Positions 1 to 64,000 of a DNA stretch of 64,000 nt are shown piece after piece (the first letter of the stretch is position 1; every line of letters starts with the position of its first letter). The notes below the pieces were generated by a model, which was not told the DNA's origin, ran no database searches, and saw only the letters and a list, made by a program, of their open reading frames with translations. The stretch spans positions 200,942,001-201,006,000 of the forward strand of contig OX597814.1 of the NCBI GenBank assembly GCA_951406725.2. Direction: 5' to 3'. Origin of the DNA: Octopus vulgaris (Eukaryota). Made by a program: the position numbers and the translations under genes.

Positions 1-230
1 TGGAACATTTACCATCACAGTTCTAGCCATGTGGCTCTGATTTGGAGTGAAACAGTAAGAAATGTAAACCAAAATGGTATCACAACCACCACCACCTTCA
101 TCATCATTTGACTTCTGTTGTCCATGCTGGCATGGGTTGGACGGTTTGAATAGAGCTGGTAAGCTGAGGTAAATGTTTCTGTATGTAAATCTGTGAAATT
201 TATGGAACATTCTTTTATTCTTTTAGTAAT

Positions 231-600
231 CTTTTACTTGTTTCAATCATTTAACTGTGGCCATGCTGGATCACCGCCTTTAGTTGAACGAATCAACCGC
301 AGGACTTATTATTTGTAAGCCTAGTACTTATTCTTTAGCTGAACTGCTAAGTTACGAGGACGTAAGCACAACAGCATCAGTTGTCAAGCGATGGTGGGGG
401 ACAAACACACACACACACATATATATGCATATATATATGACGGGCTTCTTTCAGTTTCCGTCTACCAAATCGACTCACAAGGCTTTGGTCAGCTCGAGGC
501 TATAGTAGAAGACACTTGCCCAAAATGCCACACAGTGGGACTGAACCCGGAACCATGTAGTTGGTAAGCAAGCTACTTACCACACAGCCACTCCTGCACC
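231..600 (-). mobile_element. tRNA-headed SINE, family A (full length)
   Basis: Reverse complement of the GGCGCAGGAGTGGCTGTGTGGTAAG...GGTTCAGTCCC head (A/B-box-like), internal (TA/TG)n and 3' tail ...GACTGAAACAAGTAAAAG. The same element recurs many times in the window. Confidence 0.9.
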
Positions 601-810
601 TATTGATCAACATATTCAAGAGACACAGACATGGCTGCATGGTACGAAGCTTGCTTCCCAATCACATGGTTCCAGGTTTAGCCCCACTGCATAGAAACTT
701 GGACCAGCCAAAGCCTTGTGAGTGGATTTGGTAGATGGAAACTGAAAGGAGCCTGTTGTAGAATACATGCACGCGTGAACACACACACACACACACTTTA
801 TATGTATGTA

Positions 811-1290
811 TAACTGTATAATAATATATCATAATAATATATATTCTCTGATTAGAAATGATCAGAAAATGATGAGCTAGACCTAGCCAGAATCGAACCC
901 ACATATCAACACCAACAAGGCTCTCAGCAGATCCAACTGGGCTAAATGCTCACCCATCAATTTCAGCCAAATTTAATGAATATATACTTAAACTGTCTAA
1001 TTCTACATATAATATTTGTAAACAAACCAGAAAGGCTTTGTAAGTTATAGAGAGAAAGCTACTATGGAAGACTCATAGTATAATAATAACTGTATAATAA
1101 TATATATTTTCTGATTTGAAACGACAATTTTTAAATGCAAACAAATGGCTACAAAATGATAAGCTAACCCAAACCAGACTCAAACCCACAAATCAGCACT
1201 AACACGGCTCTTTATTATTATACTCTGAGACTTCCATAGTAGCTTTCTCTCTGTAACTTACAAAGCCTTTCTAGTTTGTTTACAAATATT
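811..1290. repeat. Compound direct and inverted repeat containing a tRNA-like segment
   Basis: 1011-1088 is the reverse complement of 1212-1290, and 811-915 resembles 1087-1210. The minus strand of ~873-950 has TAGCCCAGTTGG (A-box-like) and GGTTCGATTC (B box). Confidence 0.75.
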
Positions 1291-2748
1291 GTGTGTGTAT
1301 GTATGTGTGTGTGTTTGTGTGTGTGTTTGTGTGTGTGAGTGTGTGTGTGTGCGTGTCTGTGTGTGCATATATGTGTGTCTGTGTCTGTGTTTGTCCCCTA
1401 CCACTGCTTGACAAGTATTGGTGTGCTCATACCCATGTAACTTAGTGGTTCAGCAAAAAGAGATCGATAGAATTAGTACCAGACTTTAAAAAAGAGTACT
1501 GGGATTGGTTCATTAGACTAGAAGTTCTCCAAGGAGGTGCCCCAGCATGGCCACAGTCTGATGTCTGCAACAAGTAAAAGATGAAATATATTTTACCTCA
1601 TGGCCGTTGACATGAAAAAATGTGGTGTTTCCAGAGGTATTGTCCCTTTAAATATTTTAGATATTTATCTAATTTATTGTGAAAAACCAGAGTGATTTAA
1701 AAATACTGAACCAAGAAGAATAGAATGAATTAATGGGTCTTTGTTTCTTTTCTAAGCAGACATTATTTTTTAAACTTTTTATCCTAAAATAACGATACAA
1801 AAAAACTGTTATAAAAACAAAGGAAGATCAAATTTAGATAAATTGATATAGTTTGAAAGATCAGAGAAGAAAAATTAAATTTATTTCAGGAATCGGTGGA
1901 AAAAAAAAGCTTGAGAAAATCATTAATATGCAAGAAATACGTTGCAAATATTGAAGTAAAAAGCCAAAAGAATTTTCAAGTGTGGTAAGAGGAACAGAAT
2001 TTTGATTTTCATAAATAACCAGGTATTTGGTAAAGATAAAAATGGGTGTTTACTGATTGATAAATCAAAATCACTGCAGAACACAACTTACCAAAGAAAA
2101 TTCAATAAAACTATCAAACCTCATGAAAATGTCTTTATTTAGATTACAGCAGACGCATTTATCAAGATTGTGAGGAACACTAGAACACATCAGATTTATG
2201 GTACGATATCTTCATCCCATACATTTCAAATTCTTAAACATTATTATAATTCTATTCAAGAGATGTAAAACTTGTTTGAAAATATATTTCTTCTACCAGG
2301 CAAGATAATGTCAGAGTAAAAGTTCAGATGCTAGTTGTATAAATAGATATTTCTTTGAAATGTCACATAAATTTACATATTGTCAAAAACTTTGGACAAT
2401 AAACATAAAGAAATCACATTTTTATTAACCGATTCATTTATTTAGCATTTTATTTATTATCCATAAATTTAACTGTTTTGTATTTATTTGATATTTATTA
2501 GGTGTGTAGGATGTTAAGTACCAGATTGTTACTAAAGGTAAGTTATGATTTTATATTTTAATACTTATTTCACAAATTTCATAGCGACTGAATTAAAAGT
2601 TATTTGTGAGAGTGTGTAACTCATTGATATATTATTCCCTTAAGGCAGCAAGTTGGCAGAATTGTTACTGTAATTTCTGAAATCCTATGGTAGTTATTTA
2701 ATAGTAGCTATCTAGATGTATAAAAGCTCTACCATCTTCAATTCATTG

Positions 2749-3246
2749 TATTGGGTCAGTCTATAAATAATGTACTTTTTCAATTGAGTGAACTAAAAGT
2801 CGGAGAGGGATGAGATAAGCTACCTGCATCAACTTGCTATAAAAGCAGGTAGTAATTTTACCTTGTACTTATTGTTAGTGCAAGTTTTGAAGAGTACAGT
2901 TCGATTTTAGCTGTTATTTTTTTTCAAAGCTATAATGGAAGTGACAAAGGAGTATATTCGGCATATTTTGCTTTATGAGTTCAATAAAGGCAACAACGTA
3001 ATGGAAAGTGGGAGGAATATTAATGAAGCATTTGGGAATTGGACAAAAAGCATAAGCCAGTGTCAATGGCGGTTCTGGAAATTCTGAGCTGGAAACTACA
3101 GCCTTGAAGATGAGCCTCATCCTGGAAGATCTGTAGAGCTCGATGAGGATGTCCTGCAAACCCTGGTGGGACAAAATCATATCGTAACTGTTGAGGAACT
3201 AGCAGAGAAGTTTGGATTTCGTCATTCAACCATTCATTGACACCTG
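2749..3246 (+). mobile_element. Mariner transposon 5' fragment (N-terminal HTH, pseudogenised)
   Basis: From ATG 2935: MEVTKEYIRHILLYEFNKGNN...WRFWKF*AGNYSLEDEPHPGRSVELDEDVLQTLVGQNHIVTVEELAEKFGFRHSTIH*HL, typical of a mariner N-terminus. TA followed by a TTGGGT TIR-like start at 2749. Confidence 0.85.
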
Positions 3247-3769
3247 TGAAAAGTCAGCACTGAAAGTATACACCATATTGAGGGAACTGATTGGGATTCA
3301 TCTTTACCATAAAGTTTGCAGTCATCCATGAATAACAAATGGTTGACATTTTATTGGTGGCTTTTGAATACATACCCAGCATTTGCTTTCCTCAGAATCA
3401 GTGTTAGTGGTATCATGTACAGTACAAAGATCAGTGATGATAGGTAGACTCCTTGGAAGATGCCTCTCCTGATTTCTATTGTCCTTAAACTTCTTCCATA
3501 TTCTGTCAGTTCCATCCTCCAATTTGCCATACTTTTTCCAAGCAGCCACGCAACATTTGATGCGGTACCAAAGAAGTTGCATCCTTTCTATTATTATTAT
3601 CATTATTATTGCCTTTTCACAGCTTCTAACACTGGAGATATCCTACAATGCCAGCTGTTCACTATCAGTGAATGAAGGTAACACCTCTTGTTTTTTGAGC
3701 ACCTTCTGGAGTATTCAAGCGGTTCTGAGCAATGCTGTTTTCTGCAAGTGCTCCTCCCTTATTGCAGCT

Positions 3770-3983
3770 CCTAAGGCAGTAAGCTGGCAGAATTGTTTGC
3801 ATACCCAGGCAAAATGTTTAGTGGCATTTTGTCTGACTTTATGTTCTGAGTTCAAAGGTCACTGGGGTCGACAGCCTTTTATTGTTTTGGGGTCATAAAA
3901 TAACTACCAGTGAAACATTGGGGTCAATGTAATTGACTAGTTCCTTTCCCCAAATTTCAGGTCTTGTGCCCATAGTAGAAAGG

Positions 3984-4021
<38 letters not shown>

Positions 4022-4235
4022 GGGTGGTGAGCCAGCAGAATTGTTAGCATGCTGGATGAAATGCTTAGCAGTATTTCATCTGCAGCTACATTCTGAGTTC
4101 AAATTCCACCAAGGTCGACTTTGCCTTTCATCCTTTCAGGGTTGATAAAATAAGTACCAGTTGAACACTGGGGTCGATGTTATCGACTCATCCCCTCCCC
4201 AAAAATAACTACCCTTGTAGCAAAATTTGAAACCA
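3770..4235 (+). mobile_element. Two SINE family B copies (Nin/Deu-like central domain)
   Basis: Both match the family consensus GGCGAGCTGGCAGAA...GAGTTCAAATTCC...GTCGACTTTGCCTTTCATCCTTTC...AAGTACCAG and are separated by (ATT)n. The domain name is from memory of SINE literature. Confidence 0.75.
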
Positions 4236-4696
4236 TTATTGTTATTACCTGTAAGATCCTCCAGTTCAAGTTATCAAGTAACTTTCATTCTCTCCTTCTT
4301 TCTCAGTAACAGAATGATTTCACTACCTTTCTCTCACTCTCTCTCCTTCTTATGTCTTGGCTGTGCCTTTCACTCCCTATTCTTCTCTTTCTTTCTTTCA
4401 CACAAGCTGCCTCATTCCAGCATCTCAAAGACATAAGCAGAAACAGACACAGACGGAATCTAATTTTAATGTATGATATCATCTATTTTATCTAAAACTA
4501 ACTTGGAACAAGCTGCAGAGAAAAGTGTGTGTGTGTATGTGTGTGTATGCATGTGTGTATGAGTGTGTGTGTGTGCGTGTGTGTGCATGTGCGTGTGTAT
4601 GATTGTGTGTGCACACATGTGTGTGTATCGATGTATGAATGTGTGTGTGCACATGTGTGTATGTATGTGTATATATATATATATATATTCTCTTAT

Positions 4697-5075
4697 TCTC
4701 TTACTTGTTTCAGTCATTTGACTGCAGCCATGCTGGAGCCCCACCAAATCGACCCCAGGACTTATTCTTTGTAAGCTTAGTGCTTATTTTATCGGCCTCT
4801 TTTGCCAAACCGCTAAGTTACAGGAACGTAAATCACACCAACATCAGTTGTCAAGTGACAGTGGTGAGACAAACATAGACACGTACACAAATATATACAT
4901 ATGTATATGTGTGTATATATTTTGGGCTTCTTTCAGTTTTCATCTACCAAATTCACTCGCAAGGTTTTGGTTGGCCTGAGGCTATAGTAGAAGACACTTG
5001 CCCAAGATGCCATGCACTGGGATTGAACCTGGAACCATGTGGTTGGGAAGCAGGCTTCTTATCATGCAGCCACTA
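4697..5075 (-). mobile_element. SINE family A
   Basis: Same sequence as the 231-600 copy. Confidence 0.9.
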
Positions 5076-6209
5076 TCTTTTCTCTCCAGATTATTCAAAG
5101 TTGTGTGTGTGTGATTGTGTGTGTGTGTCTGTGTGCTTGATTGTGTCTGTGCATGTGTGTGTATGATTGTGTGTGTGTCTGTGTGTATGTGTGTGTGTGA
5201 ACGACTCTGCTACCACTTCAATAACTTATTTCTTAATTTTCTATCAAATTCAATTCTCATATAATCTAATTTACAATCCAACACATAACCTAACTATGTC
5301 TTTTATTAACACATATCTAACATAATCTTATCACTTAAGATTTACTGATTCAATTAAGCTAGTATCTATGTACCGTACCCACAACTGTCCTTTTCTGTTT
5401 GCTTGTGCATACATCGAAAATGTCGAAGAATTTTAAAGCAAGCATCTAATTGAGTACACATTTGATTATAATACAATTTACAAAGATGATTGGTTGAATG
5501 TAACTTTTTGTCACTATGTCAATATAAGTTACTAATAAAAGATGTGCCTTAAATTAAATTCAGAAGGTGATTAAATAAAACTAAAAGTCATCCTCAATAC
5601 TTTTCTTTTTTCTTAAGTAACCAATAATTTGGTATAACTTGAAACTGATTCGTTACAATATTCTTTTATTCTTTTACTCTTTCATTCTTTTACTTGTTTC
5701 AGTTGTATATGTGAAAGAATTTATAAAGAAAAATGTATTAACAGTTGGTTTTCTGTGATGCAGCAGTTTCACTTTTGTAGAGTAAGCAATAATTAGATTT
5801 AATCATATTGCTAGCTTTAAGCACAGGTGATTGAGCGTACATAAAGGAATTACAGAGAAACTGCTTTCTACATCTTTATACAATATTGCAAATTATTCTG
5901 TTATCATCTCTGACTTGCTTCTTTGGTAAAAATTAATTAACAATTAATTAACATCTCTTTTATCGTTCTTCCAGTACATGTCCTCATACATCTTTGCTAT
6001 CATCTCTCTAACAATCCCAGTCTTTATCTCACTCAATAACTCACATTCCTTTGTTTTCCACCTGGAATATCCATGTACCTACTCTACCGCAAGACACCTA
6101 TATCTGACCCCTCTACACCTTAAATCTCTCAACTGGCACAAAGCCACAGCCTCTAAATACTACTCCCCTCTCCTAGTTGAAGGGTTTTTGTTTTGCAAGG
6201 TATTTGATG

Positions 6210-6785
6210 ACCCTGTCAGTGTTGGTACCGCATAAAAAAAACTGGTGCTGGTGTCACATAAAAGGCACTGCTGATGGTGCCATGTAAAAGTCACTAGTGA
6301 TGGTGCCACATGAAAGGCACTGGTGATGGTGCCATGTAAAGGGCACTGGTGATGGTGCCATGTAAAGGCACTGGTGATGGTGCCACATAAAAGGCACTGG
6401 TGATGGTGCCACATAAAAGTCACTGGTGATGGTGCCACGTAAAAGGCAATGGTAATGGTGTCACGTAAAAGGTACTGGTGATGGTGCCACATAAAAAGCA
6501 CTGGTGAGGGTGCTATGTGAAAGTCACTGGTGAGGGTGCCATGTAAAAAGCACTGGTGATGGTGCCATGGGATAAAAACACTGGTGCCGGTGCCACAGAA
6601 AAAGTATAATCTGTAAAGTGATCGGCATTAAGAAGGGCATCTTGCTGTAGAAACCATGCCAAAAACAGACAATGGGACCTGGTTCAGCTCCTGACCTGGT
6701 CAGATTCTGTCAAACTGTCTAACCCATGGCAGCATGGGAAAACAAATGTTAAATGATGATGAAGATGATGATGATGATGATGATA
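6210..6785 (+). mobile_element. RTE-LINE 3' UTR-derived repeat (family C) with an expanded ~25-26 bp minisatellite
   Basis: About 15 tandem GGCACTGGTGATGGTGCCAYRTAAAA units (6225-6600), then the family C body (GAAGGGCATC...GTAGAAAC...AACCCATG) and an (ATG)n tail. Confidence 0.8.
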
Positions 6786-7611
6786 AATAATAACATTTAA
6801 TATTTAATTGATGATTAAATATTTTAAGTTTTGTATACTGAGCGGAAAGTTATATATTATTTACTATCAAAACATGTAAATAAAAAGAAGCATGCTGTGG
6901 TGTAAAACTCTTTGCTTCCCAAGTACATGGTTTCAGGTTCAGTCCCATTGCATGGCATCTTGGCCAATGTCTTCTTCCATAATCTCAGGCTGACTAAAGT
7001 CTTGTGAATGGATTTGGTAGGTGGAAGCCGAAAGAAACCTGCTCTATGTGTGTGTGTGTTTTTTTATATATATGTATGTATGTGGAGGATCAAAATATAT
7101 TGCTTGTTAGATCGTGGGACGTATTCTTGAATACAACTGCCAGACCCTTTTGTAGATGAAAGTCAGGAGTTTTGGTAGTGAAGAGAAATACATTGAACAT
7201 GTGTTCAAGTTGCTGAACTGTCTTTGGTTGCTTACCAAGCGATCGTATTTAGGAAGGGTTAAATAAACTTTTTGCTTGAATTTCATGAATATTTTGGTAC
7301 CCAATATCATTTTGCCCCTTAATTATTCAAGCAGCAGTAAAACATATTTTATTATCTGTTACAAGAACTGCTGGGATTTATCTTCATGACTGGACATTTG
7401 TCATAGAGCCTTAATACTGGCATCAGCTGTTGGTCAAGTTGGAATGCTTACCTCTGGCTATTGGAGAATAAATCAATGGTGGTTCCTGTGCAATGTTTGC
7501 CAATAAAAACACCCTAATAGCTGCATGTACACATTACAAAACATCAAATGATAATAACTAAGGAATTAATTTTGAAGCAATCTCGTGAATTGGGTGCGCA
7601 CACTGGATATA

Positions 7612-7683
<72 letters not shown>

Positions 7684-7695
7684 CATATATATATA

Positions 7696-8270
7696 TTGAT
7701 AGAAATGGTATGACAACAAAAGAGTGAAAGAGACCTCGATATTATGTAAATAGAGGAATTTTGTCTGTAAATGTAATATGTGACAATTATTTGGTAGCCA
7801 TGATAAACTCCGAGTTTCATATGTCGGGGTGGAAATCCATGCTGTCAAGCATTTTTCCGATGGCTGGATAACTGAAGCGATGGCGGCGTGGATTTCCATC
7901 CCGACATCCGAAACTCAGAGTTTTATCATGGCTACCGAATAATTGTCACATATTACATTTACAGATTTGTCCTGTTATTACTATTCTTGTTTTTTTATTT
8001 CTATTTTTTGTTTCTTGTATTTATATTCGTGTGGCATCCTGTCCTTGTGTCGTATACATTCGATCATTTTTCCAAGAAATCTAATGCGCATAGCTTAGTT
8101 TTTCTTTGGGGCTAGCCGTATCGGAGCGATATCAGGATTAATCAGCCGAAATTGCTAAGATAATCCGGTTCCCGACTGAAGATTAGAGGCTTCGAATGAC
8201 CCGTCTATTTTTTTGTGTCGTCTTTTAGTGTGTTTTTGCGTTCTTGTCCCATTTTGTAATTTATATTTAA
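7696..8270 (+). mobile_element. (TA)n-embedded element with inverted arms and a decayed hammerhead (Penelope-like, inferred)
   Basis: Arms 7764-7847 and 7881-7965 are reverse complements, and (TA)n flanks both sides. Its 3' part matches 45320-45430 on the opposite strand. Confidence 0.6.
7867..7927 (+). ncRNA. Degenerate type I hammerhead ribozyme
   Basis: GATAA-CTGAAGC-GATG..CATC-C-GAAA-CTCAGAG-TT-TTATC. Stem I is GATAA/TTATC; the core has one mismatch (CTGAAGC instead of CTGANGA). Confidence 0.5.
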
Positions 8271-8297
8271 TTTATATATATATATATATATATATAT

Positions 8298-9619
8298 TTA
8301 AGTAGGTGAATGAATTATCCCAGTATGGATAATTCGGTTAATCGATACCTGGGTAGCAAATTCACGTCAGAAAACACGGTTGAAGCTACATGCCAAGGGC
8401 AGAAACCCCGTGTTCTTGTGTGGAAATTTGTGTTTTTTTTATATGAATAAACGAAAGAATGGAGTCGAACGAAGATTTTAACAAAATTCCTTTACTCTCA
8501 ACACATGTTTCGAAGACTGCATACTCTTAATTCCGAAGGAATAAAGGGTGCATTATGCCGTCTTCTCATCAGGAAAGACAAGGAACCTATATCAGCCTCA
8601 AGACGAACAAAAACTTTTTGATGACTGCCTACATGGTGTCCACAGTGATAATGAGTGTTTTTTAAAAATAATCCGTTATAAGCAATGACGTCAAAATTGG
8701 TTGGAAGGAGGAAGTTCTAAAAATAGGAAGGGGACAGTATGTATGCTGTATGTATGGGGATGTGCGGGTGTTTGCTTTTGTTAATGAGTTTGATTGTTTA
8801 TGTGTGTGTATGAGTGTGTGTGTGTATAACTGCATTTGTGTGTGTGTGTGTGTGTGTAATTGTGTGTGTGGGGGTCAATTGTCAAATATATTTAGTAGTG
8901 AGGTGACAAATTTGTGTCTGTGTGTTTGATTGTGCCTATGATAGAGAGAGAGAGAGAGAGAGGGGGGGAGAGGTAGAGAGAAAGAGATAAACATACGCCA
9001 ACGATATTTAGTAGTAATGTTTCATGCAACGGAGTAGACAGAAAGAATTTGTCTATGGCAGTGGTGTAGACGTGAAACTAATTATTAAAACCAAAGAGGT
9101 TATCTATATTATTTATCATTTATATGAGTGGAAAGTGTGCTTCTGCCAATGCTTACATTTATAGGATTTTTCTATTAGTGTGTTTACCAAGGGAAACTTG
9201 GCGAAAAGGATACAGAAGAGTTCAGAATTACAAATGCCACAATATTTCCTGCCCTTATCAAAAGGAAAGGATACAGACAATATGGGCCAATCCATCTTGA
9301 AAGTTATATTGTTGTCCTTAAGACGCCAAACTAATTTACTTAGTCCTGTACTTTGTTGTTTTCTCTTATCTCAGAAAGTTGAATAATGATTGGAAATTCT
9401 CTGGGACAATCGAGAAGTTGTCGCACCAATATAGAAGAAGACATCGGTACCGGAAGAAATTTTACACTGGTAAATGGAATTTTTTATTTTGTAATTACTG
9501 GACAAGAACTTTAATCTGTTAGGGTTTTCCTCCGAGATCAAGACGGAGTTTTTATGCAGTCTTCGAAGCATGTGTTGAGAGTAAAGGATTTTTGTTAAAA
9601 TCTTCGTTCGACTCCATTC
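8298..9619 (-). mobile_element. Penelope-like retroelement 3' portion: GIY-YIG endonuclease remnant, 3' UTR and inverted terminal copy
   Basis: Minus strand ~9490-9120 reads NSIYQCKISSGTDVFFYIGATTSRLSQRISNHYSTF*...STGLSKLVWRLKDNNITFKMDWPI...CGICNSE...KCKH, a Penelope-type GIY-YIG with Cys/His tail. 9553-9619 is an inverted copy of 8457-8523. (TA)n on both sides. Confidence 0.85.
8495..8577 (-). ncRNA. Type I hammerhead ribozyme in the Penelope 3' region
   Basis: Minus strand: CTTTC-CTGATGA-GAAGAC..GTCTTC-GAAA-C(ATGT)G-TT-GAGAG. Stem I CTTTC/GAGAG, 6-bp stem II, intact core, GUU triplet. Confidence 0.8.
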
Positions 9620-9659
9620 ATATATATATATATATATATATATAAAACTTGGAGAATGA

Positions 9660-10085
9660 CTGCACAACTTTCTAAAAGATAGATGTCAGGCAGTTGTGGC
9701 CAACAGAGCCACCTCTAAGGAAACACAAATAGCAAGTGGTGTTCCACAAGGCACTGCTATTCATAGTGGCCCTCTCGGACATGCCCACAGCTGCTCAGAT
9801 GGCCACCCTTGCAGATAACACAAAGTCTCTCAGACAATACAAAATCCTGGAAATATTGCACATCTGCAACAGGAGTTGAGCGCAATATATAGGAGGGCTG
9901 AGGACAACAATATGCAGTTTAATGCAGGAAAATTCCAGCCCCTATGCTACCAGCACACAAAGCTAAACAACATGCAGACAGGGTACACAGGCCCAGGAGG
10001 AATTGAAATCCTTGAATCAAAATCAGTGCATGACCTGGGCATTGACATGAACAATGAGGCATCTTTTCAAGTGCATATTACCAAT
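9660..10085 (+). mobile_element. CR1-like LINE reverse transcriptase fragment
   Basis: SGVPQG motif, degenerate ADD, then LQQELSAIYRRAEDNNMQFNAGKFQ...VHDLGIDMNNEASFQVHI. Frameshifted. Confidence 0.8.
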
Positions 10086-10329
10086 TTATGTCGTTTCTTT
10101 CATACACGTACTACAAAAGAAATCAACATTTCAGATCTTGGACTTCGACAGTGTTCTAAAATACCTCTTCTTGTGAGTGTCAAGATGCTTCTCCAAAGCA
10201 AGTTTTCCTGGAATATTTCTCAATTTATTGGCCTATCAAATGCAATCGATAGTATCAATTCAACAGACCTTTAACTTTCGTGACACAGATTACGAAGTTC
10301 AGTTCATTCATAGTCTTGCTAAATCTCCC

Positions 10330-10680
10330 TGGGAGTACCGCCTTTAGTCGAGCAAATCGACCCTAGGACTTATTCTTTGGAAGCCTAGTACTTATTCTAT
10401 CGGTCTCTTTTGCCAAACCGCTAAGTTACAGGGACGTAAACACACCACCATTGGTTTGTCAAGCGATGTTGGGGGACAAACACAGACACACAAACATATA
10501 CACACACATACATATTTATATATATACATATATACGACGGGCTTATTTCAGTTTCCGTCTATCAAATCCACTCACGAGGCTTTGGTCGGCCCGAGACTAT
10601 ATTAGAAGACACTTGCCCAAGGTGCCACGCAGTGGGAATGAACTTACCACACAAGCTACTTACCACACAGCCACTCCTGC
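10330..10680 (-). mobile_element. SINE family A
   Basis: Matches the family A consensus. Confidence 0.9.
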
Positions 10681-10829
10681 GAATGTAACTTTATAGAGTA
10701 ACTTTGAACAGTATGCATTACTTTATTTCTGGCTAAAATAGAGAGGTAGAATTTGTAGGCAATCGCTTGTTGAACAGGAAGAGCTCATTCTGTTTTTACT
10801 TGCTGGGTCGGGAAGAATGGGGAGTTACC

Positions 10830-11200
10830 TATGGCATTTGCGGTCCTCTGAGACTGACATTATTGAAGCCATTAACGTTTCCTACAAGTTAATATCAGCA
10901 GGGGAGCTATGAATAGGGAGAAGATTGCAGAGGGCCATGTTCTGGGAAAGAAAGGACCGAGTATAGTCATAAATGCAGGATATGGGAGATTAGTCACAAT
11001 AAAAGTGGTGAGAGGTGGGGAATTGAGTGGGTCGGGTATGGCTGAAAGAAGGAGGTACAAGACCAGCTGGCTCTGAGGAACAGAAGCCTTTTCATTATGT
11101 TAGAATAGCAAGAAAGAATATCGACTTAAGGTATGCTCTTATCTTTACGATGTTCTGTCATAAAGGTTGTCACCAAGCTCAACTCTTCGACATTGAACCA
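10830..11200 (-). mobile_element. Non-LTR retrotransposon C-terminal fragment (CR1/Zenon-like)
   Basis: Minus strand FCSSEPAGLVPP...TRPTQ..SHH...YTRSF(fs)FPRTWP(fs)LCNLLP resembles the SFFPRTxxLWNxLP C-terminal motif. Confidence 0.55.
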
Positions 11201-12353
11201 TAGCACTAAAGCAACAATCAGGGCGATTTAGCAAGACTATGAATGAACTGAACTTCGTAATCTGTGTCACAAAAGTTAAAGGTCTGTTGAATTGATACTA
11301 TGGATTACGTTTGATAGTCCAATAAATTGGGAAATATTCCAGGAAAACTTGCTTTGGAGAAGCATCTTGACACTCACAAGAAGAGGTATCTTATAACACT
11401 GTCCAAGTCCAAGAATCTGAAATGTTGATTTCTTTTGTCGTACGGGTATGAAAGAAACAAGAAACGACATAAATTGAAAGGAAGTTCAGTTGACTTCGAC
11501 GAAAATTCCTGTGTAGTTGTTAACTTAAATTTTCATTCAGATTGCCATTTACAAAGTGAATCAGCTGCTGCAGCGAAATTTGGAATAAATCGTGAATATT
11601 ACTAAACATGGAACATAATCTGCCATAGTCATTAAATAATGAAGAATTCATTCCAGCTGACAATCACATAAGATCTTCTTTGATACTATAGAACTTCTAC
11701 CAGGCAGTGAATTTGCGAAATGTAGAATTTACACTTGAAAGCATTGATTTGATATCATGATTGGTCAGCATTAGTAGTCATTGCAGTTAATATTTATTAT
11801 TAGTTGACTTATCAGTTTCATGGACAATTATATCGTCTTGGTAAGTAACCACGCCAAGCAATTCACCAATATGGAAATTGATGGACGATCGAAATATTGC
11901 AGACCAAACGGATAATCCACAATAAAGAAATTATACCAAAACAGTCTGAACGGCGTCTTGATAGTGGCTAATGAACTAGATTACACACCTAATGAAATTT
12001 GTAGACAAGTATTCTGTCGACTGATCTTCGAGAAGTATGTAGAATTATTCATTCAGCGTAAAGTATCTCCCAACTTCTCAGTAGAACAAATTAGTATTTA
12101 CTTTAGAAAATACCCATTGATGTTGTGCGGAAGCTGCTACAGATCCGCAGGGTGACAACATAACTTTTTATGGATGGAACAACAGGAGTTACTCCTTTTG
12201 AAAATTCATCAACTATTACTGCTACTTGTACAAAGTAAATTTTGAGAGGCTCATGTAAAGTATAAACGAATGCACACCTTTACAAAATACTGAACCAACA
12301 GTAATTACAATATGATCATTTAAAAAAATTGTCTTAATTTGTGTGGAACTACC

Positions 12354-15028
12354 TGTAGTGATCCTATACAACGGCGCGCGCTCGCGCACCGTCCATTTGT
12401 ATTTCGCGCGTGCGAGGTTGGTGCTTTCACCACCGGAAGAAGAACCCTTTTGCCTACGTAGCAGTTAGCCGAGGCAAGGGGATCGTAAGACGTTGACCAC
12501 CAGCGTCCAGCAAGCAGCGACTTGAGACAGCAGCGACTGAAGGCGACGGTCACGTATATTTTTTCTCCGTCCGAACTTGATTCTAGCAGCACCTTACCAA
12601 AAGGCCTTTAACCAAATTGTTGCAGACCACATCTTCTCCCTGTTCCGGACGCCATCTTTGACCAGTGTCGTTTTGCATTTGAACACTTTCTTATTTTACT
12701 GCGATAAGGTTCAGCACTGACACATTTATACCAAAGGGATACCAGATAACCACTTATTGTTACTGTTACCACATTAGAGAATAAAGTAGTATATATATTA
12801 TTTACGTCTGCGTCTTGTTGTTTCTGACTGGTAGAATTCTGGATTGTTAAAGCAACGGATAGTGATTGCTTTCTTGTACCCCGAAAGTACAAGAGAAGAT
12901 ATATTCACTAAGTTCTTTACAGTGGTGACCCCCGACGTGATTCTGGTCTAAAACCAGAGATCACTGAACAACAAAAAATCCAGTTTTTCTGCGAAGTCGG
13001 AACACGATTAACTCTACGCATTCATCTTTCGACGATTTGTTTTCCGGCCACCACAAACAGTTATAGAAGGAGCCTTTTTTATTCTTCAACATGATGACGG
13101 ACGCCATCACATCATCGATGCTATTTCTCTGCCTTCGTCATCACCATCGTCGTCTTTCTACTTCACGTCGTCGTTATCTTCGTCGTCATCACCACTAAGA
13201 ACAATGTTGTCTCAAGTCCACTACAGTCGCCTTCCTCCACCACCGTCGCCTTTCAACACCGTCGACCAAGATGTACATAGCAACTCGCGGAACTTTAGCG
13301 TGCACGCTGTATGTGCATATGCACACCAAGGATTAACAGCACCGTCTATCTGCGAGATTCTTCTGTAACGATTTAACATGTCACAGCATCGAAGCTACAA
13401 CCGCTACACATTGTGTTCAATCGGCATCTGCATTTGTGATTTCAACATTCTGTTACAGAACGAACTGCTATTGTGCATCAGGCTATTACAGACTGGTAAA
13501 CTAACTCCATTGTCTGGAATAGCCTTGAGAGACATTTTTTTCTATGCGCTGTATTTTTTATTTATTTTTGCTCGCATTCACCTTGTATGTATTTCTGTCG
13601 CACACACGTACACACACATAAATGCTATCTCTCTCACATACATACGTCACACATGCTTTTCTCGCTTGTTGTATACCATGCTAATTTGCCTTTGTGGACA
13701 CACCTCATTTCTGTAGACCCTGTCGGTCACGTATACATAGAGAGGGTTGTTTGTTCATTATAACGCGCCAGCATGTCATACTTTTGTTCCTGTACGAACG
13801 AGGCATATAATCGCTCAACCACTGGCATATTCATTGCTGTTTTTCGGTCTGGCAAGCACTATTGCATTTCATGCGCCTTTGCTTCGCACGTGTATTGCCT
13901 TGTTTTTGCAACACGTTTGCGTTAGCTTAATTCTTTTCCCGACTCATAGAATGTCGGATGTTCACATGCGCTGCGCCATGTATAGGCGTAATTTCTCCCT
14001 GTTAGACCCCTGTTGGTCACGTAATTAACAGAGAAAATTATCTGTGTCGCGCATCACACCAGCATGCTTGCACTTTTGCCTTTTGTGTTACTAGCGATCT
14101 ATCTGTCGATTCCATTTCCTCTCCTGCAGCAATTGATTTAACTGCTATTTCGCAGGATCAGTTGATCCTGCGAAATAGAGAAGTTGGATTTAATTTCGCC
14201 TAGGTTCATTAACTGTGAGTTTGCTTTCCTCCCGCTCCCTACAGCGGAAGGCTCTATACTTTGTGACGTATCCACTTTCATGCATGCACTTTTGAATTTT
14301 GCTCATTTTGAGTATTTTTTTTCCTTTAGTAAATTTCTTGTGTATGATGTAAATTTTGCCATTTTATTATATTGTGTGCTATTTGGTTATCTGGTGTCCA
14401 CCTTGAGTTTTATAGTCTATACAGGGAATTTTGTGTCGTGCTTGCGCACTGGGGTGGAGCTCTGTAGTGATCCTATACAACGGCGCGCTCGCGCACCGTC
14501 CATTTGTATTTCGCGCGTGCGAGGTTGGTGCTTTCACCACCGGAAGAAGAACCCTTTTGCCTACGTAGCAGTTAGCCGAGGCAAGGGGATCGTAAGACGT
14601 TGACCACCAGCGTCCAGCAAGCAGCGACTTGAGACAGCAGCGACTGAAGGCGACGGTCACGTATATTTTTTCTCCGTCCGAACTTGATTCTAGCAGCACC
14701 TTACCAAAAGGCCTTTAACCAAATTGTTGCAGACCACATCTTCTCCCTGTTCCGGACGCCATCTTTGACCAGTGTCGTTTTGCATTTGAACACTTTCTTA
14801 TTTTACAGCGATAAGGTTCAGCACTGACACATTTATACCAAAGGGATACCAGATAACCACTTATTGTTACTGTTACCACATTAGAGAATAAAGTAGTATA
14901 TATATTATTTACGTCTGCGTCTTGTTGTTTCTGACTGGTAGAATTCTGGATTGTTAAAGCAACGGATAGTGATTGCTTTCTTGTACCCCGAAAGTACAAG
15001 AGAAGATATATTCACTAAGTTCGTTACA
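12354..15028 (+). mobile_element. Young non-autonomous Gypsy-type LTR retroelement (2.67 kb)
   Basis: LTRs 12354-12921 and 14463-15028 (TGTA...TACA) with only three differences found by eye. TACC TSD at 12350-12353 and 15029-15032, PBS at 12923-12941, purine tract TGGGGTGGAG at 14450-14459. No gag/pol ORF. Confidence 0.93.
12923..12941 (+). promoter_or_regulatory. Primer-binding site complementary to the tRNA-Trp 3' end
   Basis: TGGTGACCCCCGACGTGAT, one extra C relative to TGGTGACCCCGACGTGAT, starting 1 nt after the 5' LTR. Confidence 0.85.
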
Positions 15029-15039
15029 TACCTTTTTAT

Positions 15040-15346
15040 ACTCAACCGACTATCAAAGAGAATGGCGACGTACCGTAAAAGAGGGAATACAAAGGAGTGA
15101 CAGAGAGAGAGAGAGAGAGAGAGAAGGGAAATGGAAAGACATCAACAAGAAACTATGACATTACAACCAGCCAGGAACAGTCTTCGCTACATTTGCGGTA
15201 CCTGCCAGAGGGAGTGTTTGTCCAGGATAGGACTACATAGCCACAGCAGGAAATGTATCAGGTCATGAAACATAAAAGCCGGACTAGACTACTTCCTGTG
15301 CAACTCCATTGTCTCCCGAGACAGAAAGGATGCCAACCAACCAACC
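15040..15346 (+). mobile_element. RTE LINE 3' end
   Basis: DYQREWRRTVKEG... then YICGTCQRECLSRIGLHSHSRKC (RTE C-terminal Cys/His motif), a TGTCTCCCGAGACA hairpin and a (CCAA)n tail. Confidence 0.85.
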
Positions 15347-17248
15347 TTTTTATATAAAGTTAGTGAATTGCTTGGATGAAGAATATATCTTGATGCTAAG
15401 AGACAAAGACATGTTTGAAGCACTTACGTCTTTGAGACCAAATATCGTTAATCCATTTTCAGTGACTGAAATCTATAATTTTAATGTAAAAACTCAGAAA
15501 CAATACTGGCAAATCAAACAGAAGCGTATAAACAAATATTGTCTACAAATTCCATGAGATGTGTAATCTAACTCATTAACCGCTATCAATACACCGTTCA
15601 GATTGTTTTGGTATAATTTTTTAATTGTGGATTATCCGGTTGATTTGCAATATTTGTTATCGTAATCTTTCATTTTAAGTAAATCCCTCAAACCCAGCTA
15701 AACCTGTCATTGATTTAGTGCCGCTGGTGTTCCTAATGATTGAAATATTGTCATACACGCATGATAGCTTGTACCAAAAGTTAATAACGAATTACAACTA
15801 TTGTTGTGTAATGAGGCCTAGAATCAAAACCTTACAGCTTTAACAACCAGGATTAGACTGCACGTAGATCAGGCAATGTGGCCAGGATATTAACAATCCA
15901 CTTGGTGGAATATCACCCCATATTAGAGAATGTTCTCTTTTGTTCCAGTAGTTTGCACGCTTTGGTGCTTATATAAGCAACAACGAAGCAGAAGTAAACA
16001 GACAAATTTCCTTGGTTGCAGATCAACTCCAGGTTAAAGGAATCTTCGACTGCAATGACCAGAGCATTATTTCTGCCTCACATACGACGCTAATCTCTTC
16101 TGTTATTAATGTAATTACAAACCACATTCATTCTAGCATACCGCTATACACGACTGGCAAGCAACGATGTATAAATATAAATAATATAATATACCGCGAT
16201 AACAATAATTGTTAATTAAACAACGATGGCTTTGGTTTATTAATGGGACACCACGCAGTCTATCGTAATACCACTACATCTAGGCCCATCCGAACCTCAT
16301 GCCACAGCTGGTTGATAAACAACGGCAATATAACCCTCCTTTGGCATTTATGACAAACAGTGTACATGAACTTACAGTTTGCTCGATTACGTCTCTCTCT
16401 CCCCTAGATTTAATAAGATCCACACCAGTGTTGTCGGTTCTATAAAGTCATTTTCGAAGGAGCTACTTTTAACTAGCTCACTTCGTTGGTAAAATTGCGA
16501 TTTGACTGACAGAAATTTGTTAATTAGGCATCTTCATATTTCTCATAATACGATTTCACTATCTGGAATGTCTCTTTCTCCAACATGAAAAATCACTGAT
16601 GTAAGTCGATATTATTAATTCCAGCATCCAGGCGTGTGCGGCGAATAATTTTCAGCTGATCCATAAAAGCGCATTTCATCGCTTGATTTTGTAATCGGCA
16701 ATAAACTCTCGAATTTGGCTGGTCATTATTGTGAACAATAGAATGGAATTTCACACGTTCAACACCCTCAGCTTTTATTGATCAGAATTATTGACGAATT
16801 TGGTATTTAATTTCTGCATAGCCTAGGTCGTTGAGTGGCTATGCAAGCGTCTGGGATTTCGCAAATGAATGTAAATTTCCATTGTTTGCCACATCTGTCA
16901 CGTTAGGCTTTGAGTCACAAAATAATAACAATCGCCTGAAAAATTAATCTACCTTTTAGATTAATACTGCTTAAAAACTTATCTCTGTCGTCGACGAGCT
17001 GGTAGAATCGTTAGTGCATAGGACAAAATGTTTAGCGTCTTTTCTTCCAGTTCTTTCGAATCCCGCCGAAGTCAACTTTCGGGGTCGAGAAAATAAGGAC
17101 CAATCAAGCACTAGGTTGATGTGATTGCCGTGTCACACTTTCCTCAAAATTGTGCTAGAATTAGGATTAAGTTTGGCTTTTGTTTTTGTTGAGTTTTTAG
17201 ATGTAATAGGTTGTGGTGTCAACTAATGAGACTCCTCTCAAATATTAT

Positions 17249-18176
17249 TGTAGTAGGAACCCGGTAAAGAAAGTATAAAACACCAAGTGGTAACTTTAAA
17301 TACGTTTATTGTGGTTACACATATATACACACTAGCTGAATGGATGTGGTTGAAGTACATTTGTTCCTATATCTACATGCACCTGCGTGGCTTGTATGTT
17401 AGCTGTTAACCCTGGTGAGGAAAACTCACGAACTGCAAAGTTAGAACCAGTGCAGTGTGTTGGTGCTGTGTAGATGTTGGCAACGTTGCTGAGAGACATT
17501 AGTGGTGGCGACGAAAATGGAGGTCGCTGCAATGTGGCCAGTGGTTAGACCTTAGAAAGTCTAGAACTAACTGAATTTCTTTATTCGCCTATAAAAAGCA
17601 TATAGAGAAGGTACAGAACAGGGGGGGAGACGAAACAAGGACAATCTTACAGAGGGCTGGGGTTATAATCATTTAAAATTTGGATGAGATCCGGAATGAT
17701 AAATGCAATCTTAAATCGAAAAATGAAAATGCAGTTAAAATCGAAAATGAAAACCGCAATTAAATATATAACTACAGAATTATATAGTTCAAGGGTTCAT
17801 TTTTAACCCGCCGTTTGTTTTTTTTTTTATTTCCTTTACTGTTTTTTTTTCTTACTTTCTTCTTTTCGTCTTGACCGGCTACACTAACAGTCTAGAACTA
17901 ACTGACTCCGAGCCTAGGAACAGGTGAACTTTTATAGCTGACGGGGTAGGCTCAAATGCTTGTTTGGAACAGGCTGTCTCGCGTGACTTATTTGAAGGCT
18001 GCGATTAGTTTGGTTGCATATTGGCGTGCGCTAGAGTAAGAGACAAATTGCGCCAATACCAACCAATCAGAGTGGTGAGCACAACGGGGTCCAAAATAGT
18101 GACCAAAGGTTAGCTGTTACCTGCTACGTTCGTAAGCATGTAGTATAAGAGAGGAAGCTCACTAGAGTTCGCTACA
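17249..18176 (-). mobile_element. Probable solo LTR interrupted by a non-LTR insertion
   Basis: TGTAG...CTACA termini; on the minus strand TATAAAA (~17930) and AATAAA (~17306). No TSD found. Confidence 0.45.
17575..17888 (-). mobile_element. 5'-truncated non-LTR insertion with a 17-bp TSD
   Basis: AGTCTAGAACTAACTGA at 17558-17574 and 17889-17905. The minus strand ends ...GGCGAATAAAGAAAT. Confidence 0.75.
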
Positions 18177-18677
18177 AGTTGTTTTCTGGCAGGTGGATTA
18201 GTTGGTTTGCTTACGCGCTGCTCTCAAATAACACCAACAACAATATTTAGATTTTATTAACATGTTATTTCGTTTTGGGATTTGGTTTGCAAGATTCTTT
18301 ATATGAGTTCGTGTGTTGAAGCATATTCTGTTGTGTCTGGGGAAAGTAATTTTCTTTTTTTTTTGTACCTTATAATGTAACACACTCACCGGTAAAATTT
18401 CCACTTTTATTTTTATTTTCCTAAAATTTTCGTTGCAACAGAATTAACATGTTAATTTACAGATTGATGTTATACTGAATGCTAATAGCTAATGTGCGAA
18501 TATGTCTTCATGCTTGGTGAGAGGAAGAAATGTTACGTCATCGTGCTAGGCGCGAGGAGATATTTTTACAGGAGGTCGGAGCGGTATGGCAGCAGGCTAA
18601 CCAAGAAAACTTGTACGAGTCCCCTTGATTCCTCTGCGTGGTATTTCTCGCGAATCTCAACTTATAACCATGATTTT

Positions 18678-19075
18678 GGCGAGGAGTGGCTGTGTGGTAA
18701 GTAGCTTGCTTACCAACCACATGGTCCCGGGTTCAGTCCCACTACATGGCACCTTGGGCAAGTGTCTTCTACTATATCCTTGGGCTAACCAAAGCCTTGT
18801 GAGTGGATTTGGTAGACGTAAACTGAAAGAAGCCCGTCGTATATATGTATGTATATATATATGTGTGTGTATGTTTGTGTGTCTGTGTTTGTCCCCCTAG
18901 CATTGCTTGACAACCGATGCTGGTGTTTTTACGTCCCCGTCACTTAGCGGTTCGGCAAAAGAGACCGATAGAATAAGTACTGGGCTTACAAAGAATAAGT
19001 CCTGGGGTCGATTTGCTCGACTAAAGGCGGTGCTCCAGCATGGCCGCAGTCAAATGACTAAAACAAGTAAAAGAG
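18678..19075 (+). mobile_element. SINE family A (full length)
   Basis: Complete head-to-tail match to family A. Confidence 0.92.
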
Positions 19076-19513
19076 AGCAAAGAGTAAACCACATGGGATT
19101 TTCCGTTAATCTTAACACCACAAAAATACGCCATAACAATGATTGGCTGAAATATCGCCTGATAAAGACCGTCACCCCTAAATGTGGAAACTTGATGTGC
19201 TGTGGTCTCTTTTTTGTTACTGAACTGATAGGGTTTCGAATTCTTGGTACGGTTACACTTTCATTTATATAAGCAACACCCATGTCCTAACTAGACATGT
19301 TGAGAGGCAACAAGTTTTTGCATCTAAAGATTGGAACAGGTGAGGTGCTATGCGATTGAAAACTGATGTCTCTTTATAAAATTTATTGCAAAACTGAATG
19401 AATATGAGCGGAATTTGCATAAAATATGTGAGGTACCCAGAAGTGTGATCTTTTACAATTTGGTTATTTTGGGGCTTTTATAAAAACCCATTAGAAGGTT
19501 CTAGAAAGTTGAA

Positions 19514-19630
19514 TCACGTGATGGCTCAACGTTGATTGATTGATTAATTGGCCGACCACGTGAAATAATACTGATCTCAGCTTGCATTCGCACGGCTGCC
19601 CAACGATTCAGAGTTGAATCTGCTATAAAT
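19514..19630 (+). promoter_or_regulatory. Candidate Pol II promoter
   Basis: TCACGTGA (19514), reverse CCAAT (~19547), CCACGTGA (19556) and TATAAAT (19624) in apparently unique DNA. Motif evidence only. Confidence 0.3.
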
Positions 19631-20310
19631 TTAAAGACTTGGAGCAGTGTTAGATTTTAGATGTCTCCAAGACAACTTGTGTAGAGGTAAAACATATATC
19701 GCTCTGTGCATCGAAAACATAACTAGCAATATTAGGTTTTACAGGAAATAGTGAATCAAATTATTAACAATATCATTAAAAGCAAGCTTTAGACAAATGT
19801 TATTTTGATTTGAATACCTTGTCTGATAGAGAAAGATAGTAAATTCGACCATAGAATTTCTTTCTAATGTAATATTTACTGATTTCTTGTCTTTGTTTTT
19901 ATATCCGTACTTTCACGATTTCTCATAAAATATCAATAAACTCTGGCAAATGAATGCTATGAAAACGATCATAATAACTGGAGAAATACTAACTTTATTT
20001 ATTAGTCATCATCAAGTACAAAAGAAATATCAGGAGGACATGAATTTGCTCCAAATCTAATTTTTCCTTGGCCAGGCAGTTTTATTACAAACTACGCAGA
20101 ACTTTAAAATGATAATTAATGTCACAATATCTTTAACGGAATCTTTAGTCTCCAGAACGATTTTCTTTTTGTTTTGATCTAACTATTGTAAGATAGTTTA
20201 CAATAAATTGAATGAGACATTATGATATTTGAAAAATTTTAGTGTCTAACAAAAGTAATTCCAGAAAGGTAAGTTACTATATACACACACACACACACAC
20301 ACACTTACAT

Positions 20311-21180
20311 ACAAGGTGGGGCGGAGGAGACGGACGTTTTTGAAATGGCTATTACTCAGCCCCAGCGGGAGAACTATATATTTGACAGGTATTATTAGGT
20401 CCAGTGGTTAGAGCAGCGGACTCGCGGTCGAGGGATCGCGGGTTCGAATCTCAGACCGGGCGATGTGTGTGTTTATGAGCGAAACACCTAAGTTCCACGC
20501 GGCACCGGCAGAAGGTAATGGCGAACTTCTGCTGACTCTTTCGTCACAACTTTCTCTCACTCTTTCCTCCTGCATCCTGCAGCTCCCCTGCGACGAACCG
20601 GCATCCCGTCCAGGTGGGAAACCTATACTCCAAGGAAACCGGGAAACCGGCCCTTATGAGCCAGGCATGGCTCGAGAAGGAACAAACACACCATTCGGTC
20701 TGTGTTGTCTTAACATTATTTCTTTCTTTTCAGGTGAAGCCGTGGTTCTGCGGACGATAGAGCACTGTGAGTCTGCCTATAACAGTTATGAGAAGAATAA
20801 CGAGTCTGTCACCGCGGTTCAGCATGAGGTTCGGTGCCACTTTAACATTCACTGAAATCAGGCTGTTCTCCCCCGTAACACATTCTTACGTTGGGCGAAT
20901 GCACTTCGTACATTAGTGTACATTCACGAGGTACACTAATGAATAGGAGACCGGTGGGGGCGCCACCAACGGTACGGACCCCGGAAAATGTGGAATGCGT
21001 CAGGCAAGCTTTCAGAAATGCATCTATGAAAACGGACACTACGTGATGGATGTTGTTTTCCACATTTGATTTCGACAGATTCTAATTCAATACGAACACA
21101 TTGATGACAATAAAATTTGTTTGCAGCTAAAATTAATGATCTTGTGAATTTTTCAAAAACGTCCGTCCTCTCTGTCCTCT
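20311..21180 (+). mobile_element. Internally deleted Tc1/mariner-superfamily element containing a SINE
   Basis: TIR GACGGACGTTTTTGAAA (~20328-20345) mirrors TTTCAAAAACGTCCGTC (~21151-21167). The internal NNESVTAVQHEVRCHFNIH...LRWANALR...RTPENVECVRQA resembles a DUF4817-type transposase N-terminus. Confidence 0.75.
20398..20688 (+). mobile_element. tRNA-headed SINE, family D
   Basis: CCAGTGGTTAGAGCAGCGGACTCGCGGTCG...GGTTCGAATCTC head. A close copy lies at 53797-54099. Confidence 0.85.
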
Positions 21181-21212
21181 GTGTGTGTGTATATATATGA
21201 ACTTGTTTTAAT

Positions 21213-21265
<53 letters not shown>

Positions 21266-21317
21266 ATCATCAATCGATAATAGGGCCCCTGGAAAGGATC
21301 CTTATATATATATAGCC

Positions 21318-21919
<602 letters not shown>

Positions 21920-21965
21920 ATAATACATACATATATATATACATACATATATATATATATGTATA

Positions 21966-22012
<47 letters not shown>

Positions 22013-22666
22013 ATAAAAATAGCTAGATGGATTGATATTGTAACTTGTTTAAAATATATGAAACAAAATCATTTAAACAAAGTTAATACATCAAAGAAAT
22101 GTTGAAAACCATATAAAAACAATATTTTACCTAAATCCACTTATAATCTATTAATTCTGGTGGAAAAAATCCCTTTTAGAAAGAGAAATAAGATCAGGAA
22201 AGGGTTTTTGTGGATTTTATATCCTCAACATATTAAAGTGAGTTTGCACCACAAAGACCGGTCCTCTTCAGAACTAGGTAACACTTCAGGCTCCCAACAA
22301 TCATTTAATATCATACAAAGCACAAGTGATATTCACCAACGAATATTTCCCTCAAATTGTGGCACAGTGCTGCTACAACATTTATAGATATTCCTGACCA
22401 TGCTATCAAACAACCATCTGACTAATTGAGGCAAAGCAATTCAGTAACACATCCTAACATCTCATCCTTCCTACAAAATCTGTCGTCTGAAAGAGATCAT
22501 GTGTTTGAACCATCAAGCGCTTTAAATGCATTTTTTGTTAAGCCACAATATCACATTTGTTTTCCACTTGTAGCTTCCTGATATACAACACAGTTAGTTA
22601 TGCTCTAGATATCAAAGTGACCGAACATAGTATTTAACAATTTCTGTTATTTTCACTTTGGTTCAC

Positions 22667-23046
22667 TCTTTTACTCTTTTACTTGTTTCAGTCATTTGAC
22701 TGTGGCCATGCTGGAGCACTGCCTTTAGTCAAGCAAATCAACCCCAGGACTTATTCTTTGTAAGCCCAGTACTTATTCTATCGGTCTCTTTGGCCGAACC
22801 GCTAAGTTACGGGGACGTAAACACACTAGCATCGGTTGTCAAGCAATGCTAGGGGGACAAACACAGACACACAAACACACACACATATATATATACATAC
22901 GACAGGCTTCTTTCAGTTTCCGCCTACCAAATCCACTCACAAGGCATTGGTTGGCCTGGGGCTATAGCAGAAGACACTTGCCCAAGATACCACGCAGTGG
23001 GACTGAACCCGGAACCATGTGGTTGGTTACCACACAGCCACTCCTG
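22667..23046 (-). mobile_element. SINE family A
   Basis: Matches the family A consensus. Confidence 0.9.
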
Positions 23047-23309
23047 TTTGTTCTACTTCTGTGGTGTTAAATGGCGTTAAATGACTCTGTTACACAACAG
23101 AATGACTTTTCTTGGAGAAACACTTGTAGAATAATCATTATAATTCAGGTTAGTATAGAATATTCCGATACAATATTGATATGAATACATCATTTGATTA
23201 ACAGTTGAATATAAAAATTGTGGCCTCCAGCCATCTGATATATAACATTTGTTTTTGATATACAAGTAAGTATAGCTATCTAGACATTTTGAAAAGAGCC
23301 AATACAAGA

Positions 23310-23587
23310 CCACTTAGGGAAATCATCACAGAATGAAGATTAAAACTAGCAGGTCACATTCTCTGGCTACCAGAACAATGCCATTCTAAAACACACGGAC
23401 ACCACCAGAGGGCCAAAAAAGAAAAAAAAAAGAGAGAAAGATAGAAAACTACAAAGTGGAGAACATTCTTAACTGACATGTGGGAGGCTGAAGTCACATG
23501 GCCAGACATAGAGGAAACTACAACCAACAGAAATCAGTGGTCTCAGCTTTCTTCCCAATGTGCTTGAGGGCACAGGAGGAACTAAGT
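23310..23587 (+). mobile_element. RTE LINE 3' coding end
   Basis: RLKLAGHILWLPEQ...TPPEGQKRK...WRTFLTDMWEAEVTWPDIEETTTNRNQWSQLSSQCA*GHRRN*, with frameshifts. Confidence 0.7.
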
Positions 23588-23715
23588 GAAATATCAAAGT
23601 ATTTCTAGTTGCATAGAGCTTTCGGTTTATAATCCTCCTCCTCCTCCTCCTCCTCCTCCTCCTCCTCCTCTTCCTCTTCCTCCTCCTCCTCCTCCTCCTC
23701 CTCCTCCTCCTCCTC

Positions 23716-23969
23716 ATCATCATCATCATCATCGTTCAATGTCCACTGTCCATGCTGGCATGGGTTGGATGGTTTGGCAGGAGTTGGCCAGCCAGAAAGC
23801 TACATCAGGCTCCAACTGTCTGTTTTGGCTTGGTTTCTAGGGCTGGATGCCCTTTCTAATGCCAACCGTTTTACAGAGTGTGCAGAGTGCATTTTACATG
23901 GAACTGGCATGGGTGCTTTATATATGAAACCAGCAGGGGGACTTATATGGGTTATTGGTGCCGTCCTTG

Positions 23970-24012
<43 letters not shown>

Positions 24013-24300
24013 TTAACGTCTGTTGTCCATGCTGGCATAGGATGGATAGATTGATGGGGATGGCATGCTGGAAGGCTGCACCAGACTTCAGTCTGATTTG
24101 GCATGGCTTTCTACTGCTGGATGCCCTTCCTAATGCCAACCACTCTGAGAGTGTAATGGGTACTTTTACATGCCACCGGCATGGGTATCTGACATCAGTA
24201 TCTGCTACAACAGTGATTTTGCTTGGTTTGATGGGTCTTCTTGTCAAGCACAGCATAATGCCAAAGGTCTTGGTCATTGCCTCCATGTGGCCCAACATAT
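23716..24300 (-). mobile_element. Two family C (RTE 3' UTR) copies with (ATG)n tails
   Basis: (CAT)n followed by TCCATGCTGGCATGGG...GGATGCCCTTCCTAATGCCAACC. The second copy extends into an RTE-like C-terminus (MTKDLWHYAVL..KT). Confidence 0.8.
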
Positions 24301-24829
24301 CTTTGGTAAAACATATTTGTAATCATGTCAACTTATTCATGTGTTTGAGGTTGTCAAGTAAACAAGAATTAGTTATATCGTTCCTTAGACTCAAGTCCTT
24401 CAGAAAGGGCAGACTTGGTTACCAAAGACTGTCCTTTCTGAAATATTTTCTGTCTCTGAAGAGGAAAGTTAAGTTTTGATTGGCAAATGTTGCTTTTATG
24501 AACATAGGGCTGCTAGGGGGGTGGGGTACCAATGAAATTAGGGTCTGGCATTTATAGTTGTTTGGGGAGGATTTAATCACATTTTCCGAAAGAAAAGAAT
24601 GTGAGGTAGAAAATTGCTTTCTGGATAAGTACAATCCCCCTTCTTTGTACTACTGAAAGGAGACAAAACTATTATAAACCATTGTGAAATATTTTCAAAA
24701 TCATTCATCAGGGAGACATCTATGCATCCACATTATTGTTAGGTGATTGTAAAATAAATATTAAAGTTTACCTCAGGCTGTGAGGCCCATTAGGCTTGAG
24801 TTTATCTTACTTTCCATGGCATTTAACCA

Positions 24830-25168
24830 TTGTGGATGATGCTAGTGCTGCCTGGCTGGCACCTGTGCTGGTGGCACGTAAAAAGCACCATTCAAGCATG
24901 GCCGATGTCAGTGTTGCTTGGCACATAAAAAGTACCATTCAAGTGTGGTCAATACCAGTGCCACCTAACTGGCTCCTGTGCCAGTGGCTCATAAAAATAA
25001 CTGATTACACTTTCAGAGTGGTTGACATTAGGAAGGGCATCCAGCTGTAGAAACTTTACCAGATCAGATTGGAGCCTGGTGCAGCCTCCTGGCTTGCCAG
25101 TCCTCAGTCAAACCGTCCCACCCATGCCAGCATGGAAAGCAGACATTAAACGATGATGATCATGATGA
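24830..25168 (+). mobile_element. Family C repeat
   Basis: GGCACGTAAAAAGCACC repeats, GGAAGGGCATCCAGCTGTAGAAAC and an (ATG)n tail. Confidence 0.8.
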
Positions 25169-26700
25169 TTTCTAATGACATACGTTACCTTCATTTAAAT
25201 TAATTTTGAAAATAATGAAGAATTTAGCAAAATAACTTAATAACAAAGCTAATGTGAACGGCCAGCTTCAGGCAACTCTTTTGTGAAGATAACACTTTGT
25301 GTGGAGCTTTAGTTAGTGTGGGAGACAATAAACTAAAGGGCTGCCACACTAGTTATGTCACTGAACTAAGTCCTTGTCAACCTGGTATTTAGAATATAGA
25401 TTAATTTGAAATTTTTATGAATGATTTTAATTTAGATTATTTTAAAACAGTGTAAAAGCAACATTTGCCAATTAAAAATTAGCCTTCCTCTTCAGAGACA
25501 GAAAATGAGTGCTCTTACACTGTTTTAAAATAATCTAAATTAAAATCATTCATAAAAATTTCAAATTAATCTATATTCCAAATACCAGGTTTAAAGGGAG
25601 AAATTTGACAAGTCAGTCAGTCGCCTGCTGACACTCGTTGACATCGAAGAGGCCAGGGAACAGAAGAAAGAAGAAAGGAGACATGCACCCAACACCAGAG
25701 CTGAAGACACCTCTGAGAGGCGGGGTTCCGTCATGTCAAAGCAGTAGAGGAGACGTAGTTCCTCCTGATGATGTCTTGAGCTAACTGGATCCTATAAAGG
25801 AGCTGTTGTGGTAGCAGACCATGAAACACGGTTGAAATTCCCCACTCTCAGAGTGGTTGGTATTAGGAATGGCATCCAGTCATAGAAACCATGCCAAATT
25901 AGACTGGAGTCTGGTGCAGCCTTCCAGCTTGCCAGCCCCAGTCAAACCGTCCAACCCATGCCAAATGATGATGATGATGATGAGAAGGTTGGATCCTAGA
26001 ACCAGGACCAGTTCCAGGTGGCTTGGTATCAAAAGAGTTAAAAGACTGAAAGTTCAAGATTTCCCTTTAAATGAGATCCCATTCTATTGCACGATTAATC
26101 ACAAATAGCTGATATAATCATTAGTGTTCATTTTCAGCTGAACGGTGTGAAGCAATGTGAAATGAAATGTCTTGCTCAAGAACACAACATGCTACCTCGT
26201 CTGAGATTTGAACAAAGCCACAGCTATTACTTTTGAGCCCAACCTTAATCTACTACACCACATGTGCCTTCACATGATATTAAGTTAAGCCTATCGACAT
26301 ATGTTACATTCTTTATATTACAAACCAGTAATTTCCCAAATGTTTGCAAGAATTTATTCTTCATGTTATAGAAGACAGGCTGAAAAAGCAAGAAGAGCTG
26401 AGAAAGTTGATGAAGATGATATCTATGAAGCGAAAACTGGAAAATCAGAATATTCTTATTATAGTCATTTCTGATAATCAAATGAGAGAATTGGAAATAA
26501 ATGCTTTCCCTCTTCATCAGAAAGAACACACAGCTATACCTAGATACTTAAACACATACAAAAACACTCACACATATATATATATACATATATATATAAC
26601 ATGCGTATATATACACACACATATATACATACATACATATGTACATACATACTTACATACATATGTACATACATATGTACATACATATATACATACATAT

Positions 26701-26731
<31 letters not shown>

Positions 26732-26781
26732 CATACGTACATATATACATACATGCATACATACATGCATACATACATACA

Positions 26782-26815
<34 letters not shown>

Positions 26816-26930
26816 CATACATACATATGTACATACATACATATGTATATCTATATATAGATATATGTAGCTATAGATATACTTATATAAGTACAAATAT
26901 AAATATATATATGTATATATATATATACAT

Positions 26931-27001
<71 letters not shown>

Positions 27002-27041
27002 CATGTGTGTGTATATATATATATATATATATGTATATGTG

Positions 27042-27117
<76 letters not shown>

Positions 27118-27133
27118 TACATACATGCACATG

Positions 27134-27182
<49 letters not shown>

Positions 27183-27724
27183 ATGTGCTTGTGTTATATA
27201 TCTATAAAACTATGTGAAACGATGGCGGAAGAAACGCATTTCATCATTTCATTTAAAGCAGAGAAAATAGCAACTCTAATTATAAGGCGGTAATATCTAT
27301 GGGAACGTATCATAGAACTGACCTATTTAGGTAAAGAAAGATTTCTGTCTTGGCTTGAAGGCTAATTTTGAAATGGGTGGAGGAAAACCTATAATCAATT
27401 GAATCGACAGCAGAATGCATTTTTATCAAAGAAACAGAGATAAAAAGGCTGAGTTGACAGCAATAAAAGGAATTAAGAAGCAGGAAGCAGAAAACAAGAT
27501 ACATATTGACATTTATAGAAATGATTAAAAATGTTAAACCCGTTGTTAAATTTGCCAATATATATATATTGTGAAACGAGATGAGAAACAGGAAACATTT
27601 AAAAATTTCGTGTATTATTTTTGTAATAGTTTGAGATTTATTTACATAACGTTTGCAAACGCTAAGATCATTTTCTTTTGTCATTTCTTTCTTCTATTTA
27701 TATATACATGTGCTTATATATATA

Positions 27725-27778
<54 letters not shown>

Positions 27779-27819
27779 AACATACATACATATATATATA
27801 CACACACATATATATACAC

Positions 27820-27901
<82 letters not shown>

Positions 27902-29425
27902 CTAGCAGAGATACCCGGCGTTGCCTGTGTTACAATTGAAGAATTAGACTTTTCTGTGATATTTTCTCTAATGAACTGGAATATCTATGTTTCGAATTTC
28001 ATTAAAATTGCAGATGAGGGTTATTTCCCTCTTTACACACCCCCCAAAAATTGTAATCGTGCCACATATACCACGTACTTTTGTCATTCCTTTCTTCTAT
28101 TTATGTATACACTAGCAGAATTGCCCGGCGATGCTTGGGGCTGAATTGCTTGAAAGTACTGTTAATGATTGCACTGAATTATGATGATTATTCAGGCAAA
28201 TATTGATATAAGCTTACGGTGGGAGATAAGGACCTAACGATCAAACGTGTGCCATTGCATTGTTTTGGGGGAACCAAATTTCTAATGAGCATTATAGGGG
28301 CACCAACTTTAAGTTTGAGAATGTGTGGTGGTAGTCAGGGGGGCTCAAAGGAATTGAGTACCTCTATTGGATAGTTGATGACGTCCTCTGGGTCAGGAGT
28401 TGTATCGATAGACTTATATACATAGACATCCCCAGGAATGAGTTTTAGCATTTCATCATTAATATGGTGAACAGTTTTATTCCTCGGGGCCAAAATAGCC
28501 CTTTGGCCGATCCAATCCATATTCTGATAATTAGCTTGTAGATCTGGGAACACTGCATCTCTGAGATCAGAAGGCGTTTTAACAATGGTACAAATGGGAT
28601 CGATGGCAATATTACCATTTTCATCCCCTGGTATTTTGCCTTCGCCAAGTGCAAGGAGGGTGTGAGAAAATGCTGCTGATGTGATATTACGTCGCATATG
28701 AGCACGCATATTGGTGTGAAGTTTGAGCATCTTCACCAGTGGCCACAATGTGGATGACTTAAGACACGCACATACTGCATCAGTTCTAGTCTATTTGGGA
28801 ATAACAGGAAGTGTTTGTCGGAAGTCCCCTGAAAGAGGAAGTGTTATGCCTCCCATGGCAGCTGAAGAGTGTTTGATGTCTCTGAGAGATCTATCTAGTG
28901 CCTCAAGAGCACCTCTGTGGGCCATCGTGCATTCATCCCAAACGATAAGCTTGCATGGTCTGAAGACTTCTGCCTGATCGGAGCTGTTACTGATGTTGCA
29001 AGTTGGTGTCTCAGTCTTCGCTAAGTCAAGCGGAAGCTTGAAAGTGGAGTGAGCTGTCCTGCCGCCTGGCAACAAAGTAGCCGCAATTCCAGATGATGCC
29101 ACAGCTAGGGCAATGCCTTGTGTTCGCCTAATCTCAGCCAATATTAATTTGTTGAGAAAAGTTTTCGCAGTGCCCCAGGAGCGTCCAGGAAAAATATCCC
29201 CACAGCTTTGGCCCGGACTGAATTAACAACGGAGTTGTAAGCGAACTTCTGTTCTGGAAGGAGCTTTGGCTCATTGTCGGCTATGTACTCGGCAAGCTCG
29301 TCAACATGAAAACATGTCTCACGCAGCAAATGTGAAGACAGAGTGTTTGTGCCTTCCTGGTTTGTTGAAGGTAGGCCATAGACCGGCAAGGCACTACCAC
29401 CCATATCAAGTATAGTATCTTCGAA
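27902..29425 (-). mobile_element. Helitron remnant: PIF1-family helicase pseudogene with two 3' termini
   Basis: IALAVASSGIAATLLPGGRTAHSTFKLP, LIVWDECTMAH, GDFRQTLPVIP, RAILAPRN. Minus-strand ends ...CAACGCCGGGTATCTCTG-CTAG (27902) and ...CCCAAGCATCGCCGGGCAATTCTG-CTAG (28112). Confidence 0.92.
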
Positions 29426-30467
29426 CGTAGTTTGTTACCACACAGCCACACCTGCCCCTATGTATGTGTGTGTGTGTGTGTGTACGTGTGTGTGTATGGA
29501 TAGATATATTATGCATGTATATATGTATATATATATATGTGTACATATTACATGTACATCTATATATATATATACATCTACACATAAAATACAAAATAGA
29601 AAGTTATATCTTGATATCGCTAGTGATAACAATACTCAAAATATATAACAGACTAGAATTGTAGGCCCGTCTCTTGCTATTTCGATCAATTGTATCTTGT
29701 CCTCCCTTTTGTATAGAAGTGTACGGCTGCAGCGAAATTCATTTTTGGACTTTCTTCTATCGAAGGCATTTTAACAAAAATGCTTCCGTAAAGACGGTGA
29801 AAATATTGTTAATTTCCCCAAACAGGGACACAATTCAATTTTAAAACAATAACCAAAGCCCCTTCTCCGAAAGGGTTACGGTTTACAATTATTTAACAAA
29901 TGCAACACAACAACGTTTCCCTGACGAGGAACCAACAAACGTGATTACAATAGTCAAACAGTAATAATAATAACAACAAACCTTTTTAATGTATCCCCAT
30001 TTATATGAAACCACTTATTCAAGTTCAAGTCATTGATGCAATTTTATACGAATTGCTAATACACACACACATAATAAGTGTGAAAAATTGAATATTAATT
30101 TGATTAATATGAATTGAAAACCAGTGGTGTAGCATATAAGACCACAGCGGATCTTCTTCTAGCAAAAAGGATGACCAGTATTAATTGCTCATCCCTTTTA
30201 TATAAATACTTTCACTTTAATTATTGCACACTTGCAAAGAGAAAGGAGAGGAAAGTGTAGTGGTAATGCACTTGAAATGAAAGAGGGAAATCGTAACATA
30301 TTTACTTTTCTCGAATTTTTGCTTAATTGGGGGTGAAATTGAAAAAAACTTTACATGCCACGACCCGATGGAATCTACTTGTAAAAATGATAGGTAAATT
30401 CCAATTGAAGAAATTCTATATTGTAGAATTGTATATACACACACACATATATATATATATATACATA

Positions 30468-32258
30468 TGGTGAACATTTTTGGGTAAAATTTTCGGTAAA
30501 AATTTTCGAAAAATTTTTGGTGAAAATTTTTGGGTAAAATTTTCGGCGAAAATTTCCGAAAAATTTTTGGTGAAAATTTTTGAGTAAAATTTTTGGGTGA
30601 AAATTTTCGAAAAATTTTTGGTGAAAATTTTCGGTGAAAATTTTCGAAAAATTTTTGGTGAAAATTTTTGGGTAAAATTTTCGGTGAAAATTTCCGAAAA
30701 ATTTTTGAGTAAAATTTTTGGGTGAAAATTTTCGAAAAATTTTTGGTGAAAATTTTCGGAAAATTTTTGGTGAAAATTTTTGAGTAAAACTTTCAAAAAA
30801 TTTTTGGTGAAAATTTTTGTGTAAAATTTTCGGTGAAAATTTTCGAATAATTTTTGGTGAAAATTTTTGGGTAAAATTTTCGGTGAAAATTTTGGAAAAA
30901 TATTTACTGAAAATTTTTGGTTAAAATTTTTGGGTAAAATTTTCGGTTAAAATTTTCGAAAAACATTTAGTGAAAATTTTTTGGTAAAATTTTGGAAAAA
31001 TTTTTATTGAAAATTTTTGTGTAAAATTTTCGAAAAATTTTTGGTGAAAATTTTTGGGTAAAATTTACGGTGAAAATTTTCGAAATATTTTTGGTGAAAA
31101 TATTTGGGTAAAATTTACGGTGAAAATTTTCGAAAAATTTTTGGGCAAAATTTTCGAAGAATTTTTTGTGAAAATTTTTGGGTAAAACTTTCGGTGAAAA
31201 TTTTGGAAAAATTTTTGGGTAGAATTTTCGATGAAAATTTTCGAAAAATTTTTTGGGGAAAAATTTTGGGTAAAATTTTCGGTGAAAATTTTCGCAAAAT
31301 TTTTGGGGAAAATTTTCGGAGAAAATTTATGAAAAATTTTTTGTGAAAATTTTTGGGTAAAATTTTCGAAGAATTTTTTGTTAAAATTTTTGGGGAAAAC
31401 TTTTGGGAAAATTTTCGAAAAATTTTTGGGTAGAATTTTCGATGAAAATATTCCAAAAATTTTTTGGGGAAAAAATTTTGGGTAAAATTTTCGGTGAAAA
31501 TTTTCGCAAAATTTTTGGGGAAAATTTTCGGAGAAAATTTATGAAAAATTTTTTGTGAAAATTTTTGGGTAAAATTTTCGGTGAAAATTTTCGAATAATT
31601 TTCGTGGAAAAGTTTTGGGGAAAATTTTCGAAAAATTTTTGGTGAAAATTTTTGGGTAAAATTTACGGTGAAAATTTTCAAAATATTCTTGGTGAAAATT
31701 TTTGGGTAAAAACGGTGAAAATTTTCAAAAAATTTTTGGGCAAAATTTTCGAAGAATTTTTACTGAAAATTTTTGGGTAAAATTTTCGAAAAATTTTTGG
31801 GGAAAACTTTTGGGGAAAATTTTCGAATAATTTTTGGGGAAAATTTTCGGTGAAAATTTTCACAAATTTTTGGTGAAAATTTTTGGCTAAAATTTTCGGA
31901 GAAAATTTCCGAAAAAGTTTTGGTGAAAATTTTGAGTAAAATTTTTGGGTGAAAATTTTCGAAAAATTTTTGGTGAAAATTTTTGGGTAAAATTTTCGCT
32001 GAAAATTTTCTAAATATTTTTGGTGAAAATTTTTGGGTAACATTTACGGTGAAAATTTTCGAAATATTTTGGTGAAAATTTTTGGGCAAAATTTTTGAAG
32101 AATTTTGTGAAAATTTTTGGGTAAAATTTTCGAAAACTTTTTGGGGAAAACTTTCGAAACATTTTTGGGTAGAACTTTTGGGGAAAATTTTCGAAAGATT
32201 TTTGGGGAAAATTTTTGCAGAAAATTTTTCCCCAAAAATTTTTCGAAAATTTTCACCC
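30468..32258. repeat. A/T-tract satellite (~12-13 bp units, e.g. GGTGAAAATTTT / CGAAAAATTTTT)
   Basis: 1.8 kb of alternating A4-5T4-5 tracts with GGT/CG spacers; orientation flips in the last ~40 bp. Confidence 0.95.
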
Positions 32259-32259
32259 A

Positions 32260-32414
32260 TTGGCCACGATCGGTAGGTGCTTTTTACGTGCCACCAGTCA
32301 AGGCGGCGCTGCAATCGGCCACGTTCGGATGGTGCTTTTTACGTGCTGAAAGGAAGCAACAGAAAGTAACAACCACATTCTTACCCGCGCGTAGAGCGGG
32401 TCACCTTCAGCTAG
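32260..32414 (+). mobile_element. Truncated 3' end of a non-autonomous Helitron
   Basis: CCCGC-GCGTAGA-GCGGG hairpin, then CTAG at 32411-32414. Nearly identical to ~34210-34373. Confidence 0.85.
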
Positions 32415-33152
32415 TCTCTCTATATAAAACTGAAATGCGTTTTTACCGCTTGGATCGCTTTCAAGGCCACTACATCCCGTCCGATTCGCTCCACAATTTA
32501 CAGGGACATGTAAAATGAGGTGACGATGCCCGTGGGCTACCTTAGAAATCCCTATCTTAAAAGGTGTCGTTGCTAGGGGCCAAAAACCCACTTTGACATG
32601 TCCACTTCCGTTCTTTTACGTATATGTCTTCCTCACTCACTCACACTATTTCTTCCATTCCCCTCTAACTCCCTTTCACTTTCCCTTTATAAGTTCGTCA
32701 GACGACGTTCTTTTATGTATCTGTCTGCATTCATATAGAGAATTATCATCGCCACCACCAACACACGAGCATGAGAACAAATATTATGAATCAGATATTT
32801 ATTGCGTTCATTTATATATGTGTGTGTGTTCGATATATAAATATGTATATATAATGTATATATACAAAGTGTATGTATCTGTATTTATGTATATTAAACT
32901 TTTTAAAAATTTTTTGATAGTTATATACATTTTTAAACAAATTATAAATATAATTTAATAATTTTTATTCTAAATTTAAATAATTTAAATTTTTCAATTT
33001 TATATTTTATATATTTTCTATATTATATTTTTATTTTTATGTTTTTGTTTTTGGTTTTTTACTGTTTCATTTGCCTATTAGTTGTTTTATCGCTAATTTA
33101 ATTTATACATATATATATATATATAATTTGTATATATAATGCGTGCACACAC

Positions 33153-33191
<39 letters not shown>

Positions 33192-34373
33192 ATGTGTGCA
33201 TTATGTGGTCGGTCGATTCAGCTGAAAATATGCACACCTATGTTAAAAGTGCTGGCAAGTTTGCATGACAACTATTTTTTTCCCTCAAATGAAAGGCGTG
33301 ACCTCTAGGACAAAATTCCTCATCTTATAAAATGTGGCCCCAGTAGACGCGAATGAAATCGGGTTATATTAATCAAAATGTGAAAAGGGGTCTAAATGGG
33401 GCTGGAAGGGGAGTAAAATTTAAAGGATCGGGTGTTTAGGAATTCTCTGTTACATCAAGCTAATAAATTTGCGCCAGCCTTTTAATCGTCAATGTGTTGC
33501 CGTCCATGATAAAGACGTTTTGAATGCTTGCCATGGTGAGTCTACTGTCGTGAGAAAGTATCACTTCAAAACTTGGTGTTTACGAATTTTCTTTTACATC
33601 AAGTTCACAATTTTACGCCAGCCGTTAAACTGTCAATACGTTGCTGTCTGTCGTTAAAAAATGCCAGCCATGGTGACTCTACTATCCTCAGATTCTATCC
33701 CTTTAAACTTTGGTTTCCAATATTTTATTATTTTTATTCAGCTCGCAAGTTCGTCTGTCCCTTTTAAATGTTAGCGTTTTGCTGTCTGCCTTGAAGCAGA
33801 CCTTTCCGTTGCCACTGCCTGATATTTATGATTGATCTTTCTAAATATTTTATTTCTCAACTAACTCAAGATCTTTTGTTGTTTATAAATGGGAGAGAGA
33901 TAGATAAAGATAGAGAGTAAGAGAAAGCAAGGGAGGGTCCGAGAGAAAAGAAAAGTAAGAGAGTAGGAAAGTGAGAGAGAAACAAAGAGGGGGAATCATC
34001 ATCATCATCATCGTTTAACGTCCGTTTTCCGTGCTAGCACGGGTTGGACAGTTTGACCGGGGTCTGGGAAGCCAGGAGGCTGTACCAGGCTCCAGTCTGA
34101 TCTGGCAGTGTTTCTACAGGTGGATGACCTTCCTAATGACAACCACTCTGTGAGTGTAGTGGGTGCTTTTTTCGTGCCGCCGGCACAGGTGCCAGGGGGG
34201 CTGGCAGCGGCTACGATCGGTTGGTGCTTTTTACGTGCCACCGGCACAGAAGCCAGTCAAGGTGGCGCTGCAATCGGCTACGTTCAGATGGTGCTTATTA
34301 TGTGCTGAAAGGAAGCAACAGAAAGTAACCACCACACTCTTACCCGCGCGTAGAGCGGGTCACCTTCAGCTAG
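32415..34373 (+). mobile_element. Non-autonomous Helitron (~1.96 kb) carrying a family C fragment
   Basis: 5' TCTCTCTATATAAAA directly after the upstream CTAG; 3' hairpin and CTAG at 34370-34373. Internal ~140-bp degenerate tandem repeats (33434-33790) and a family C piece at ~33996-34306. Confidence 0.8.
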
Positions 34374-34405
<32 letters not shown>

Positions 34406-34527
34406 CATACATACATACATACATATGTACATACATACATACATACATACATATGTACATACATACATACATACATATGTACATACATACATACATATGT
34501 ACATACATACATACATACATACATACA

Positions 34528-34558
<31 letters not shown>

Positions 34559-34632
34559 GTACATACATACATACATACATATGTACATACATACATACAC
34601 CTTCAGCTAGTATATATATATATATATATACA

Positions 34633-34663
<31 letters not shown>

Positions 34664-34716
34664 GTACATACATACATACATACATACATATGTACATACA
34701 TACATACATACATATG

Positions 34717-34747
<31 letters not shown>

Positions 34748-34911
34748 GTACATACATACATACAAATATACATACATACATATGTACATATATACATACA
34801 TATGTACATACATACATATGTACATATATACATATTTACATACATACATATATACATACATATGTACATATATACATATATATATATACATACATATATA
34901 TATACATACAT

Positions 34912-35850
34912 AACTTAGAAAGGTTTTGGCCAGTATTGGCCCAGGCCATGTCTAACTTAATAGCACCACCTGGTGAAGTCTTTCAATTCAGGATTTGGGC
35001 ACCAAGGCCCATTCGAGCAGAGAGTTATTGTTTGCAGAGACATATCCGGGTGTGGGTGGTTTGTCCGAGACTGTTTGAAGGAATTTGTCCAAAGACTTCT
35101 TGAATTTTGTGTGGTCAGTTTCTTTTTTGACATGTCCTGGTGTAATGTTGAAGAGAGCGGGTCCAATTGAGGTGAAATAGTTGTGCCGTATTGTTGTTAT
35201 GTGATGCCATTTAGATTTTTGTTGTGGACGGATGGCACGTGGTCCAAGCCTTGGATGTATTTTGAAGGTGATGCCAACATCATTCGGACAGTTCTGATGG
35301 AATATTTTCCACATCATACAGATAATGTAGTGTTCATGGCATCGTTGGAGTGAATACAGTTTCAGCTTCTCTAGTCTACCCCAGTAGTCAAGGTCTGACA
35401 TGCCATCTATCTTTTTTGTGATTGACCTTTGGGGAGCTTCAATTCTCATAATATTTTGGTTTGTGTAGGGAGACCACAGTGGGCAGCAGTATTCAAGGTG
35501 GGGTCGGGCAAAAGTGGAGAAGAGAAGGATAATAGTGTGGGAATCTCTCGACTGGAAGGTTGTGAGAATCCAGGAACACATTCTGCGGGCCATGTCAACT
35601 TTGCTGCTTATATGTGTAGCCCAGCTTATGTTGTTGTCCACTGTTACTCCCAAGTCTCTGATGTTGTTGGATGCCATGAGAATTTCTCCAGAAGGAAGAG
35701 AGCATGGGAGTTTCAGAGCGTCCTCCCTTCCAAAGTGGATCAGTTCGAATTTGTCTTCATTTAGCAACATGTTATTCTTTTCCGCCCATTGGACAACAGC
35801 CAGTAGGTCTGACTGAAGGCTTATTCGGTCATCCATGCCATTGATGATCT
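34912..35850 (-). mobile_element. CR1-type LINE 3' end (RT C-terminal region, open frame)
   Basis: [24 protein letters not shown]...[17 protein letters not shown]...[13 protein letters not shown]...[11 protein letters not shown]. The N-terminal part of the listed 416-aa ORF is microsatellite/SINE read-through. Confidence 0.9.
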
Positions 35851-36168
35851 TCACATATATACATACATATATATATATATATACATACATATATATATAT
35901 ATATACATACATACAAATATATATATATACATACATACATATATATACATACATACATATATATACATACATACATATATATACATACATACATATATAT
36001 TCATACATACATATATATACATACATACATATATATATGTATACACATATATATATATACACAAACACATATATATACATATATATATATATACATATAT
36101 ATATATACATATATATGTATGCACACACACATATATATATATATACATACATACATACATATATATAT

Positions 36169-36532
36169 GTGTGGTAAGTAGCTTGCTAACCAACCACATG
36201 GTTCTGGGTTCAGTCCCATTGCGTGGCATCTTGGGCAAGTGTCTTCTGCTATAGCCCCGGGCTGACCAATGCCTTGTGAGTGGATTTGGTAGACGGAAAC
36301 TGAAAGAAGCCTGTCGTATATATGTATATATATATAAGTGTGTGTGTATATGTTTGTTCCCTTAGCATTGCTTGACAGCCGATGCTGGTGTGTTTACGTC
36401 CCCGTCACTTAGCAGTTCGGCAAAAGAGACCGATAGAATAAGTACTGGGCTTACAAAGAATAAGTTCCGGGGTCGATTTGCTCGACGAAAGGCGGTGCTC
36501 CAGCATGGCCGCAGTCAAATGACTGAAACAAA
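36169..36532 (+). mobile_element. SINE family A
   Basis: Matches the family A consensus. Confidence 0.9.
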
Positions 36533-36694
36533 TGACTAAAAAAAAAAAAAGAGTATACATATATATATGTAATCAATCAATCATATGCATACATACATAT
36601 ATATATATATGTATACATACATATATATATATATATACACACACACACATATATATACACACACACACATATATATATATACACACACACACAC

Positions 36695-36725
<31 letters not shown>

Positions 36726-37532
36726 CACACACACATATATATATATATACACACATATACATGCATATATATACATTACTATATATATATGTATATGGAT
36801 ATACATACATATATATATATAAACACACCCACATACACTTCTTCGTATTGAATGAATAGGTCTACACAATTGATATTTTTCAAACTGTTTATCTGTCAAT
36901 TGAAATTTACATTTTAGATATCATCACCATCACCATCACCATCATCATCGTCATTGTCATCGTCATCATCATTATTATTGTTATTGGCTTATTCAATGAG
37001 CTTTCCATAAATATTTGCTGGATTTATCCAGAGAATAAATAAATTCCTTAAAAGTATATTAAAGAAGACATCTGTCAAAATATTTTGCCTTCATTATTTC
37101 GTATGCTTTTCTTTAGTTGTTTTTGTGTTAATTTTTTTTTTTATTCATCATTTGAAAACTGTAATAGCTAAATGTTTATTTATTCAATGTTAGAACAAAA
37201 ACGAGAAAAGAAAATCACAAGAAACTCTTATGTATTTAAAGATTTTACTGATATGAGAGATGAAAATATTTTTGGAAATCCCAATACACAAATCGACACT
37301 AGATTCCATTTGATATATATTGGTCTGAGTTACAGCCTTTACGGAACCAAGACTCATACTTGGACAAATAAATAAATATATTTTTTACTTAAAATAAGCA
37401 ATGAAATAATGCTTTAATGATTTAAAAGTTCTTCATTTTACTCCGTCGTAAAACAAAATGTAACTTTTCATGGATTTTGAAAATTTATATGAAAAAATAT
37501 ATTGATTAAATTAATTAATCTATGATTCAAAG

Positions 37533-38673
37533 CACTGGTTCTTAACGTTTTTGGGGCTGCTGCCCTGCTTAACATCCAGGCCACATTCCCAGCACCCTCT
37601 TCACTCATTGTCCTCACAAACATAGACCGCTGTCTGCAGCAAACATAGACCACTGTCTGCAGCAAACATAACCCACTGCAGCAAACATAGACCACTGCCT
37701 GCTGCAAACATAGACCACTGCAGCAAACAAAGACCACTGCAGCAAACAAAGACCACTGCAGCAAACATAGACCACTGCAGCAAACATAGACCACTGCTGC
37801 AAACATAGACCACTGCAGCAAACATAGACCACTGCAGCAAACATAGACCACTGCCTGCTGCAAACATAGACCACTGCAGCAAACAAAGACCACTGCAGCA
37901 AACAAAGACCACTGCAGCAAACAAAGACCACTGCAGCAAACAAAGACCACTGCAGCAAACATAGACCACTGCTGCAAACGTAGACCACTGCAGCAAACAT
38001 AGACCACTGCAGCAAACATAGACCACTGCAGCAAATAAAGACCACTGTAGCAAACATTGACCACTGCAGCAAACATAGACCACTGTAGCAAATAAAGACC
38101 ACTGCAGCAAACATAGACCACTGCAGCAAACATAGACCACTGTAGCAAATAAAGACCACTGCAGCAAACATAGACCACTGCAGCAAACATAGACCACTGC
38201 AGCAAATAAAGACCACTGTAGCAAACATTGACCACTGCAGCAAACATAGACCACTGTAGCAAATAAAGACCACTGCAGCAAACATAGACCACTGCAGCAA
38301 ATAAAGACCACTGTAGCAAACATTGACCACTGCAGCAAACATAGACCACTGTAGCAAATAAAGACCACTGCAGCAAACATAGACCACTGCAGCAAACATA
38401 GACCACTGCAGCAAACAAAGACCACTGTAGCAAACATTGACCACTGCAGCAAACATAGACCACTGTAGCAAATAAAGACCACTGCAGCAAACATAGACCA
38501 CTGCAGCAAACAAAGACCAACTGTTTTTTCCTGAATCAAACTTAACCTAATTAACACGTTATTTTGTTGTTTTTACATCCATCACCCACTTTTGGTGACC
38601 CCACCCCATTAGCAGCCACTGGATCTTTCCACTGCCCCCAGGGTGGCAGTACCACCCACTTTGGGAACCACTG
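37533..38673 (-). mobile_element. hAT (Charlie-like) MITE hosting a minisatellite
   Basis: Ends CACTGGTTCTTAAC and TTTGGGAACCACTG, with 8-bp flanks ATTCAAAG and ATTTTAAG (6/8 match). Confidence 0.7.
37617..38519. repeat. 19-bp minisatellite (AGACCACTGCAGCAAACAT)n, ~47 copies
   Basis: Direct reading; it explains the 19-aa periodic ORFs in all three minus-strand frames. Confidence 0.97.
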
Positions 38674-39146
38674 ATTTTAAGGATTAAATGAGGGTGCAGC
38701 TTTGAAGCCACTTAACTTACAAGGAGTAACGGTAAAGCAGAAATGGAATAGGAATTAGTGGAATGTCTTTGATTCTTAATCTGTTTGAGTGGGAAGCCCT
38801 GAGGTTAAACAATAGCCACAGCAATTATTTGGTGTCTTTTATCCTCTTCTTGTTTCAATCATTTAACTGTGACCATGCTGGGGCAATGCCTTCAAGAATT
38901 TTTTGTCAAATGTATCAACCCTAGTACTTATGTTTTTTTTAAAGCATATTGGTCTTTTTTTGCTGAACTGCTTACTCATGAGGATGTAACTACACCAACA
39001 CCGGTTGTCAAGTGGTTATGGGGGATGGACATAGACACAAAGATATATACATACATACTTACACACACACACACATGCACACACATATATATATACACAT
39101 ACACACACATATACACATACATACTTACATACATACATACATACAT

Positions 39147-39181
<35 letters not shown>

Positions 39182-39466
39182 AATAATTAATTAACAAGGG
39201 TGAGAGAATTAGATACTAATTTAATAGTATATCTATTCAACACCAAGTGGCCTAGTGCTCCGAGAAACCTGGATTATTATAATATTTTATAATATATTAT
39301 AATATTTTTACAAAATAAATATAAGAGAGTGGTCACTATATGGCTCACTCTAGCACCAGTTAATCCAAAAGGTTTCAACCACAAAAATACATGTTTCCCA
39401 TGAAAGTCAGTACGATTGTTAGCTCACACGGACAGGGCAAATAAAAAATAACAAAAATACAGATTA

Positions 39467-39548
39467 TTTTGGGACAATTGTTTCGCTATTAATGAATTAA
39501 ATGTAATATTACTTACAAAAAAATCCACTTGTAGCTCCTCAGCCAAAA
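39467..39548 (-). ncRNA. Type I hammerhead ribozyme (minus-strand copy)
   Basis: TTTTGG-CTGAGGA-GCTA..TAGC-GAAA-CAATTG-TC-CCAAAA: 6-bp stem I, intact core, GUC triplet. Confidence 0.88.
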
Positions 39549-39921
39549 CTATCAGGATGAAATCCACTCAATCACACGCCAGACTTTACCATAACAATAA
39601 ATACACGTGTGGTTCAATTGATTACATCCGACGTTATAATTCAAATGCCCCTACTAACAGGTAGGTTTCTCGGAGCACTAGGCCACTTGGTGTTGAATAG
39701 ATATACTATTAAATTAGTATCTAATTCTCTCACCCTTATTAATTAATTATAATTATGCTACATTTATTTCTAAATGCAGTATTTGTTTTCCGTGAAAGTT
39801 TGGCGCGCTGTTAGTAGGGGCATTTGAATTATAACGTCGGATGTAATCAATTGAACCACACGTGTATTTATTGTTATGGTAAAGTCTGGCGTGTGATTGA
39901 GTGGATTTCATCCAGATAGTC

Positions 39922-39999
39922 TTGGCTGAGGAGCTACAAGTGGATTTTTTTGTAAGTAATATTACATTTAATTCATTAATAGCGAAACAATTGTCCCAA
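39922..39999 (+). ncRNA. Type I hammerhead ribozyme (plus-strand copy)
   Basis: TTGG-CTGAGGA-GCTA..TAGC-GAAA-CAATTG-TC-CCAA, with palindromic stem III ACAATTGT. Confidence 0.88.
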
Positions 40000-40185
40000 A
40001 ATAATCTGTATTTTTGTTATTTTTTATTTGCCCTGTCCGTGTGAGCTAACAATCGTACTGACTTTCATGGGAAACATGTATTTTTGTGGTTGAAACCTTT
40101 TGGATTAACTGGTGCTAGAGTGAGCCATATAGTGACCACTCTCTTATATTTATTTTATATATATAAATATATATGTGTATATATA

Positions 40186-40243
<58 letters not shown>

Positions 40244-40254
40244 CATATACGTAT

Positions 40255-41730
40255 ACTTGTAAAGGTACCTGGCGTTGCTTGGGAATGTAATTGTTCCTTA
40301 TATATTGAAAGAAAAAAGCAAAGTATGTTGTATAAAAATTTGTTATTCTAAATTCAATTTATTCTTCAATTATGAAGAACTAATAATCACCATCATCATC
40401 ATCATCATCATTTAACGTCCGCTTTCCATGCTGGCATGGGTTGGACGGTTCAACTGGGGTCTGGGAAGCCAGAAGGCTGCACCAGGCCCAGTCTGATCTG
40501 GCAGTGTTTCTACAGCTGGATGCCCTTCCTAACGCCAACCACTCCGTGAGTGTAGTGGGTGCTTTTTACGTGCCACTGGCACAGGTGCCAGACGAGGCTG
40601 GCAAACGGCCATGATCGGATGGTGCTTTTTACATGCCACTGGCATGGGGACCAGACGAAGCTGGCAACGGCCACGGTCGGATGGTGCTTTTTACGTGAAT
40701 AATAACAATAATAATAATAATAATAATGATAATAATGATAATAAACGAAAATACAAAATTTACCACATTTTTGAAGTGAGATAAATTTTATCACATATGT
40801 TGAAGGAAATTACATAAGAACTTCTGGGTAAACAACATTCTTTGTTTATTGGTTTAGAGCATAGACAAACGAGTGTTGCAAAGTACCAACCCTGGAGCAA
40901 CCAACATGAAGTTGACCATGAGAAAAGCAAAGCAAATTAAGTGCAAGCCAGTAAATTTCAAAATCTGACCTTGAGCTTTATCAATAGACATTGCAAAGCA
41001 AAGTTGCATGGGGAATTGTGTTCGTTTGAACTCAAATGGCATGTCTGCTGGTTTGATTGGAATTCTTGGAATGAAAAGCTCTTCCCCAGAGGCACATCCA
41101 TTGATGATGGTAGCTTCTATCCCTTTAAGTGATAATGTCTTCATAATCAACCTTGTTCCATTGCATATTTTAGGATTTAAGTTTCTTAGAAGCATTATTA
41201 GGACTCCTAATTTCAGGAAAAGTTTTTGTGGAGCAGTTCCAGGTGGCTCAAGAGAATTAAGGAACTCTGTTGAGTAATGGACAGCTTGATTTTAATCAAG
41301 GACTGAATTAACTGATTTGTACTCCTTAATGACTGTTGGAATCTTATTCATTAATTCATGGTTAATCCTTGCTACTGTCTCATTTTTTGGAGCAAGAATT
41401 GCACTTTCCCACAACCATTTATGTAAATTATAATTATTACTTTAAGTCTGGAAATATCCTGTTCTTCGATTCAATTGGGGAATTCACAAATTCACCATGA
41501 TAGCAATATGAGCCAAATTGATATCACCATTCCCATCAAATGATACTTTCCCATTTCCTAATTGGAGGAGCCAGGATGCAAACTGTTCTGCACATTGGTC
41601 CTCATGTAATAAAGCTCACACATTAGTACTGAAGGAGAATTTCTGTACTTTATTCCATAGGTGTGAAGACTTAATGCATACTTTTATTTCATCACATATT
41701 GTTCCTCTCAGAATGACTGATAATGTCTGT
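40255..41730 (-). mobile_element. Second Helitron remnant (PIF1 helicase C-terminus), interrupted by a family C copy at ~40390-40697
   Basis: LLRNLNPKICNGTRL...FIPRIP...PFEFKRTQFPMQLCFAMSIDKAQGQ and AILAPKN. Decayed 3' end CCCAAGCAACGCCAGG...CAAG near 40255. Confidence 0.9.
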
Positions 41731-42562
41731 CTGAAGAGGGGGGAAGATGTAATTGATTTCACTCTGATTTAAAAATTGCTGTTCTTGTGCTAAAATTTGA
41801 AATCCTTGTTATCATTATTATTATTGAGTGAGAGAACAGCACATGCCATCAAAGTGACACTAGGGTAAAAATATACCAAGCCTAGTATACCCATTATGAC
41901 TACCCATCTGATAAGGGTACACCAGGCACATGTATCACAACCATATGTGTGTGAGATTATGATCTCATATCAAGATAAACAGTACAGGACCTTGCTGGTG
42001 GGGCCCAGTTAGAAAATTCTTCAAGTTGAGTAGCCTATCCCACCCAAAAGGTCCCTGAATAAGGGTTAAGGATGTTGAATGAAACACTCATGTTTCCAGA
42101 TTTGAATTATTCAAGTCTCAAAGAATTTCTCTCAGCACATAGTTATGATGCTCTCCAACTACTTCTGCTCCTGATCAGTGATGCATATATTGTCAGCCAC
42201 TAAGGGACATGCTTGAATATTTAAGGTCAAACAACTGACAAGCAAATCTGTGATATTGAGCCGAATATTTACTGTAGCCCATCATTTTATTATTTTCTAA
42301 TGGAGGACATCACTAGATTTTCTCAAATTTTATCGATTCATTTGAACTTGTGACTTACACAGCTTGAGAGAAAAATTATAGAGAAAGTCACTTTTCACAA
42401 ATGTAAATTCTAAACTTTTTGCCACTGAAGATTGTAATAAACATACAAACAGCTGTCTTGCTTTTGTTAATTGTTTTAGATGCCTGTCTAGTCATAATCA
42501 AACCCCCAACATCCTGTTGTTCATTTCGTTCTTGACCCAATGGAATATCTGTGATGTGAGAA

Positions 42563-42798
42563 CCATCCGTTCGTGGCCGTTTGCCAGCTCTATCTGGCAC
42601 CTGTGCGGGTGGCACGTAAAAAGCACCCACTACACTCACGGAGTGGTTGGCGTTAGGAAGGGCATCCAGCCGTAGAAACACTGCCAGATCTGACAAGGCC
42701 TGATGAAGCCTTCTGGCTTCACAGTTGAACCCCAGTTGAACCATCCAACCCATGCTCACATGGAAAATGGATGCTAAACGATGATGATGATGATGATG
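42563..42798 (+). mobile_element. Family C repeat
   Basis: Family C body with an (ATG)n tail. Confidence 0.8.
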
Positions 42799-43287
42799 TG
42801 ACAGTTGGAGGGAGGAAGGTCTCCACTAATACCCAGTGAGTACTCCTTATGGATGAGTAAACTGGGAGCAGCATGAGATAAAGTATCTTGCTCAAGGAAT
42901 TAACGAGAAATCCAGTCAAAGAATTGAACTCACACTCATTTGATCATGAGCCAAATGCCTCACTGGGCTGCATGCTACAATAAGAAGACACTGTAATAGT
43001 TGACCTTTGACATTTGACCCTTGATGAAATGAAAGACTAAATGTCATTATCGTTTAGGATCAAGTTAGCTATTTGCTAAAAATATTGAATTGTTATCATA
43101 TTGACTCCATATACAACGGAATTTATGTCCCATGTGGTGAAACAAAACTTGGTTTTGACATTGCAAATCCAGCATTTAATAAAATAAGCTGTTGGCATGT
43201 TTAAATCAGCCATAAGAAGATTGAAATGTCATCTTATATTATTGAATTTATTAACTGATCTATATACCATTGATTGGTTTAATATCA

Positions 43288-43338
<51 letters not shown>

Positions 43339-43365
43339 GTTTATATATATATATGTATATATATG

Positions 43366-43398
<33 letters not shown>

Positions 43399-43474
43399 AA
43401 GTATGTATGTATGTATATCATTTCAATGTTTCTTTCTCGGAATGACTTTGCTTGTATGTAAGAAAGCAGTTAAG

Positions 43475-43526
<52 letters not shown>

Positions 43527-43941
43527 ATATAAACGGTGTGATTTGAATAGGTTTGCAACAGAGTATTATTCCTTATGTGATGTGTTTACATCGATGTATC
43601 TGGGAATGTAACCTTGTCATGTTTAATCTAGCCTGTGACATATCGCGGCAACTCACATTAAATGATTTTTACACTATAATATTTTCGAATATTAACCTCA
43701 TTTTCAGACAGGAAGTATTTCATGATATTTATATCTATGCAACGTTTTGATTGATTTCATCTCCAAATATTATTGGTTGTGTAATTGGGAATTTAGCTTT
43801 CCAGCCACGTGGTTTCGTGTTTAGTTCCATTGCGTAGCACTTTTGGCAAATGTAGGCCTTGACCAAAGCATTGAAGTGGATTTGGTTGAAGGAAACTAGA
43901 ACTGAAAGAAGACCATCATATATTCAATATACTTATTAAAA

Positions 43942-44056
43942 ATGGCCATATCACGTTGAAAGCACTGGTTCTCGTCTGATCACTGAAGTTAAGCAACATC
44001 GAGCTTAGTTAGTACTTAGATGGGTGACTGCTTGGAAAACTTAGGTGCTGTAAGCA
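43942..44056 (+). pseudogene. 5S rRNA pseudogene
   Basis: GGCCATATCACGTTGAAAGCACTGGTTCTCGTCTGATCACTGAAGTTAAGCAAC...GTTAGTACTTAGATGGGTGACTGC...GGTGCTGTAAGC. Near full length, solitary, missing the first few nt, with several CpG>TpG changes. Confidence 0.92.
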
Positions 44057-44071
44057 TCACACATCTTTTAT

Positions 44072-44770
44072 AGGCACAGAAGTGGCTGTGTGGTAAGTAG
44101 GATGCTTACAAACCACATGGTTCCGGGTTCAATCCCACTGCATGGCACTTGGGCAAAGTGTCTTCTACTATAGCCTTAGGCTGACCAAAGCCTTGTGAAT
44201 GGATTTGGTAGATGGAAACTGAAAGAAGCCCATCGTATTATATGTATATATATGTGTTTGTGTGTCTGTGTTTGTCCTCCCCAACATTGCTTAACAACCG
44301 ATGCTGGTGTGTTTACTTCCCCGTAACCTAGCGGTTCAGCAAAAGAGACCGATAGAATAAGTACTAGGCTTACAAAGAATAAGTCCTGGGTCGATTTGCT
44401 CGACTAAAAGGTGGTGCTCCAGCATGGCTGCAGTCAAGTGACTGAACCAAGTAAAAGCCATATATATATATGGTACACCATTTGTTACGACAATGAGGAT
44501 TTCAGTTGCTCTGATCAACAGAACAGCCTGTAAGTGGCTGAGTACTCCACAGACGTGTGAACACTTAATGTAGTTCTCAAGGAGATTCAGCTTGATACAG
44601 AATGTGACATGGCTGGCCCTTTGAAATACATGCACTACTCATTTTTGTCAGCTGAGTGGATTGGAGCAAGGTGAAATAAAGTGTCTTGCTCAAGGACACA
44701 ATGTATTGCCGGGAATTGAACTCACGAACTTATAGTCATGTGCTGCTTACCTTAACCACTAAGCCAGGCA
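44072..44770. mobile_element. SINE family A (+, 44072-44456) followed by a chimeric minus-strand SINE (~44470-44770; family D-like 3' part, family E-like head)
   Basis: Matches to other copies in the window. Confidence 0.75.
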
Positions 44771-44802
44771 CTTTTACTTATACAGATATATATATATATA
44801 TA

Positions 44803-45299
44803 TAATAGAAATATTAAAATTACTAAGTCTCTCTAAAAGAGAACAACGGCAGCGTTCCCGGAAAATATTAGTTATCGCCATACTAATATGGCATTCTTAT
44901 AAAAATAAGAATAAAGCTGACCGCTTATTAGCTCCATGAGGCCATCGCCTTAAGTTAGCTATTTGATACACAAACTGTATCCATATAACCTTTGAACAAG
45001 GGAGGTCAGTCGCTCCACACTACTTGGCCGGCAGCTACAGACGTGTTTCGGGGTATTGCCCCTTTTCAATGCAGCGTAGCCAAACCAGTAGGTGTCGCTT
45101 CCGACAATCTCTTCTCAAAGGTCTGTAGCTGCCGGCCAAGTAGTGTGGAGCGACTGACCTCCCTTGTTCAAAGGTTATATGGATACAGTTTGTGTATCAA
45201 ATAGCTAACTTAAGGCGATGGCCTCATGGAGCTAATAAGCGGTCAGCTTTATTCTTATTTTTATAAGAATGCCATATTAGTATGGCGATAACTAATATT
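44803..45299 (-). mobile_element. (TA)n-embedded element with a 179-bp inverted repeat and a decayed hammerhead
   Basis: Arms 44864-45042 and 45121-45299 appear identical in reverse complement. Confidence 0.8.
45034..45075 (-). ncRNA. Minimal type I hammerhead with a mutated core
   Basis: GCTGCA-TTGAAAA-GGGG(CAATA)CCCC-GAAA-CACG-TC-TGTAGC. All stems are present; the core is two transitions away from CTGAAGA. Confidence 0.65.
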
Positions 45300-45432
45300 A
45301 TATATATATATACATATATATAAAATACAAAATGGGACAAGAACGCAAAACATCCGGACAACTAGGTGATACAAAAAGGGACAAAAAAACATCCAGATAG
45401 ACGATACAAAAAAACAAAGACGGGTCATTCAT

Positions 45433-46008
45433 GGAGGCCCATTGGTCCAGTGGTTAGGGCAGAGGACTTGCAGTCATAGGATCACAGTTTCAATTCCCAG
45501 ACTGTGAGTGTTTATTAAGCAGAAACACATAAAACCTCACAAGGCTCCAGAAGGTGTGGTGGTGAACCCTGCTGTACTCTTTCACCACAACTTTCTCTCA
45601 CTCTTTCTTCCTGTTTCTGTTGTACCCATTTTTCATAGAGCCAGCCTTGTCACACTCTGTGTCATGCTGAATCTCCCTGAGAACTACGTTAAGAGTACAC
45701 GTGTCTGTAGACTGCTCAGCCACTTGCACATTAATTTCACGAGCAGGCTTTTCGTTGATCAGAGCAACTGGAACCTTCATCGTCATAACCAATGGAGTCC
45801 CATGACTTATATATGTATATATAAATGCATATGTTTGAGTTGGTGTGTGTGTGAGTGTTTCTATATCTGTATGTGTTTGTTGACATTTGTGATCACTGGT
45901 TAAAAAATTTTGGCAGGCAGTGTAGCTATCTTTAGTTCTGTCAACAAATAGTCCTTCAGGAATTTGATATATATCATGAAAATGTATGTATTATATGTAT
46001 GTATGTAC

Positions 46009-46039
<31 letters not shown>

Positions 46040-46588
46040 TGTATGTATGTATGTATGTATGTATGTATGTATGCATATATGTATGAATGTATGTATGTAC
46101 ATATGTCTGTATGAATATATATGTATGTATGCACGTATATATGTATGCACGTATATATGTATGTATGTATTCATATATGTATGCATGTATGTATGTATGT
46201 AATTATGGTGGAGTGCAATGGCCCAGAGGTTAGAGCAGCAGACTCGTGGTCATAGGATCGCAGTTTCGATTCCCAGACCAGGCGTTGTGAGTGTTTATTG
46301 AGCGAAAACACCTAAAGCTCCATAAAACTTGGGCAGCGGGTAGTGGCAAACCCTGCTGTACTCTTTCACCACAACTATCTCTCACTCTTTTTTTCTGTTT
46401 CTGTTGTACCTGTATTTCAAAGGGCCAGTGTTGTCCCACTCTGTGTCATGCTGAATCTCTCTGAGAACTATGTGAAGGATATGTGTGTCTGTGGAGTACT
46501 CAGCCACTTGCACATTAATTTTATGAGCAGGCTGTTCCGTTGATTGGATCAACTGGAACCCTCGTTGTCGTAATCGGCAGAGTGCCAT
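45433..46588 (+). mobile_element. Two family D SINEs (45433-45800 and 46208-46588)
   Basis: tRNA-like heads of the GGAGGCGCAATGGCCCAGTGGTTAG...GTTTCGATTCCCAGACC type. Another copy lies at 62231-62610. Confidence 0.85.
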
Positions 46589-46620
46589 GATATATGTATG
46601 TATATATGTATGTATGTATG

Positions 46621-46654
<34 letters not shown>

Positions 46655-47020
46655 TATACGTATGTATGTATGTATATACGTATGTATGTATGTATGTGTG
46701 TGTATGTATGTATGTGTATGTGTGTGTGTATGTATGTATGCATGCATGCATGCATGCATGTATGTATGTATGTATGTATGTACGTATGTATGTACGTATG
46801 TATGTATGTATGTGGGTATGTATGTTTATATGCATGTCCAGAAACACAAAACATAAAACAACATCTACCTTAGATGTCAATTTTTCAATTGCTAATAGAA
46901 TATACCTGAAACTCATCAGGTATGTTGACTAAGCAACAGATGAAAGGGTGCTGACTAGGCAACAGGGGAGATAGAAACAGTAGGTGCAATATAGACAAAA
47001 GGCCCAGATATAGTGATATA

Positions 47021-47228
47021 CAGGGTGGGCCAAACGTTATGCACCAAAACATTTCACCTTTTATATTATGTTATTTTTATCATTATTTATTTTGTTCACC
47101 ATGAACAAGAATGTGTGTATTCATCATTATTTTATTTATTTGATTCAATTTTAGAAATATTGAAGCATGTCTTTGACACTTCCAGAGCATATTGAACTTA
47201 TTTTGTACATGGCTTTTGGCCCATCCTG
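47021..47228. mobile_element. Tc1/mariner-type MITE
   Basis: TA-CAGGGTGGGCCAAA ... TTTGGCCCATCCTG-TA: TIRs with a TA TSD. Confidence 0.85.
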
Positions 47229-47721
47229 TATAATATATTCCAACTCCTGTTGCTACCCATCATCAATTTGATTCTAAAAGTTTCTGCAGTTTTCTCTTCA
47301 TCTTTGTCAGATATTGTCTTTTGTATTGTTATTGTAAATTGTTATATTTATTTAAAAAAAGGAAAAAAAAAAATCAGACATTCATAGATTAATGGACATC
47401 TTTGAGTTTTGATGTTAGCCATTTGTAAAAGGAACCAAACATTAAAAAATAAAAGAAATCAAGAAATATTGTTTTCTGAAGTTAGGAAATAATGAATTTC
47501 TTTAAAATACAGGAAAAAAACATCTTAAGAAGCAGAGAAAAAGAACAAAGAAAAAAAAATCATCATAATTACTATAAAATTAAATATTATTTTAAATTAT
47601 TGATTTCCAATTGTAAACCCCTTAATCACATGGAATAAACAAAGTCGGGTGCATATAATAAATTCCTCATGGAAACCAATAAATCAATATGAGCAACTTC
47701 AAGATCTAACAGAAATATAAA

Positions 47722-48112
47722 CAGGAGTGGCTGTGTGGTAAGTAGCTTCCTTACCAACTACATGGTTCCGGGTTCAGTCCCACTGCATGGCACCTTGCAC
47801 AAGTGTTTTCTACTATAGCCTTGGGCTGACCAAAGCCTTGTGAGTAGATTTGGTAAACAGAACCTGAAAGAAGCCCATTGTATATATGTATATATATGCG
47901 TGCGTATATGTTTGTGTATCTGTGTTTGTCCCCCCACCATCGCTTGGCAACCAATGGTGGTGTGTTTACATCCCTGTAACTTAGCGGTTCAGCAAAAGAG
48001 ACCAATAGAATAAGTACTAGGCTTCCAAAGAATAAGTCCTGGGGTCGATTTGTTCAACTAAAGGCAGTGCTCCAGCATGGCCACAGTCAAATGACTGAAA
48101 CGAGTAAAAAAG
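47722..48112 (+). mobile_element. SINE family A
   Basis: Matches the family A consensus. Confidence 0.9.
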
Positions 48113-48214
48113 AAAAGAGAGAAAAGAGATTATGTGCGATGGTTTACAGTGCTTCGTTCAGTTTCTGCTAATACAAGGTGTGGCACAAAAAGCATATTAA
48201 AGGATAAAGGTAAA

Positions 48215-48550
48215 AGATAAAGACACTCTTCAGTCATGAATGGTCATGGGATTGCATCTAGAAAGTTACCCTCCTGGACAACAAGTCCAGGCAAGGTTGT
48301 TTATGGAAGACCAGCAGTTACCCATTCATACCAGCCTCCTCTCTCCATGTCACCAATGTTATCCAAGGGAAAAGCAAAGGCTGATACGTCTTGGCAACAG
48401 TGATGTTGCAATTCATATCTACAGATGAGTGAACTGAAGCAATGTGAAATTAATGTGTCTTGCTCAAGAACACACCACACAGCCTGGTCCAGGAATCGAA
48501 CTCACTATCTCATTGTTGTGAACCTGACACTCTAACCACTGAGCCATGTG
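48215..48550 (-). mobile_element. tRNA-headed SINE, family E (second copy ~61075-61370)
   Basis: Minus-strand head GGCTCAGTGGTTAGAG...GAGTTCGATTCC, then GTGTTCTTGAGCAAGACAC central domain. Confidence 0.8.
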
Positions 48551-48848
48551 ACACCTTATATTTTACAAATCAAGAATTATGAACCTGGGAGGGTTTTTTT
48601 TATCACACTCTGTATTGTCTTAGCTGTGTGGTAGCATATCTGCTTCTTAATCACATGGTTCCAGGTTCAGTCCCACTGTGTGGCACCTTGGGCTAGTTTC
48701 TTCTTGTACAGCTCCAGGCCAACCAAAGTTTTGTGAGTGGATTTAGTGGGCAGAAACTGAAAAGAAGCTCTTTGAATATATGTATATATATCTATATATA
48801 TATAGATATATATATATCATCATCATCGTTTAACATCCGCTTTCCATG

Positions 48849-48888
<40 letters not shown>

Positions 48889-49023
48889 GAGTTCAGCAAA
48901 AATTTAGATTGAGATGAATATGGTACTTAAGTTGAGGCACCATAATTTTGTATGGTATTATCCATACAATTTCAAAATAAGGTGATTAAAATCAAAATAA
49001 GCAACAAGGATATCCAGGAGTAA

Positions 49024-49115
49024 TGCAGTACGATCGTTTCATGGGACTCCATTTAATTGAACAGTGCAATCATTTCATTACATCAATTTAAAATGTAGAG
49101 CAATCTTCAGCTGCA
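49024..49115 (-). ncRNA. Type I hammerhead ribozyme with weak stem II closure
   Basis: TGCAG-CTGAAGA-TTGCTC..GAGTCCCAT-GAAA-CGATCG-TA-CTGCA. Palindromic stem III ACGATCGT and a GUA triplet. Confidence 0.72.
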
Positions 49116-49617
49116 CAAAGACATAGAATTTAATTAAATTAGAAGGACACGTTGGTATAATTTTACCTGAAATCTCCAAGAGGATAAGAAGATAGGCAAA
49201 GAACATGTTTTACCAACAATATCACAGGTGTTACTGAAATCTTTTTCTCCTGCAGACACTGCCTGTCACTGATTGTTCTGTTATTTAGTTTTATTATGAG
49301 GGGTGGGGTCAGTTTTAATTTATAGACTAGTTTATCAAATCCGTTGCATATTTAAGGCTGAGAGAAGACAGAGGGTAGTATCTGTTTGGGGTAGAGTTGG
49401 TGGAGTAGACAGACATTCTAAATGGCATAGTCATAAAAATCAAGATTTATTTGAAGCAATGTCATGAGGTTTAGTAAGAGAATACTTAAAACAAGATGTT
49501 GGCTGATAATTAAGGGATACCCACTAGCAGACCAATGATAATGGGACAGGGTAAGTCTTATCATGTAGTACTACAGTTAACTACTATAAAACAATTCTGC
49601 TATATTGTATACAGATA

Positions 49618-49849
49618 GGGCGGCGAGCTGGCAGACACGTTAGCGAGCTGGGCAAAATGCTTAGCGGTATTTCGTCTGTCGTTATGTTCTGAGTTCAAAT
49701 TCCGCCGAGGTCGACTTTGCCTTTCATCATTTCTGGGTTGATAAATAAAGTACCAGTTTCACACTGGGGTCGATGTAATCGACTTAATCCCTTTGTCTGT
49801 CCTTTTTTGTCCCCTCTATGTTTAGCCCCTTGTGGGCAATAAAGAAATA
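49618..49849 (+). mobile_element. SINE family B with a 17-bp TSD
   Basis: TATATTGTATACAGATA at 49601-49617 and 49850-49866. Confidence 0.92.
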
Positions 49850-50025
49850 TATATTGTATACAGATAAAGTTTAGGGATATTCAAAAGATTATTAAGAAGA
49901 ATATTTATGAATACTTCTTAGTATATATCAAAACTTTACCACCATACGGGGAATGATGAGGATGATATATATATATTTATACACACACACACACACACTG
50001 GATATCCTTGTTGCTTATTTTGATT

Positions 50026-50075
<50 letters not shown>

Positions 50076-50213
50076 TATGTATATAATTTATCCCAAAGAA
50101 ATGAAGGAAAATATGCAAGAAAAAACAAGAATCTGAGAAAGTGGTACATGCAAAGGATACATACATACATATATACATACACACACACATACATACATAC
50201 ATACATACATACA

Positions 50214-50247
<34 letters not shown>

Positions 50248-50258
50248 CATACACATAC

Positions 50259-50263
<5 letters not shown>

Positions 50264-50289
<26 letters not shown>

Positions 50290-50645
50290 TGTGTACAGTG
50301 CTCAGGTGCACTACAACTCATCTAAAGTGTATATATAATCAGGTGAAATTTCGGCGGATTTCGGAAAGCATGAGGGCCTTAAAAGATGCAGTGTCATGGC
50401 AGTCAACAACTGACGCAGGCAGTTTATTCCATGCTTCAGCAACTCTGAGCGTGAAAAAATGTTTCCGAAAGTCATGGGAGCTGTATTGTTTTCTGACTTT
50501 GTAGGCATGTCCACGTGTGTTAGACACATGGAGATCAAAAAGGTGTTCAGTGTTGTTGTTGGTGAGGTGGTTGATAACTTTGTGGGTGTTTACCAAGTCC
50601 GTCGCCAAACGCCGGAGCTTCAGTGAATCCATGCCCAGGGAAACA
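50264..50645 (-). mobile_element. CR1-type LINE 3' end with an (ATT)n tail
   Basis: LGMDSLKLRRLATDL...TRGHAYKVRK...RKHFFTLRVAEAWNKLPASVV...FK. Confidence 0.9.
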
Positions 50646-51119
50646 AGGAACATAAGTACATACATGTATACATAAGTACATAAGTACATACATGTATACA
50701 TACATATTGCAATAATGTGGTGTAAGTTATGTCTATTGATTGCCAGCAATGTTGTTCTGTAGATTCTTGTTTTAAATCTGACAACTTGCACTTTATTGTT
50801 AAGAAAAGGTCATGTTCAGGTTTTTACATTTACCTTCTCCCATCAGAGCGAATTGAATCGTTGAATTGCTATGTAACAGCTGTGCTCCTGAAGGCACTTA
50901 ATGAAATTATCTTTACTCTTGGAGGGAAATATCAAAGAAGGCATACATACAGAAGTAAGTTAGTAGCCAATCAGTAAGTGTAGCCGAGACTTCTGCTAAG
51001 AATAACTGCTCCGATTGAAATGAAGCTAAATATAATTTAAGTTCGCAGATTCTTGACTTTCTAAAGTATGCCGCAACACACAAAGAAAAAAAATGTCTGT
51101 GAATGCATGAGTTACTTAA

Positions 51120-51339
51120 CCCTTTCATTACCAACCTGGCTGAAACCGGCTCTGGTTCTGAATACAAGTGTCTTGCTTTTATAAGTTTTGAATTAAAATC
51201 TTCCACCAAACCTTAGTCACAATTTATGTTCCTAACACTAGTTTGATGATAACTAAGCTATTTTACTAAATTCTTTCTTATATTTAAAGTAATTGAAAGA
51301 AACACAGAGCATCTAAAAATAAATACAGTAACAAAAGGG
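51120..51339. mobile_element. piggyBac-type MITE
   Basis: TTAA-CCCTTTCATTAC ... GTAACAAAAGGG-TTAA. Confidence 0.85.
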
Positions 51340-51678
51340 TTAAAGACATGGGTAATTAAAAACTTGCTACCTTAAGATTGTTAGAAAAATATTTCTTTGA
51401 AAGTGTGTCTGCAAAGATGTATGTGACAAGGTTGATAATCAACCAATGCATTGAGGTATGTTACCAGTTGTTGTCTGGTATATCTCTTATCGATGTATCA
51501 TTGTGGAAGATATAGAACTTGCTAGACATAACACCTTTATTTCTTACTTATTTTTTCTCCCTCTCTACATTCATGTAACAATTGTCACTCAGGTAACTCA
51601 ACTTGAAGTAGCAAGATGTTCTATAAGTTGGGATATCATCATATTATATAGCTACAGATATAATTGCCTACGTTTATA

Positions 51679-51726
<48 letters not shown>

Positions 51727-52128
51727 AGATCAGATTGGGGCCTGGTACAGCCTTCTGGTTTGCCAGTCCTCAGTCAAACCGCCCAACCCATGCCAGCATG
51801 GAAAGTGGACATTAAACAGTGACAAGGACGATGATGATGATGATATATATATTTACACACACACACATGTATATATATATATATATATATATATTTCCTT
51901 GGATGAAACAATCCTTTCATGAGGTTAACACAACCTCTAGTCGAATTTTCATATATATATAGAGAGAGATAGATAGGTAGATAGATAGATAGATAGATAT
52001 AGATATATGTATATGTGTGTGTGTGCGTGCATGCGTGCGTGCGTGCATGTATGTATGTATATATCACTTTTGATATAATTAGAAACACCTGAATATTATA
52101 TAGTATTATTTCTTGCTTAGTATATATT

Positions 52129-52712
52129 CTTTTCTACTCTAGGCACTAGGCCTGAAATTTTGGGGAAGTGGGGGCCAGTCGATTAGATCAACCCCGGTAT
52201 GCAACTGGTACTTAATTTATCGACCTTGAAAAGGATGAAAGGCAAAGTCAACCTTGGCAGAATTTGAACTCAGAATGTAAAGACAGCTGAAATACCTATT
52301 TCTTTACTACCCGCAAGGGGCTACACACAGAGGGGACAAACAAGGACAGACAAACGGATTAAGTCGATTACATCGAGTCCAGTGCGTAACTGGTACTTTA
52401 ATTTATCGACCCCGAAAGGATGAAAGGCAAAGTCGACCTTGGTGGAATTTGAACTCAGAAAGTAATGGCAGACGAAATACCTATTTCTTTATTACCCACA
52501 AGGGGCTAAACACAGAGGGGACAAACAAGGACAGACAAATGAATTAAGTCGCTTACATCGACCCTAGTGCGTATGTGGTACTTAATTTATCAACCCTGAA
52601 AGGATGCAAGGCAAAGTCGACCTCGGCGGAATTTGAACTCAGAACGTAACGGCAGACGAAATACCACTACGCATTTTGCCCGGCATGCTATCGTTTCTGT
52701 CAGTTCACTGCC
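52129..52712 (-). mobile_element. Trimeric family B SINE inside a single TSD
   Basis: Three tandem bodies; 19-bp TSD TTCTTGCTTAGTA(T/G)ATATT at 52110-52128 and 52713-52731. Confidence 0.88.
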
Positions 52713-53796
52713 TTCTTGCTTAGTAGATATTATTCAATATGTTGTTCTATTAGTTGTTGGAAATAGCGAGAAATTTGACTCTTTGCGTCTGTCTATAAAC
52801 TGAAATATGTGAGGGTAAATAAGAAATAAAATGATTCTGCGAGTGTCCTTATCTACTTGACTAAGCATTAATGAAACTCAAAGTTGTTATTGATAGCAGT
52901 CTGACACCTGCTAATATGTAAAGTGTAATCTCAATCTATCATATTTATAATGAAATATGATTGCAAATTTAATCTTGATTTCTGTTAATCAGTGATAGCA
53001 ACACCTTCAAATGCTGTTAACTGTACATTAGAGTTCCATAATCGTTTTAGTCTTCTAACTTTCAAAATTGCTAAATAGGAAGTGTCAACCAGAGACATAC
53101 ATCTATGTAGTTCTTTTCCTCTTTTTTTTTTTTTTTTGTTAATCTGAAAATGTTCATCTAAAGACATCAATTGTATCATCTCTATAGAATTTCAGCTACC
53201 ATAATGTTCAATATAAACCTATCTCAAATTTGCAGAATAGATTTTTCTGAACTTAACTTGTTGAAAGAACAGAAAATCCTGTGATATTACTAAATATTAA
53301 TAATTATTGCTATTGTTATGCATTGACACTTTGAAATACTAATCACCAATTTGAATTCAATTTTCATAGCAAGACATTCCTGTATAGAATAGAATCTTCT
53401 TAAGTTAAAGATATACTGAGAGAATTACTTCATTAGCTGGTAGGCTTCTATACCGAAGCTGACATTTTCATCTGCTGAATTTCATTACGTTTGTACAGTT
53501 TATAAAGAATTGTGCTCTTTACTATGTTATGTGATGCTTATTCATGCTTCCATGTTTCATATCCATTGCAAAGTACCTTAGGCCTTGGGCAAGTATCTTC
53601 TACTGTAGTGTTATGTTGGCTAATATCTTTTGGATGAGTTTTGATTGACAAAAGCTATGAAAAAATGCCCCATCATAATCCATCCATTTATGCATTTATC
53701 CATCCACCTAACCATCTATCCATTCATCCATCCATCCATCCATCCATCCATCCATCCATCCATACATACATACATACATACATACATACATACATG

Positions 53797-54562
53797 TGGA
53801 GGCACATGGCTGAGTGGTTAGAACAGCGGACTCGCAATCGAGGGATCACGGGTTCGAATCTCAGACCAGGTGATGTGTGTATTTATGAGTGAAACACATA
53901 AGCTCCCCGTGGCTCTGGCAGAAGGTAATGGCAAACTTCTGCTGATTCTTTTGCCACAACTTTTTCTCACTCTTTCCTCCTGCATCTTGCAGCTCATCTG
54001 CGACGGACTGGCGTCCCATCCAGGTGGGGAACCTATATGCCAAGGAAACTGGGAAACCGGCCCTTATGAGCCAGTGTTGGCTTGAGAAGGGACAAACAAC
54101 ATACATATATACAAACATACATACATACATACATACATACATACATACATGTATAGGTGCAGGAATGGCTGTGTGGTAAGTAGCTTGCTTACCAACCACA
54201 TGGTTCTGGGTTCAGTCCCACTGTGTGGCACCTTGGGCAAGTGTCTTCTACTGTAGCCTTGGGCTGACCAAAGCGTTTTGTGAGGATTTGGTAGACGGAA
54301 ACTGGAAGGAGCCTGTTGTATATATGTATATGTATATATATATTTGTGTGTGTGTGTGTTTGCGTGTCTGTGTTTGTCCCCCCAACATCACTTGACAACC
54401 GATGCTAGTGTGTTTATGTCCCCATAACCTAGCGGTTCGGCAAAAGAGACTGATAGAATAAGTACTAGGTTTACAAAGAATAAGCCCTGGGGTCGATTTG
54501 CTCAACTATAGGTGGTGCTCCAGCATGGCCATAATCAAATGACTGAAACAAGTAAAAGAGTA
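53797..54562 (+). mobile_element. Family D SINE (53797-54099) and family A SINE (54155-54562)
   Basis: Matches to the respective family copies. Confidence 0.88.
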
Positions 54563-54586
54563 AAGAGTACATACATATATACATAC

Positions 54587-54620
<34 letters not shown>

Positions 54621-55414
54621 TAAAGTGGTGGACTGGCCAGGTTGCCAGCTTACCCAATGGCAAGTAGGCCCCTGCACCATTAGAATCCATATATGGGGGC
54701 CCATGTTATTATCTAATGGGGTGGGGGCATCCCCTCAAGCTTGTAAATTTTTTATTCACTACTGGAAGAATGCATTAATTATTTTTGCCTGGCTGCATTC
54801 GTAGACAGTTGAAAAGAATACTTTTAACAAAAAAAAAAAAAGAAATTAAATGATAGCATTGTAGTTGTGGGTGGGCCTCCTTACTCTTCTGGCAACCAAT
54901 ATTTTTAGACCCAGTCTGCTGCTGTATATATATGACGGGCTTCTTTCAGTTTCCGTCTGCCAAATCCACTCATAAGGCTTTGGTCAGTCCGAGGCTATAG
55001 TAGAAGACAAGTGCCCTAGGTGCCATGCAGTGGGACTGAACCCAGAACCTTGTGGGTGGGAAGCAAGCTTCCTACCACACAGCCACTCTTGCTTCTTCAT
55101 ATTTTTGAAATGCTTTAACTGAGGAATGGTGTGTGACTACTTCTGTATGAGTTAGAGCTCCATGTAGGTTATTATTATCCATTCTGCTTCTTAATGGTGT
55201 TACACTGTATTTAATGGTGCTACCAGTTATTATATGCAGAGCATTCATCATGGAAATTACAATCAAAGCCATCATAAATGTTTAGTTCCAACACACATTT
55301 CACCATTGCAGTTAATATGTAACCAGTATTAGATGTTCCAAGTGCATTTCAATCCCTAACAACAATAAAGCTTTGGTCGTCTTGGGACTATATTAGAAGG
55401 CCCTAATAATAGAT

Positions 55415-55646
55415 AAGGCAGTGAGCTGGCAGAAACGTTAGCACGCCGGGTGAAATGCGTAGCTGTATTTCATCTGTCGTTACGTTCCGAGTTCAAATTC
55501 CCCCAAGGTCGACTTTGCCTTTCGTCCTTTCGGGGTTGATAAATTAAGAACCAGTTACGCACAGGGGTCGATGTAATCGACTTAATCCCTTTGTCTGTCC
55601 TTGTTTGTCCCGTCTGTGTTTAGCTCCTTGTGGGTAGTAAAGAAAT
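55415..55646 (+). mobile_element. SINE family B
   Basis: Full-length match to the 49618 copy. Confidence 0.88.
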
Positions 55647-57197
55647 ATATATATTAGAGGGCCCTTACCCAAGATGCCACGTAATGGATTGAACCCCAAA
55701 ACACATGGTTGGGAAACAAACTCAGCTACACCTACACCTAAAATATATAAATAAATAAAATACCATTCACGAAATAAACAAAAAAATAAAACAAAATGTT
55801 TTGAGTGGAATTTCGCTTTAATTTTTATCCACAAAGGGAAATGTTTTATCTTCATTTTATACGGAGTTGTAAAGGCAGAAAACAAAATTAAATCAATTAT
55901 TTACATTTCAATCAAACTTCACAATTTCAAAGTGCCTGTTTCTAAAAGGAAAAATAGTTTTTTTTTACATAAATTGTTCTGAATGTAAAAAGAGCCAAAA
56001 AATGTTCCACAGCTCAAATATTTGTTTGTAAAGTTGTAATTTATCATGCTTAACAGAATCTCTATTCCTTTTATTTATTGGGTTTTTTGTTTTTTTATAT
56101 ATTTATGATTAGCCATTTCTGAAAGAAGGCTTCTCCTTCATTTGTTGTAAATCATTTAATAAAATTTAACACCTGAATCTACTGCTTATATCAAATAAAA
56201 AATTGATATAACGGTGTATATATATGATATGGATAATTTACATCAATTTAACATGAAAAGCAAAAGAAGAAAGAGACAACTTTTGTTGTGTGTAACAAAT
56301 TGGACAGTTAAAATACTGAAAATACTTATTGACATCAGTTCTCACATATATAGGAAAATAAATATTGAATTATGTAGAGAACAAATAATTTTCTTGGAAT
56401 GATCATAAGGTGTTTTTTCATCAGCTATAAATCAGCCACAAAAGACAAAAACAATTCATCACGTCATTGTTAGAATTTCTGTTGAGTAATTTCTTGTATG
56501 ATTGATACAGTCAGTTCTCTGTGCTGGCCTCTACAAAAATAAATATAGATTTACTTACTATTCCATCCTCTAATTCCGAAACTTTCCTACAATTAACCTT
56601 TTCCTTATTTTTATAGTTCATTTCAATGCTGGCTGCCAATCATTGTATTTGGAAGTTTGAAATATGACTGCAATGGAAATGGAAAAAATAAGCTCATAGC
56701 TTTATGTATCCCCATGTCAGTAAATACACAGGAAATGAATCATGAGATGTTATATATCTCTTTCCATTTATCAGGAATACTTGTGAAAGGTAAGACAAAT
56801 ATCAAGATGGTAACAAAATAATTGAAGTACCAGACATACAAGCATATTACTGTATCATATTTACATGAGTCAATGGCCGTCTTCCACGTACCTCCAGTTG
56901 ATGTTGTATGGGAGGAATATGTTTTCAAATGAACTGAAGACTAAAGGAAATCCTCAAGAGACCTTTGAGATTGTATTTTTAATTCTTGGTTTAACACTGT
57001 CACTTGGTCCATGGGGGCATTGAACTGTCCCTTCTGATGTAAGCATTTATACCAGATTTCCAGTATCAATGCGATATCTTCTCTTCTTTCAATCAGTTCG
57101 AGTCTCCAAGAAAGATTTTGTCTGCTGTTTTCTTTCTTTGACAACATCATTAAAAAATTAAGCAAAATTATTTTTGATACTTGCGCTTCTTTCTGAA

Positions 57198-59399
57198 CAG
57201 GTCGTCATCGACATACGACTTCAATTGGTCGTGAGTCGGCCTACAGGCCTACATAGCTTTAAGGTACATTCTCAGGTAAAAGTCATACACAGCATTCTGT
57301 ATTATACTACAGCAGTGTTATTTGCTCATAGAAAAGTACGATAGAATGCAAATACAAGAAAAACACAATGTAGCGTAAGAAACAGTCTCAAAAATACATA
57401 AAGATTTATTGTAGACTGGTGCCTGGCTGTGAATCTTTGATGTTGTTTGCTGAGGCAACTGTTTTAGTAGCCAGAGTTGGGTTGTTTTTTTTGATAAACA
57501 TGGTAAGCTTTGTCTGAATTATTTGTTTCTTTTCCTCTTCATAAATTTCACGATACGGAGGATGAAACACATCGTGTGCCATCCGTTCAATTCTTGCAAA
57601 TCGTTCGATATTTGGGTCCATTGTTTCAAAGTGCATAAGAACTTTATTCAGTTAAAATAAACCTTCTGATAATCCCTTTGTAGTAAAACTCCTTTCTGGC
57701 ACCTCCTCTTCTTTTTTCACTTCCCTCCTTTCTTCCCCCATGTGTTCTTTTTCCAATTGAATAAGCTCTTCATTTATAAGTTCTTCGGATTCTTGGTCTA
57801 GCAAATCTTTGATATCTTTCTCTTCACACTCCAAAGAAAGGTCTTTAGCCAGTTTTACTTTTTTCCCATGAATCAGTTCAAGTTAATGTTCACTGTTAAA
57901 TCCATCAAGAGTGTCAACAAAGCGTTTTCCAACACAATTTTACCAGGCGCCTTGCATGCATTTCTTTGTCACAGCCTCCCAATCGGCAGCGATATTCTTG
58001 ATACACATCAGAATATTGTACATTTTCCAAAAATCTTGCAGTGACAGTTCTTGGTCGGCAGCTATGGCTTAAGCGAATGTGGTTCGAAGATAGTCAGCCT
58101 TCAGTGTAGCAATCAAACCTTGATCCATTGGCTGGATGAGTGGAATCGTGTTCGACGGAGAAAAAAACACCACTTTCCCGTTGGGACGAAGATCCGATTG
58201 ATGAGATGGATGTCCAGGTTCATTATCTAGAAGCAATAACATCTTGAAAGGAATTCCTCTCTCCAAACAACATCCACGAACTTGAGGAATAAAACAATTC
58301 AGAAACCAGTCTCCAAACAGTCCTCGTGTCATCCATGCTTTAGGATGAGAGGGAAAGTAAGTGGGTAATGTTTGCTTATCTGCATTCTTGAACACACGCA
58401 GGTTTTCTAGGTGGTAAATTAAGAAAGGTTTCAGCTTAAACACTGCGATGCTCCCCCCAAGCGACAGAATCAATCTATCCTTAAATGCTTTAAATCCAAG
58501 CATGCATTTAGCTTCTTTGTTGATGTAGGTGCGAGCTGGCATGCATTTCCAAAACACTCCTGTTTCATCCATGTTAACAATCTGCTCTGCTAGACATCCT
58601 TCATCTGTAATTATTTCGTCGAAATAACTAACAAACTTACCTGCTACTTCCTCGTCTTCACTCGCTGGGAATCCATTTAAAAATTTTATGAACCACAAGG
58701 TACTTGATAAAAATTCTTGACTGAATTCTTCTCCGGAAGGTTCCTTTAGAGTTTGAAATAGACTTCTGGCCCTCGACTGCAAAGTAAAAAGACTTAACGG
58801 TGTTCGTTTTTGGATCTGATCTTCAATCCAAATTTGTAGCAATTTTTCCATTTCGTGGATGGGCCCGGTCCATTGTTTTGATATAACTGTATATTGCATG
58901 GGCACTGAACCTTTCCCAGCTTCTTGCATCCTTTCTTTATCCTCTCAAATCGTCGAAATAGAGTGGAATAACTTCAGTTCATGTGCGATCTCATTCACTT
59001 TCTTTCCTCCTTCGTGCCGTCTATTCACCATCATTTTTGTGTCGAGGCCAATGGCTTTTCTTTGGTTCTTGGCAGTTTGAGGAGCAGATGAAAACAATTT
59101 CCTCTTCGTAGACATTTTTGGGATATGTTTTGAAAAAAAATATCAAAAACAGAGTTACTGGGTGAGTCACTCTCTATTGAGCCTGGCGTTAGTAAAAAAT
59201 TTCAGAGTCTCTAGTAGTCGTCTTATAAACAGATACGAGGTTGTCTCGATGTCTTTGCGACAGGATAATCATCCATCGCTTGAGCTAACCACAGTGGTGA
59301 CCGATAACCAAACCTAGGGTAAACGCTTGTGAGCTGACGCCAATCGTCGTAAAGTCCATGGGTCGTAAGTCGGATAGGTCGTACGTCGATGACGACCTG
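57198..59399 (-). mobile_element. Tigger/pogo DNA transposon, full length (2.2 kb)
   Basis: TIRs CAGGTCGTCATCGACATACGAC and GTCGTACGTCGATGACGACCTG (1 mismatch), with TA on the right side. Confidence 0.93.
57406..59115 (-). pseudogene. Tigger/pogo (CENP-B-like DDE) transposase pseudogene
   Basis: MSTKRK..., MEKLLQIWIEDQ, NMDETGVFWK, KAWMT, LLLLDNEPGHP, LIQPMDQGLIATLKA. In-frame stops and frameshifts. Confidence 0.92.
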
Positions 59400-59569
59400 T
59401 ATTCTCACACAGCAATTGCAAAATTTCATTCCACTCTCAAATTGATAATTTAGGTACAGGCATAGCATATTGGGGCAGTGTTTTGTACAATAATACCAAG
59501 TTGACAAAAGTCCTGTAAGTGGATTTGGTAGGCAGAAACTAAAAGAAGCCAGTTGCGTATGTATCATCG

Positions 59570-59981
59570 CCATCATCATCATCATGAGGCATCCGTTTTC
59601 CATGATGACATGGATTATGTAGCTTGACCAGGACTGGTAAGAAGGATCGCTGTACCAGGCTCCTGTCTGATTTGGCTTGGTTTCTACAGCTGGATGCCCT
59701 TCCTAACACCAACCACTCTAGAAGTATAGTGGATGCCTTCTATGTGTCACTGGCATAAGTGCCGCTTACATGTCAATGGCATGGGTGCCTTTTACATGTC
59801 GCTGGCACCAGCCATGACTATGATCTTACTAAGCTTGGCATGTCTTCTCCAGCACAGCAAATTACCAAAGTTCTTGATTAGATGACATCACCTCCACGGG
59901 GTTCAACATCCGAAGATCATTCTTCACCACCTCATCATATGTCTTCTAAGGTTTAATTCTTCCACAGGTTCCTGCCATATG

Positions 59982-59985
<4 letters not shown>
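59570..59985 (-). mobile_element. RTE LINE 3' end running into the family C sequence
   Basis: GRIKP*KTYDEVVKNDLRML...ELW*FAVLEKTCQA*, followed by the family C body and an (ATG)n tail. Confidence 0.8.
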
Positions 59986-60048
<63 letters not shown>

Positions 60049-60090
60049 CTTACTTGGAAAAGGATGCGTAGCGTTCGATCATATAATAAT

Positions 60091-60149
<59 letters not shown>

Positions 60150-60434
60150 AATAATATACTTCGAAACTCGGAGAAGATGAAACAGGTACAACTGAAGACG
60201 GGGAATATTCTTTATGTTGTATGTCTCATTTCTCTGTTTTTTTTTCGCTATTCGAAAAAAAGTTCGTTTTCTATGTTCTTGTTTTTATGTTTTCGTTTCT
60301 CATTGTGTTCAACATTTTTTTTTGATGTCCTGTAGCCATATATGCGTCTATATATACATATATATGTAGGTATGTACATATATGTATGTATATATGCATA
60401 TATTTATATAATATATATATATATAAATAAATAT

Positions 60435-60492
<58 letters not shown>

Positions 60493-62230
60493 TGGCTTCT
60501 TACAATACTTTGTTTAACCCGGGGATATCGAAAGAGACACTTACCCAAGATTCCATGAAGTGAGACTGAACACGGAACCATGCAGTTGGAAAGCAAACTT
60601 CTTACCACACAGCCACCTCGGTGCCTAGACAAATGCAGACAAATAATGTAGATGATGTAAACTGCAGTTGGTCTCCTCTTTAAAGCCAACTGATAAAAGT
60701 AACAGACATGCTGGAATGTTATTAGGCTTTTAGTGAAGCTTATCCAACGTTGTTGATGAGACCAAAAGGTCAATATTCAGATAGAAACGGAGAGAATGCA
60801 GTTAAGTCAGAGATTATGAACATCAAGGAACATACTTTAGGAGATGTCTCCTGCTACTCAATCTTACTTCATTACTAATAAATATTTTATTAGGAATGGA
60901 TTGCAGAAAAAGTAAATTTGATCCTCATTAATCCTGACAATGTTTGAGCTCAGAAATTTGAAACACAAAATTAGATAAAAAAACCCCCCCAAATTAATAG
61001 GAACAGAAGGAGCATTAATACCAAAAGATAATATTTATTCCCGCTGAAAAGTGGATGCTGCATTAAAAAAGAAAGTAAAGACCCCGTTGGGATTGCTCCT
61101 ACACCTAGGGAGTTCCTCTCTGAGGCACAAGTTTGGGCAAGGAAGACCAGTAGTCGGCCCTCTCCATGCCACCAATGTTATCCAAGGGAAAAGCAAAAGG
61201 CCGATACAGCTTGGCACCAGAGACATCACAACTCATTTCTACTGCTGAGTGAACTGGAGCAACATGAAATAAAGTGTCTTGCTCAAGAACACAACACGCA
61301 GCCCGGCCTGCTAATCGAACTCACTACCTCATGATTGTGAGCCCAATGCTCAAATCATTAAGCCATGAACCTTCAGACGTTCTGTTAGAACATAGAATAC
61401 TGTATCATTTACCACGAGAAAACCTTTCATATAGACTTGTGGTGCATAGAACTAGTCGTATTGATATTGCTGGCAGGAGATAACTGTCCACCTTGACGAG
61501 AACAAGGAAGGTCAAAATCACACGATCTGGCAGTTCTGGTAAAGGTGGCAGACGATTATCTCCCACTTACAATATATGCCTCACAAGTCTATTTGAAATG
61601 TTCCCTCTTGCTAAATAATGCTGTATTTTGTGTTCTAACACAACATCCATTTCTTAGTGGGAATAAACAAAATTAGATAATTTAGATTATCTTAATCTAG
61701 CTTTCTATCTCTTACACTTTATCGGCAATTATTATTAACTAGTCAATAGGTTGTAATCTGAGGGGGATTTTGCTGCTATGTTTAGTAGGCTGAGTGACCC
61801 TAACAGGGCGCCTTTCATTAGTTTGCTGTGGTTGTGTTCCAGTAGTCCTACTGTGTGTATGATTGTGTGTGTGTGTGTGTGAGGTGTGTAAGTGATTGTG
61901 TTTTTGTACGGGTGTGTTGTGTGAGGTGTGTATTATGTGCATGCGCATGTGCGTGTTGTGGTATGTGTTTGTCAGTGCATATTATATTGTTTGTCTATTG
62001 TGTTGCATGTGTACATATAGTGTGTTGTATGTGCATGTGTTGTGTTGCATGGGTGTGCACTGTGTTGCACATGCAAGTTGAGTTGTGCACAATGTGTGGC
62101 ACATCTGTACACGCACTCTGTTGTATGCACATGCCCATGTGCATTGTTGCACAAGTATGTGCATCGTATGGATGTATCATAGAGTGTTTGATGTATCTCT
62201 GTACGCTTACTTCCGTTGTCCCACTGACGT

Positions 62231-62610
62231 GGAGGCGCAATGGCCCAGTGGTTAGGGCAGTGAACATTCAGTCATAGGATCGCGGTTTCAATTCCCAGAC
62301 CGGATATTGTGAGTGTTTATTGAGCGAAAACACCCAAAGCACTATGTAACTTTGGCAGGGGGTGGTTGCAAACCCTGCTGTTTTCCTTCACCACGACTTT
62401 CTCTCACTCTTTCTTCCTGTTTCTGTTGTGCCTGTATTTCAAAGGGGCCAGCCTTGTCACACTTTGTGTCGTGTTGAATCTCCCCAAGAACTACGTTAAG
62501 GGTACGCGTGTCTATGGAGCATTCAGCCACTTGCACGTTAATTTCACAAGTAGGGTATTCCGTTGAATGGATCAACTGGAACACTCGTCGTTATAACCGA
62601 CAGAGTGCTG
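62231..62610 (+). mobile_element. SINE family D
   Basis: Matches the 46208 copy. Confidence 0.85.
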
Positions 62611-62830
62611 TAACGCACTGATAACTGGAACAATAAGAACAACAACAGCAACGACATTTTGGAATGGTAGAGTTATTCCATTGCTCAGTTTGCCACCCTT
62701 GGGTGCTGGGCAAACCAGAGATGATGTGTTGTGAAGTTCATTCTTTTTCCAAGTACATTTTTGAGTTGACAGTACGTAAAACTTGTTTTACTGTAAATTA
62801 AAACTAGGCTGTGAATTTTTTTTTGACATA

Positions 62831-63017
62831 GGCGCAGGAGTGGCTGTTTGGTAAGTAGTTTGCTTACCAACCACATGGTTCCGGGTTCAGTTCCACTCTG
62901 TGGCACTTTGGGCAAGTGTCTTCTGCTATAGCCTCGGGCCGACCAAAGCCTTGTGAGTAAATTTGGTAGACGGAAACCGAAAGAAGCCCGTCGTATATAT
63001 ATATGTATATATATATG

Positions 63018-63108
<91 letters not shown>

Positions 63109-63296
63109 TTGTGTGTGTGTGTGTCCCCAACATCGCTTGACAACCGATGGTGTGTTTACGTCCCCGTAAATTAGTGGTTTGGCAAAAGAGACCGATAGAA
63201 TAAGTACTAGGCTTACAAAGAATAAGTCGTGGAGTCGATTTGCTCGACTAAAGGCGGTGCTCTAGCATGGCCGCAGTCAAAATGACTGAAACAAGT
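62831..63296 (+). mobile_element. SINE family A with an expanded internal (TA)n(TG)n
   Basis: Full head-to-tail match. Confidence 0.92.
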
Positions 63297-63326
63297 TATG
63301 AAAAATAATAAAAAGATCTCCCCACA

Positions 63327-63338
63327 ACAGCAGCTGAT

Positions 63339-63371
<33 letters not shown>

Positions 63372-63393
63372 ACGGCAGCAGCAGCAGCAGCAG
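63327..63393. repeat. Imperfect (CAG)n trinucleotide repeat
   Basis: Direct reading. Confidence 0.9.
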
Positions 63394-64000
63394 TATTTGT
63401 AGCTGCAAGGTTAATGTCGATAGCTGAAATAATTGTCCTACCAATATTTGTAAACTTGTCAAATCTCTAACACAGAAACTCCCAATTCACAGAGAAAGTT
63501 AAATTTACATCATAACCACTACGATACAATCAGAATAGAAATTAGAATAGAAACAATAAGAAATTAAAGAACGACTGGAGAAGGTTTGGAGGGCGGGGGG
63601 TGGGGGGTGAAAGGAAGGCGAAATGGTTGGGGGTTTCTTTGGTACAAACTCTTGAGATATTACTCAAGTCAGTCTTATAGTCACACATGATGGCATCTTC
63701 TGAGTGATGGGATGAACTATTGTGTTTGAAGTGAAATAATGATAAATTGTCTTATTGCTTTACTGAACAATAGAGCTATCAAGAAGAAAAGGTCAATTTG
63801 TATGGTATCCATTAAGACTTGCTTCTGCGTCCTTTCTACTCTTGGTGATTTCATCGAAAGTTTTGATACGGTTCAGTGAATAGTATAGACATAAAACTTA
63901 TTGCTTGACTGTTCAACAGCCCCCCCCACCCACTTTGTTTTTGCCTTTCCTTCTTGCTTTCGTCGCCACGACCACTACTACGAAAACAAACACCGACACC

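Follow-up and report, generated by a model that had tools for sequence, protein, structure and literature searches.

The window analyzed here is the whole 64,000-nt stretch of DNA (G000:C1:200942001–201006000), in which the locus of interest is a two-armed insertion spanning positions 39183–40156 (GC 0.33). Its arms, each a 5′-truncated copy of the same repeat unit, meet 5′ to 5′ across 2 filler bases inside a (TA)n tract. Unit positions are numbered such that position 1 is 39663, and the features are as follows:

39040–39182 (no strand): (CA)n/(TA)n microsatellite sequence, the left target flank
39183–39660 (−): arm B, a 5′-truncated retrozyme copy running leftward; unit 146–535 then 1–88, ending at fixed site B
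39183–39311 (−): 130-nt "tail" between sites A and B (unit 495–535 plus 1–88)
39467–39548 (−): type I hammerhead motif with family-type helix I; core start 39542, predicted cut after 39473
39661–39662 (no strand): central head-to-head junction, two filler bases fitting neither arm's template
39663–40156 (+): arm A, a 5′-truncated retrozyme copy running rightward; unit 1–494, ending at fixed site A
39751–39807 (+): 57 nt of the unit (positions 89–145) present in arm A only
39920–40001 (+): type I hammerhead motif; core 39926–39932, GAAA at 39984, predicted cut after 39995
40157–40255 (no strand): (TA)n microsatellite sequence, the right target flank

Both inverted pairs reported in the initial annotation of this DNA are real, the longer measuring 358 nt (39303–39660/39808–40165; 99%, five mismatches) and the shorter 88 nt (39183–39270/39663–39750; 99%, a single mismatch at 39738). 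Because three of the five mismatches in the long pair (40157–40162) lie in the flanking (TA)n, the true end of the arm is 40156; the internal mismatches are those at 39914 and 39921. With three internal differences across ~440 nt of paired arms, the insertion had rightly been judged recent. The second, interlocked pair is present as described, but it is not a separate event: it follows from a tandem or circular template and a 130-nt offset between the fixed ends, the left arm overrunning the stop of the right arm by 130 nt and so creating the 88-nt repeat. Nor are the proposed "several template switches" needed, since the left arm runs unbroken through a natural unit-to-unit junction (146–535, then 1–88) and one central junction with 2 filler bases suffices. 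Positions 39271–39311 (41 nt) occur in arm B only and 39751–39807 (57 nt) in arm A only; each arm therefore holds 41–57 nt missing from the other, and neither is a copy of the other. Both arms carry one variant (the allele at 39872) that was absent from the other loci compared. The flanks are microsatellite, and no target-site duplication was resolvable in them.

A strand-wide motif scan placed both hammerhead cores where they had been annotated, and both are intact: on the plus strand CTGAGGA at 39926, GAAA at 39984 and the cleavage C at 39995, and on the minus strand the core at 39542, GAAA at 39484 and the cleavage C at 39473. The CUGANGA/GAAA/NUH core with helices I–III of a type I hammerhead is present in each. 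Rfam returned no hammerhead match at the locus, neither at the gathering score nor at E ≤ 10, so the assignment rests on the motif scan and covariation; Rfam matches to miRNA families fell below the cut-off, reflect the hairpin and the (TA)n, and were discarded. Scanning the genome (G000, 2.8 Gb) for the hammerhead pattern gave 698 + 665 = 1,363 exact matches and none for a reversed control, and the core was intact in 209 of 211 sampled copies. Between this family and a sister family described below, four helix I pairs were changed on both sides in a compensatory manner, essentially a single two-family comparison, and helices II and III were nearly invariant, although 7 of 12 rows show a broken first pair in helix II. 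What had been annotated as a 43-nt AT-rich loop is predicted instead to extend helix II, capped by a 6-nt apical loop; in all 12 aligned copies the 5-bp stem at its apex was paired. At 39921 the plus copy has C, vs. T in the minus copy and the family, which breaks one helix I pair. The hammerhead fold is predicted to lie 2.7 kcal/mol above the minimum-energy fold.

The locus is an unremarkable copy of a 535-nt repeat that carries a hammerhead, is non-coding and belongs to the non-LTR retrozymes. Its right arm matched many loci at 96–100% over the full length, often in arrays with a 535-nt period; arrays of up to 15 full units per locus were found on many contigs, and dispersed copies without LTRs were mapped at 68 separate loci, likewise spread over many contigs, where their ends lie at fixed sites within (TA)n. 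The annotated absence of a convincing ORF was borne out, the longest Met-started frame in the natural dimer being 52 codons, and the monomer folds far more stably than shuffled sequences (z −5.1). The same layout recurs in a close subfamily (97% identical, 820 pattern matches) and in the sister family (72% identical, unit ~505 nt). The family shows the testable features of a non-LTR retrozyme as these are given in the text of PMC7229834 and in a 2026 preprint (bioRxiv 10.64898/2026.07.22.740005), including a GC content below 45–50% (0.33 for the insertion); its unit length is outside the 170–400 nt of the former and inside the 51–972 bp of the latter.

Of the parent element supposed to be recoverable by BLAST, many near-identical non-coding copies were found, but no ORF-bearing parent among the elements examined. 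Neither the 30 GIY-YIG loci compared nor the repeats lying downstream in the 781-aa and 775-aa Penelope-like families matched the unit (150 of 6,136 candidates were scored). Loose ends in run contigs, followed as a route to such a parent, led only to two non-coding relatives. Since no RT plus GIY-YIG ORF was found in the unit or in the 64-kb window, the unit works like a passenger of Penelope-like elements (PLEs), not like an autonomous PLE. Units within one locus differed by 0.41%, vs. 2.5% between loci, and 7 of 30 multi-unit loci had fixed variants seen in no other sampled locus; this combination of uniform arrays and variants private to a locus would be compatible with rolling copying of a circular template. 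An 11-unit array (G000:C28:10730500–10740400) has a four-unit higher-order variant pattern, which could stem from a multimeric circle or from later duplication. Among runs X1–X20, the unit was found in runs with six different coded organism labels, and the family probably spans related species or labels. We found no paper describing the 535-nt family in the open literature (supplements may hold related junction data).

Insertion ends were mapped at the 68 loci, 36 of which were retrieved with a near-full-unit query, 12 with an internal query, and 20 as hand-picked pattern matches on contig C1. The near-full-unit query favors arms ending at 494, and the hand-picked set favors two-armed or multi-unit loci, not particular ends; the loci being top-scoring or hand-picked, they give no unbiased figure for how often insertions are two-armed. 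The 115 sampled 3′ ends cluster at unit positions 494 (site A, 44 arms) and 89 (site B, 43 arms), and TATAT or ATATA follows within 16 nt in 108 of them. All 45 two-armed loci were divergent, and 42 paired an A end with a B end (two of these with an interrupted arm), one paired A with A (L098), none paired B with B, and two had one other end. Among the 32 loci not chosen by their ends, 18 were A+B, one was A+A and one was of another kind. The sister family behaved similarly, with 15 of 20 two-armed loci A+B, no A+A or B+B, and five with one other end (the calls for L140 and L148 are borderline). The tail between the two sites measures 130 nt in the main family and ~100–105 nt in the sister family. 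Of 42 loci, 28 have an arm A that reaches beyond arm B in the 5′ direction; arm lengths are uncorrelated. Both arms bear hammerheads in 15 of the 27 A+B loci examined in this respect, and the twin hammerheads singled out by the initial annotation are thus no special feature of the locus. Only 4 of 115 5′ ends fell near the hammerhead cut (within unit 325–345) and both arms here cross the predicted cut site; we accordingly rejected a template cut at the hammerhead and take it to have been uncleaved or re-ligated. Although the one-sided tail has already been published, we found no quantification of the A+B rule in the open literature.

The arms of a locus also share haplotypes. Across 27 loci they differed at 45 of 9,939 sites (0.45%), vs. 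a permuted mean of 1.14% (0 of 2,000 permutations). Unit-specific variants in two loci (L068 and L069) line up from the 3′ ends and not from the center, which fits one multimer read twice; the register of private variants in two others (L076 and L173) does not fit such a reading and counts against the explanation preferred below. Shared haplotypes could alternatively stem from conversion between the arms or from a single source locus that dominates. Overall, the pattern favors two primings on one template or on sister templates, and a shared haplotype in arms neither of which is a copy of the other argues against both a simple fold-back and a chimeric-read artifact.

The genome also holds intact elements encoding RT plus GIY-YIG. 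In one 4,270-nt family, all 136 scored copies were 100% identical over a 286-aa query, and the same head-to-head insertions in (TA)n were found. In nine of nine such pairs, picked from the match list, a ~30-nt AC-rich tail was present on exactly one arm, one arm ending at a first site and the other ~30 nt later. Arms within a locus of this element differed at 11 of 28,417 sites, vs. 537 of 235,196 between loci, and in one insertion (L221) both arms carry the same AT-rich replacement in the endonuclease region (unit 4136–4186), a further sign of a common template. This Penelope-like family (L231, G000:C23:4587000–4596999) is very young and has an upstream ORF of >400 codons before the RT-EN ORF. 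Its repeat contains a minimal hammerhead-like motif with a variant core, and a relative (L034) has the canonical core. In the 781-aa family a CxxC motif precedes GIY-YIG, which suggests the Neptune/Nematis type as described in PMC8557442. A third hammerhead family, with two opposite-strand copies (~200–460 and mirror of L039, G000:C1:183008335–183011598), is found at the 3′ end of a 781-aa Penelope-like element, adjoining the (TA)n there.

Published PLE insertions include an inverted 5′-truncated copy and a 30–40-bp tail, often at one end only (PMC8557442, PMC3846280). As described in the text of PMC11167929, the PLE protein cuts and extends both target strands in vitro, the tail is bounded by two internal RNA start sites of the RT, the protein is a predicted dimer, and hammerhead cleavage is not required. 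The insertions studied here have a head-to-head inverted 5′-truncated copy in 45 of 45 cases, a one-sided tail in 42/45 (main family), 15/20 (sister family) and 9/9 (intact element), and the AT-rich or microsatellite target noted above for 108 of 115 ends. In tail length the intact element (~30 nt) agrees with the published 30–40 bp and the retrozyme (130 nt) does not. The unit showed no homology to the intact Penelope-like families examined beyond AT-rich low complexity, so that mobilization in trans is inferred from the footprint.

We consider it likely, with a probability of about 0.8, that the locus is one recent two-armed retrozyme insertion in (TA)n, probably copied in by a trans-acting Penelope-like RT/GIY-YIG enzyme, and that its hammerheads are passengers where they lie. 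The enzyme, probably a dimer, would nick both strands of the (TA)n tract, and each 3′-OH would prime cDNA, both using a single retrozyme RNA or else sister molecules that share a source. One cDNA would start at site A and the other at site B, both would stop at variable points, and the two would then be joined to each other; the template would be a re-ligated circle or a multimer that had escaped cleavage. As to how PLEs produce head-to-head copies with a one-sided tail, three features (one arm per site, a haplotype common to both arms, and arms that do not nest) speak for priming from both target strands rather than for fold-back, with A and B as the candidate priming sites on the RNA. The missing homology, the 130-nt tail and the one A+A locus count against this explanation, as do two published observations: the start site was alike on both strands in vitro (PMC11167929), and no cross-mobilization was seen between the families of another study (PMC3846280). 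A link between animal retrozymes and PLE machinery has been proposed from shared features (text of PMC7229834) and supported by phylogeny (text of the 2026 preprint); here the retrozyme insertions themselves carry the Penelope footprint, beside a very young intact element in the same genome. The locus as such is ordinary; what connects the retrozyme with Penelope-type integration is a rule of the whole family, by which each start site serves one arm, both arms would share a template, and the sites lie 130 nt apart.

A more general reading, which we hold tentatively and at somewhat less than even odds, is that Penelope-type integration is itself double priming, in which an enzyme dimer would use two programmed sites on a single RNA, one per target strand, and the cDNA 3′ ends would be joined. 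Retrozyme RNA, probably a circle copied by rolling reverse transcription, would hijack this process without homology, with the start-site spacing going from ~30 to 130 nt. If true, double priming would account at once for the inverted copies of PLEs, for their one-sided tail and for the arrays of retrozymes.

A different version of the preferred explanation, compatible with its main claim, has two independent RNAs, one per enzyme subunit, with an asymmetric complex setting the start sites and shared haplotypes arising from one source locus or from conversion. The mixed variant register across loci and the independence of arm lengths speak for it, as does the predicted PLE dimer, which could hold two RNAs (PMC11167929). 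However, the alignment of variants from the 3′ ends in L068 and L069 is that expected of one multimer read twice, and the arms of a locus match closely even though many haplotypes coexist between loci. We regard two separate RNAs as a possible but rather doubtful reading.

Fold-back, in which a single cDNA snaps back and copies itself, has been proposed for head-to-head PLE repeats, on an antisense template (PMC3846280). It would account for arms that share haplotypes and for central junctions that often overlap by 1–6 nt, but a fold-back copy must nest in the first strand, whereas each arm here holds sequence missing from the other, and in 17 of 20 loci with a B arm shorter than one unit the A arm holds at least 20 positions absent from B. 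For this locus fold-back is largely refuted by the non-nested arms, and as an explanation at large we judge it very unlikely. Self-priming on a long antisense multimer is less fully excluded, but it leaves the two fixed ends, in the retrozymes and in the intact element alike, unexplained.

The case that follows from the initial annotation is a functional device specific to the locus, in which twin ribozymes, assembled by several template switches, yield an RNA that could self-cleave or form long dsRNA. Regarding self-cleavage, the hammerhead architecture is real, but cutting of a read-through transcript is made less probable by the presence of one sense hammerhead per strand, by the antisense copy being transcribed first, and by predicted burial of the motif: the transcript of the whole insertion is predicted to be 87% paired and, whichever strand is transcribed, to enclose the hammerhead in its duplex. 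Hammerheads with a short palindromic helix III cleave poorly as monomers and mostly need a same-strand tandem partner (PMC4209133), and in the 2026 preprint one of nine dimers is given as cleaved. We predict that the hammerhead serves as an RNA-processing module of the family, working in same-strand tandem arrays, and that the motifs at this locus are probably passengers; read-through RNA from the locus would form a ~350-bp hairpin, likely ADAR-edited rather than a self-cutting ribozyme.

The proposal of long dsRNA as an ADAR substrate fared better, at the family level only. In four runs whose RNA nature is guessed (no run is on record as RNA), A>G/T>C changes in the natural dimer numbered 30/15 in X1, 43/7 in X6, 9/8 in X8 and 0/2 in X3, and every other change occurred at no more than four places in the probable-RNA runs. 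For the window's own unit, two large runs of unrecorded kind gave A>G at 4 and G>A at 3 sites, compared with A>G at 29 sites in X6 and 7 in X8; most of the X6 sites come from one contig at a depth of 5.9. At sites such as 40048, 40080, 40107 and 40117, A>G was seen in 7–23 X8 contigs and was absent from the large runs. A single contig of X6 carried 30 changes, among them the core GAAA at 39985–39987. The excess fits A-to-I hyper-editing of the family, not assignable to this locus, and the family is a likely source of long dsRNA for such editing, with the ribozyme core affected in one contig. Genomic copies showed no such marks, their singleton changes being without A>G excess (8 A>G, 8 G>A, 10 T>C, and 14 C>T).

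Both intact cores and the family's dsRNA editing, which in X1 includes T>C (antisense-strand) sites, would suit a locus-specific device. Yet the same layout occurs at dozens of loci, one junction explains the structure, the hammerhead is buried in the predicted read-through fold, intact cores are the family norm at this age (the 209 of 211 above), and the plus copy already lacks one helix I pair; we find a dedicated device highly improbable. The least credible reading, to which we give almost no weight, is an assembly or chimeric-read artifact: inverted repeats can be mis-assembled, and among the contigs listed for four runs none bridged the junction at 39660–39663 and none had the 39872 allele common to both arms (contigs drop rare variants), but the arms are asymmetric, each with unique sequence, and have three internal differences and a shared variant absent from the other loci compared, and A+B pairing is the rule in three families whose junctions differ.

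In L1 twin priming, both target strands prime on the RNA, giving an inverted 5′ part; the second primer has no set internal annealing point, and the two cDNAs represent neighboring stretches. At the insertions described here, in contrast, neither start site varies, and the template stretches copied into the two arms overlap. The family resembles metazoan non-LTR retrozymes, as characterized in the texts of PMC7229834 and bioRxiv 10.64898/2026.07.22.740005, in its non-coding, low-GC (33%) tandem units with one type I hammerhead each, its dispersed monomers and multimers, its highly self-paired monomer and the co-occurrence of autonomous PLEs. It departs from the retrozymes of the 2020 paper (PMC7229834, main text) in unit length and in its long extended helix II. 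We found no description of paired fixed 3′ ends, of arms joined head-to-head or of targeting to (TA)n in the main text of PMC7229834 or in the text of the preprint. Like the EN+ PLEs treated in PMC8557442, PMC3846280 and PMC11167929, the family has partial tandems, an inverted 5′-truncated copy, a tail at one end only, AT-rich or (TA)n targets and a hammerhead in the repeat; unlike them, its unit is without an ORF, its tail is 130 nt (~100–105 nt in the sister family) and not 30–40 nt, and comparison with the pLTRs of the intact families examined detected no homology. Non-autonomous Chlamys elements such as MRC1, non-coding PLE passengers with multicopy head-to-tail insertions (PMC8557442), offer a further parallel, but they resemble their autonomous partners at the 3′ end and belong to a clade without canonical hammerheads.

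Other repeats were noted in the window. A second, unrelated type I hammerhead lies at 8500–8572 (−), with a 6-bp helix II and a palindromic helix III. Its downstream part recurs as an inverted copy (67 nt, 97%; 8457–8523/9553–9619) that ends at (TA)n and is related to L038; this hammerhead is likely another head-to-head retrozyme or a PLE remnant. An isolated 5S rRNA copy at 43938–44056 (+; Rfam 81.6 bits), situated between SINE-like repeats and with a broken terminal stem, is probably a pseudogene. Fragments at 28338–29222 (−) and 40857–41291 (+) resemble, by their motifs, a PIF1/Helitron helicase, and those at 58072–58944 (−) and 9819–10271 (+) resemble a pogo/Tigger transposase and a CR1/L2-type RT end, respectively. 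A 19-bp minisatellite of ~46 copies (37617–38510) yields long spurious open frames.
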